DNA from: Okamejei kenojei
Lineage: Eukaryota
Length of the DNA: 64,000 nt
Direction: 5' to 3'
Assembly (NCBI GenBank): GCA_035221665.1
Contig: CM069157.1
Coordinates: 30,256,001 to 30,320,000 of the forward strand
The notes beneath the pieces were generated by a model. That model ran no database searches. It was not told where the DNA came from and saw nothing but the letters and a program-made list of their open reading frames with translations. The position numbers and the translations under genes were made by a program. How positions within the stretch are numbered: position 1 is the first letter of the stretch; each line of letters starts with the position of its first letter. Of the stretch, positions 1 through 64,000 are shown one piece after another.

Positions 1-97
1 AAGGGAGCAAGGACTCGGATTCACTAGCAGGCGCAACCTGTCTGGTAAGTACAATAAATAATGATGATATAAAGGGGCTGCTGAGATACCAGCAGCA

Positions 98-700
98 GTG
101 GATCGCGGCAGTGCGAAAAGCCGACGGCCATCCGTTTCCACATCGGAGTCGCTGGCAGCGCCGGTCTGCACAGCTAGTTCCGATTCAACTCCTAGAAGGG
201 AGCAGCTTGGCAACTCAGAGTCGGGGCAAAGCCAAAGCCAAGTCAGTGAGACAAGTCCTGTCGGACGATTCGGGACAAGAGGATTCTGTCCCCACATCTA
301 TGGCAGATGTGATTGGCTGTTTGTCTCAATTGGAACATCTGATGGATCAGATGGTGGCACAAAATATGCTCCGTGTTACGGAGGCATGCACAGGCAGTTC
401 GAGTCATATATGCCTGTGGCAACACCTGGTTCAGGGTTGCAATATTCTTCCCACTCAGATGAGGGGAGTGTCGGAGATCAGTATGAGGCTGACTCCAAAT
501 ATGAGTATGTGCCTGAATCCCATGCTTTATTGCATGATGTGCGAGAGTCGCATAAGGAACAGCTGCCTGCTCTTGCCTCTAAACTTGCTGTTCCCTTGGG
601 GACGGGCAAGCCACCACAAGAGGAGTTGGCCAGCAGCATCAGCTACCTAACGTCACACCTGCTGATGGAAGATGTTATGCTGGAAATGGCTGGGAGATAA
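98..700 (+). pseudogene. DIRS ORF1 (gag-like) remnant
   Basis: Visible peptide similarity to ORF 58125-59024 of the second DIRS copy. Confidence 0.7.
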
Positions 701-2602
701 CCCAGTCCGGAAAATTGCAAAGCTCCAGCAAGGTCTGTAGGGCAAAGAAGTAGTCTGTTCCATTCGGCTCAGGAATGCTGGCAGACATGCCTTGCACAAC
801 AATATCACTTTTGAGTCTGGAAATGAGCTGTTGGCAAGCATGGGGCTGAAGATGTGGTCAGACAGGGTCTGCAAATGGAACTTTGTTGAAGCTCCAACAA
901 GCAGGTCGACCCGGATTCAGAGATGCTGGCAGGTAAGGTCTCTTTATTAACCTCCGTAAAATTCCGAAATGGAGCAGTCTGTTGTCCCAGGTTTGGATTT
1001 ACTGGCAGCATGGGTGTCTAGTATCTTTTCACTGTCTCTGGAGTAGACAGATTGATGCAGAGACATTGGCAGGGTGCCTTGCATACTAACCTATGTAATT
1101 TTCACGTAGGAACAGCTTGGTTACCTCTGGTTCAGGGTAGACCATCCTGGAACTGGCTGGCCGTACGGGTCATATTGACCAGAGAAGCATTGCCTCAACA
1201 TCTGTGAGATTATCAGGCTGCTCAGTAGATTGAAGTAGTTGAAGTCTCCCTTAACACATGGTTAATATTCTGCTCAGTTAGTGCAGTTGCCAGTTCGTTG
1301 AAAACATCATTGCCATCCTCTCTGGGATAGGTAGCTACCAGCAGAAAGCTGGTCTGGCATGTAGTATTTTATCTGACCTACAGGTTCATGTTGTGAATCA
1401 AAAGTGTATGTATAATAATCTGTAGGCTCTCAATACCAGTATTCCTGATTGAGTGACTGGTCGAAGAGATTGTGTTGTGCACACTGGCAACTCAGACAGG
1501 TGGTTTCTGTCAGAGGACTGTGAAGCAATTCCTGGTTCAGGCTTGCATTAGGCTAATTTCCACTCTGAGGAAGAATGCTGAGGATTCGTGGTGACTCTAA
1601 TAGCCAAGAGTTGACAGGGAACTCGTATTCCCACATCAAGTGGATATGGTGTTTCAGCTCTAGTCATAAGGTTCTGATTATATGTTATCAGCAAATTGAA
1701 TGAATAACTAGATATGCATCCCCCGTGGTAAGAGAAGCCAATAAACTTCCGTCCGTATGGTCAATAGAGGAACGGTGGTTCCAAGTGGAATCAGTGACAT
1801 CTCACAGAGGATGAGTAGTTTGCCCAAGAACAAAAAGGGGTATATTTCTAATATTTCTCAAGATTGTAGGAACATGGAGCATGCCTAATCAGGTTAGGAT
1901 TTGGCTAATCTGATCATGTGTTTGGTTACCCAGTTTGAGATGGATGATTGGCTTTCAGCAATTTAGCTGATTCAGAGAATCAATTTTGAAGATGCATACT
2001 TTGCCATATCTTTACACAAGAGGCACAGATATATTTGGTGTTTGATAACATAGCCAGTGGTGGAAGCTAATGCTGCCCTGCTCAGATCAAAGGGCATTGT
2101 TTCATCAAGTTTTAGATGGCATGCAAATTTGCAGCTGATAAGACTTAGGGGGTTATCAGTAGATGGCTCTTACAATATTAAGGATGAGGCAACATGAACA
2201 TTAATTATGCCAACTTTGCCTATTCATTCAGGCCATGGTAAGGCGACAAAAGAAGCTCCTATTTACTCGAAGTCACAAGTGATGGCTGGTGCAGCCTTTT
2301 TTCTCGGGCAGCTAGCTTTCCACAATTGTATGGGAAATTTGTGAACAAGATATGTGAGTTAATTTTAAACGGAAATAACAGAGTTTTGTGTTGCTTTCAG
2401 TTTGGGCTTAGAGAAGCCATTATGTGATAGGACAATTAACACTGCTTGTGCTGTTTTGTCATTCTTTATAATTCCATAAGTGGAACAATAAATGATTGGC
2501 TATCCACCTGCTGTTCACTAAACGTTACGCAAGGTGTTTTTTATATGACCGCTCTAAAAGCCTACAGTCATCGTAGTGTGCAATGTATATCAGTGAATTA
2601 CT

Positions 2603-2839
2603 ATGCAGATATTCATCTACTGTACTCCTAACGGGAGCAGTATCTTTAAGTTGATTATGCGTTCAACACAAAGAACACAGTCTTTACTCAATCTCTGGCT
2701 CGGTGACTGGGTCATAACTGACATTAGGGTAGCTTGTTATGGGAATGATCTCATAAAGCAAAATGGGCATGGTTGCGTACATTTGGAGTTGACAGCATAC
2801 CCACCAGATCGGAGATTGGGGGTGTTATTATGTATATAG
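2603..2839 (+). pseudogene. DIRS tyrosine recombinase remnant
   Basis: RSTQRTQSLLNLWLGD...YGNDLIKQ matches VSAQRVQTLHKLRLDG...YIYDLIKQ of ORF 61263-61586. Confidence 0.7.
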
Positions 2840-3302
2840 GTACACTGAGCTTGCTAGTACCTCTGAGATAAAAGATAGTTTCTTCATTGTTATTTAATAG
2901 TCTCTCAAGAGATTGCTGATGGCTCATTAGCAGCCAATAGAATGGATATTTCCCTTGCATCATACAGAAAGAGGCTTACATAGTGCGTGTTCAGAAGTTA
3001 TAAAATTTGGTTGAATATGTCTGGATATTTGCATATAGAATTTTGAACAGGGTTGCATGACTTATTGTCTAACTCAAAGCCAATTGGGACTATGGTCCGA
3101 ATAAGAGCAATGGCCATGTATGCAAGTTAGCATCATGTTGTTAATAACCCATGTCTTTTTACCATTTTTGGTTTTATCTGTTTAAGTGTTTCACACACAG
3201 ATTGGGTTACTGCATGAAACCACATAGCTTTGAAGGCTTCATGTAGTCACTCACGTGACTTCGAAATAAAATAGAAAGATTAAACGAGAACTTACCGTTT
3301 GA

Positions 3303-3967
3303 CGAGGAGGAGCCCGAGGGCTGAGGGAGCGTTAGGTAGGGGAGGAGACAGCAAGGGTTAACAGAATTGAGAGAATTCGATGTGTTTGCCAAGAGGATGC
3401 AGTCTCCCCAAGCAGAATTTGAGGTGCTGTTCCTCCAATTTGCGGTGTTGCTCACTCTGGTCGTGGAGGAGGCCCAGGACAGAGAGGTCGGATATGGAAT
3501 GGGAGGGGGAGTTGAAGTGCTGAGCCACCGGGAGGTCGGGTTGGTTAATGCGGACCGAGCGGATGTGTTCAGCGAAACGATCGCCAAGCCTCCGCTTGGT
3601 CTCATCGATATAGATCAGCTGACATCTAGAGCAGTGGATGCAATAGATGAGGTTGGCGGAGGTGTAGGTGAACCTCTGTCGGACCTGGAACGACTGCTTG
3701 GTTCCTTGAATGGAGTGGAGGGGGGAGGTAAGGCGACAAGTGTAGCATCACTTGTGGTTGCAAGGGAAAGTGCCCGGGGAAGGGGTGGAGCGGGAGGGAA
3801 GGGAAGAATTGACAAGGAAGTTGCAGAGAGAGCGGTCTTTGCAGAAGACAGACGGGGGGGTGGGAGATGGGAAGATGTGGCGAGTGGTGGGGTCACGTTG
3901 TAGGTGGCGAAACTGGCGGAGGACTATGTGTTGTATGTGCCGGCTGGTGGGGTGAAAGGTGAGGACC
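3303..3967 (-). mobile_element. Penelope-like element 3' fragment (GIY-YIG endonuclease region)
   Basis: Reverse complement closely matches ~31510-32165. Minus ORF 3748-4002 contains LTFHPTSRHIQHIVLRQFRHLQRDPTTRHIFP. Confidence 0.9.
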
Positions 3968-4186
3968 ATGCGGGCTGGCGGGCTTTTCACGTATTCCCTC
4001 ATTTCAACTTCTCATAAAATAAAGATCAAACTTCAAATGGTAAGTTCTCGTTTAATCTTTCTACTAACTTTCTATTGTGTGCTGCTATCTTCCTTGGAAC
4101 CAATTATTAATCCAACTTGCTGCTTTCTTTTGGATCACTTGGTCTTTCAGTTCCCTCATAAACCTGCCAAATAAGCCTTCGTCAAA

Positions 4187-4872
4187 TAGAACGTAGAACA
4201 TAGAACATAGAAAAATACAGCACAGGAACAGGCCCTCGGCAAGCAATGTCTGTGCTGATCATGATGCCAAACTAATCTCCTCTGCCTACATATGATCCAT
4301 TCCTGCATATACTAAAAGCCTCTCAAAAGCCACTGTTGTGTTTTCCTCCACCACTACTCCTGGCAGCACGTTCCAGGCACCCACAACCCTCTGTGTAATA
4401 TAAATGTGCCCCACGCATCTCCTTTGAACCCACCTCTTCACCTTAAAGCTCTGCCCTCTCTTTGACAATTCCACCCTGACGAACAAGGTCCTGACTGTCT
4501 ACCCTATCTATGCTTCTCATAATTTTTATACTCAGACCTGTGTCGCTCCAGAGAAACAATCCAAGTTTGTCCAAATGCTCCTTACAGCTAATACCTTCTA
4601 ATCCAGGCATTCTGATAAACCTCTTGCAATGGGACGTCCAAAATTGTACACAATACACCAAATGCGGCTTAACCAAAGTTTTCTAAAGTTGCATCAGTAC
4701 TTCTTGACTCTCATGCTCAATGCCCCGACAAATGAAGGCAGGCATTCCATACACCCTCTTTACCAATTTATCGACTTGCGTTGCCACTTTCAAGGAGCTA
4801 TTGGCTTGGACACCAAAATATCCCACTGTACCTCAATACTTTTAAGAGTCTTGCCATTAACTGTATGCTGTG
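4187..4872 (-). mobile_element. CR1/HER1-type LINE 3' fragment
   Basis: (TAGAACA)n tail. Minus-strand peptides VKPHLVYCVQFW and QRVVGAWNVLPGVVVE are typical of the CR1 ORF2 C-terminus. Confidence 0.85.
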
Positions 4873-5329
4873 TCATTCTAACTCCCATGGTGACCATGTC
4901 AAATATGCTACTCTATTTAATCCTCCTAGTTCCTCCTTACATTATTCAGTCATTTTAGTGAGATACAACACTTTCTTAGTAGATCTGTGACAATGTTGTT
5001 GGTGCTTTGAGGTCCTCAGTTGCAGCCAGAGACAACTGAGAAATAGTAGACAGAGCTGGAGGGATTTCCCCCTCTGTTGCCTTTACAAGCCTGTGCTACA
5101 GTTTATCTGGCCCTGGTAATTCATCCATCATTGAAGATGATTCATAGTAATTCATCCCCTCTCTCTATATCTCTTTATTAATTCCAGACATTTGCATTGT
5201 TTCTCCTTAATGTGACTATCATCTCCCACTTCTGTCAAAATAACCCAATAAATTAATTTACAACTATCCATGTTTACTGCCTCCGCACCCAGACTATGGT
5301 TTTGCTCTGCTGAGTTTTACTTTATGATA

Positions 5330-5990
5330 GTGGCATTTAAAATTATTTTAGATATACAGGGAATGAATGGATATGGATCACATGTAGTCAGAGGAGATTA
5401 GTTTAACTTGGCATGGACATTGTGGGCCGAAGGGCCAATTCCTGTTCTATGTCCAGTTTTGGTCCCCTAATTTGAGGAAGGACATTCTTGCTATTGAGGG
5501 AGTGCAGCGTAGGTTTACAAGGTTAATTCCCAGGGATGGCGGGACTGTCATATGCTGAGAGAATTGAGCGGCTTGGCTTGTACTCTCTGGAGTTTAGAAG
5601 GATAAGAGGGGATCTTATTGAAACATATAAGATTGGACACGCTAGAGGCAAGAAACATGTTCCCGATGTTGGGGGAGTCCAGAACCAAGGGCCACAGTTT
5701 AAGAATAAGGGGTAAGCCATTTAGAACGGAGATGAGGAAACACATTTTCTCACAGAGAGTGGTGAGTCTGTGGAATTCTCTGCCTCAGGGGGAGGTGGAG
5801 GCAGGTTCTCTGGATGCTTTCAAGAGAGAGCTGGATAGGGCTCTTAAAGATAGCGGAGTCAGGGCGATATGGGGAGAAGGCAGGAACGGGGTACTGATTG
5901 GGGATGATCAGCCATGATCACTTTAAATGGCGGTGCTGGCTCGAAGGGCCGAATGGCCTACTCCTGCACCTATTGTCTATTGTCTATTGT
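5330..5990 (+). mobile_element. CR1-type LINE 3' fragments (two adjacent)
   Basis: ESRTKGHSLRIRGKPFRTEMRKHIFSQRVVSLWNSLP; ends in a (TATTGTC)n tail. Confidence 0.9.
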
Positions 5991-6444
5991 TCCATTTTTC
6001 CTTCATCTTATTATTCTTCCATTTTATTAAAAATGCTCTCACTTCCTTTGAAAAGCCAAGAGCTTGCATGAAAAGCTAAAACTGCATTATCTTGGCTGTC
6101 TACTTATACAGTTTGAGATTTTACCCTATTTCTACCTTAACCTTCAGGAGACAAGAACTAGGTTGGAACGTCAAATTTCCCTCTGTTCATCAGGCAGTTT
6201 TTTCTGAGTTTGCCATTTGATTTTTTGATGCTAGTCCTGCCTTGGGGTCATGCATCGATCTTGTGACTATCTTATGACTGTCCATAGTTACAACCTTGTA
6301 GTGAGTGATCGGCATTGTCAGAGAGGAGGCCAAGTTGAGGGAGCGCAGATAGCTGGTAGAATTACTATACGATACGATATGATAGAACTTTATTCATCCC
6401 CAGATGGAAATTGGTCTGCCAACAGTCACTACACACAAGAGTCA

Positions 6445-6570
6445 CGACCCTTCTTCAGTCCCGACCCGAAACGTCACCTATCCATTTTTCTCCAGAGATG
6501 CTGCTTGACCCGCTGAATTACTTCAGCATTTTGTGTCTATCTTCGGCATAAACCAGCATCTGTAGTTCCT
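6445..6570 (+). repeat. Penelope pLTR-derived hammerhead module (rearranged 5' end)
   Basis: CCGACCCGAAACGTCACC...AGATGCTG...CCAGCATCTG matches the pLTR at 32355-32446. Confidence 0.75.
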
Positions 6571-7139
6571 TTTTATTGCATCAGAGTAATGGAATTAGTT
6601 GAGAAGGACTGGAATTGGGCAGGGATGAAGTCATGATGGCTGTGTGGTGACAACAACTTGAATCGTTATTTTTAAGGAAAAGTATAAGGATAATGCCCAG
6701 TGAAACTGGCTTGCAAGTATTCAATCTGAAATAAAAATAAAATTCTGGATAGATAATATCTGTAGAGAGAGCAACAGAACTAATGTTTCAGGTCAACGAT
6801 TTTTCAACAGAATTCAATGATGCTCCTTCATAATTCTATATTCTTCATAATGAGTAACATTTTCATGCCGTCTGGAACTGCGTGTCTGACGAAAATAATA
6901 AAGAGACCAAGATCAGAGTCCTAGGAAGCAGATCATTCATCTTCTCAGAACACTAATTCTGCTGGCACATAAAATGTTCCCTTTTAGTTTTGAAAGTTTG
7001 GCAGTGCTGGCTCAAAAGGCCGAATGGCCTACTCCTGCACTTATTGTCTATTGTCTATTGTATGGAATAACTCTCAATATTAAGAGATATTTATTTCCTG
7101 CAAATTAAGCAGAGTTCAGGTTGATTCCATGTTGGTCTT

Positions 7140-8178
7140 CTTTAGTTTATTTTAGTTTAGAGTTGCAGCGCGGAAACAAGCCCTTTGACCCACCGAGTCC
7201 ACGTCGACCAGCGATCCCCGGACGCTAACACTATTCTACACACACTAGGAAAAATGTACAATTTTACTCAGCCAATTAGCCTACAAACCTGTTTGGCTTT
7301 AGAGTGTGGGAGGAAACCAGAGCTCCCGGAGAAAACCCACGCAGGTCACTAGGAGAACTTACAAACTCAGTACATACATCACCCATAGTCGGGATCGAAC
7401 CCGGGTCTATGGCGCCCCTTCTCTTTCTCGTAGTACATTGGATATTCCTCACTGAACTAAAATTTGTGTGCATGGTGAAAATTTGCAGATATAATATTTT
7501 TGCAATCTTTTTTGATTGATTGAAAGATACTGCATGAAAACAGGTCCATATACTAACCAAGTCCACGCCGACCATCGATCACCCGTTCGCTCTAGTTCTA
7601 TGTTATCCCACTTTCTCATCCACCCACTACACATTAGGGGCAAGTTTACTGAGGCCAATTAACCTACAAATCCACACGTCTGTGGGATGTGGGAGGAAAC
7701 CGGTGCACCTAGTGAACAATCGCATACAGTCACAGGGAGAACGTGGAAACTCCACACAGACAGCATGCAAAGTCAGAGTCAAACCTGGATGTCTGGCGCT
7801 GTGAGGCAGCAGCTCTACCAGCTGCACCACTGCGCTTTCAATGCAGAATCTGACAATCACCTCCCATCAGAAGAACAAATACAACTGCAGCACAACTGGT
7901 GGAGCTAATGCCTCACTACGCCAGGGAACCGGAGTTGATCCTGACCTCGGGTGCTATCTGTGTGGAGTTTGTGCGTTCTCCCTGTGACCGCATGGGTTTC
8001 CTCCGGGTGCTCTGGTTTCCACCCACATCCCAAAGACATGCAGATTTGTAGGTTAATCGGTCTCTTATGTGGATGCAAAAGTGAAATAACACAGAACTAG
8101 TGTGAATGGTGGTCGATGGTCGGTGTGGACTTGATCAGCTGAAGGGCCTGTTTCCATGTGGTCTCCTTCAATCAATCA
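7140..8178. mobile_element. Cluster of three HE1-like tRNA-derived V-SINEs (7140-7415 -, 7520-7832 -, 7885-8178 +)
   Basis: tRNA-like head (GGTAGAGCTGCTGCCTCACAGCGCCAG...GGTTCGATCC), V-domain-like core (GGTTTCCTCCCACA..CCAAAGAC), CR1-derived tail (GAAGGGCCTGTTTCC). Confidence 0.85.
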
Positions 8179-8939
8179 CAAAATGGAGAATGGGATTAAT
8201 GGGATTGCTGGCTCTGGCAGCCGACCATAGATATCGTGGGCCAAATGGCTTCCTTCTGTGCTGTTTTTAGGTAAACTCTCTCTCCTTAGTGACCACTCTT
8301 ACAAAGCTTGAAAGGATATGCTCTATTTTTTTTGTGCATTAAAAAAAAGAAACACAGACCATCACAACTCCTGTAATAATTGGGAAAATGCATTGCCAAG
8401 ACCAAAGATGAAGGTGTTGGAATCATTTACTGTATGTTAGGCAGAGATCCCCTTATAAGCAAAGGGCACATCCCGTCTCACTAGCCTGGGGTGTAGTGTG
8501 AAGGTATATCCCACAGGCAAAACGCAAACGATGGAAGCTAACGGGAAAATTCCATTTGCATGTGTTTCTTTCCGAGATCCTAGGATGTGGAGGTCACAAG
8601 CAAGGTTGGAATTTATGGTTCATCCCTGGATCTCTCCGAGTAGGTGTGTGAATCACTGTGGTCTTGCGTTGTGAACATACTCCTTCCACAATGCTGTTAG
8701 ATGGTGAGTTCCAGGACATTGACCCAGCATTAATAAAACACGCTTACCGTAAAATTATAAACCCATCGATGACTCTGATACAACCTGCACCTTGTGAAAA
8801 ATCCTCCCTCATTATTTGACTCATTTAACTTCACTGGTGTGAAATATAAAATGTCAGCGCACTGTTCTATTGCTCAAATAATTGCAGGTTTCTTAAAATT
8901 ACCTCATATTTAGTTTCATTTTCAATTTATTTTGGGGGT

Positions 8940-9225
8940 AGCTATGCACTGGTACCAAAGGCAGGATTTATTGCCATGTCCCTAATTGCCTCTGAGTTGC
9001 GTGGCTGGTTGGGGCAGTTCAGAATCAAGCAAATAGGTCAGGCCAAGCAAGGATGGCTAATTTCCTACATTAAAGGACATCAGCGAACAAGATTAGTTTT
9101 TAACGACAATTCAATGGTTCTCGTTACCGACGACTAGATTTATTTTTTTTAAATTCCAGATTATTGACTGTGTTTAAAATCCACAGCTGATATGGTGGGA
9201 TGTGAATTTAGATTGTTGAATCAGA
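8940..9225 (-). mobile_element. Old elasmobranch SINE with SlmI/MetaSINE-like core (degraded)
   Basis: CAAGGATGGCTAATTTCCTACATTAAAGGACATCAGCGAACAAGAT resembles the reverse complement of the core GGTTCACTAATGTCCTTTAGGGAAGGAAATCTGCCGTCCTTA as I recall it; not searched. Confidence 0.45.
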
Positions 9226-9481
9226 GCAGGTTAAACAATAAACGGTAGAGCTCTGGAGAGTGTTGTCGAACAGAGAGACCTCGGGGTACAGTTTAATTCA
9301 GTTTAGTTTATTGTCCATGAAAAGCTTTTGTTGCGTGCTAACTAGTCAGTGGAAAGACGGTACATAATTACAATCAAGCCATCCACAGTGTATGGATACA
9401 TGCTAAAATTAATAACGTGAATACGTTTAGTGCAAAGTCCGATCAAAGATAGTCTGAGGGTCTCCAATGAAGTAGATAGTA

Positions 9482-10199
9482 TAGGTATGTTACAAAACTT
9501 AACTTTAGCGGTGCTGCAGTTCTGTCACTGGCCGTGTGCGCAACTTTGGCGCCTTTTTCCTGCCGATATGGGGTTTAAGTTCACCGCAACCGCAACATTC
9601 CAATCCATCGCGTTCCAGAAAATCCCACTCGCAAGCTGATTTAAATGGCCATTAATTTACAGGCATTAAACTAAATTCCTTCAATTTGGCCTATAAATTA
9701 ATGACAAATAGATTTAAAAATCATGTTATATTGTGAATTCTTGTGTGAATGTTATTTGGACACTTAGGCTTTTGAAAAAATGTTAATATTTTCTTAAGAA
9801 ATGGATAGATGTTTAGATCTAGTAATTGAATTTTGTAATTAGCTACAATTGGGTAACTAACTAATTATATGTTTTAATTTCAGGTCATCCAAGTAAGATT
9901 ATTTCATATTTGTTTCAGAATGCGTCAATCTATAATAGCTGAACATTTCTTTCAGTTCTCTTAATTTTTAAGAAAGTTATGGGCTTTTGACTGTCCTCGA
10001 TCACATCTTTTGCATTAAGTCAATGGAAAAGCAATAGGGAACAAGATGCTAATTTCCGAGTATGAAAATGGCCATAACTTTTTTAATACTGAAGATATGA
10101 AAGTGAATTAGGTGTCAAATTAAATTTTTTTTATGCTTTATCTGATGGGATAAATTGCAGACTTGATTTTTTAAATCTCAAAATTTTGTAACATTGCTA
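9482..10199. mobile_element. Non-autonomous TIR DNA transposon (hAT-like?) inserted in a Rex1 tail
   Basis: Ends TAGGTATGTTACAAAA / TTTTGTAACATTGCTA (imperfect 16-bp TIR). GATAGTA is duplicated on both sides and the host repeat resumes after 10199. Confidence 0.75.
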
Positions 10200-10929
10200 G
10201 ATAGTAGTTCAGGACTGCTCTTTAGTTCTCATGATCATGGTTCTCTGAAAATGATAACATGGGTAAAAGGGATGGTTAAAAGGACAGGCACAAAGAGCTG
10301 GAGCAACTCAGTGGGTCAGGCAGTATCTCTGGAGAAAAGGAACAGGTAATGTTTTGGGTCGATACCCTTCTTCAGAAGAAGGCAGTTGGCACATTTGCCT
10401 TCATCAGTCAGGGCACTGAGTACAAGAGTTGGGGTGCCATGTTACAACCGGGCAAGCCAATGTTATGATCACACTGGAAGTATTAAATGCAGTTCTGGTC
10501 AGCTAGCAATGGAGAAGATGTTATTAAGCTGGATAGTGTGTGGAAAATCTTTGCAAATATTTTACAAGGACTTGACTGCTTGCATTCTAAGGGGACTGGA
10601 TAGGCTGGGGCACTTACCCTGGTGTGTGCAAGGCTGAGGGAGTGCCTTATAGAGATTTATAAAATTACTAGACTAAGTGGGACCCGTTGGGAGGGCTGGT
10701 CCCCCAACGCAATATTCCACCTCTCCACCAATTGGATGGGGGGGGGGGGCTTTCTGGAGCGCTAGTATGGGTGTTGTGGGCTGAAGGGACTGGCATCCAG
10801 AGGGCTAGTATGGACATTGTGGGCCAAATGGATTATTGGGGTGGCAGCTCAGTCACTCAAGCCTGACGTGCGGGCAGCTCACTCACGGCTGGTGGGCTGG
10901 CAGTTGACTCATGGATATTCCTTGAAATT

Positions 10930-11085
10930 CCATTTCAAGCAGGGTGCAAGACCACCAAATTCAAATGCAGTTTCCTACCACTTCAAGCAGGGTGCAAGGC
11001 CACCTAATTCAAGTGCAGTTTCTTACCACTTCAAGCAGGGTGCAAGGTCACCACATTCAAATGCAGTTAAATACCATTTCAAGCA
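10930..11085. repeat. 48-bp tandem repeat (~3.3 copies) inside the Helitron
   Basis: CCA(T/C)TTCAAGCAG recurs at 10930, 10978, 11026 and 11074. Confidence 0.9.
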
Positions 11086-11484
11086 GAGTGAAACCACCAT
11101 AAACCACCATAAAACCGCACAAAACACCACATAAACACCACACTCACAGTTCAGTAGACATTCAGTGTGTTCAGTTGATTCACAGCTCAGTAGTGACCTC
11201 TCCCTCCCCCATCTTGCAGAGACTGAGCCACACCCACACATCCGGGATTTATAATCCATCCCCCCTCCACCAGAAGGGGCGTGGCCTTCATGGCATGATT
11301 GACAGGAGAGAGATTCTCAACATTTTTTAAACACTAATAACACTTTTGTCCTCCGCATCTGATGAGCGGAGGGGGACAGAGTAAGATGCCCAAAAATCAC
11401 ATCCGTAAGTGGTAGCGTTTTATATAAAATCAATATACAGTGCAAACAGGAAGTTGTCAAGTTTGGACTTTTAATCATTTGCCA

Positions 11485-11686
11485 TTTCAAACCAACCACC
11501 ACCAACCATTTGCTGTGCTTTATCTCAAACCAACCACCACCAACCACTTGCTGTGCTTTATCTCAAACCCACCACCAACCATCTGCTGTGCTTTATTTCA
11601 AACCAACCACCGCCAACCATTTGCTGTGCTTTATTTCAAACCAACCACCACCAACCATTTGTTGTGCTTTATTGCAAACCAACCAC
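11485..11686. repeat. ~38-bp tandem repeat (~5 copies) inside the Helitron
   Basis: Unit TTTCAAACCAACCACCACCAACCATTTGCTGTGCTTTA. Confidence 0.9.
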
Positions 11687-13284
11687 ATTTTCATTTTCAA
11701 ACGACATTAAGGGCACTCAAGGTCAGTAAAACCACACTCACAGATTTGTAGACATGTGTTCAGTGTTATTCACAGCTCAGACTGAGAGACATGACCTTCT
11801 TGCTCCCCCATCTTGCAGAGACTGACTGAGGCACTCAATACTTCCGGGTTTTATAGTCCCTCCGCAAGGGGAGTGGCCTTCAGGAGAGAGAATCTCAACA
11901 TTTTTAAAACACTAATAACTCTTTATTTTTATGCGATGGGAAAAATCCTCTTGGCCTGCGCAGCGGAGGGGGACTCTGAGTAAGATGGCCAAAAATCACA
12001 GCTGTAAGTGGCAGCTTTTTTTCTAAAATGAATATACAGAACAACAGGAAATGGTCAAGATCAGACTTTTAGTAATATAGATATGGGCCATAGATAAAGT
12101 GTATGTCACAGACTCTCTTTCCCCAACTAGCAGAGTCTAAAGAGGGTATAGATTTAAGGTGAGAGAGGAAAGATTTAAAAGGGAGCTGAGGGGCAACTTT
12201 TCTCATCGTGGGCATGTGGAACGTACAGCCAGAAAAAGTGATAGAGGCAGTACAATTACCAGGTTAAAGAGCATTTGGACAGGTACATGGTTCAGAGAGG
12301 TATGAGCCAAATGCAGGAGAGTGGGACTAGCTCAGCTGGACATCTTGATCTGCATGGATGAGTTGGTTTCTGGGTATGCTTCTGTGCTGTATAATTGTGT
12401 GACTGTATGAGTATTAGTTGGATCTCCGAATTGCTTGGGGAGTAACTGTTACCTCACCATCGCACTCGAGCCAATTACATGTTTTCTCATTTGCTGTGGC
12501 AGTAGTTTGAAAAGTCCATCATAACACATTATTCATACTAAACAAGTTCTTGGTGAAAGCAAGGCTAGTGTCTGTACATGTTAAAGATTCCTGAGCAGAT
12601 GTGACAGCTTCTACTTGGATTTGGTTTGGCAACTTTAACACTTGTCTGGATCCAGGCGGTACTGAAAGATCAGTCAGATTTCTACCATTTCAGCATCTGC
12701 GAAAAATGTCCTTTCATCAGTCTGGGTACCAGGTTGCGAGGAAACAAAATGCAGAGGAACTTACAGGTTTGCCTCTTTCTGTGTGAATCTTGAATATTTC
12801 TGACGAAGGCACAAAAATGGTCACACCCACTGAGTTACTCCAGCACTTTGTGTCTATCTTTGGTATAAAAAACTAACATCTGCAGTTCATTGTTTCCACA
12901 TGCCGTCTTCTTCACTGTGAAATCTCCTCAGGGTATGTCTCCTTTGAAGAAGTTATCCTCCTCTCTCTGACGGGAGTTTGCAACACCCTCTCTCACCGCT
13001 CCCCCTCTGTGTGGCTCCAGTTCTTCACCTCCCCTCTCCACCTCCTGCTTTCAGTCTGAGGACGGGTCCCGACCTGAACCGTCAGCCGAATCTCAACCTG
13101 CCTGCTGTCAGGAATGTGAGCAAATGGCATCCACACTGTCAATTGTCTTCATACATCAGCTGGGATCCAGCGCTACCAAAAACTCAACCTCATTAGTGAC
13201 CTTCGGATTATCTTTGATCAGTCTTTACTGGCTTTATCCCCGTATCATGTATCTAGACACTGTAAATGGCTTGATTGTTATTAT

Positions 13285-15015
13285 TAGAGCCAGGCTTTTG
13301 CCATAATTGCCATGTGCCTTTTCATGCCTTTTATGACGATTTCAGGAAGATAATGCCTTTTTCACGATTGATTGCCTAAATCAGCCTTTTTTGCCGTTTT
13401 AACGTAACTTACAAGAAAATTTACACTACCGGGGTGAAACCTGGCTGTAAGTGGGTGTTAAGTGGTGATTGGAGAGGGGTGCGTGGGAAAGGGTCCAGTC
13501 TTTGCCGACTGGTCATGCTTTAAGTAGGTGTGAAGTAGTGATTGGGGAAGAGTAGGTGGGGAAGGGTCCGGTCTTTTTAAACTGGAGTCAAGCTGTGAGT
13601 CGGTGTGACGTGTTGGTTGGGGTTACCAGGGTTAAGTTTCTGTTTATTGAACCTGCAGTAGAACTCGTTCAGGTCATTGGTCAGCTGACGATTGTCCAAG
13701 GAGCGGGGGATTTCCTCTTGTAGCTTGTGATTTCTTGCAAGCCCTTCCACACTGAAGAAGAGTCATTTGCTGAGAACTTGCTCCTCAACTTCTCAGAGTA
13801 CCTTTCCTTGGCAGCTCTGATTCCTCTTCTCGGCTTGTACTTGGCCTGCCTGTAGAGATCTGTATCCCCGCTCCTGTAGGATCTACCCCTGCAAGCGTCA
13901 AAATGCCTAAAGTCAAGTCAACGCCTTGTAAAAAACTGAACGATTTGGTGAGAGTGTACGGGAGTGATATATTCTCTACAGGCAACTGCAGTTTTGCAAC
14001 GCATGTGAGAAAGCAGTGAATCATGAGAACAAATATTTAATCTCCATGCATGTACAGACAGCTGAACACAAGTTGGCAGCAGAGAAACTGAAGGTAGGAA
14101 ATACGCAAGCTTGTCTCCTCACAACATTTACTGCTGACTCCAATTGCAAATCTGAGTTTTCGAGTGATCTGTGCAATGCATTCATTGATGCTGGAATTCC
14201 ACTGTGGAAATTGGAAAACAAATCTCTCATAGGTTTTTTTAGGGAAATACACAGAGGAACATATACCAAGCGAGTCATCATTACGGAAAAATTATGTTGA
14301 CAGCAACTTCAGCATTATTATGCAGAAAATTAGAGATGAAGTTGCATGCAACAAAATATGGATCTCAATAGACGAGATAGCTGATGCTGTGGGGAGATTT
14401 GTTGCCAATGTGGTCATTGGTACACTGGAGGCAGGTCAACCATTAAAGGAATATTTCTTGACATCGGAAGTATTGGAGAAGTCAAAGAGCTGAACTATTG
14501 CTCAGTTGTTTACATCTTCACTTGCTGTACTTTGTACTTAAAGATCCTGGTGCTGTAGGTGACGACATACAAGGAAAATGTGAGAGGGTGAATTTAGCTA
14601 ACAAAGATCTTGAAGAAATACAAAACATAGCTAAAGTTCTCAAAGGTAGTTGTAATGCACAAGATATCGACATGAATGTAGAGTTTGTAGTTTGTTTCAG
14701 GTATGTACCAGTGACCTCAGCTGGGGTAGAAAGTAGTTTTTCGCAACTGTAGCATATTCTGTCTGACAGACTGCATCGTTTAACAGCAGATAATTTGAAG
14801 AAATGCTGGTAGTTATGTGCAACCAGGCAACTTTGGTCATTTAATGTAGTATACCTTTTTATTATCATTTTTAACCATATTTTGGTGGTGGAAATATATG
14901 CCTTTTTATTGCTTTTTTGGCAATAAATGTCTTTATCGTGCCTTTTTTGTAATTTTATTATGCCGTTTTGCCTGCCTATTTCAGAGGTTTTTAGCACCTA
15001 AACATCCTGGCACTG
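13285..15015 (+). mobile_element. hAT-superfamily DNA transposon, internally deleted
   Basis: Termini TAGAGCCAGG / CCTGGCACTG. 8-bp TSD GTTATTAT (13277-13284) / GTTATCAT (15016-15023). Interrupts a Rex1-type tail. Confidence 0.85.
13903..14820 (+). pseudogene. hAT/CGGBP-like transposase, frameshifted and internally deleted
   Basis: MPKVKSTP..; FCNACEK...H..T..H zinc finger; DLCNAFIDAGIPLWKLEN; IPSESSLRKNYV; KIWISIDE (first catalytic D); YVPVTSAGVESSFS..LSDR (hAT C-terminal motif). Confidence 0.85.
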
Positions 15016-15149
15016 GTTATCATGTATTGTCCTTCCACTGACTGGTTAGCACGCGACAAAATTTTTTTACTGTACCTCGGTACACGTGGCAATAAACTAG
15101 GATTAAAACTAGCTGCTCCTCCAATTGGGGAAATTCCTATATCTACAAT

Positions 15150-15437
15150 GGAAAATAGAACATATTACAGAACAGCCCATGAACAGGCCCTTTGGCCCAT
15201 AATGTCCATCCTGAACATGATACCAGGTTAAACTAAATTCCTCTGCCTGCATGTAATCCATATTCCCCCATTCCCTGCATATCCACGTGCTTATCCCAAA
15301 GCCTCTTAAATCCCTTCTCCTTTATCTACCTCCACCACCACCATGGCAGTGCATTCCAACATCCCTCTCTGTGTAAAAAACGTAGCCAGCACATCTCCTT
15401 TAAACATTGCCCCTCTCACCTAAAAGCTATGCCCTTA
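15150..15437 (-). mobile_element. CR1 LINE 3' fragment
   Basis: GAACAGGCCCTTTGGCCC tail and CCCCTCTCACCTAAAAGCTATG motif, as in other copies. Confidence 0.75.
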
Positions 15438-16789
15438 GACACAGCTACATCAAGTGACAGACGTCATGTTGAAGAGGAGATATAGAAGAGCTAGGATATC
15501 AGAGACCGTAGGGAGGGAGGGCGAGAGAGAAGAGGAGGGGGAAGAGGAGAGAGAGGGGTGGAGGGGGAGTGGAGATATGGGGGAGATGTTCAAGAGGCCA
15601 TCCACACATTTGCTCCAAAGGAAATAGGAGCAGGCAGCTGTGGGGGTGAAGGACAGGTGCCAAGCATTTAATGAGTTAGATGCAGGGCTGCCAAAGGTCA
15701 GTGGCCTCAGAGATTGCAACATTGCTGCCTCACCCACTGCTCAATGAATGGTACCACCATCACTCACAATCGCCGGGAACCCGGATGATAGACAGACGCC
15801 GTAACCGGGAGGGAGCTGGGGACATCGGACGCAAGGAGCTGGGGCCGGTGGGAGGGTGAACCGGGATGAATGCCTCCAGCGCCTCCAAGGTCAGCTGCAG
15901 GAGGCATCGCTCTGGGACACAAAGATGGCCGGGCGAGGAGAGGGACGTCAGTTCACGGGAACTGCTCCTGTCCATCAAGCTCGCGGGCTGACCGGACTTT
16001 AGACTTTGAAAAATGGCACCAATAATGGCGGCGCCTGTATGTGTAATAAGTGCAATAATAATTTCACTGTGCAGTTGCATATACGATACGATACGATCCA
16101 ATAGACCTTTACTTATCCCAGGAGGGAAATTGGTCATATGGGAAATTGATCATATATGACAAATACAGTAAGGCACTATTGAACTATTGAACTATCAATC
16201 ACTCTCTGGTTGAAGTTTATTTGTTCCCTGGACCAGACCAAATGACCACAGGTTAGCACCTTGTCACAATCCTCATTTCTACTGCTGACTCCATCCAATC
16301 CTGATCCGAAACATTGCCTATCCATGTCCTCCAGAGGTGCAGCTTGACCTTGAGCACTTTGTATTTTTACACAGATTCCAGCATCTGCAGCCTATCTTAG
16401 AGGCATTACCCCAGTTCACCCTTCTACCGCCCCTTGCTCCTCGGGTCCAACATCTCCAGCTGCCGCCTGGTTACACTGGTTACAAGCCAGCATCTGCAGT
16501 TCCTTGTGTCTGCACGAGGCTCATTATCCTCTCCTTCACTAGAAATTTGTCAAAAATATTCACGCTGCCTCCGCATTTAGCGATTTACTGCATTTCACTT
16601 TCATTTTTTATATCCCATAATATCTTCCTCTGAAGTTCAGACTTTTTCCCAGCATTGGTGATCTGCTCAACAGAACTTTCTGACACAGAAATAGCAGTAT
16701 TTCCAGCATTGCTGTTTTACTGCAATTTCTTAGCGTATGGTATGTTTTTCTATTGAGAATCTGCTCTTAATGACACTGAGTCAAGTCTC

Positions 16790-17320
16790 CCAAGTTCACA
16801 AGTCATAGGAGTAGAATTAGGCCATTTGGCCCAACAAGTCCACTCCGACATTCAATCATGGCTGAGCTCTGCCTCCTAATCCCATTTTCCTGCCTACTTC
16901 CCATGACCCTTAACACCCGTTCTAATCAAGAATTTGTCTCTATCTGCCTTAAAAATATCCACTGACGTGGCCTCCACAGCTCTCTGTGGCAATGTATTCC
17001 ACAGATTAACTACCCTCTGACTAAAGAAGTTCCTCCTCACCTCCTTTCTAAAAGCTCCCTTTAATTCTGAGGCTATGACCTCCAGTCCTAGACTCTCCCA
17101 CCAGTGGAAACATCCTTTCCACATCCACTCTATCTATGCCTTTCATTAGACTGTAAGTTTCAATGAAGTCCCATCTCGCCCTTCTAAACTCCAGCGAGTA
17201 CAGGCCCAGTGCTGTCAAACGCTCATCGTATGCTAACCCACTCATTCCTGGAATCATTCTTGTAAACCTCCTCTGGACCCTCTCCAGTGCCAACACATCC
17301 TTCCTCAGATATGGTGCCCA
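16790..17320 (-). mobile_element. CR1 LINE 3' fragment
   Basis: YLRKDVLALERVQRRFTRMIPGMSGLAYDERLTALGLYSLEFRR. Confidence 0.9.
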
Positions 17321-17979
17321 AGTGTCCTCTGATCCAAAGGGGAGGCTTGCCCATGCTAGGAAATATATTGTCAATTTGCTGTCTACCTGAAGAAGGGTCC
17401 CAACCTGAATTGTCACCGATCCACGTTCTCCAGAGATGCTGCCTGACCCGCTTAATCATTCCAACACTCTGTCTCCTTTCTTGTCAATATTGTTAGGTAA
17501 AAACTGTGAACCTTACAGAAGGTTTTGGAAGAATTATGCGTATTAAGATTTGATAACAATGCAGGACTTGAATAAGCAATAATCATTGGTGCCTTTACTT
17601 GAAATCTTCGTCCACCAACTCTTGTTGGAGCACTTCAAAACCAGCGATCACCCTCTTTATAATTATAACTTTAATCTGATCCTAATTAATGTTGTCAAAA
17701 CACTAGTATGATTATGCTTTAGATTTGGTTCATTAAAGCTAAATGTGATTATGCTAATGACTGGATTCTATCAAAGTTTGTTTAATGTACCTGATTAAAG
17801 TTCAGTGTTAGTTCAGAAACGTAATCATTAACACTTTGAAATGTGGCGATGTACAAAAATGAAATGTGCCCACTGTAACGGCTGTCTGGTTAAACTATTA
17901 CACGCTCAATCTGCCTTATTTTGAACTCAGTGTTAAATCGTTTCTTCTTGAGCTTAGGAATAATCTCTTCATTCCTCTG

Positions 17980-18283
17980 TTAGAGATACAGTGCAGAAAC
18001 AGGCCCATTGGCCCACCGAGTCCGCACAGACCAGCGATCCCCGCACATTAACACTATCCAACACACACTAGGAACAATTTACAATTATACCAAGCCAATT
18101 AACCTACAAACCTGTGCGTCTTTGGAGTGTGGGAGGAAACTGAAGATCTCGGAGAAAACTCACGCGGACACGGGAGAACATACAAACTCCGTATAGACAG
18201 CACCCGTAGTTGGGATCGATCCCAGGTCCCTGGCGCTGCAAGTGCTGTGAGGCAGCAACTCTACCGCTGCGCCACCGTGGCCC
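17980..18283 (-). mobile_element. HE1-like V-SINE, near full length
   Basis: Head GCCACGGTGGCGCAGCGGTAGAGTTGCTGCCTCACAGC on the minus strand, with core and CR1 tail. Confidence 0.9.
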
Positions 18284-18879
18284 CCCTCTTGCCCAATGGG
18301 GGAGGGGAGAAGATGGAGTGACCGACGTGAGGCCGATCCTTGATTATGCTGGTGGCCTTGCCGAGGCAGCGTGAAGTGTAGAGTGAGTCGCTGGATGGGA
18401 GCTTGGTTTGCCAGATGCAATCAGGTAAACTCTTGTACAGTTATCACAGTCGGCTTTAGTTCCTTGTGTGTAGATGGCCTATTTAATTTTTTGCAGAACC
18501 TAATGTACTCATGTGCTATGATTTGTGTGGATAGCACGCAAACCAAGGCTTCTCGCTGTGTCTCTGTGGATATGACAATAATAGATCAATACCAATACCC
18601 ATACAACTGTCACAATCACAAAATAACTTTGTTGACTATAATTTACTTTGGGACACCCTGATGTGAGAAATACGATACAAGTGCAAAATTATCTTTCTCC
18701 CCTCTGTCCACTGAATTCTTCAACAAAGCACAGCGTTGCAACTGGTAGAGCTGCTGTCTCACAAAGCTAAGGTTCAGGGTTTGATCACGACCTTGGATGC
18801 TCTCTTATCTTCCCCCCGTGACCTCTGGGTGCTCCGGTTTCCACCCACATCTCAAACAGGTTTGTAGGTTAAATAGAAG

Positions 18880-19205
18880 AGAACTACAGACGCTGGTTTG
18901 TACCGAAGATAGACACAAGGTGCTGGAGTAAATCAGCGAGTAAGGCAGCATCTCTGGAGAAAAAAGATGGGTGACGTTTCGGGTCGGAACCCTTCTTCAG
19001 AATGAAAGTAGAGGGGAGGGAACCGGAGGTAGGAGAAGGCCAGAACAAATCACAGGCAACAGATGACCAAGGAAGGATGGAGCACACAATGGTCAATTGT
19101 TGGCTGGGGGGGATAAAAAAGTGTTGGGTTGTAAGCTGCCCAAGTGAAATATGGGGTACAGTTCCTCCAATTTACATCAGGCCTCACTCTGACAGTGGAG
19201 GAGGC
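18880..19205 (-). mobile_element. Penelope 3' end/pLTR fragment with intact hammerhead core
   Basis: 18973-19000 on the minus strand reads CTGAAGAAGGGTTCCGACCCGAAACGTC. Confidence 0.8.
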
Positions 19206-19651
19206 CCATGACAGGTGCCTCCAAAAATAAACTATATTTAATACCGCAGGACTATGTTACACTGGTGCCATAAAGAAATAAATCAGCCCATGTTCCTGTT
19301 TACTACTTATAAATAAGCAGTGATCAATGAAAGTGATTGGTTCGATCTTTCATCTAACCTGAGTCTCAGCATAGTGTCACTTTTGTTAATAAGGTTTTGG
19401 ATAATACAGTCTTGAGCAAAACAATAAGTGCTAGAGAACTCAGCAGGTCAGGCAGTGTCCGTGGTTGGAATAGGCAGACGATGTCCCCCTAGTCTTTACA
19501 TTTCACTCCTCCTCTCTCCTTATCTGACATCCTTTTGTCTCCCCTTCATCTCTAGCCTTTGTTGCATAGGTTACCTTCTAAAATATTTTACTTCTTTTAT
19601 GATAACTTCCTAAAAGAATCAGAGAAAACCTGAAGGAATAATCCTGCCAAA

Positions 19652-20252
19652 TGTGGAGGTATTCTGGTTTGTGATGATGTGACATTACATTATGCATGTG
19701 TCACCTAATAAGTATAAAGGATGGATTTGCCTTTGTTTTATTGGTAAACTCTAAATGCGAGGAAAAGTCCAATTGTGAAAAAGACTGCCTGCAATCCCAG
19801 TGAGAATATCTTGGTTATGAAATGATTGAAGAGTTTATTTTATTAGCTTGACTTTTTTTGGGGTTCTGAAAAAGCTGAGGTTTGTTATTCTGTAGTATGC
19901 TAGAAAAGCTGTGGTAATCAGGAAGCCTGCATCCTAAAGTTTGTGATCCATGTAACCATAGATGACAAGTATTGTGTCAGTGACAAGTATACTTTGAATG
20001 GGTACAGCCTGTGATTGATTTGTGTTAAACGTCATTGCTGCAACTCTGTATAAACGTGACTATGTTTCCAAAATACTATAAATGATGCTGTATGTCTTCA
20101 TTCATTAGAGTGGTGGCTCAGGCAGAGTTGAGTGTCTGTTGCATACTTGACTCTGTATCCCTGACACTCTCGCCGGCTGATGATCAGTAAAGCTTGTGTT
20201 GGTTTACCTAACCCATTGTGAGTTGTCTGTCTTTAAGAAATGAGCCTTAACA
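19652..20252 (+). mobile_element. Probable solo LTR
   Basis: TGTGGAGG...CCTTAACA ends; flanks CAAA/CAAG; TATA-like CTATAAAT ~20077 followed by AGTAAA ~20186. Confidence 0.45.
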
Positions 20253-21339
20253 CAAGGACAGATGTTTATTTTCCTCTAACCCTTTGCCAGAGAAACAAGA
20301 TGTAATTGCTGTTTACCATTATACAGATATAAAAAATATACTTCATCTGTCCTTTATGAAGATTAAGATGTTTAATGTTACAACAAAGATTATTTCCACG
20401 TGTCCTATCGTCAAAAGTGATTAGTTACTCAGCTGTTATCATGCTGTTTTCGATTGTGATGCCGCATTCAATGCAGCTTGCACACATACTCCCTCTCTTC
20501 CTGCATTTTATTTTCAGCTCTGTCCATAGTAATGCGTGAGAGCATCTTAATCAATTGTTGATGCAAGAGTATGTACATATTACTCTGACTGCCTCTCTCC
20601 ATGGCCATTCACTGAATCTGCTGCCACCATTTCTCCTCAATGGCCCATCTATGGAGATTGTTTTCATCTAGATGTACTCCTACCTATCCCACTACAAAAG
20701 CATGCCATTTTAACTTCACGTGACATCCTCAGATGTTACCTGATGCCCACCACTATCTTCTTCATTTACGAGTGTCGTTCATTCGCTCGTGTGACAGACG
20801 ACGTGTAGCTCGCTGTTGGCTTCTGTCGTCGTCCAACATGTTGACAGAATTGGTCACCCGACGCGTCACAGAGTGCATCGTGCCATGGTGATGTCCACGA
20901 GGAGGCTTCTGTCATGATCCCCATTTACGTGTCAATATGTGGTGTTTTTTTTTCATAACAGCAAGAATGCAATCTTTTTCGGCGGTGCCTCAATATACTT
21001 TTCGGTCATAGAACCATTGTGAACTTCAGCACATAAACAGGCCCTTCGGCACTTCAAGTCTGATGGCCAAGATCAAGTCAGTCCCATCAACCACCCATTT
21101 ACACCAATCTCCCTTTTCATTCTCACCATGTTCTCATGAACTCCAATCAGATTCTGCCACTTACTTGCACAAGATGGGCAATTTACACAGCCAATTAACC
21201 AAATAACTCATTTGTTTTGGGATGTGAGAAGAAACCAGAGCACCCCGGAATAAACCCACAGTCACGGGGTGACTGAGCAACTCCACACAAACAGCACCCG
21301 AGGTCAGCATGGAACCCACAAATTTCACACTCCTCCTAC

Positions 21340-21960
21340 CTGAGATAGGAGGTGCCTGATAGGATGAATGGTGGGCAGTTTGCGACATGGTGCACTCCTT
21401 CCGTAGCTTCTGGTCCGAATGCATGGAGGTGAGGAATATCAGGAATATCATCCTAAATCATCCTCCCCACTTTGAGTGGTCATGGGCCAGAGATTTCCAG
21501 GAGTCTCTGGTGTAAATTTTTTGACAAGGTTTTGAGTGTATCCTTAATTTTTTTCCCGTTTGTACCTTGGTAATCTCTTCCAAAGTTAGAGGTTGGAATA
21601 GTGTCTGTTTCAGGAGACGTATCAGGCATGCAGCCAATGAGCTTAGCCCATCATAGCCAACTAAGTGTTTAGGCCTCACCGCTGGTGGTATTAGCCTGGG
21701 GGCGGGCAGTAATATTGGTGCACACCCCTTCATTAAAGATGGGGCATGACAACCACAATGGTGGTGTTTTTATAATGTATTGAAGTGTCTGCTCCAGAAA
21801 ATCCACAATTCCGAAGTATAGGCGAAGGGCAGGGAATTTTGTTGCTCATTAGATCTTGCGTTTTGTCACAGATCTTGATCTTCAAACACACTTTCCTCAG
21901 TTGGTCAATGGCTGAGTTGAACGTGCAATGAATCCAGAAGGAGCATCATTTAATATCATG
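21340..21960 (-). mobile_element. RTE-type LINE 3' fragment (old)
   Basis: Degenerate RTE C-terminal peptide (IRLLKQTLF...RDSWKSLAHDHSKW...KLRKEC). Confidence 0.6.
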
Positions 21961-21979
21961 CACGTTGTCACTATGACCA

Positions 21980-22180
21980 GATGGGTTTCCACCGGAGACT
22001 CCGGTTTCCTCCCACATCCCAAAGACGGACAGGTTTGTAGGTTAATTGGCAGCTGTGAATTGCCCCCTAGTGTGTAGGGATTGGATGAGAATGTGGGATG
22101 GAACTTGTGTGAATGGATGATCGGCGTGGACTCTGTGGGCTGAAGGGCCTGTTTCCACGCTGTATCTCTAAACTAAAACA
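21980..22180 (+). mobile_element. HE1-like SINE 3' part
   Basis: Core and tail GAAGGGCCTGTTTCCACGCTGTATCTCTAAACTAA. Confidence 0.8.
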
Positions 22181-22265
22181 TCTTGGTTTAGTTTAGATAG
22201 ACACAAAATGCTGGTGGACAGTAAGAATGGGTGACATTTCGGATCGAGACCCTTCTTCACACTTA

Positions 22266-23882
22266 CAGTGGCTTGCAAACGTTTTCATACCCCTTGAACT
22301 TTTCCACATTTTGTCACGTTGCAACCACAAATGTAAATGTATTTTATTGGGATTTTATGTGATAGACCAACACAAAGTGGCGCATAATTGTGAAGTGGAA
22401 GGAAAATGATACATGGTTTTCAAATTTTTTTACAAATAAAAAACTGAAAAGTGTGGCGTGCAAAAGTATTCAGCCCCCTTTACTCTGATACCCCTAAATA
22501 AAATCCAGTGCAACCAATTGCCTTCAGAAGTCACCTAATTAGTAAATAGAGTCCACTTGTGTGTAATCTAATCTCAGTATAAATACAGCTGTTTTGTGAA
22601 GGCCTCAGAGGTTTGTTAGAGAACATTAGGGAACAAACAGCATCATGAAGCCCAAGGAACACACCAGACAGGTCAGGGATAAAGTTGTGGAGAAGTTTAA
22701 AGCAGGGTTAGGTTATAAAAAAATATCCCAAACTTTGAACGTCTCACGGAGCACTGTTCAATCCATCATCCGAAAATGGAAAGAGTATGGCACAACTGCA
22801 AACCTACCAAGACATGGCCGTCCACCTAAACTGACAGGCCGGGCAAGGAGAGAATTGATCAGAGAAGCAGCCAAGAGGCCCATGGTAACTCTGGAGGAGC
22901 TGCAGAGATCCACAGCTCAGGTGGGGAGAATCTGTCCACAGGGCAAACTATTAGTCGTGCACTCCACAAATCGGGCCTTTATGGAAGAGCGGCAAGAAGA
23001 AAGCCATTGTTGAAACAAAGCCATAAGAAGTCCCGTTTGCAGTTTGCCACAAGTCATGTGGGGGACACAGCAAATATGTGGAGGAAGGTGCTCTGGTCTG
23101 ATGAGACCAAAATTGAAGTTTTTGGCCTAAATGCAAAATGCTATGTGTGGCGGAAAACTAACACTGCACATCACCCTGAACACACCATCCCCACTGTGAA
23201 ACATGGTGGTGGCAGCATCATGCTGTGGGGATGCTTTTCTTCAGCAGGGACAGGGAAGCTGGTCAGAGTTGATGGGAAGATGGATGGAGCCAAATACAGG
23301 GCAATCTTGGAAGAAAACCTGTTAGAGTCTGCAAAAGACTTGAGACTGGGGCGGAGGTTCACCTTCCAGCAGGACAACGACCCTAAACATACTGCCAGAG
23401 CTACAATGGAATGGTTTAGATCAAAGCATATTTATGTGTTAGAATGGCCCAGTCAAAGTCCAGACCTAAATCATATTGAGAATCTCTGGCAAGACTTGAA
23501 AATTGCTGTTCACAGACACTCTCCATCCAATCTGACTGATTGAGCTATTTTGCAAAGAAGAATGGGCAAAAATTTCAGTCTCTAGATGTGCAAAGCTGGT
23601 AGAGACATACCCCAAAAGACTTGCAGCTGTAATTGCAGCGAAAGGTGGTTCTACAAAGTATTGACTCAGGGGGGCTGAATACTTTTGCACGTCACACTTT
23701 TCAGTTTTTTATTTGTAATAAAATTTAGAAACTATGTATCATTTTCCTCCCACTTCACAATTATGCGCCACTTTGTGTTGGTCTATCACATAAAATCCCA
23801 ATAAAATACATTTACGTTTGTGGTTGTAACGTGACAAAATGTGGAAAAGCTCAAGGGGTATGAAAACTTTTGCAAGCCTCTG
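22266..23882 (+). mobile_element. Full-length Tc1 (DD34E) transposon, Passport/Eagle-like
   Basis: TA TSD on both sides; ~210-bp TIRs (CAGTGGCTTGCAAA... / ...TTTGCAAGCCTCTG); 1617 bp. Confidence 0.95.
22645..23664 (+). pseudogene. Tc1 transposase with small frameshifts (~22925-22950 and ~23540)
   Basis: GRPPK linker, WSDETK, QQDND-x-NHIE with 34 residues between D and E; ends AAKGGSTKY*. Confidence 0.95.
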
Positions 23883-24019
23883 TAGTTTAGTTTAGTTTAG
23901 TGTCATGTGTACAGAGGTACAGTGAAATGTTTTTGTTGCATGCTAATCAGTCAGCGGAAAGATGATACATGATTACAATCGCAATGTCCACAGTGTACAG
24001 ATACATGATAAAAGTGATA

Positions 24020-24114
24020 GGTAGACAAAAGTGCTGGAGAAACTCAGCGGGTGCGGCAGCATCTATGGAGCGAAGGAAATAGGCAACGTTTCGGGCCGAA
24101 AACCTTCTTCAGAC
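24020..24114 (-). mobile_element. Stand-alone 95-nt hammerhead module with 12-bp TSD
   Basis: ATAAAAGTGATA (24008-24019) / ATAAAAGGGATA (24115-24126) flank the reverse complement of GTCTGAAGAAGG..GAAACGTT..TGTCTAC. Confidence 0.8.
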
Positions 24115-24979
24115 ATAAAAGGGATAACCAAGGTAAAGTCCAGTAAAGTCCAATTAAAAATAGTCTGAGGAGGTATTCCTCGGACTATATCTTGGAGGTA
24201 TTCTGGCTCCTGAACCTTGCATCACTATTCACCAGTAATCACTGCTATTCTGCCCACCATGACTTTAGTGAGTGGACAAGAAAAGAATGCGTGGGATTTT
24301 AATGTTAAAATAAAATGGTCACTCAGCTTCTCTCCTAACTACAATGGAATGTGCAGATAGGGTGATGTGGGAGGCTTCGGAGAGACTGAATGAGTATGGT
24401 CAAACATAGAGCTCATTGTGCATGCAACATTTATTTAATGAAGATGTGAACTGACCCTTCTGTTCAATGTCTGCAGGTGCTGCAAGGTCACTGGAAATCT
24501 GCGTCAGTAATGAACCAGAACTGATGCTGGAGTCAAGTGAGCATCCAGCAGATGTGTTTAAAATGATCATTTGCCGAGAGCTTTAAAATTGACTCCATCC
24601 ATGCTTAGGCAAGACATTAGACTATCCTCCAGCACTCACTATTTGAGGAATTTATCTTAGCTCTGGACTGTCAGTTACAACACATGCCCTGACAGTGAGA
24701 ACTTGTGGGAAGTCTCACCCGAGCACCAATGACATGGGTGAAGAAGGGTCCCGAAGAATGATCTTGACCAGAAATGTCACCCATTCCTTCTCCCAGAGAT
24801 GCTGCCTGTCCCACTGAGTTACTCCAGAATTTTGTGCCAATCTTTGGTTTAAACCAGCATCTGCAGTTCCTTCCTACACTAATGATTGATGGGGGCCTGA
24901 TTGCCGTATCTTTGCAGATGAGAATGTGGACTAGTGTGATGGGCCTAAGAGCTTTATTCCATGCTATATTTCTGAAAGA

Positions 24980-25460
24980 TTTAGCTCAACACCATGCATC
25001 CAAGACTGCATGAAATTGCAGAGAATCGTGGACGCGACCTAGACCATCGCGTAAACCATCCTCCCTTCCATTGACTACATTTACACCTCACGCTGCCTCG
25101 ACAAGGCCACCAGCATAATGAAGGATGAGTCTCACCCTGGTCACTCCCTCTCCTCCCCTCTCCTATCAGGGTAAAAGGTATGACAATGCACATCTCCAGA
25201 TTCAGGGGACAGTTCCTTCCCAGCTGTTATCAGGCAACTGGGAAGTTCTAGCTGTTATCAGTCAACTAGGTGTTCTATCAACACCTAGAGAGAGGTCCTG
25301 GGCTACTTTCTACCTCGATGGCGGCCATCAGACTATCTTTAATGGGACTTTACTGGACTTTATCGTGCACTGAATGTTATTCCCTTGATCATGTATATGT
25401 ACAGTGTGGACGGCTCCATTGTGATCATGTCTTGTCTTTCCACTGACTGGTTAGCACGGT
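24980..25460 (+). mobile_element. Rex1/Babar LINE 3' fragment
   Basis: KLQRIVDA...LPSIDYIYTSRCLDKATSIMKDESHPGHSL...SRFRD; tail GACTGGTTAGCAC. Confidence 0.8.
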
Positions 25461-25649
25461 GGAGAGAAAGAATAGCACCAGTAATTAAGGAATTAGAGAG
25501 GGCATTGGGAACATTAGCAGATGGCACCAATAGAACCATAGAGTCATAGAGTGATGCAGCGTGGAAACAGGCCCTTTGGCCCAACTTGCCCACACTGGCC
25601 AACAATGTCCCTGCTTCACTAGTCACACTTCCTCGACTAGACAGGCAAT

Positions 25650-26720
25650 TAACAGAGGGCATCATTCAATGGATGTTGGAGAAGGGTGAAGATGACAATG
25701 AACAGGGAATTCAGGAATGTGTAGGTAAATGAGGGAGGGTGGTAATAAAATGGGGAAAGGAAGGGGAGGGGAGAGGTGGGGGGTGAAGGGAGGGAGCAGG
25801 ACACCAGGGAACGTGGATTCAGGAAAGGTGATTGGAAATAGAGGTGGGAGAGCAAGGAGAGCTTATTTACTTTAAACGAGGACTTAAGGGAAAAGAAGAT
25901 TAATAGGGGAAGGGGAGATGTGATGAGATTAATATATCTGGGGCAGTAGGATGCGAAGGGTGATGTGGGGGGGGGGGGTTGGTTGGGGAAGGGGATAAGG
26001 GGAATGTCTAGTATTAGAGGGTATAGGGGAGGTGTGAGAGAACTTAGTGAGGAAGAGGGCATTTGTAAAGGGAGAACTTTGATAAACAAGTAAATGTGTA
26101 ATTATGGGACAGGGGTGGACTTGGGGAGGATAGATGGTCAGTGAATGTGCAGAGAGCACGAACAAAATGGGAATTTGGGAATTTGGGAAAGGGGAAGGCC
26201 ATAGATTGGGAATTTGGAAATGAGGGCAGGATTTTGCAAAGGGGAGGGCACCACTGAAGAGGGAACAAGGGGATTTGGGGAGAGGAAATTCATGAGGGCA
26301 CCTGTTGAAGGATAATAGAGTGAGTGGGAAGAGCAAATAGATTGGGACGAAAGCAGAAAGTAAATGGACATTTTAGGGACTTCAGTAAAAGCGGAGCTCT
26401 GGAAAGGAGAATAAATGAGGATTGGGGGGTAGGGGGAGATCAGTAAATGTAGGGTATGGAGGGGGGGGAAGTGGGAGACAGGGCAGATAGAACTAGCGGG
26501 CATTGCTTTAATATAAAAGGAGACGTGTAGGGCATGTTTGTTTACATGGAGACTGGAGACGTGGCACCTGAAAGACACTGAAGTACACTGAGATAGTATA
26601 CACGTCGACATATTTTAGCACCATTTTAGGGAAGGAGCACCAGCAAGTAGCTAATTTTCAAGGGGGAGTGAAGAACGATGAGGGGAGGGAGAGGGTCATA
26701 AATTGCAGTCAATGCAAGGA
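25650..26720. repeat. Purine-rich (G/A-skewed) low-complexity segment
   Basis: Strong G/A skew on +, giving Pro/Ser/Leu/Phe-rich spurious minus ORFs. Confidence 0.6.
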
Positions 26721-27239
26721 AATTGTGGAGAAGTTTGAACACAGTGGGATCAGAAACAAAGTGCAGTGTAATTCTCCCATCTCACCGTTCCCTGTTTAGA
26801 GGGTCACTTGCTTTGTACGTAGCCATTGTGCTGGGTTTGAAGCGTTTTCATAAGAAATGCAACATTAATCAGTAAATGATGAATTCATCGTCAAATTCTT
26901 GCACACCAGCTGTTTCTTTTAAACATGCCTGCTGCCGTGTACCGGCGCAATCCAAGCCATGATTCTCCTGTAGTGCAATCCTACAAGGAGAAATTTGATG
27001 TCCATCAGCAATTTTTGTTCACTTTGTACATTTTGAGCATAGGTTTTTTTTAAATTAAAGGTTGAGCGAGGGCAGTTTGTCAGGCTCTGACAGGAGCCTT
27101 CAATCCCAGTTGGAAATTTGGGAGTTTCAAGTCAGATATTTGCATGTCCTAATAGATTTTTGTGTGAGTCTGACATATTGGAAGTTCGGGGTATTGAGAA
27201 TCAACCTCGGACCAGCATGTGTATCGACTGCGGTTCTGT

Positions 27240-27835
27240 GTTTGCTCACTGACTTTCCATCAGAAGGTTAGAAGCTTCAGTATGACTTCAGTAAGTAAAC
27301 CGTGCACTGACAGGCTGCACACTTCCAAGGGTGACATCTTGCAGGTGAGATGTTAAGCCAAGGTCCTGCCTGCCTTCTCAGGTGGACATGGAATCTGTCA
27401 AAGCTTATTTGAAGAAAGGAAATGGAATTCCCCAAATGTCACTGGCCAATATTTAATGCTCTAACAAAATCTGTTTTTTTTATCCATTGCTGTGTGAGTG
27501 GACTCACATCAAGGGTGCAGCTGGTGGGAGGTGATGGGGGGTAATTGTCAGATTCTGCATTAAAAGCACAGTGGTGCAGCTGGTAGAGACCCGGGTTCAA
27601 TCCTGACCTTGGGAGCTGCCTGGGTCCCAAATTGCTAAATTGCCCCAAGTGTGTGTAAAGAGTGGATGAGAAAGTGGGATAACTTACAACCAGTGTGAAC
27701 TGGTGATCGATGGTCGGCATGGACTCGATGGACTGAAGGGCCTTTTTCCATTATGTATCTTTCAATCATTCAATTAATTCACTGGCAATAATCACTTTGG
27801 AATTTCCTGATGAGCACTACACAAATGAAAGGCTA
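27240..27835 (+). mobile_element. SacSINE1/DeuSINE-like ancient SINE, interrupted by an HE1 SINE (~27565-27775)
   Basis: GAGATGTTAAGCCAAGGTCCTGCCTGCCTTCTCAGGTGGACAT...GAAGAAAG...CTGGCCAATATTTA matches the Deu-domain as I recall it; a tail-like segment resumes ~27775. Confidence 0.7.
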
Positions 27836-27984
27836 TTCATTTATACAGTAGCTGGCATTTAGAGAGAAAAGGTACATTCCTATCCTTCGTGATCACATTT
27901 GTAACGGAAATTGGAAGATAGAAAAAGGGCTAAAGCAGTTCTGCTTTCCAATCTACAAAGAACATTGCCGATCAATGGCACAGA

Positions 27985-28480
27985 GCCAGTGACCCAGGTC
28001 TGATCATGAGCTTGGGTGCTGTCGGTGTGGAGTTTGCGCGTTTTCGCTATGTACACGTGGGTTTCCTCAGGGTGCACCAATGTCTTCCCACATCCTAAAG
28101 AGGTGCCGGTTTGTAAGTTAAAGATAGGCACAAAGTGCTGGAATAATGCAATGGGTCAGGCAGCATCTCTGGAGGAAAAGAATGAATGACCTTTTGGGTT
28201 GGGACCCTTCTTCGGACTGAAGATGGGTCCCGACTCGAAATGTCACACATCCTTTTTCTCCAGAGATGCTGGCCCACTGTTATTCCAGCACGTTGTGTCT
28301 ATCTTCAGTATAAACCAACATAGGCAGTTCATTGTTTCTACAGGTTTATAGGTTAATTTGCCTCTGTAAATTGCCCGTACTGTGTAGGGATATAAAAGTG
28401 TGATAGCATAGAACTAGTGTGAGTGGGTGATGGACTTAGTGGGATGAAGTGCTTAATTCCATGTTGTTACTCTAAACTAA
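27985..28480 (+). mobile_element. HE1-like SINE split by an inverted+forward hammerhead-module insertion (28122-28342)
   Basis: TSD GGTTTGTAAGTTAA (28108-28121) / GGTTTATAGGTTAA (28343-28356). Confidence 0.8.
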
Positions 28481-29384
28481 ACATCATATTGACCTCAACA
28501 GAACACGATAATTTAAAAATCAAAAAAGCAGCAGATGCTGGAAATGTGAACAGAAAAAGGTTGAAATATTTTGCTGTTCTGTCGGTCTCTGTGGAGACAG
28601 GAAACACAGTTGAAGTTTCAGGTCGATGTCCTTTAATGAGGAATTCCTGAATATTTTGTTTTTATTCTAGCTGATCATGCTGTAGGCAGGGGTGGGAGGC
28701 TGAACGGCTCCTGCTTTCCCTGGATATACCAGCACTATTGTCCCAGCAGCCAGAAGTTGGACCCCTAGATGGAGCCAAAAAATGGGAGACCTGTTCATGC
28801 TCTTATCTCATAGATGCATCAAAAAAATTATTTGTTTTAATTTAACACAACACCATCCCGCTTCTTGCTGTTGACGTATTTATTGCACGGACCATTTTTG
28901 TTGTTATATGATATTTAGAATACTTTGAATAAAATTACAGCAATTTTTTGATTGACAAAAGGTACATATTTCTGAGAAAAAAAATTGTAAATCGAAATGG
29001 CTGGGGCTGATTCATGGGTGGGTATATTAGTACATGGAATCGCGTGGGCAGAAAGAGATGTGCTATTTTGTATAATGTAAAACTAACTTGTAATTCAAAG
29101 GCATGCATTCCCAAAGAGGCAATGGCATGATGGGGTCAAGGAAAGAGCGTTCACGTCGCGGCCCTGCCCTCACCAATCTTCCCACCATCACGCACAAGAA
29201 GAGACAAGACAGACAACATTGTGTGCAGATGCCGAGAAGTGTGCTCAGCTCTGGCTGAACAACTTCTAATCTTGTGTGTGGACTCGATAAAGAGAAGAAT
29301 GGCATGATAGCAAAGATTTTGTAACGGGGAAGTTTGTAAATTGAGGAATACCTGCACCCAGAGCATACGGACTTGCTTGCTACT

Positions 29385-29495
29385 GAAGTCTGCTACTGGA
29401 GTCTGAAAGAAGGTCTCGACCCGAAACGTCGCCTATCTCCTTCGCTCCTTAGATGCTGCTGCACCCGCTGAGTTTCTCCAGCTTTTTTGTGTACC
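29385..29495 (+). mobile_element. Stand-alone hammerhead module with 13-bp TSD
   Basis: CTTGCTTGCTACT at 29372-29384 and 29496-29508; body nearly identical to 32355-32446. Confidence 0.85.
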
Positions 29496-29639
29496 CTTGC
29501 TTGCTACTCCCATGGTCCCAGTGCTTCTGGTCGCCCAGGTATCTCCTCATGCTGTTTGGCATGAACAATGTGCCGTGGAATTGATGACAAAGCCTTAAGT
29601 GGGGGAACAGTCTGAGTCAGGTAACAGGGAGTTATAATG

Positions 29640-29880
29640 TGTATGAAGGAACCGCAGATGCTGGTTTAAATCGAGGATAGCCACAAAATGCTGGAGTAAC
29701 TCAGCGGGACAGGCAGCATCTCTGGAGAGAAGGAAGGGGTGGCGTTTCGGGTCAAGACCCTTCTTCAGACTGATGTCAGGGAAGTGGGAGGTACATAGAT
29801 AAGGAAGTGTATAGATAAGGAAGTGAAAGGTGTGAAAACAGGACAAAGGGAATGTAGATCAAGGAAAATGTAGAAATGTA
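29640..29880 (-). mobile_element. Penelope pLTR fragment with hammerhead-like core (GUC mutated to GCC)
   Basis: GGCGTTTCGGGTCAAGACCCTTCTTCAGAC followed by purine-rich 3'UTR sequence. Confidence 0.8.
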
Positions 29881-30336
29881 GAATACAACAGGGAGATATA
29901 GACAGGCCAGAACAAACCCCACCTGCCATACCCCACTGGAGATAAGACAGCTCCCCCGTGTTGTAAACTGTCACAGCTTGAAACACTGTATATATTCCTG
30001 AATGTAACTGATATTCAGAATCATTTATAAAATATTAACAATGAAATAATATTAAAAATATTGTATATCTGCCCACAAAAATCAATGAAGACCATTCAAA
30101 ATATAAACATTAAAGAAATCACAAACAATTACGAGAAAGGAGCTGAGCTTATTTGCTTATGTTTTCTGACTGTCTTATAGCTGTCACTGAAATTATTTCA
30201 GCAACACAGTTCATGTATCAGATCTACCCAGTGCATGATCAATCAGCAGAGTCTCCATGGTCAGTGCAGGTGGGAACTCGCCCAACACGTTTGAAATTGT
30301 TTCACCTGACGAGGAATCCTCAAACCCTTCAGCACG

Positions 30337-32120
30337 AGGTGCCGTGGTAGTCTGGCGCGTCGATCTCTACAAAGCGGAGGCCACGCGCCAACTCTCGGAC
30401 ACCTCCTCCTACTTACCCCTGGACCATGACCCCACTGACGAACACCAGGCCACCATCTCGAGCACCTTAACCGACTTCATCAGCTCCGGCTCCCTACCCC
30501 CCCGAGCCTCCGACCTCATCGTTTCCCAGCCCCGCACGGCCCGATTTTACCTTCTCCCCAAAATCCACAAACCCGACTGCCCTGGCAGACCCATTGTCTC
30601 TGCCTGTTCGTGCCCCACCGAACACAGTTTCCACATTACCTTGACGCCATCCTATCTCCCTTTGTTAAATCCCTCCCCACCTATGTTCAAGACACCTCAG
30701 ACACTCTCCGTCGGCTCCGTGCATTCCATTCTCCAGGCCCCCATCCTCTCATCTTTACCATGGACGTTCCAGTCACTCTACACCTCCACCCCCACCAGGA
30801 CGGTCTCAAAGCCCTCCGGTTTCTTCCTCGACCAGAGGAGCAACCCATACCCGTCCACTGACACCCTTCTCCGCCTAGCAGAGTTGGTCCTCACCTCAAT
30901 AACTTCTCTTTTGATTCCTCCCATTTCCTCCAAACACAAGGCGTAGCTATGGGCACACGCATGGGCCCCAGCTACGCTTGCCTCTTTGTTGGGTACGTCG
31001 AACAATCCTTGTTCTCGGCGTACCAGGGGCCCCATCCCCGACCTCTACCTCCGTACATCGACGACTGCTTTGGTGTCACCTCCTGCACCCACACACAACT
31101 GACTGACTTCATTCATTTCACCACCAACTTCCATCCGGCACTCAAATACACTTGGACCATTTCCGACATTTCCCTACCATTCCTTGACCTCACCATCTCT
31201 ATTGCAGGTGATACGCTCCTGACCGACATCACTACAAAACCAACTGACTCCCACAGCTACCTGGACTACTCTTCCTCCCACCCTGCTTCCTGTAAGGACT
31301 CCATCTCCTATTCCCAATTCCTCGTCTACGCCGCATGTGCTCCCAGGATGAGGTGTTCCACACCAGGTCATCACAAATGGCCTCATTCTTCAGAGAACGG
31401 GCATTCCCCTCCCCCACTATTGATGAGGCTCGCACCAGGGTCTCCTCCATACCCCGCAACACTGCCCTCGCTCCCCATTCCCCACTCGCAAACAGGGCAG
31501 AGTCCCCCTGGTCCTCACCTTTCACCCCACCAGCCGGCAAATACAAACATATAGTCCTCCGCCAGTATTCGCCACCTCCAACGTGACCCCTCCACCCCCA
31601 CATCTTCCCATTTCCCCCCCTGTCTGCCTTCCGCAAAGACCGCTCCATCCGCAACTCCCTTGTCAATTCTTCCCTCCCCTCCCGCTCTAAACCCCTTCCC
31701 CGGGCACTTTCCCTTGCAACCGCAAGAAATGCAACACTTGTCCCTTCACCTCCCCCCTCCACTCCTTTCAGGGACCCAAGCAGTCCTTCCAGGTCCGACA
31801 GAGGTTCACCTGCACCTCCTCCAAACCTCATCTACTGCATCCGCTGCTCCAGATGCCAGATGATCTATATCGGTGAGACCAAGCGGAGGCTTGGCGATCG
31901 CTTCGCCGAACACCTCCGCTCGGTCCGCAATAACCAACCCGACCTCCCGGTGGCTCAGCACTTCAACTCCCCCTCCCATTCCGTATCCGACCTCTCGGTC
32001 CTGGGCCTCCTCCACGGCCAGAGTGAGCAACACCGCAAGTTGGAGGAACAGCACCTCATATTCCGCTTGGGGAGTCTACATCCTTTGGGCTTGAACATTG
32101 AATTTTCTCAATTCTGTTAA
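30337..32120 (+). pseudogene. PLE reverse transcriptase/GIY-YIG ORF with multiple single-base frameshifts
   Basis: Consecutive ORF pieces (30257, 30610, 30949, 31335, 31860) each carry PLE motifs; ends GLNIEFSQFC*. Confidence 0.9.
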
Positions 32121-32354
32121 CCCTTGCTGTCTCCTCCCCTTCCCACCTCTCCCTCAGCCCTCGGGCCCTGGCATTCCCTCTATCTCTATCTCCCTCCCCC
32201 ACCCCAGTCGCACCAGCTTCTCATTTTCACACCACAAACAGCTTACAATGGCTTGTTCCCTTTATCATCGATACTTTTTTGCATATCTTTCATTCATTGT
32301 TCCTTATCTCTCCACATCACCGTCTATATCTCTCGTTTCCCTGATCCCTGACCA

Positions 32355-32386
32355 GTCTGAAGAAGGGTCTCGACCCGAAACGTCGC
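32355..32386 (+). ncRNA. Minimal type-I hammerhead ribozyme motif in the PLE pLTR
   Basis: CTGAAGA (32357-63), extra A, stem II GGGTC-TC-GACCC, GAAA, palindromic ACGT minimal stem III, predicted cleavage after GTC at 32384. Confidence 0.75.
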
Positions 32387-32452
32387 CTATCTCCTTCGCT
32401 CCTTAGATGCTGCTGCACCCGCTGAGTTTCTCCAGCTTTTTGTGTAAGCACG

Positions 32453-32710
32453 TTTAGTTTAGTTTAGTTTAGTTTAGTTTAGAGATACAGCGCGAAGCCA
32501 GGCCCTTTGGTCCACCGGGTCCGCACCGACCAGCGATCCCCACACATTAATACTATCCTACACACACTGGGAACAATTTGCACTTATACCAAGCCAATTA
32601 ACCTACAAAACTGTACGCCTTTGGAGTGTGGGAGGAAACGGAAGATCTCGGCGAAAACCCACACAGTCACGGGGAGAACGTACAAACTCTACCACTGCTC
32701 CACTGTGCTG
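32453..32710 (-). mobile_element. HE1-like SINE with (TTTAG)n tail
   Basis: Tail and core as in other copies; head partly deleted. Confidence 0.85.
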
Positions 32711-33159
32711 ACAGAAATATGTGCGCTGAGAAATCCTCAATTTAGTTCAGTATAATGTCACGTGTACTGAGGTACAGTGAAAACCTTTTGTTGTTTGCTA
32801 ACCACTCAGCGGAAAGATGATACATGAATCGTTCGATGTAATGTTCGATAAAAGATAGTCCTGACAGTACTGTGAAAAGCTGCTTTCATCACAAGCCCAG
32901 GCCCTCATATTGAACATTTCCACTTTTGGGAGAAAGATTCTGATGGTCTATCCTATCTAGTCCTCTCATAAATGTGGATGCTTTAGTTAGGTGTCCCCTC
33001 AGCCTCGAACGTTCCAGTGAAAAGAATCCAAGTTTGCTCAATCTCTCCTTCTCGGTAATACTCTCTAATCCAGGCAGAATTCTGGTAAACCTTTTGTGCA
33101 CCATCTCCCAGGACTCCACAGCCTCCTGTAAGGAGATGACTGGAACTGAGACAAAGCTC

Positions 33160-33677
33160 TGTTGGAGGGTATTTAGTGTTTAACCTGTACCGTGTATCTG
33201 GTTTCACGTGGGGGACCAGTTGCACTCTTAATTACAGCTCAGAAAGGCACAGACACAAAGAACATCTCGTAGAGCAGTGATGGATTTCTCAAACAAGCCG
33301 GTTTATTCAAGGCCTTCACAGTATGCACAGAACACCCTCAGAGGACCCAAAGTGTTTCAAAATTCGCAGCATCCACAGCATTTTTATATACCCACAACAA
33401 TGGTTACATATGAATTTTGCACCTTTGAAACAATTTACCATTGATCAACGTTTAACCTTTGGTTCCTTGTCATTGGAAAACAATTCCTCCATTTACCTAA
33501 CAAATGGATACAAATCCTACACCCAATTCACCATTGATCAAAGTTTAACCTCCTGTTTCCTGTCAGTAGGAAACAATTCCTCCATTTAAATAATCAATGG
33601 TGCAATAAAGGACACCTCGATTTCTGGCTCCATGTGGAATTTACACCTGATAAATCTATTTATCACTTCCCCTAACA
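33160..33677 (-). mobile_element. Probable solo LTR (ERV-like)
   Basis: TGTTGGAGGG...CCCCTAACA ends; minus-strand TATATAAA (~33385) upstream of AATAAA (~33303); internal ~92-bp duplication (CCATTGATCAA..AAACAATTCCTCCATTTA). Confidence 0.5.
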
Positions 33678-33744
33678 TCCTCTGCATTTTTTTTCCAGAG
33701 TGCTTTCCCAGTCCACAAACTCTTGGGTTAAACATATTACAAAC

Positions 33745-35215
33745 TACTCAAGATAGACACAAAGTGCTGGAGTATCTCAGTGGGTCAGGCAGCAAGGAAC
33801 CCTCCTTCAGACTGAAGGTTGAAGGGAGGGAACTGGAGGTAAGAAAAGGCCAGCACAAAGCAGTGGCAGCAACAGATGACCTAAGAAGAGTGGAGCCCAG
33901 ATGGTCCATTGTTGGCTGGCGAAAACGTCATACTGATGTGATACAAGGATGCAAACAGTGGAACTAGTATGATGACTAGGGTGGGGGTGGGAGGGAGGAA
34001 ATGCAAGGTTTACTTGAAATAATAGAAATCACCGTTCACACCGATGGGTTTTTTACTGCCCAAGCGAAATACGAGGTGCTGTTCCTCCAATCTGGCAGTG
34101 GGGGAGGCTGAGGACGGAAAGGTCAGTATGGGAATGGGAAGGGGAGTTTGGCAACTGGGAGATCACATAGGCCAAGGTGGACTGAACATAGGTGTTCAGC
34201 GAAACGATCACCGAGGCAGCACTTGGTCTCGCCGACATATAGGAACCCACACCTAGACCAATAGATACAGTAGATAAGGTTTGAGGACGTGCAAGTGAAT
34301 TACTGCTTTATCTAAAAGGACTGTTGGAGTCCTTGGATGGTCGAGGAAGGGGGTATAGGGACAGGTGTTGTATCTCCTGCAGCTGCAGGGGTTAGTACCT
34401 ATGGAGGGGGTGGTTTGACAATAGACAATAGACAATAGACAATAGGTGCAGGAGTAGGCCATTTGGCCCTTCGAGACAGCACCGCCATTCAATGTGATCA
34501 TGGCTGATCATCCCCAATCGGTACCCCGTTCCTGCCTTCTCCCCATATCCCCTGACTTTGCTATTTTTAAGAGCCCTATCTAGCTCTCTCTTGAAAGCAT
34601 CCACCACCCTCTGAGGCAGACAATTCCACAGACTCACCACTCTCTGTGAGGAAAAGTGTTTCCTCGTCTCCGTTCTAAATGGCTTACTCCTTATTCTTAA
34701 ACTGTGGCCCCTGGTTCTGGACTCCCCCAACATCGGGAACATGTTCCCTGCCTCTAATGTGTAACAATCTTATATGTTTCAATGATATCACCTCTCATCC
34801 TTCTAAACTCCAGAGTGTACAAGCCCAGCTGCTCCATTCTCTCAGCATATGACAGTCCCGCCATCCCGGGAATTAACCTTGTAAACCTACGCTGCACTCC
34901 CTCAATAGCAAGAATGTCCTTCCTCAAATTAGGGGACCAAAACTGCACACAATACTCCAGGTGTGGTCTCACTAGGGCTCTGTAGGGTGGGAAGGGATAG
35001 TGGGAAGAGATGAGTGAAGCGGTGAGTTGCAGAGGGAACGGTCTCTGCAGAAAATAGAAAGGGGTAGAGATGGAAAGGTGTAACTAGTGGTGGGATCCCG
35101 TTGGAGGTGGCAACAATATTGGAGGATGTGTTTGATGTGACAGCTGATGGGGTAAAAGGTGAGGACTAGGGGGACTCTGTCGATGTTATGACTGGGGGGA
35201 GGGGGAGCAAGAGCA
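33745..35215 (-). mobile_element. Older Penelope 3' fragment interrupted by CR1 (34418-34984)
   Basis: GIY-YIG-region similarity to 31500-32100 on both sides of the CR1; pLTR remnant at 33750-33813. Confidence 0.8.
34418..34984 (-). mobile_element. CR1 LINE 3' fragment
   Basis: RPHLEYCVQFWSPNLRKDILAIEGVQRRFTRLIPG; (GACAATA)n tail. Confidence 0.9.
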
Positions 35216-35803
35216 AATTACTCATCTTTGTTATAATGTGCAGAATATTCTACACCAACATGGTCTAGCCAATGTTCTATAAAACTGCAACATGTTGTCT
35301 TCACTCCTGCCTAACTGACTAAAAATCATCAAAGGCAACTAGTAACTACATAATCAGGAATCCACAGTAATAAAGGGCAAATATTTATTTAAACAAAAAT
35401 ATTCCTCAGTTTTTGACTGAATCTTGGTATTCAAATGGATCATAGAAACATAGAAACATAGAAAAATAGGTGCAGGAGTAGGCCATTCAGCCCTTCGAGC
35501 CAGCACCGCCATTCAATATGATCATGGCTGACCATCAATGTAGGGATTAAAGCAGTTAAGAATCTGACAGATTCAATAGTTCTCTTTCACTTGTTAAATA
35601 TTCATTGGTGAGTGACCGTGTGGGATTTGACTCTTGACATTTCGTAATTATGTATAAATCCTGTAAACTGGTTTGAGCACTCAAATGTGAGACTGAATAC
35701 TTAGTTTGACTGGTGTGTGGCTGTTTAAAAAATGTAGAGATTAATTACAGGTTAATTGAAAATCAGAATTTCGTTTGAAAGCATGGGAGTTATCAGATCC
35801 TTA

Positions 35804-36357
35804 AGGGCCTGTCCCAGCAGCATGCAACTCCATGCGATGAGCGCGACCTAACGTGGTCGCTTGAGCCGTCCGGCGTCGCGGGGCCGGTCCCACTTCGATC
35901 GCCGGAGCCGTGCGGAATTGTGCGGAGTTCGTCCCGACATCGCGCGGGGCTCCGAAAAACTGACCATGTTCAAAAATTCCGCGCGGCAACGGCTTGTTGG
36001 CTCGCAGTCGCCTCGACACATTACACACCGCCTCGATGTCGTGCCTCCGTGACCCTCTCTGTAGGTGCCTCCGTGACCCTCTCTGTGTGTGCCTCTGTGC
36101 CCCTCTCTGTGTGTCCCTCTCTGTCCTGGCAAACTTACCTTTAAGACTTCGCTCCAAGTTCGCCTCACTTTGTGCCGCGTTGCGCCACTCACCCCACCTC
36201 CGCGCGGCCCCCGCTGCCGGTTTGGTCGCGCTCTTCGCATGCAGGCGCATGCTGTTGGGAACGGCCCTGTACAGGGATCACCCGACCTCCGCGCGGCCCC
36301 CGCTGCCGGTTTGATCGCGCTCACCGCATGGAGTCGGATTCTGGTAGGACAGGCCCT
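35804..36357. mobile_element. PIF/Harbinger-type MITE, CpG-rich
   Basis: TTA TSD on both sides; ~43-bp imperfect TIR AGGGCCTGTCC...CTCCATGCG.TGAGCGCGA; internal 24-bp tandem repeats at 36043-36125. Confidence 0.85.
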
Positions 36358-36599
36358 TTAGTCTTCAAATAACACATGTAATCTTGACAAACCCTCAATC
36401 ATAAATTAACAAAAGTGTGTAAAAGGATGTCATCATATTTTATATGCCAACTCATCATATATTACTGTTGGGTATAACTGGACTTAGTGGACCTCTGAGC
36501 TATAGTAACATAGCAATAGTCTCTCCATTCTCCAACCCTCCCTCTAACACCCTCAACTCTATCCCCTTGCGGATATTGGACTTTGTCTCTCGAACTGAT

Positions 36600-37225
36600 G
36601 CACTACAATGCTGAGAATTGAGAATTGCAGCGGATTATGGATGCAGCCAAGATGACCACACAAAGCAACCTCAGTCTCGACCCGAAACGTCACCCATCTG
36701 ACGTCTGAAGAAGGGGCTTGACCCATTCCTTCTCTCCAGAAATGTTGCCTGGCCCGCTGAGTTACTCCAGCATTTTGTGTCAACCTTCGGTTTAAACCAG
36801 CATCTGCAGTTCCTTCCTACACACTCTCTTCTACAGACTTAATTTATACCTCACGCTGCCTCGGCAAGGCCAGCAACATAATCAAGGGCATGTCGCACCG
36901 TGGACACTCCTCCCCTTTCGCATCGGGCAAAAGGTACCGAAGTATGAAAACACCTGCAGATTCAAGGACAGTTTCTTTCCAGCTGTTATCAGGCAACTGA
37001 ACCATCCTACCACAACCTAAAAACAATGTTGAAATACTATCTACATCTTTGACGACCCTTGATCGGACTTTATTGGCTTTACCTTGCACTAAACATTATT
37101 CCTTTATCAAGTATCTATGGGATGGAAATGTCTCGAATGTAATCATGTATTGTCTTTCTGCTGACTGGATAGCACGCAACAAAAGCATTTCACTGTACCT
37201 CGGTACATGTGACAATAAACTAAAC
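36600..37225 (+). mobile_element. Rex1/Babar LINE 3' fragment interrupted by a hammerhead module (36672-36822)
   Basis: ELQRIMDAAK | YTSRCLGKASNIIKG; tail TTTCACTGTACCTCGGTACATGTGACAATAAAC. Confidence 0.8.
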
Positions 37226-37809
37226 TGAGCTGTATCTTCCACTTTGCTCTACCTATTGTACTTGAAATTGGCTTGATTTTAGTGATGCATAGTATTATCT
37301 CATTTGATTGGATAGCATGCAAAACAAAGCTTTTCACTGTGCCTCAGTCTGCCTGACAATAATCAACTCATGACAGACACAAATTCTGAGGTAACGTAAC
37401 GGGTCAGACAGCATCTCCGGAGAAAAGGAATAGGTGACGTTTCGAGTCGAGACGTTTCCTCCTAAACCAACATGGTTGGTAAAAAAGGAGACTGATAACT
37501 GAATTAAATAATTACATTTAGCTACAAACACCTTGTGACACCAGAAGTACAGTTTCCTTACAGAGCACACACTTTGTGGCTAAGCTGTCAAAGATAAACT
37601 TTAGTGAACCGGAGCGGAAAAATGTGAACTTCCAATCTCCTCATTGAAGCATTGGAACAAATCACATCGATCTGAATGGATACAGAAAAGGTGCCTGAGG
37701 CTAGTAAATGTTAAGAAATATAAAGCAAGAGATGTGATCATACCCGGCAAATTGGTGCTGCTTGTGTTGGGAGAAGAATGTCAAAGCTGCAGGTTTTTTG
37801 ATTGATTCA

Positions 37810-38090
37810 ATGAAAGATACAGCATGGAAACAGGCCCTTCGGCCCTCTGAGTCCATGTTGGCCTTCAATCACCTGTTCACACCAGTTATCCCATTTTCCT
37901 ATTCACTCCCTTCACACTAGGTGTAATTTACAGAGGCCAATTAACCTAAAAGCCCGCACGTCTTTGGGGTGTTGGAGAAAACTGGAGCACCCGTAGGAAA
38001 CTGGAGCACCTGGAGGGAGAACGTGCAAACTCCACACAGTCAGGATCAAACCCGGGTCTCTGGTGTTGAGAGGCAGCACTTGTGCCACTG
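37810..38090 (-). mobile_element. HE1-like SINE
   Basis: Head, core and tail motifs present. Confidence 0.8.
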
Positions 38091-38317
38091 TTTTTTTGGG
38101 AATTGTTTGTAAGAAGAACAAAGTTTGTGCTGTTATGACAAAACACATTGAAGACCCTTCGACATGTGCTTTATGTGACATATAGGAGGAGTAAGGAGGG
38201 CTCACCTGTGCTCCATTTCAAAACAATGATCTGTTCTGAAGGATCCAGTCACTTTCTATCTTTCACCCTGACATTTCTATGCACAAAGTACTTTCTATTT
38301 TTCATTCCAACAATTCA

Positions 38318-40277
38318 ATAGACAATAGACAATAGGTGCAGGAGTAGGCCATTTGGCCCTTCGAGCCAGCACCGCCATTCAATGTGATCATGGCTGATCA
38401 TCTCCAATCAGTACCCCGTTCCTGCCTTCTCCCCATATCCCCTGACTCCGCTATTTATAAGAGCCCTATCTAGCCCTCTCTTGAAAGTATCCAGAGAACC
38501 TGCCTCCACCGCCCTCCGAGGCAGCGAATTTCACAGACTCACCACTCTCTGTGAGAAAAAGTGTTTCCTCGTCTCCGTTCTAAATGGCTTACTCCTTATT
38601 CTTAAACTGTGGCCCCTGGTTCTGGACTCCCCCAACATCGGGGAGTCCCAATTCTACGTACAAATTTAATGTACACAGTGTTTGAAGCATGTAAATATCT
38701 ACTTTTATTTTAAATGCAATTCCTTGATGTGTAAAAGCCTGAATTACATGCATTTTATCATTAAGTGGAGCATAGAGCAAAGAGACATATTGCATGGAAA
38801 CAGGACCTTTGGCACATTGAGTCTATACTGACAACAGACAACCACTTACACTAAGCCTATATTAGCACACAGAATATTGAGCATAGAACAGTACAGCATG
38901 GAAACAGGACCTTCAGCCATTGAGTCCACACCAGTCACAAGCACTTATTTACACTCCTCCTATGCATAGAATATAGAACGCAAACCTTTGTATAAAATCA
39001 TGAGAAGAATTGATTGGGTAGATGCACAGTCTCTTGCCCAGAGTAGGGGAATCGAGGACCAGAGGACATAGGTTCAATGTGAAGGGGAAAAGATTTAAAA
39101 GGAATCTGAAGGGTAACTTTTTCACACAAAGGGTGGTGGATGTATGGAACAAGCTGCCAGAGGAGGTAGTTGAGGCTGGGACTATTGCAACGTTTAAGAA
39201 ACAGTTAGACAGGTACATGGATAGGACAGGTTTGAAGGGATATGGACCAAGCGCAGGCAAGTTGGACTAGTGTAGCTGGGACATGTTGGCCGGTGTGGGC
39301 AAGTTGGGCAGAAGGACCTGTTTCCACGTATCACTCTATGTCTCCATCACTATGACCGTGCCCTTGATGTCTGTGCTGAATATGATGCCAAATATTAACC
39401 CCATCTTTCCCCCCACATTCTCATCAATAACCCTATTTTGAATTTGTGTAAAAATCGGTGTTTTGTATCTCTTCCATTTTGAACTCCATTGATGCTATAA
39501 TACAAAGAGTGCATTTCGTGATAATCTTTTCTAGATAGTCAGCCAAATTCAAGAGGCCTCCTCCACTGTCAGAGTGAGGCCACACGCATATTGGAGAAAT
39601 AACACCTCATATCCCGCTTGGGCAGCTTACATCCCAGCAGCATGAATATTGCATTCCCCCTCTCTCCATCCCTCCCCCACCCTCGTAGGCCTGCTAGTTA
39701 CACTGTTTATACCTTCGTTATTACCTCCTGCACAGCCAACAATGGACCTTTGTGGGCTCCTCAGTGCCGGCTCTGATTTAAACATAGAAACATAGAAATT
39801 AGGTGCAGGAGCAGGCCATTCGGCCCTTCGAGCCTGCACCGCCATTCAATATGATCATGGCAGATCATCCAACTCAGTATCCTGTACCTGCCTTCTCTCC
39901 ATACCCCCTGATCCCTTCAGCCACAAGGGCCACATCCAACTCCCTCTTAAATATGGCCAACGAACTGGCCTCAACTACCTTCTGTGGCAGAGAATTCCAC
40001 AGATTCACCACTCTCTGTGTGAAAAATGATTTTCTCATCTCGGTCCTAAAGGACTTCCCCCTTATCCTTAAACTGTGACCCCTTGTCCTGGACTCCCCCA
40101 ACATCGGGAACAATCTTCCTGCATCTAGCCTGTCCAACCCCTTAAGAATTTTGTAAGTCTCTATGAGATCACCCCTCAATCTTCTAAATTCCAGCGAGTA
40201 CAAGCCGAGTCTATCCAGTCTTTCTTCATATGGAAGTCGTGCCATCCCAGGAATCAGTCTGGTGAACCTTCTCTGTA
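38318..40277. mobile_element. Cluster of CR1 3' fragments (38318-38645 -, 38990-39345 +, 39780-40277 -) and a short PLE 3' piece (39555-39780 +)
   Basis: ESRTRGH...FFTQRVV..WN.LP in each CR1; the PLE piece reads HLISRLGSLHPSSMNIAF. Confidence 0.85.
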
Positions 40278-41208
40278 CTCCCTCTATGGCAAGAATTGTT
40301 CTGTACCTTTGTTCTGTACCTTTTCATACCATCGGTATCCCTCTCCCCTGACGGTCGGCATGGATGAGTTGGGCCAAGGGGACTTTTTCTGTGCAGTATG
40401 ACTCTAAATACAATCGAGCCAAACTCAGGTACATTAGGTAAGCAATGGGGAAGATACCGAGTGCAGAATGTAGATCTCAGCATTGTAGTGCACCAGTGCC
40501 GTTGACAAATTCCATGTCCACAATAGTGGCAATTAATACAAATGAGAGCTAGTCTTCAAAAGAACTGCCCCATGTCATTTAGAAGCAGTCATCAAAGAGA
40601 CACAACTGTCTACTGTGGCTGCAGCTCTTGGTTCACAAGAGGGAAATCACTTTAGAGTTATAATTCGGAAACTGGCAAATGCAACCTCCGCTGTTGATAC
40701 TTGTAAAACATATTTTATTGAACATTGGAACATTGGAACATTTATTGATATTTCAAAAACGCATTGGGTGTGCGAGATTCTGCTTTAGGCACCATTATAA
40801 ATCACACCGAGCAAAATAACAGATAAATGTTTATGCTAATCGTCCCACATTGAATGTCCCAGGATGGAGATCAGGGAAGAGATTAAGTATCCTCCCTGTC
40901 ACTTAGCTCACAGTTAAAGAGAGATTCCTGCCATTTAACTCCTGGTTGAATATATATTACTGCCACTTAGCGAATAGTTAAGATTTATTTGTTGTCTCAA
41001 TTAATATTCTGGGTGTTTGTACATTCAGTCTGTCTATACTCTGATAAAATAACTATATTTTGAGATTTTATCTCAACCAACCATCCACACATGTTGGGAT
41101 ATTCAAAGGTATTTTGTCAATTAATGTGTACTCCCATTGTAAATAATTCAATAGAGTTAGTGTCGGAGGAACTCAACAGGTCAGGCAGAATCTTAGTTTA
41201 GTTTAAGG

Positions 41209-41885
41209 GAAGATAGACACAAAATGCTGGAGTAACCCAGCAGGTCAGGCCAACATCTCTGGAGGAGAGGAATAGGTGATTTTTGGGGTCGAGACCCCTC
41301 TTCAAACAGAGCGAGATGCCCCATTAAAAGTAATCCCATTTTTCAATGTTTGGTCCAAATCCCTCTAAACTGTTGCAATTCGGGTCCTCAGAGGGTCTCG
41401 ACCCGAATTGCAAAGGTTTAGAGGGATATGGACCAAAAGAAGGATCTCGACGTAGAAATATCACCTATCCATTTTCTCCAGAGATGCCGCCTGACCTGCT
41501 GAGATACACCAACACTTTGCATCATTTTGTGTATTAACCAGCATCTGCAGTTCCTTATTTCTACATTGATAGGACAGGTTTAGAGTGATATTGGCCAAAC
41601 ACAGGCAGGTGGGAGAAGTGTAGATGGGGCATGTTGGTCGGTGTGGGCAAGATGGGCTGAAGGGCCTGTTTCCACGGTGTTTAACTATGACTATGAATAG
41701 TTATCCTCAGTATCTTGCAATGGGGCTCTTTGGTCCATCCTGAAACATCACCTATTCTTTTGAGATGCTGCCTGACCCGCTGAGTTACTACATCTTTTTG
41801 TGTCTATCTTTGGCCTAAACCAGCATCTGCAGTTCCTTCCTACAATGCTGCCCGACCCGCTGAGTTACCCCAGCAATTTGTGCCT
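41209..41885. repeat. Cluster of hammerhead-module copies and CR1 tail pieces, including a 38-bp fold-back
   Basis: Copies at 41209-41305 (-), 41438-41560 (+) and 41740-41885 (+); inverted repeat 41349-41386/41400-41437. Confidence 0.75.
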
Positions 41886-42639
41886 ATGTTATGTTCAGAT
41901 AATGTTCTTTCTGAGCGGTGGCCGGAATATATTAACATTAATATTTTCTGTTTGGTGACCTGTGCTGACAAGTATGTGACAGGCACCACACAAACTACCC
42001 GCTGCATCGCAGACTGCTGGAGTAACCCGGAGTATACGCTCCCCCGAGCAGCTGTGAGCGCATTCGCAAAATGAAGACACAGTCTCACCATCCTGCAATA
42101 ATTGCAGGTTCCTAACTGCAGACGCTCCAAAGGTGGAAATGTTGACTCCTGTCATTGCTAATGGCTCTTTTGCATCCGATAACAATCATTCTGGCTGTGC
42201 AATTGAACCGACGGAGCACATTAAGAGATCACAAAGCGACAAGAAGCAGACAACTCTAAGCTCCTGGACAAGCAGGAGATAACATTACATCCAACTCTCG
42301 CCCTAATTCCCTCTTGAACTTATTAGTGATTGTCACATATTTATAGTGAAGGATCGTAAATCTTCTCACCTTCAAATGATAAATTGGATAATTGCTTTAA
42401 ATTTCACTGGTGGTTTTCCCTTTTGACACTCTGCTCGAGAGGATTTTAAAGTCCTGCAGTAAATCTGAAGTGAAGATTAAGATAGGTTGAGGCTGCTCCA
42501 GGAATACAAACTGACTGCAAAGTTGAGTTGTGAAGGTGACTGATATATTAAGTCCGTAATGCCTAAAGTACTTAACACAACCCACAGCCCCTTCCTCTGA
42601 AACACCAAAGTCAGAAGGCTCCTGTTGCAAGGAAAGAGG

Positions 42640-43500
42640 AGGCCGACTTTGATATGAAGCCTTGAAGGAATCTACAGCAAGTACTGCCTCCACAAGGTAG
42701 CTAATATCATCAAAGGGTCACACCACCGTGGACAGGCTCTTATAGAAACATATACAATTATAAAAGGACTGGACGAGCAGGATGCAGGAAAAATGTTCCC
42801 AATGATGGAGGAGTCCAGAACCAGGGGCCACAGTCTAAGAATAAAGGGGAGGCCATTTAAAGCTGAGGTGAGAAAAAACGTTTTCACCCAAAGAGTTGTG
42901 AATTTGTGGAATTCTCTGCCACGGAAGACAGCAGAGGCCAATTCACTGGATTAATTTAAAAGATAGAGCCTCAGGGGCTAGCGGAATCAAGGGATATGGG
43001 GAGAAGGCAGGCAGGCAGCCATGATCACAATGAATGGCAGTGCAGGCTCGAAGGGCCAAATGGCCTCCTCCTGCACCTATTTTCTATGTTTCTATGTTTC
43101 TCCATCAGCAAGGAGGTGCAGGAGCTGTGAACTGTTAATTCCAGATACATGGTCGGCTTCCTGAATTAAGTTCTTGGCAATAAAGGGCGGCACATTGGTG
43201 CAGATGGTAGAGCTGCTGCCTCACAGCACCAGGGACTCGCGTTCAATCCTGACCTCTGGTGGTGTGTGTGTGTAGTTTGTATGTCCTCCCTATCCTGCGT
43301 GGGTTTCCTCCGGGTGCTCTGGTTTCAACCCATATCCCAAAAACGTGCAAGTTTGTAGGTTGATTGCTGTCTGTCAATTACGTCTCGTGTGTTGGTGTGG
43401 ATGAGAAAGTGGGTTAACATAGAACAAGTGTGTACGGATGATCGATGGTCGTCATGGACACGGTGGGCTGAAGGGCCTGATTCTATGTTGTATCTTTTAA
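42640..43500 (+). mobile_element. Rex1 fragment interrupted by a CR1 3' end (42740-43100), followed by an HE1 SINE (43187-43500)
   Basis: CLHKVANIIKG..H..; CR1 ESRTRGHSLRIKGRPF; SINE head GGCGGCACATTGGTGCAGATGGTAGAGCTGCTGCC. Confidence 0.75.
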
Positions 43501-44949
43501 TCAAAACCCTCTGATACCCAAACCGCAACCCTACCTCAGGTATATGCCACAAAGGAGCTAGCACTAAACTTTATGCTTTGCACTATCACAGTCTAATTTA
43601 CTTACAATAATGTAATTTATGTTTTTTTTGTGTTATTTTGTCTGTAAAGTGCCTGTAAAGATTTACAAGTAAGAATTTCATCGTTCCAGTTCGACTCTGG
43701 TGCATATGACAAATAAACTCTCTTGACTCTCGTGTGTGGGCGAGTGGTGAGCAGGCAGAACTATGTCTCATGAATATAAGGTTGCCTTGGATAAATTTGT
43801 AACTGCCCAAGTTTTAATAGTTTGGCTTGCTGTTGTTGCATTCTGCTCCACTAAAACGGCCACAGCTTACGGAATCCGTCTATAAGCAATTGTGACTTTC
43901 AGCATGTTTACGATTCGAGGTCTAAAGCTGGGCATCAGCGCACAGCACTGACAACACATCTGAAATATTTACACAGGGATCACATACTGGCGGGAACAAG
44001 CTGATAAAATCCTGCATGCCACTATTGGGTCAATAGCAGCACAAATCAAGGCAACAGAGCCTTGTAAAATAGCCATCTGCCTTTTACACTTAGAGATTGA
44101 TTTCCATGCATTTTGATATGCCCCAGTTCATCAGGCTTCATGGCGGACAGCGCTATGGGGCTAGAATGTCGCTGGCTGAGACTGAAGTTGCCATTGGAAA
44201 GGGTTAGCTCCACAATCTCACTCTGACCCTGATGATTGCAAAAGGGGACGTCACTTTTAAACAGAACTTAATCTGATTAGTCAGAGAGATCTTCAGCAAG
44301 TGCTATGCAGGTGCCATGGAAACCTGTTTAAACCTTAGGCTTTGCTCCTCTTACCAGAATCTGAGGCCCTAGGGAGGCTGAGAGCTATTGGCAATTACTC
44401 CTCAAATAAAATCCCACAAATTATTCACACTTTCCACTCAACTTCTCTCTGTGGAGTTTTAACCAGAGCCCTTACACTCACCGGGAATTGGTGGAAAGTA
44501 TTTCTGTTAGATATATCCGCTAGATATATCTGGTAAAGCCATAAATGAAATTATCCAGACCAACCTGGGATTGATGAAGAAGCAAGGAGCTGCAGACTTG
44601 CTGGTCTTCAAAACACCAACACCAAGTGCTGGAGTAACCCAGAAGGCCAGGCAACATCTCTAGAGAACATGGATAGGTGAAATTTTGGGTCGGGACCTAT
44701 CTTTAGACCTTCTTCTCTAGCTTTGTGCAATGGGATTGATAATAATGGTTATGATGCAGGTAAAGAAGGAAGTAACATGACTTTAGTTGGCTTCATCTCC
44801 ACATCACGTCAGTATCTATTCCTGGACAATTCTTCAACTCTAGTCAAACAGTTGGGAGAAATCCGGGAATTGATAAAGACAAGACGATGAGTCCCTTTTA
44901 TTGATTGGACTTTATCCTCCTGTCACCTTGTTTTGTTCTGTCACCTTAT

Positions 44950-45945
44950 TAGCTTGAAAGATACAGAATGGAAACATGGTCTTTGGTCAACCGAGTCCCT
45001 GCCGAACATCGATCGCCCGTGCACACTAGTTTTTTGTTATCTCACTTCCTCATCCACACCTTACATGCTGGGGGCAGTTTACAGAGACCAATTAACCTAC
45101 AAACCCGCTCTTCTTTGGGATGTGGGAGGTAACTGGAACAGCCGGGTGAAACCTATGAATTCACAGGGAGAACATGCAAACTCCACACACACCGTACATG
45201 AGGTCAAGATCAAATTCGGGACTCTGGCGCTGTGAGGCAGCAACTTAACCAGCCATGCCATTGTGTCAACAATGCTGAAACTCAGGAGGAAAATCATTGC
45301 ATCATTAATATTTCTGAAAACTATTTTACATTGAACACTACAGCTTGGAACAGTGAAAGGCTTGGATAGAGTGGAGAATAGTGAAAGGCTTGGATAGAGT
45401 GGATGTGGAGAGGATGTTTCCACTAGTGGGAGAATCTAGGAATCAATGGATATTTTTAAGGGAGAGATAGATAGACTATTGATTAGTACAGGTGTCAGAG
45501 GTCATGGGGAGAAGGCAGGAAAATGGGGTTCGGTGGGAGAGATAGATCAGCCATGATTAAAGGGTAGAGTAGACTTGATGGGCTGAATGGCCTAATTCTG
45601 CTCCTATTACTTGTGACCTTATGAACAGACTCTTTGGCCCACAATGACCATGTTGAACTTTCAGTCAAATCAAACTCATCTCCTCAGCTGGTGTGATCCA
45701 TATCCTCATGTAATCCATATCCCTCCAATCCCTGCACATCCATGTGGCATGTGCCTATTTTTATGTTTCTTAAACACTACTATCATATCTGTCTCCACTG
45801 CCACCTGCGGGCTCCAGGCACCCACCACTCTCTAACAAACTTGCTCGCTCATCTCCTTTGAATGTTCCCCCTCTCACCTTAAAGCTCTGCCGTCTAACCT
45901 TTGACATTTCCACTCTGAATAAAAGGGTTCTGACGGGTCTACCTG
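44950..45945. mobile_element. HE1 SINE (44950-45265 -) and CR1 fragments (45350-45625 +, 45625-45945 -)
   Basis: Same diagnostic motifs as other copies. Confidence 0.75.
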
Positions 45946-45949
45946 GCTG

Positions 45950-46552
45950 GTAGCAAAGTCAGACATGATGGAGGGGCACACAATGACATCAAGAACCGGC
46001 TAAACAAGGCTAGGAATGTTTTCAGAATGCTAAACAATGCACAGAGGTCCCGGCAATACAGCACCAAGACCAACCTGAAGTTATACCAGAGCTATGTCCT
46101 CTCCACCCTCCTATAAGTCCTGGAATGCTGGAGAATGACAGTGAGCGACATCAACCAGCTGTCAGTCTTCCATACTAAGAACCTGAAAAGAATCCTTAGA
46201 ATATTTTGGCCCAAACACCATATCCGACCAAGATCTCCTTGCTCAATGCCAACAAGAGAGCATGGACACCATCATGATGAGAAGGTGCTGGGACTGGATT
46301 GGCCATATACTGAGAAGAGAACCAGACAGCATCCCAAGAATAGCCCTGCACTGGAAGGGAAAAAGGAAAAGAGGAGACCCAAAGCCACCTGGCGGTCGCG
46401 AACTGTAGAGGAGAAAAGTGAAAACCGAATGGACCTGGACCTTGGGGTATGTGTCCAGACGCTAGCCCAGAACAGACAGGAGTGGAGAGAAACCTTCGTT
46501 GCTGCCCTACATGCCAGGACAGCATAATAGGCAGTAAGGTAAATAAGTGAAA
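45950..46552 (+). mobile_element. RTE-clade LINE 3' end
   Basis: DGGAHNDIKNRLNKARNVFRML...TKTNLKLYQSYVLSTLL..ECWRMT..VFHTKNLKRILRIFWP...RPKATWR..AQNRQEWR; TAAG-like tail. Confidence 0.9.
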
Positions 46553-47994
46553 GTCATATGACTGTCTACCTTAGGGCTGCACGGTGGCGCAGCCGTAGAT
46601 TTGCTTGCAGCGCTGGAGACTCAGGTTCGATCCCGACTATGGGTGCTGTCTGTACGGAGTTTGTATGTTATCCCAGTGACCGGGGAGCTGGGTGCAGGAC
46701 ATAGCCTGGCAGGTAATAGCCCTGCTGGTAAACCTCTACTGCACCCTCCCCAAAACCTCCTCATGTTTCCTGTACTGGGGCGACCAGAACTGCATCTGGG
46801 GAGAACAGAAGCTTACTTCACACTTGCAGAAGTAGTGCAGGCAGGGAAGTTGGAAAGAACAGGGCTAAGAGAGGGCAGTTCAATTCCTGACCCATCCTGC
46901 AATCAGCAGCAGGCTGAAGCAGCGGTTCCCTTTGCTAATCTTCTCTGCCCCATTACATTTCCGATTATCAGCAGCCGTGTCAGACCTTGCTCCCAGTCAT
47001 CGCTTCCTAATCCTAATCAGTGTTCATTTCTTATCTACTCTTTTTGAAATGTTGCTGCAGCATTTTTTGTCTAAATAAGGAAGAATGGAATAGCTTGAAA
47101 GAAAAGCACAAACAGTGACACCAATCAACGCGTTGACGTGATTGGAAATTTATTTTTGAACTTTGTGGAACCTTATGAACGCACATCTTGCCGCGAGAGG
47201 CCCTGTCAAAAACCCATCAAGAATAGAAACTCATTCACGCGCTGAGCTCAGTGAGGTTAAACAAACCCAGGGCCAGATTGCATATGGCTTCAGCAAATAC
47301 AAAGCGCTGGAGTAACGCAACTCGGCGATACAGTTCACCCTGGAACGAAACGACACGGCAAACGTTCCGATCGAACCTCCTCTATCAGACTGACATGGAT
47401 GAATTAAACAAGTATTTGCCTCTGTCTTGGTCTTGGGCACTTACAACCCAGCGGTATGAATATTAAATTTATCTAACATTTCAAAAAAACTCCCGTGCAT
47501 CCTCCCACTCTTTCCATCCTCTTCCACCCAAGTTTTCCTGCCTAACATTTACTGTTCGTATCCATCATTCATGACCTCCTCCACAGCCAATAATGGATCT
47601 TTGTTTGCTCTTTGGCCATCGGTACCAGGCTCTGACAATCTGAGATTCATTCTGAGTACCTTTTCATGCTTTAGTTTTCTCTCTCCCCTACTCTCAGTCC
47701 TGAAGAAGGGTCTTGACCAGGACGCAACCTACTCCCTTTCCTCCACAGACATGCTGCTTGACCCGACTGAGTTACTCCAGCATTTTGGGTCCAACTTTTG
47801 ATGTTAATTGTAATATATTTTGACATTTGGTTTACTTTCAGCAATGGATCGGGCTTACTTGACAACTGAATGGGAGGAGATATTAACCTGTAAACAGTCC
47901 CCAATAATACGGCATAGCAAAGAGAAACTGATAATTGGTTGAAGATATAGTGAAGTTATCTGACTGATGTGGGATTTGATGAACCTGGTTACAT

Positions 47995-48550
47995 ACGACA
48001 CATAGACAATAGGTCAGAGTCAGGACATTCGCGGACCTTTCGAGCCGCTCCGCATTCAATATGATCATGGCAGATCATCTAACTCAGTATCACTGCACCT
48101 TCGCTTCCTCATACCCCCTGATCCCTTTAAGCCACACGCCAATATAAGCCAATTAAACTGCCTCAACTACTTTCTTGGCAGAAGAATTCCACAGATTCAC
48201 CACTCTCTGTGTGAATTTTTTTTTCCTCCATCTCGGTTCCTAAAATACTTCCCCTTATATCTTAAAATTGACCCCTTATTCTCGAGAATTCCCCAACATC
48301 GGGAACAATCTTCGGCACATCTAGCACACGCCAACCCTTAAGAATTTTGCAAGTTTCTAAAAGATCCCCCCTCGATCTTCTAAAACATCTAGCCGAGTAC
48401 AAGCCGATCTATCCAGTACCTTTCTTCATATGAAAGTCCTGCCATCCCAGGAAATCAGTCTGGTGAACCTTCTCTGTACTCCCTCTATGGCCAAGATTGT
48501 CTTTCCTCAATAGGAGGACCAAAACGTATCAATACACCATGTGTGGTCTT
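47995..48550 (-). mobile_element. CR1 3' fragment (indel-rich copy of the 39780-40277 subfamily)
   Basis: Colinear with 39780-40277 but with many 1-bp indels. Confidence 0.8.
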
Positions 48551-48578
48551 GTGGCAGGAAAAGAAGGAAATATTATAA

Positions 48579-49196
48579 AGGGCTCTTCCAACTGGAGCGT
48601 CATTTTGCGCGAGACATGCTAAAATTTGTTGCCCATCATGACCGTGCACGGCTTTGGGTGAGCTGATGGGCGTATGCAGTGAATGCGCAGCTCCACGATT
48701 ATTGAATGCTCAAAATCCTCGCGCGCACACCTGCTGACATATCCCTTGTGCACCTGTGTACTGATGGTGATAACGCTGACAGTACTAGAGCACGGCGTAC
48801 GCGACGCATGTGTGTCGCATGGTTCCGCACGGTGACACATGAATATTGCTCGTTGCTCATTTTATTGTCAGGCATCACTGTAGGTGCAATGTCCGTACAC
48901 CATGTGTCGGCGCCCGTCACAGCCGTCGTCATGCCATTTTGCGTAATTTTGAGCCCGCACAACGTGCCACCACAGATATAAAGCACGCATAGTTTGAAAA
49001 TGTGTTCACTGTTTGCAAATCTCTTGCCGCGGAGAACGACTAAGTACGAACCACATCGCAAATAGATCACAAAGAAGCAGGGCCTGCAAGAGCACTTGGC
49101 GCATACTGTCGTACAGCAGACGATTTACACGCACATCCTGTCTGGAAATGACCGCGCAAATGACGCGCAAATGAAGCCCAAGTGGCGGACAGCCCT
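48579..49196. mobile_element. PIF/Harbinger-type MITE (second family), CpG-rich
   Basis: TAA TSD; termini AGGGCT...GCGTCATTTTGCGCG / CGCGCAAATGA...GGACAGCCCT. Confidence 0.7.
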
Positions 49197-49344
49197 TAAC
49201 TTTGCACTTCTAAGCTGTCCCTTACAGTGTGGATTGAGGGAAAAATAGCAGTTAACTTTTGTAAAGCTACAGTGAAAGAACCATCAATGAGTACAATCGA
49301 CAAAATAATCACGTTTGGTTTCACGAATCAATGTAATCCGTGAA

Positions 49345-49590
49345 TAGACACCAAACTGCCTGAGTAACCTCAGGTGGACAGGCAGCATCTCTGCAGAGAG
49401 AAGAATGCGGTATCGTTTTCGGCGTCGAGACCCTTCTTCGATGCTTGGGACAACTTCATCATTGCATTGATTTTAATACTGACTTGAGAGAACTGAAGAT
49501 AGACACACAATGGCTGGCGTAACTCAGTGGGACAGGCAGCATCTCTGGAGAGAAGGAATCGTGTGACTAATCGGGTCGGACCTTTCTCAG
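49345..49590 (-). repeat. Two tandem degraded hammerhead modules
   Basis: Both contain GGACAGGCAGCATCTCTG..GAGAG..TCGG..GACC. Confidence 0.65.
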
Positions 49591-50809
49591 GCCCGACTGG
49601 AGGATTGACAGAGCATTACAGGAAATGGTTACATCCCAGTTGACAGAACATCTGCACTGCAGATCTCCTGTTGTGGCACATTAACCTCCATTACTTGCTT
49701 AAACCTCCAGAGTGAAGTTATGGTTCAAAATATCCAAGACAAAGGTGAGAGCAACTCTCAAAAAGCAGAATGGAGGAAATCTGAAAACTGTACAGAGCAC
49801 AGGTGTGATTCACAGCAGCTCTGGCATCCTCCCGCTCCACATTTTATTATGTCCGTGCATAACTTCTAGTTTAGTTTAGAGATACAGTCACGGAAACTGT
49901 CCACACCACCAGCAATCACCCGCACATTAACACTACCCTACAAACACATTACGGGACAATCTAACATTTTTACATGTATACCCAAGTCAATTAAACGTAC
50001 AAACCTGTACGCTTGGAGTGTGGAAGGAACAACCGAAGAATCTCGAGAAAACCCTCGCAGGTCCACAGGGGAACACGTACAAAATTTCCAACAGTTTAAA
50101 AGCGAAAAGAAGCAAGCTTGCGAGCAAATTACTAGATCTTCTGCCCAGCTTTGAACTTAATTTTCAGAACTTGCATTATTCATGGTCATCACGTGTCATA
50201 TTATTCTTACTCGCAGTTAGCACAGGTGAGTGAAAATAATTTCTTAATAATAATATAATAAACAACCAAATAATAAGTTCTAATAATAAAATAATGTAAT
50301 ATAGTGTAAAAAAAAGAACAAAGCCCAAGCCCCAGTGCAGTTTGTATTTGGAGTTTAGTTGGAGTTTTCGCAGTTATTCACCTTCTTTCCCTGACCTCAC
50401 AACTATAGTCTCAATCCTTGTCAAGGATAGACACCAAAGAGCTGGAGACTAACACAGCGGGTAGGCAGCATTTACTGGAGAAAAAGATGGGCGATGCGTT
50501 TCGGATTGGGGACCCTCCATTGATCCACGTTCTCCGCGGAAGAGCTGCTGGGCCCTTTGAAATTATTCCAGTACTCGTGTCCTTTCTGTTTCCTATACAC
50601 TAGGGGCAATTTACAAGACAATCAACCTATAAAAGCTACACATCTTTGGGATGATGGGGGGAAACCAGACACCTAGGCGAAGGAATCCCATGCAGACACC
50701 ACATCGAGATCCGGAGAGCTCAGCACAGTCAACACCCGTTGGTCCAGAAAATTGAACCCTGGGTCTCTGCCAGCTGTGAGAAGCAGCCTACCAACTGAGC
50801 CACATCGCT

Positions 50810-51380
50810 GACCCTCTTGAAGAAACCCTTGAGATTAAAAAATAAAGATTGCAGATCTGGCTGCTCAGTTCCCTGTCTTGTGTCGTATCGCTACGTCGTG
50901 AGCGACAAAGAGACCGTTGGAGAGCAAAGAGACCGTGGGAGACGCAAACACGAGGAGTGTTTGGAGACAAAGAGGAGAGTTGAGAGTCGAGGAAGACTGC
51001 TGATCGAAGGGAGGACTTAAGCAGTGCGGGGAGAGGCGGAAGAGGGCGATGGGGGGGAGAGGGATTAGGGCGATAGTCGGGGGAGAGAGCGATGAAGGGC
51101 GATAGGGGGGGAAGTGGGGACATGAGGCATGGGGGGGGGAGAGGGGATCAGGGCGATGGGTGGGAGAGGAGATGAGGGCGATGGGGGGGGAAGGGGATGA
51201 GGGCGATGGGGCAGGGGGGGGGGGGGAATGGAATAGGATATAACGTTGGAACTTTGTAACTTTGATTACGCAAAACATGGCGACATGTGAAATGCCTGGG
51301 TGAGATCTGCTGTATGTTTTTACTGGGTTGTATGCAAAATAGAGCATTTCACTGCACCTAGGTACATGAGACAATAAATA
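50810..51380 (+). mobile_element. Short non-autonomous element with GGCGATGGGG-type tandem repeats and a Rex1-like tail
   Basis: Repeats at 51030-51225; AAACATGGCGAC motif; tail ATTTCACTGCACCTAGGTACATGAGACAATAAA. Related pieces at ~15770-16170 and 54290-54510. Confidence 0.55.
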
Positions 51381-51974
51381 TAATTGAATTGAATCATAGA
51401 ATCATTGAGTTGAAGTTTGTCAACCCCCATACCCAGCTCGACAGACAAAGAACAGTTTCGCGTGCTGTCTTTCGGCTCAGAATTACTCCATTTTAACTTC
51501 TCATTAATTTCCCATTAATTAATTAACTTTAAACATATTTCTAATTAGCATTTTATTTCAATTTGAGTGCCGGTCTTTTAAAGTACAGAAGGAATATTTT
51601 AATTGGGATTTGATTTGAATCGTTCCACTGTGGTTAATCAGCTGGCATTTGATTTAAATTAGCACTTGTGACTAGATCCTGTCAAGGAAGTGATTAAACT
51701 GGCCTCACACTTCACTAATTCCATTGTATTTTTACATTAAGTTTCCAAATTGGTGTCTGATGACTTTAGTAATTGAATATCTTATTGATTTTTTTGACAA
51801 TTAGCATAATATTCTGAGGTGCTGTTATTTTAACAATGGCACACTTTTGTGCTAAATGTTTGCTCTGCCTCTTCAACTGCAGGAATTGGCAGTTGTGATG
51901 AGGCTGAGAATTTGTCCTTCCATTTCATGTAATTTTCAGAAGTTAGAGCTGAAATAGAAGTTGCCTTCACCAAC

Positions 51975-52815
51975 TGAAAGGCCTGGATAGAGTGGAGAGG
52001 ATGTTACCACTCGTGGGGGAGTCTAGGACCAGAGGCCATAGCCTCAGAATAAAAGGATGTGCCTTTAGAAAGATGAGCAGAAATCTATTTAGTCAGTGGG
52101 TGGTGAATCTGTGGAATTATTTGCCACAGATGGCTCTAGAGGCCTTTAGAGGCCACGTCGTTGGATATTTTTAAGGCTGAGATAGATAGATTCTTGATTA
52201 GTACAGGTGTCAGTAGTTGTGGGAAGAAGGCAACATAATGAGGTTGAGAGGGAAAGATAGATCAGCCATGACTTGATGGGCCGAATGGCCTAATTATGCT
52301 CCTATCACAATGTAACTTACAGGTATGTAGAAGAAAATATACTTTATTCGCAAATCAATTATTTAAAACTAGGACCCAACTCAAAGTGCTGGTGGAACGC
52401 AGCAAATCAGGCAGCATCTGTGGAGCAAATGGACAGGTCACATATTGCAATGGCTAAGGAAGGAGGGCCTGGAGAAGGGTCCTGACTAGAAGCCTCCATT
52501 CCCTCCAAAGATGCTGCCTGACCCGGTTAGTTTAGTTTAATGACAGCATGGAAGCAGGCCATTCGGCTACTGAGTCTGTTCTGACCAGCAATCGCCTGTA
52601 TATTAGTTCTGTCCAACACTCTAGGGACAATTTTCAGAAGCTGATTGAGCTACAAACCTGCATGTGTTTGGGAAGTGGGAGGAAACCAAAGCACATGGAG
52701 AAAACCCACTCGGTCACACGGAAACCGGACAAACTCCGTATGGATGGCACACGCCGTCAGGATCGAATCTGGGTCGCTGATGATGTACGGTCACAAATCC
52801 TCTGCTGCGCCACTG
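51975..52815. mobile_element. CR1 3' fragment (51975-52320 +), hammerhead-module remnants and an HE1 SINE (52535-52815 -)
   Basis: LPLVGESRTRGHSLRIKG; SINE core and tail. Confidence 0.75.
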
Positions 52816-53519
52816 TGTGTTCCTCCAGCATTTTGTGTTTTGCTCTGTTTGTGTATCTGCAGTTCCTTGTGTCTCCACTTAGAACTAGGAATATATAAAG
52901 TGTTATAAACCCACGTTGGGAGGCGATGGAACACACCGTTTCAATGCCTGTGAATGTGAGCTACATTTCAAGCTCGTGGATGGTTTATTGGTTTAAATTG
53001 CTCCTGAATAAATCCGATTACAAAATAATTAGAAAATATTACACTGGCATTAAGGCAAATGAATCTCCGCTCTTTTACACCACAGGGATGGATTTCGAAA
53101 ATGCATGCCTTGAATTGCAGGAGAGGCTCAACATGTGTCTTAGCACTCCCATTAATTTCAGTGATCTATGATCGTTCTGTACAGAACTGAAAGTAAGAAA
53201 GCTGTTTGCTTTTTGTTATTGAAATGGTAGACGTAAACTTGTTCATAAGGATGGCCAGATAAAACTTACTTTGTCAAACGGCAACCTAGTGTTTATTCAG
53301 TGCCTTTACTCAATGTTCATTTGTACATTAAAACAGGAATTTCATTTTGCTTCTGACTATGGATTTTGCCATGCACGATTCAATTGTCTCACCGCCTACA
53401 AAGGGCAGTCGAAGCAATTGTTTGTGGAAAACTTGTAAAGGTCTATTTGATAATTAACAAACACACAGAGCTAGGTGAACTCAGCAGGTCAGGCAACTCC
53501 ACACAGGCAGCACTGGAGG

Positions 53520-54922
53520 TCATAAGAAGTAGGAGTAGAATTAGGCCATTCAGCCCATCAAGTCTACTCTGCCACTCATTCATGGCTGATCTATCTCTCC
53601 CTCCGAACCCCACTCTCCTGCCTTCTCCCCATAACCTCTGACACCTGTACTAATCAAGAATCTATCTATCTCTGCCTTAAAAATATCCACTGATAGCCTC
53701 CGCAGCCTTCTGTGGCAAAGAATTTTAAATAACATCCGTGGTCCGTTAGTCAAATCGTTACAAAACCATTTTGTGACAATAAACTAAACTGATTTATCTG
53801 GTGGGCAAGAGCTGCTGGATAGTCTCTCTGGCTTAACTGTGATTTTCTGTGTCTGAAACTGCACTGAATCCAGTGCTGCCAGGATCACACTGGCACAGCT
53901 GATAGAACCACAGCCTCCCAAGTTCGATCCTGACGTCCGGTGCTGTGCGTGTGGACTTTGTACATTTTCCCTGTGACCGCGTGGGTTTGCACCGGGTGCT
54001 CCGGTTTCCTCTCACATCCCAAAGATGTGCAGGTTTGTAGGTCAAGTGTTCCCCTGTAAATTGCCCCGAGATGAGAAAGTGGAATGGCATTGAACTAGTG
54101 TGAACAGGTGATTGACAGTGAGCATGGACTTGGTGAGCTGAGCATCCTGTTTCCATGCAGTATCTCTTTTTGTAAACCATAAAACATGGAACATAGAATA
54201 CCATAGCACAAGAATAGGCCCTTCGGCCCATAATGTCTATGCTGAACATGATGCCAAGAAAAACTAATATCGTCTACCTGCACATGTTCTGTTAGCCTCC
54301 ATTCACGGCAGTGGGGAGGTGAGGCGAGGAGAACCCGGCATGGGGAAACTGCTGGGAGAGAAGGGGAGGGGGAGGAGAACAAAGGAGGACATGGCTGGGA
54401 TACCTTGTAACACTGTCGGCGCCCTCTATATTGCGACTATTTGCATACCTTGGGGATGCAAAACAGAGAATTTTACTGAGTCTTGTTACATGTGACAATA
54501 AAGTATTTATTCATTCATTCATTCATCCACATGCTTAACTAAAGGCTTCTTTAAATGACCCATATCATATTTGCAATGACATAAACTGAAATGAACTGAA
54601 AGCCATATCTGTAAAGAATAATATAGGTAAAAAAATAAGATTTCATTCTGGATCTGGACCTGGATGTAGTACGCTGAAAAGCTCTAGGTAGTACGCTGAA
54701 CAGCACTGGACCCAAGCCAAGCCAAGTAAATTAAGCCAATTAACCTACAAACCTGTACGTCTTTTGGAGTGTGGGAGGAAACCGAAGATCTCGGAGAAAA
54801 CCCACGCAGGTCACGGGGAGAACGTACAAACTCCATACAGACAGCACCCGTAGCCGGGATCGAACCCGGGTCTCTGGCGCTGCATTTTTCTGTAAGGCAG
54901 CAACTCTACCGCTGCGCCACTG
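53520..54922. mobile_element. CR1 tail (53520-53725 -) and HE1 SINEs (53895-54170 +, 54735-54922 -)
   Basis: Diagnostic motifs as above. Confidence 0.75.
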
Positions 54923-55739
54923 TGATTCGTCTAAACACTTTTTTGGTGGAGGCGCTGGCTTCTTCTCACCATTATCCACCATTTCCCCAGTTACGCTGCA
55001 CTACAGATGGTCACATCTGGACTTCAGTCGTATATTTTATGAAGATCTCACTCGCTTTGCGGAGAAGTCATTTTTGGCTTCACTCCTCGAAAAGGAGGAA
55101 GAGCAATCTGTGGCATCATTCTCCAACTGGAAGTGTGCCTGATACTCTGTTATACTGAACCACGGAGCCACACATCCTTGCATAAATTGTGCAGGTTAAC
55201 AGTGTACGTGAATGAATTGAGTTGTGAAATGCACTGAAGAAGTTATCACAACTGGAGGACTGTGAAAGCAGCACAAAATTATCATCAAAGCAGACACTCC
55301 TGTAAACATATTCGTGCAATATTCTGATGGTGCCCATTTAGAATCATAAAACGATATAGTATGGGAACAGACCCTTTGGCCCATCTGGTCTATACTGACC
55401 ATCAACCACCAATTTACATTTAATCTTATTTAATTCCACTTTATGTTCTCCGTACATTCTCATCACTCTCACCACAGTTTCTACCCCTCACCCACACACC
55501 AGGGGCAATCTGCAACAGCCAATAAACCTACCAGCATCAGTACTAACTATTTATTCTCATTCACTGATGATCAGATTATTATGTGTCATATTTTTCAAAA
55601 GTTGGAAATGATCCAATGAGTATTGGTGCCGCTGTTTAAAATGACCGCGGGCTATTTAACTGGATCAGTTAGATAAACTTGAAATAATCAATGGCATTTT
55701 TACAACAAAGGTGATCTGAATTCTTTATGAATTTTATTG

Positions 55740-56890
55740 GTTGGACAAACCTGGCTTAGTTTCTCTAGAGCGTCAGAGCCTGAGGGGAAACCTGGAAGGT
55801 TTATGAAATCATGAGAGGCAGAGAGAGGGTTGACAGACAGAACATTTTCCCCAGGGTGGAAAGGTCAAATACTGACGGGCATAGCTTTAAGGTGAGAGGG
55901 GCAACGTTGAAAGGAGATGTGCAGGGCAAGTTTTTTGACCCAGAGGGTGGTGGGTGCCTGGCATGTGCTGGAAGGGCTGATGGTGGAGGCAAACATGATA
56001 ATGGTGTTTAAGAGGCTTTTGGATAGGCACGTGAATGTGCTGGGAATGGAGGGATACGGGTCAAGTGCCTAACCTAACATCATTGGCTTAGTTTGATTAT
56101 TGCCACCTGTACCAAGGTACAGTTTAACTTGGCATCATGTTCGGTATGGGTATTGTGGGCTGAAGGGCCAGTTCCTGTATTGCAGAGTTCTGCGTTCTAT
56201 CATTGCCACTTCTCTCCCTTTGACTAGTGGTGTTTTGATGGTCAAGGGTATATGGCCAGGGAGGAGGACAATTTGTAGGTGAACTTACAGCTCATAAAAA
56301 ATTGCATCGACTCTACGTTATAATGGGGGAATACTATATTGATGTTGAATTTTAGACTTTAGATTTTAGAAATCTAAACTCTACCAGCTGTTCCACTGTA
56401 CTTCCCTGAACCGTCAACCTAACAGTAAGACATTTGTATAGTGCCTTCAAATTATTAATGGATAGGACAGATTTGGAGGGATATGGACCAAACACGGGCA
56501 AATGGGACTAGTGCAGCTGGGACATGTTGGCCGGTGTGGGCAAGTTGGGCCGAAGGGCTTGTTACCACATTGTTTCACTCTATCATTTGATGATTATGAC
56601 ACTGAAATACCATGTGGAAACAGGCCCTTCGGCCCACAGAGTCCGCACCAACAAGGGATCACCCCGTACGCTTGCACTAAGCTAAACACTAGCGACAACT
56701 TACAATTTTTCAGAAGCCAATTAACCTACAAACCTGTACGTTCTTGCAGCGTGGGAAGAAACCAGAGCAGCTGGAGGAAACCCATGCAGAGAGAATGTGC
56801 AAACTCCACACAGATGGTAACCGTGGTCAGGATCGAACCCAGGTCTCTGGTGCCATGAGGCAGCAGCTTTACCAGCTGCTCCACTGTACT
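55740..56890. mobile_element. CR1 3' fragments (55740-56200 +, 56455-56585 +) and an HE1 SINE (56605-56890 -)
   Basis: RVDRQNIFPRVERSNTDGHSFKVRG; SINE motifs. Confidence 0.75.
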
Positions 56891-56927
56891 GCCCTGACTT
56901 ACATTTCCTAGATCATCGTCTGCTTTG

Positions 56928-58100
56928 AAACATAGAAACATAGGAAATAGGTGCAGGAGTAGGTAATTTAGCCCTTCAAGCCAGCACCGTCATTCATTAT
57001 GATCATGGCTGATCATCCAAAATCAGTACTCCGTTCCTGCTTTCTCCCCACATCCCTTGATTCCATTAGCTCTAAGAGTTAAATCTAACTCTCTTGAAAA
57101 CATCCAGTGAATTGGCCTCCACTGCCTTTTGTGGCAGAGTATTCCACAGATTCACAACTCTCTGGGTGAAACAGTTTTTCCTCATCTCAGTCCTAAATGG
57201 CCTACCTCTTATTCTTAAACTGTGACCGCTGGTTCTGGACTCCCCCACCATCGTCTCACCAGGGCCCTGTACAACTGCAGTAGGACGTCCTTGCTCCTAT
57301 ACTCTAATCCTCTCACTATGAAGGCCAACATGCCATTTGCTTTCTTCACTGCCTGCTGTACCTGCACGCTTACTTTCAGTGACTGATGTACAAGCACATC
57401 CAGGTCTCATTGCACCTCCACTTTTTCTAATCTGACACCAATCAGATAATAATCTGCCTTATTTTTCTTGCCACCAAAGTGGATAACCTCACATTTATCC
57501 ACATTATACTGTATCGGCCATGCATCTGCCCACTCATCGATCCTATCCAAGTCACCCTGCAGCCCCATGGCATCCTCCTCGCTGCTCACACTGCCACCCA
57601 GTGTCACTGCCACCCAGTTTTGTGTCATACGCAAACTTGGAGATGTTACATTTAATTCCTTTGTCTAAATCGTTAATATATATTGTAAATAACTGCGGTC
57701 CCAGCACTGAGCCTTGCAGCATCCCACTAGTCACTGCCTGCCATTCTGAAAAGGATTGGTTAATTCCTACTTTTTGCTTCCTGTCTGCCAACCAGTTCTC
57801 TATCCAAGTCACTACCCTACCCCCAATACCATGTGCTCTAATTTTGCACACTAGTCTCTTGTGTGGGACCTTGTCAAAGGCTTTTTGAATGTCCAGATAC
57901 ACCACATCTACTGGCTCTCCCTTATCCATTCTACTTGTTACATCCTAAAAAAATTCCAAAAGATTAGTCAAGCATGATTTCCCCTTCATAAATCCATGCT
58001 GAACTGGTCTGATCCTGTCACTGCTTTCCATTTACGCTATTATTACATCTTTAATAATCCACTCAAGCACCTTCCCCACTACTGATATCAGTTTAATTGG
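56928..58100 (-). mobile_element. CR1 LINE fragment with RT domain (internally deleted)
   Basis: VDVVYLDIQKAFDKVPH, QGSVLGPQLFTIYINDLD, KFAYDTKL (FADD box); (CATAGAAA)n tail. Confidence 0.9.
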
Positions 58101-58124
58101 TCAGGGCTGCCTAGTGTCTCCCTC

Positions 58125-58916
58125 TTGGAGGCAGAGAGCATAATGGGTCAGTATGATTCTGATGCCGAATCTGTGGGCTTAGCAGTGGAGGCTGCCCCAA
58201 GGGATGAAGGGCACAAGCCAGAGGTCCCATTCCTGGCGGCAAGGTTTGCCATCCCAACAGACTCCGGAGAGCTGCTGGGTGAACAGCTGGCTGTGAGTAT
58301 AGATTACTTGGCCTCACACCAACTTCAGGAGCTGACCGTGGATGCAGCGGCCAAGAAGTACGAAACCCCGGCTAATTGTATCCTGCTTAAAGTATCCGGC
58401 CGTAAACATTGCATCTGGGGCCATATGGGCGTAGGCATCAGGGTGCAGGAGATAAAGCTGCAAAGTGTGCTGAAGCTGCTCGCATCGGGCATTACGGCTT
58501 TCGGTAGGTCGGTGGATGGTGGGCACCTGACTGAGGTTCAGCAGGATGCCCTGGCTCTCATGTGCAATGTGCACTTTGAGATAAACTGCCTTAGGAAGAG
58601 GGCCATCTGCCCTACCATTAACCCAAAGTTTGCTGCCCTGTGTAAGCCTAGTAACATCCAGCCACCGAATCTGCTGTTCGGGGAAGACCTCGCAAAGCGG
58701 GTGAAGGAGCTGGACGACGAGGCAAAAACCATCAAGGTGCCAGTGACCAGCAGAACCCTTCAGAGGCAGTACCCCTACAAGCGGTTTGCTGAAACCGGGT
58801 CCGGTCAAGGACCAAGCCGGCCATTCAATGTGCGCAGCTGGCGCACTCCAGCAGGAGTACGGGCAAACATACCTTTTCCCTCCAGAACCAGGGGACAAAG
58901 AACTCCACCGGTAACC
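58125..58916 (+). pseudogene. DIRS ORF1 (gag-like), partial
   Basis: YETPANC..LKV, DALALM, LRKRAI.P.IN, LLFGEDLAKRVKEL resemble DIRS ORF1 patterns. Confidence 0.75.
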
Positions 58917-60958
58917 ATGGAGGTAGGTGGGTCTGGTTATTGTCGAAACATATTGAGTGAGAATTACCTACCAGTTGGGGGGAGGTTACACTGGTTTCTG
59001 AAAGAATGGTATGAAATAACATGAAACTTGTTTATACTGCAAAGTATACAAGGGTTTTGAATTGAATTTATTCCCAATTTGTGTCCACCCACACAGCATA
59101 TACCAGAGCGGGCACTCGTTTTCTCACAAAACGAGAATTTGGAGGTAGAAGCTGAAATTGGAAAATTATATTTAAAAGGTGTAATTGAGAAGACAGTTTA
59201 TCAAACTCACCAATTCGTATCTAATATTTTTTCTAGACCAAAGAAAGATGGTGGGAGTTGGATTATTTTGGACCTGACAGGACTTAATCCGTTTGTGCAG
59301 TATAAATATTTTAAAATGGAAACATTTGCTACTGCCAAGCAATTGGTTTCCAGAGGGTGTTATATGGCATGTATCGATCTTAAGGATGCATATTACTCAG
59401 TGCCTGTTCATAAAGAGTATCGGAGATATTTGAAATTTAGCTGGATGGGGCAATTATGGCAATTTAAAGCACTGCCTAATGGGTTAACCTCAGCCCCTAG
59501 ATTATTTAAAAAGCTGCTAAAACCAGTACTGAGGTTACTCCGGGCTCAGGGTCATATCGTAATGGCTTATTTGGATGACATCTTAATAATTGGAAAAACC
59601 CGGGAGGCAGCTGAGTTATCGATTTCAGCTGTTAAACTCATGTCAAAATTAGTACCGGTTAAAGTAATTGACTATTTGGGATTTTCAGTTAATTCAACTC
59701 ACATGTCTGTGACTCTGCCCAAGGGCAAGGGATTAGATTTAATTGAAGGCTGCATCATGCTCTTGGTGGAGTAATCACCATCAATTAGACATGTGGCCAG
59801 CTTGATTGGCAAATTGGTAGCTGCCTTTCCAGCTGTGCAGTATGTACCTTTGCATTACCAAAATTTACAGAGGGCAAAGGTACAGGCACTCAGGGTACTT
59901 GCAGGTCATTTCAGCAGGCCCATGAAATTACCATCTGAAGCCATTGCTGAAGTACAGCGGTGGATAAGAAACATTTCAAATTGTTCTTGCAAAATTCTGA
60001 TGGAAGCTCCTTCAGTTGTTTTGCAGACTGATGTTAGTGCCCTAGGTTGGAGTGCTACTGATACCATTTCTAGCTGTGGAGGCAGATGGAATATGCATGA
60101 GGCATGTATTCTCCAATCACATGGAATTAATTATTTAGAGCTTTTGGGAGCATTTTACGGGCTCAAGGCTTATTGTATCACCAAGCATCACTTACATGTT
60201 CAGCTTCAGATTGACAACACCATGGCAATGGCGTATGTTAATCACATGGGTGGAATCAAGTCAGAATCTTGTGACAGATTGGCTAACCTTATTTGGCACT
60301 GGTAGATTAAAAATAACATTTGGGTTTCAGCTGTCTACTTGCCAGACAGATTCAATATGGTGTCAGACACCAGGTCACGCAAATTCAACGACAACAGTGA
60401 GTGGATGTTGAATCATGATGTATTTAATGAAGGGTACACAAAAGGCTGGAGAAACTCAGCGGGTGCAGCAGCATCTAAGGAGCGAAGGAGATAGGCGACG
60501 TTTCGGGTCGAGACCCTTCTTCAGACTCGATTCTCCAGCATCTGCAGTTCCTTCTTTAACATGTATTTAATGACATTGTTCTCCGGTATGGGATGCCAGA
60601 TATCAATTTGTTTGCATCCAGACTCAATCACCAGGTATAGAAGTATGTTTCATGGGAACCAGATCCAGGGGCAGTAGTGGTAGATGCGTTCTCACTACAC
60701 TGGGGCGGAGTGTTTTTATATGCATTTCCCCCATTCTGCCTCATCAGTCGGTGCTTGACCAAGATCAAGCAGGACTCCGCTCCAGGAGTTTTGATGGTAC
60801 CCAACTGGCCTACACAGCCATGGTTCCCTCTCATTTCGGACATTATTACACAGCCTATTATGGTGGTCCCAAAACGTCATGATCTGTTGGTGCACCCTGT
60901 GACTGGAGATCAACGCCCATTGTATGATCATATTAATCTGTTAATTTGCAGATTCTAA
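58917..60958 (+). pseudogene. DIRS pol: RT - RNase H - methyltransferase-like domain, with stops and a 130-bp insertion
   Basis: VGGRLHWFLKEW, IILDLTGLN, IDLKDAYYSVP, LPNGLTSAPRLF, YLDD; LQTDVSALGW, INYLEL, IDNTMAMAYVNHMGG; DINLFASRLN, DAFSLHW, YAFPPF, WPTQPWFP. Confidence 0.92.
60431..60560. mobile_element. 130-bp inverted+forward hammerhead-module insertion with perfect 13-bp TSD
   Basis: ATGTATTTAATGA at 60418-60430 and 60561-60573; intact core on the minus strand at 60497-60524. Confidence 0.92.
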
Positions 60959-60959
60959 G

Positions 60960-61926
60960 AAGGCCATACCTGGGTCTGGGACTATCCAATCTACCGTGGA
61001 TGTAATCACATCGTCCTGGAGGGATAGTACAAAAAAGCAATACATCTCTCATGTTAGGAAATGGGAGGAGTTTTGTTTACATGGGAACATTACATACCAC
61101 ACAGCTTCCATCCCAGATGTGCTCGAATTTCTGTCCAAGTTATATTTTGATGAAGGGTTGAGTTATAGTGCCATCAATAATGCCAGGAGTCACCTGTTGT
61201 CGTACCTATGCCTGGGGTCGGAACTTCAGTCTGTAGGATCTCATCCGTAAATATCACGATTTATGAAGGGTGTTTTTAATTCCAATCCCCCCAGGCCTAG
61301 GTACTCTGAAATCTGGGATGTGAGCGAGGTACTCACGCTGCTTCGTCAGTGGGGTACAGCCACATCCTTGGCATTGGCAAAGATTACCCTAAAGTTGGTC
61401 GGGCTCATGGCGCTGGTGTCAGCGCAAAGGGTTCAGACTTTGCACAAACTGCGTCTGGACGGGATGGTGTCATCAGGGAATGACGTTATGTTTTACATCT
61501 ATGATCTAATTAAACAAAGCAGACAGGGGTGTCAGGATTCAAGCTTGTACTGCCAGCTGGATTTACGGATTTACGGCTGTGTGTAGTGGCGCACTTGCGG
61601 CGTTATATCGAGGTCACCAAGAGCCTCAGAGGCACCGAAGTAGCATTGTTTATTAGCCACAAAAGCCACGTATGAAAGTGTCGGTTCAGACCATTTCAAG
61701 ATGCCTGAAACAAGTGCTGGGTTGTGCAGGAGTTAATACTGACAATTTTAAATCTCACTCCACCAGGGCGGCATCAATTTCAGCAGCGAGGACAATGGAT
61801 GTCCCTCTAGACCATATCCTCGCGGCCGCAGGATGGTCAAATGAATTGACTTTTCAGAGGTTTTATAATAAACCACTTATTGAACCCGGGGTGTTCGCCC
61901 ATTCCGTTTTAAGTTCTGTTTCATAG
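60960..61926 (+). pseudogene. DIRS tyrosine recombinase (frameshifted)
   Basis: SWRDSTKKQY, GLSYSAINNARS, PRYSEIWDV, SAQRVQTL (R), FKSHSTRAAS (HxxR), AAGWS..TFQRFY (W, Y). Confidence 0.92.
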
Positions 61927-62086
61927 CTTACCCAGGGAGAGAGCAGTCGCTATTGTGTTTTCTTTTGTTTGTTTTTTTGTGAATTAAAGCATCAACATGT
62001 TAATCTGTACCATGTTTCAATGCATTGCTCATTATTCACTCCTCCTGAGTCAACTGATGCAGTGTGAGACACCTGGATTCGTATCT

Positions 62087-62433
62087 ACGGCATGAAATCA
62101 CAGAGCTTTGAAATCTTCACGGAATCACTCATGTGACTCTGAAGTAAAATAGTAAGATTAAACGAGAACTTACCAGTTTGAAGTTTGATCTTTATTTTAT
62201 GAGGAGTTACGATGAGCGATTACGTGCCCACCGCTCCTGGCCCTCAATATCATAAAAGTCAACTGGAAGGTCTGGTTTATGTTACTTCAGTTTCTGTGAT
62301 CTGTGATTTCACACTGCTGCTTTGAAGAATGACACGCATGCGGACTGGCGGGGTCTTCACGTAATCGCTCATCGTAACTCCTCATAAAATAAAGATCAAA
62401 CTTCAAACTGGTAAGTTCTTATTTAATCTTACT
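62087..62433 (+). repeat. DIRS ICR and right-terminal complementary structure
   Basis: 76-bp inverted repeat with 2 mismatches; TGAAATCACAGA (~62093) is complementary to TCTGTGATTTCA (~62300). Confidence 0.85.
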
Positions 62434-63054
62434 GTTTTGTCTTTAAATCGGGCCCGCAAATAATACAGTGAAAGAAATCGGAGAAGTAGTTTTGAAAGAA
62501 TAATGAAAATATCAAGACAATGGGAAGAGCAACATTTTGAAGGAAAGGATTTCCACTGAGATAGCTCAGATCACAAAAAAACAACATAATAGTTGACACT
62601 TCAAAGACACGAAATGTCATGTAAATTCATCAGAGAAAGGAAATGAATGACATAAACAGTTGCAACGTATCCTTTTCACCTCTTGAATCTGTCTTTGAAT
62701 ACAGCTAAAGAGTTTGATTGATAATTTTCTTACTCCATTGCCTGCTGAGCTAATGACACCCAGTTATTGCTGCATTGAAGTCTATGAGCATCTAGAAAGT
62801 GCCAATGAAAATAAAGCAAAATAAGTCTGGGACAATTTTTGATTTTTTAAAATTCTGGGCTGTCATAAAGGATTGTCAGCTTCTCTGAATTTTAATGATT
62901 TTAGCGGTAATGCGATGGTTCATCCTGAGTGAACACGAGCAACTGTAGTTTGAAAACCTGAAACTAGTGTGGCTGGGGTAATAACCACTCTGCATTATCA
63001 AGAGTCAGGGGTGTTTAATGGTTTTATACACCAACAATGGAACAATAAAATCCA

Positions 63055-63725
63055 GCTCATGTTTCGCTTGGACAGCTTACATCCCAGCAGTATGAAAATT
63101 GCCTTCTCTTGCTTCAAGTAACCCTTGCTTTCCCTCTCTCTCCAATCCCAGTTTTCCGACTAGTTTCACTGTCCTCCTGAGTAAATTTTACTGATCGTAT
63201 GCCTCGTTGTCACCTTCCCCTCAGCTAACAATGATCCATTTTACAATTTCCTTGATCACCCTTTGATTTCCTTTGATCACACCTTACCCTTCAATAGCTC
63301 TGTGTCTCCCACTCCCCTGACTCTCAATCTGAAGAAGGCTCTTGATCCGAAACATTCCAAAGATGTGCAGGTTTGTAGGTTAAATGGTCTCTGTAAATTG
63401 TAAATGTGTAGAACTAGTTTACTGGTGATCGTTGGTCGGTGCAGTCTCGGGGGACCAAAGGGCCTATTTCTCCAAAGAAAACTAAACTAAACTAAGAATT
63501 ATGGAGGAAGGAACTGCAGATGCTGATTTACACCAAAGCTAGACACGAAATGCTGGAGGTTTTTGTGGGTTTGTAAGTCAATTGGCCTCTGCAAACTCCC
63601 CCCATTGTGTCGGGAGTGAATGAGAAAGTGGGATAACATAGAACTAGTGTGAATGGGTGATTGATGGTTGGCATGGACGCGGTGGGCCGAAGGGCCTGTT
63701 TCTATGCTATACATTTCAATCAATC
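63055..63725 (+). mobile_element. PLE 3'/pLTR remnant (63055-63355) followed by HE1 SINE pieces and a minus-strand pLTR tail piece
   Basis: LMFRLDSLHPSSMKIAF; CTGAAGAAGGCTCTTGATCCGAAAC at ~63329; SINE tails. Confidence 0.75.
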
Positions 63726-64000
63726 AAGAAGAGGGGAATGGGACGGATGGGATTGCTAGCGCTTGGAATTGCATGGGCATATTGGGCCAAATGGCTTCCT
63801 TCTGTGCTGTTTTAGGTAAGATCTGTTCTCGTGGTGTATTTATTACAACAGATATTCAATGGAGAAGCTCCACTTGGTGGTCTGAAGGGCCTGCTTCCAT
63901 GTTGTATTTTGCAACCAACCAACTGACCAACTGACCAACTGACCAATCAATCAATCGATCAATTAATTCACCCTTCCTCAGTCTTCCTTGTTGCCAGCCT

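Follow-up and report, generated by a model that had tools for sequence, protein, structure and literature searches.

The question raised by this locus is whether the short hammerhead-bearing module at 32355-32446, which recurs throughout the window (the whole stretch of 64,000 nucleotides that was analysed), moves as an element of its own or derives from a larger one. The transposition of Penelope-like elements (PLEs) is poorly understood, and the many copies of this module may bear on it. We consider it probable that this module represents the terminal repeat of PLEs of the Neptune type, standing at both ends of full-length copies, and that its free and paired copies are aborted leader cDNAs.

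As the preliminary description had it, the cited copy belongs to the 3’ end of a PLE, and it is not a solo module: it terminates a 5’-truncated Neptune-type PLE of 2.1 kb (30337-32446, plus strand), which we delimited from translations and by aligning its 5’ junction with three full-length copies. The element is framed by 6-bp target-site duplications (TSDs) of the sequence AGCACG (30331-30336 and 32447-32452, both plus strand). Directly after the right TSD lies a SINE-like repeat (32453-32695, plus strand) that we take to resemble the shark HE1 family. Other pieces of PLE body, 68-90% identical to the cited PLE, are found at 3312-3976, 19127-19212, 33986-34411, 35024-35215 and 39555-39655.

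The ORF of the cited element is broken, and passes through RT motifs, a CX4CxxC linker and a GIY-YIG domain to a stop near 32119, followed by the 3’UTR and the terminal module. GIY-YIG in this copy gave a Pfam E-value of 1.2e-4, above the cut-off, and RVT_1 in its genomic relatives gave 5e-5 and 7e-6, below the cut-off; translation of such relatives yielded open stretches of 549 and 1009 residues, and a PDB search with the RT piece returned no match. A single ORF in which RT precedes a C-terminal GIY-YIG is the arrangement of EN+ PLEs, as is the layout of pLTR, inverted arm, one-sided tail and TSD. The RT-EN linker, CNRKKCNTC, agrees with the CX2-5CxxC motif of Neptune-type EN+ PLEs as defined in the accessible portion of PMC8557442. 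By sequence this linker points to Neptune type, with the qualification that Nematis has a linker motif too.

The module is also present at the 5’ end of 9 of the 40 RT-bearing loci that we fetched, where it runs into the ORF of a unit of ~3.99 kb. Since it occupies the 5’ end of full-length units as well as the 3’ end, the module is both leader and terminus. Three of these nine copies start at +4, +6 and +17 of the module, and six extend upstream into the pLTR. The leader as far as its first fixed 3’ end, a putative RT start site 1 (32385-32446, plus strand), includes an ATG at 32407. In each of the four (of nine) full-length copies that were translated, this ATG opens an upstream ORF of 57 codons; we rejected it as the start of the RT ORF because its frame closes after those 57 codons. 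The long ORF begins 112 nt downstream of this ATG, beyond the 37-nt tail. In one full-length copy (L133, 3569-3750) and in others, the upstream ORF overlaps the start of the long ORF in a different frame. Full-length copies also carry a donor-like AG|GTATG where the long ORF starts and, within the module, a pyrimidine tract-AG that resembles an acceptor; the RNA contigs of 4 of 24 runs (two probably DNA; uninformative) held no canonical splice joints or ends.

The recurrence of the module in the window is borne out. BLAST or nhmmer found a match at all 27 of the positions that the preliminary description had listed, and where it had counted ~25 copies, a profile built from 107 genomic copies found 35. 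The same profile gave 311 matches in 664 kb sampled blind to the motif, and none in the reversed sequence that served as control. Forty random 10-kb stretches held 185 matches, from which ~1.3 million fragments are extrapolated to the 2.76-Gb genome; by this extrapolation, the module is present as roughly a million pieces, mostly decayed. An exact 36-mer of the module occurs 23,839 times genome-wide and a 28-letter core pattern 59,144 times (0 for the backwards-pattern control of each), whereas a 36-mer from the RT region has 1,035 exact copies. Core and stem II are intact in only 4 of the 35 window copies, and 34 core-keeping copies in 600 kb suggest that about 150,000 genome-wide may retain the core. 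Some insertions recur with identical flanks (L065-L069, G000:C1 6.65-6.76 Mb; L015 and L062), which suggests segmental duplications.

At the head of the module is a minimal type I hammerhead (32357-32384, plus strand), identified by sequence, that fits the min-HHR of PMC4209133. It comprises CUGA-A-GA (32357-32363), an extra A (32364), stem II (32365-32368 with 32373-32376), GAAA (32377-32380) and palindromic ACGU (32380-32383), with a predicted cut after C32384, all on the plus strand. The preliminary description had correctly assigned this motif to a PLE pLTR as its minimal hammerhead; the additional nucleotide that follows A9 is there, as is palindromic ACGT, and pair counts uphold the 2-bp stem I that it gave. 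The core of minimal type I hammerheads, CUGANGA-N-stem II-GAAA-palindrome-UH, is complete. Helix I, for which 4-5 bp would be expected, has 2 bp (U-A/U-G and G-C), and its third position is A-C in 228 of 392 copies. The comparison with Rfam hammerhead models that had been proposed returned no match at E<=1.

The ribozyme columns are nearly invariant among the four subfamily consensuses. All four have an intact core and an intact palindromic ACGU, and of 30 ribozyme columns a single one, located in loop II, is variable, compared with 18 of the 59 columns downstream (p=0.002); as read from the consensus alignment, this invariance is constraint in the master elements, whether as ribozyme, promoter or both. 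In the dispersed copies, for which we used a decay set of 392 (427 minus 35 selected by exact match), core, stem II and palindrome are all retained in 68. G12, part of a CpG, is changed in 24% of copies, like other CpGs, and stem II, invariant among the consensuses, shows mostly one-sided changes. When bases are matched, core G and T show no better retention than invariant columns downstream, and core A is changed in 5.4% of cases versus 8.6% for invariant downstream A (p=2e-4), a difference that possibly reflects ascertainment. Judged by these substitutions, the cores of dispersed copies decay like neutral DNA, core A slightly excepted.

Folding predictions do not yield a hammerhead as the ground state: stem II has a pairing probability of ~0.01 in the monomer (z 0.73), and a hammerhead-like fold is placed at -4.2 versus -9.5 kcal/mol for an alternative hairpin. 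Most dispersed copies are predicted to be inactive, and the suggestion that the genome has been seeded with potential cleavage sites is weak given the short stem I and this hairpin.

Of 95 exact-match sites examined, 83 belong to the youngest family. Among these, 58 are attached to PLE 3’UTR or ORF, with truncation points smoothly spread, and 25 start no more than 7 nt from the ribozyme, 15 of them as inversions and 10 as plain solos. Starts of young copies reach 2.3 per nt in the 0-10 bin versus 0.04-0.06 per nt at 51-1000 nt. TSDs of at least 8 nt accompany 6 of the 10 non-inverted solos and 21 of the 53 longer non-inverted young copies (control 1.3% for both). The preliminary description had proposed that the module inserts freely, and we do find the 95- or 130-nt module without PLE body and with its own TSD; the finding that it had set against itself, copies always attached to PLE sequence and lacking TSDs of their own, does not hold. 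One such young solo in the window (29400-29495, plus strand) carries 15 additional bases where its 5’ end joins the flank and has a 13-bp TSD, read by eye (29372-29384 and 29496-29508). Nearby, on the minus strand, a short truncated PLE of a sister subfamily ends in a module with tail (29635-29772).

Genome-wide counts sharpen the 5’ edge. Exact matches to family A fall from 22,238 for the core to 18,864 with one more upstream nucleotide, 16,583 with two and 13,495 with five, and stand at 11,908 at +17 (there with a core 2 nt shorter), that is, upstream losses of 15, 12, 6.6 and then 1.0% per nt. Thus 39% of the 22,238 exact young copies diverge within 5 nt upstream of the ribozyme, and the stepwise drop indicates an edge that is real but 5 nt wide. 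The zone where free copies begin (32350-32356, plus strand), defined by these counts and by an initiator-like YCA|GTC, contains an interrupted palindrome, CAG-T-CTG, and the A at 32354 that we infer to be the 5’ end of the PLE RNA. YCA|GTC is common to the four subfamilies although the sequence farther upstream differs, and it resembles the initiator (Inr) consensus given in the part of PMC5580651 available to us; a DPE-like element matches at only 4 of 5 positions. Starts at the predicted GUC cut are unenriched (3 of 311 profile matches and 1 of 80 young free copies). The 3’ ends are bimodal, with 51 of the 83 young copies ending at 90-103, 30 at 128-135 and 2 elsewhere. A cap-derived G at the 5’ junction is unsupported, as the 22 non-template bases comprise 10 G, 7 A and 5 T. 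A splice acceptor was rejected as the main cause of the 5’ edge because 3-7 nt of the supposed intron remain in several solos, and because there is no upstream exon that they have in common.

A third of copies sit head-to-head. Our pair survey covered 923 matches, drawn from 161 stretches (100 of them chosen for a young copy) and 27 short loci, and recovered 165 head-to-head and 13 tail-to-tail pairs. Both 3’ ends could be called in 107 pairs, with 58 unclassifiable ones left out and a few arms counted twice: 90 join a long to a short arm, 16 are short+short and 1 is long+long, where 52 mixed pairs would be expected (p=4e-14). The long arm is more often shortened on its 5’ side (p=1e-4), and junction starts cluster also at stem II (profile positions 13-17). 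Both arms belong to one subfamily in 94 of 103 pairs (34 expected), and a single TSD of at least 8 nt frames the whole pair in 30 of 74 (control 1%). The other 9 of the 103 mix subfamilies, and part of the pairs may thus have arisen by insertion into a copy already present. The window holds a short arm paired with an arm that has a tail (28102-28339) and a young minus-strand short arm joined head-to-head to an inverted tail-only arm (60418-60563), both annotated without strand. At ~1500 of locus L014, a young module has landed precisely where an older opposite-strand copy has its 5’ end, with a 4-bp duplication.

A single scheme probably accounts for these features. PLE transcription would start at the initiator-like site, 1-5 nt before the hammerhead, and the PLE protein would prime cDNA synthesis at two internal sites, ~95 and ~130 nt farther along. 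A start within the 3’ repeat would give ordinary 5’-truncated PLEs. Priming in the 5’ copy would lead to immediate run-off at the end of the RNA and leave a strong-stop solo of 95 or 130 nt, dead-on-arrival. Where both ends of the target break served as primers, one per site, two cDNAs would be joined head-to-head, often at a short palindrome. The hammerhead would be kept by selection only in master elements, and its cut would set no insertion ends. The scheme has precedents: in the anole Poseidon element two internal RT start sites bracket the tail, both DNA strands are extended, hammerhead cleavage is dispensable in vitro and RNA-seq ends are absent at the cut (PMC11167929), and the D. virilis Penelope pLTR holds an internal Inr/DPE promoter, according to the accessible text of PMC2377424. 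The comparison of RT start sites rests on the Poseidon mapping, and the element here is Neptune-type. We give even chances to the fuller version in which the roughly one million stubs preserve the transposition cycle as it runs in vivo: a dimeric RT twin-primes one RNA at two internal sites, starting from both ends of the target break, strong-stop cDNAs end at the cap, the hammerhead doubles as core promoter and these by-products outnumber full insertions as the main output. The leader-cDNA reading has its limits, in that the edge spans 5 nt where a single base would be sharper, a cap-derived G is in no excess, 15 of the 25 short starts are inversions and palindrome microhomology alone could draw junctions. 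Moreover, six of the nine full-length copies pass upstream of the proposed start, so read-through or template jumping is needed.

Alternatively, the 5’ pile-up could reflect stalling or resolution of RT at the palindromic ribozyme edge on read-through RNA, or antisense self-priming, and we regard this as unlikely. CAG-T-CTG and stem II are both palindromic, and the clustering of junction starts at stem II, the full-length copies that reach past the edge and the antisense self-priming proposed for head-to-head PLE structures (in the part of PMC3846280 accessible to us) would all agree with it. However, non-inverted solos pile up at the edge as well, where the upstream rate predicts less than one of the 83 within 7 nt and ten are seen. 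Self-priming by itself predicts no rule of one long and one short arm, which 90 of 107 pairs follow, and the conservation of YCA among the subfamilies exceeds the requirements of stem I.

Slightly less likely again is a SINE-like family in which the solo modules have transcripts of their own and are remobilised in trans. An unbiased sample of 309 copies (what remained after de-duplication lost two identical body-attached copies, the cited one included) comprises 167 free, 109 paired and 33 body-attached copies; as the 3’UTRs of old families may be missed, the free count is an upper bound. This excess of free over attached copies, with their TSDs, is what such a family would show, and a solo that includes the tail would have the start motif as well as both RT start sites. 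As far as the available portions of the two papers go, rotifer PLE terminal repeats suffice in trans (PMC3846280) and non-autonomous PLE derivatives are on record (PMC8557442). Against this, free and body-attached copies have the same consensus, equal divergence and no significant column in any of the four subfamilies, in a comparison of 372 copies that leaves room for small solo lineages. Two small mixed clusters were left out of it, and prior de-duplication had dropped 101 of 932 matches, mostly young attached ones. The only apparent variant cluster, a would-be core-less subfamily of 20 copies, was rejected as heterogeneous, a mix of independent deletions. As regards a Pol III head (tRNA/5S/7SL derived), the module gave no tRNA gene and no Rfam match. 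The SINE-like family of the preliminary description stands as to discrete ends and own TSDs and finds no support as to a separate source lineage, all four subfamilies being shared. Nothing points to such a lineage or to ribozyme-defined units.

The retrozyme-like element that had also been suggested, in which tandem transcripts would cleave as dimers, circularise and reinsert as ribozyme-defined units, is highly improbable: the intact core and palindromic ACGU of the four consensuses and the origin of vertebrate non-LTR retrozymes in PLE terminal repeats (as described in the accessible part of bioRxiv 2026.07.22.740005) favour it, but the units are unpermuted at the cut, with 5’ ends just after GUC in 3 of 311, same-strand neighbours within 300 nt that both start at the core involve only 10 of 309 copies, the predicted monomer scarcely forms stem II and prefers the alternative hairpin, and opposite-strand head-to-head arms yield no sense-sense dimer in one transcript.

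The window also holds a ~165-bp retroposon headed by a minimal HDV/CPEB3-like ribozyme (29132-29298, plus strand). Its Rfam CPEB3 match scores 28.2 bits, below the gathering threshold of 35. Copies start at a G run and end in an (AAG)n tail; the one in the window has an 11-bp TSD, and TSDs of at least 8 nt are found in 7 of 27 copies versus 0.3% in the control. Its 28-mer head has 506 exact copies genome-wide. This retroposon is a truer ribozyme-SINE than the hammerhead module.

If the leader-cDNA reading is true, the skate genome provides a very large natural read-out of PLE transposition, giving a predicted transcription start to within 5 nt and two RT start sites. The rule of one arm per site, which the existing in vitro system can test, would trace the inverted arm and the one-sided tail, features long noted, back to a single event. 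The massive numbers of single hammerhead motifs in vertebrate genomes would be explained as insertion by-products. The ribozyme, the element class and, qualitatively, the layout are already in print. Among the titles and abstract starts that we surveyed, with subscription papers and supplements beyond that scope, there was no fixed 5’ edge, PLE twin priming or strong-stop solo; nor was there an account of the skate family, which Repbase/Dfam and the supplements of PMC4209133 and the bioRxiv paper may hold.

The module resembles several known systems. With the min-HHRs of PMC4209133 it shares the absence of a real helix III, palindromic 15.2/16.2, an extra base at 9/10.1 and G10.1-C11.1, and their genomic habit is similar: thousands of single motifs per vertebrate genome, probably truncated PLEs, with opposite-strand pairs noted. 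PLE minimal hammerheads have low activity in vitro (PMC4209133). Compared with the same report, helix II has 4 bp and helix I 2 bp here, the latter as in D. virilis; the sequence is homogeneous across subfamilies, and the copy number is two orders of magnitude above the 4,000-9,000 of coelacanth and Xenopus. The non-LTR retrozymes, in the part of bioRxiv 2026.07.22.740005 available, likewise have a type I hammerhead, an origin in PLE terminal repeats and dispersed monomers, but consist of tandem units each with a hammerhead, which are rare here. The EN+ PLE insertion unit, as the accessible portions of PMC8557442 and PMC3846280 describe it, consists of a pLTR, an inverted 5’-truncated copy and an optional one-sided tail of 30-40 bp; the skate copies match it in their inverted arms, 37-nt tail at one end, TSDs, partial tandems and CX2-5CxxC linker, and differ in that a bare 95- or 130-nt end with a fixed 5’ edge dominates and in that the one-long-one-short rule is quantified. 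A further such system is the anole Poseidon element PAc (Frangieh 2024, PMC11167929). Its ORF starts in stem II, whereas in the skate element the module is overlapped by an upstream ORF of 57 codons and the long ORF follows the tail; in both elements, two fixed 3’ ends bracket the tail downstream of the hammerhead, and the cleavage site is unused as an end.
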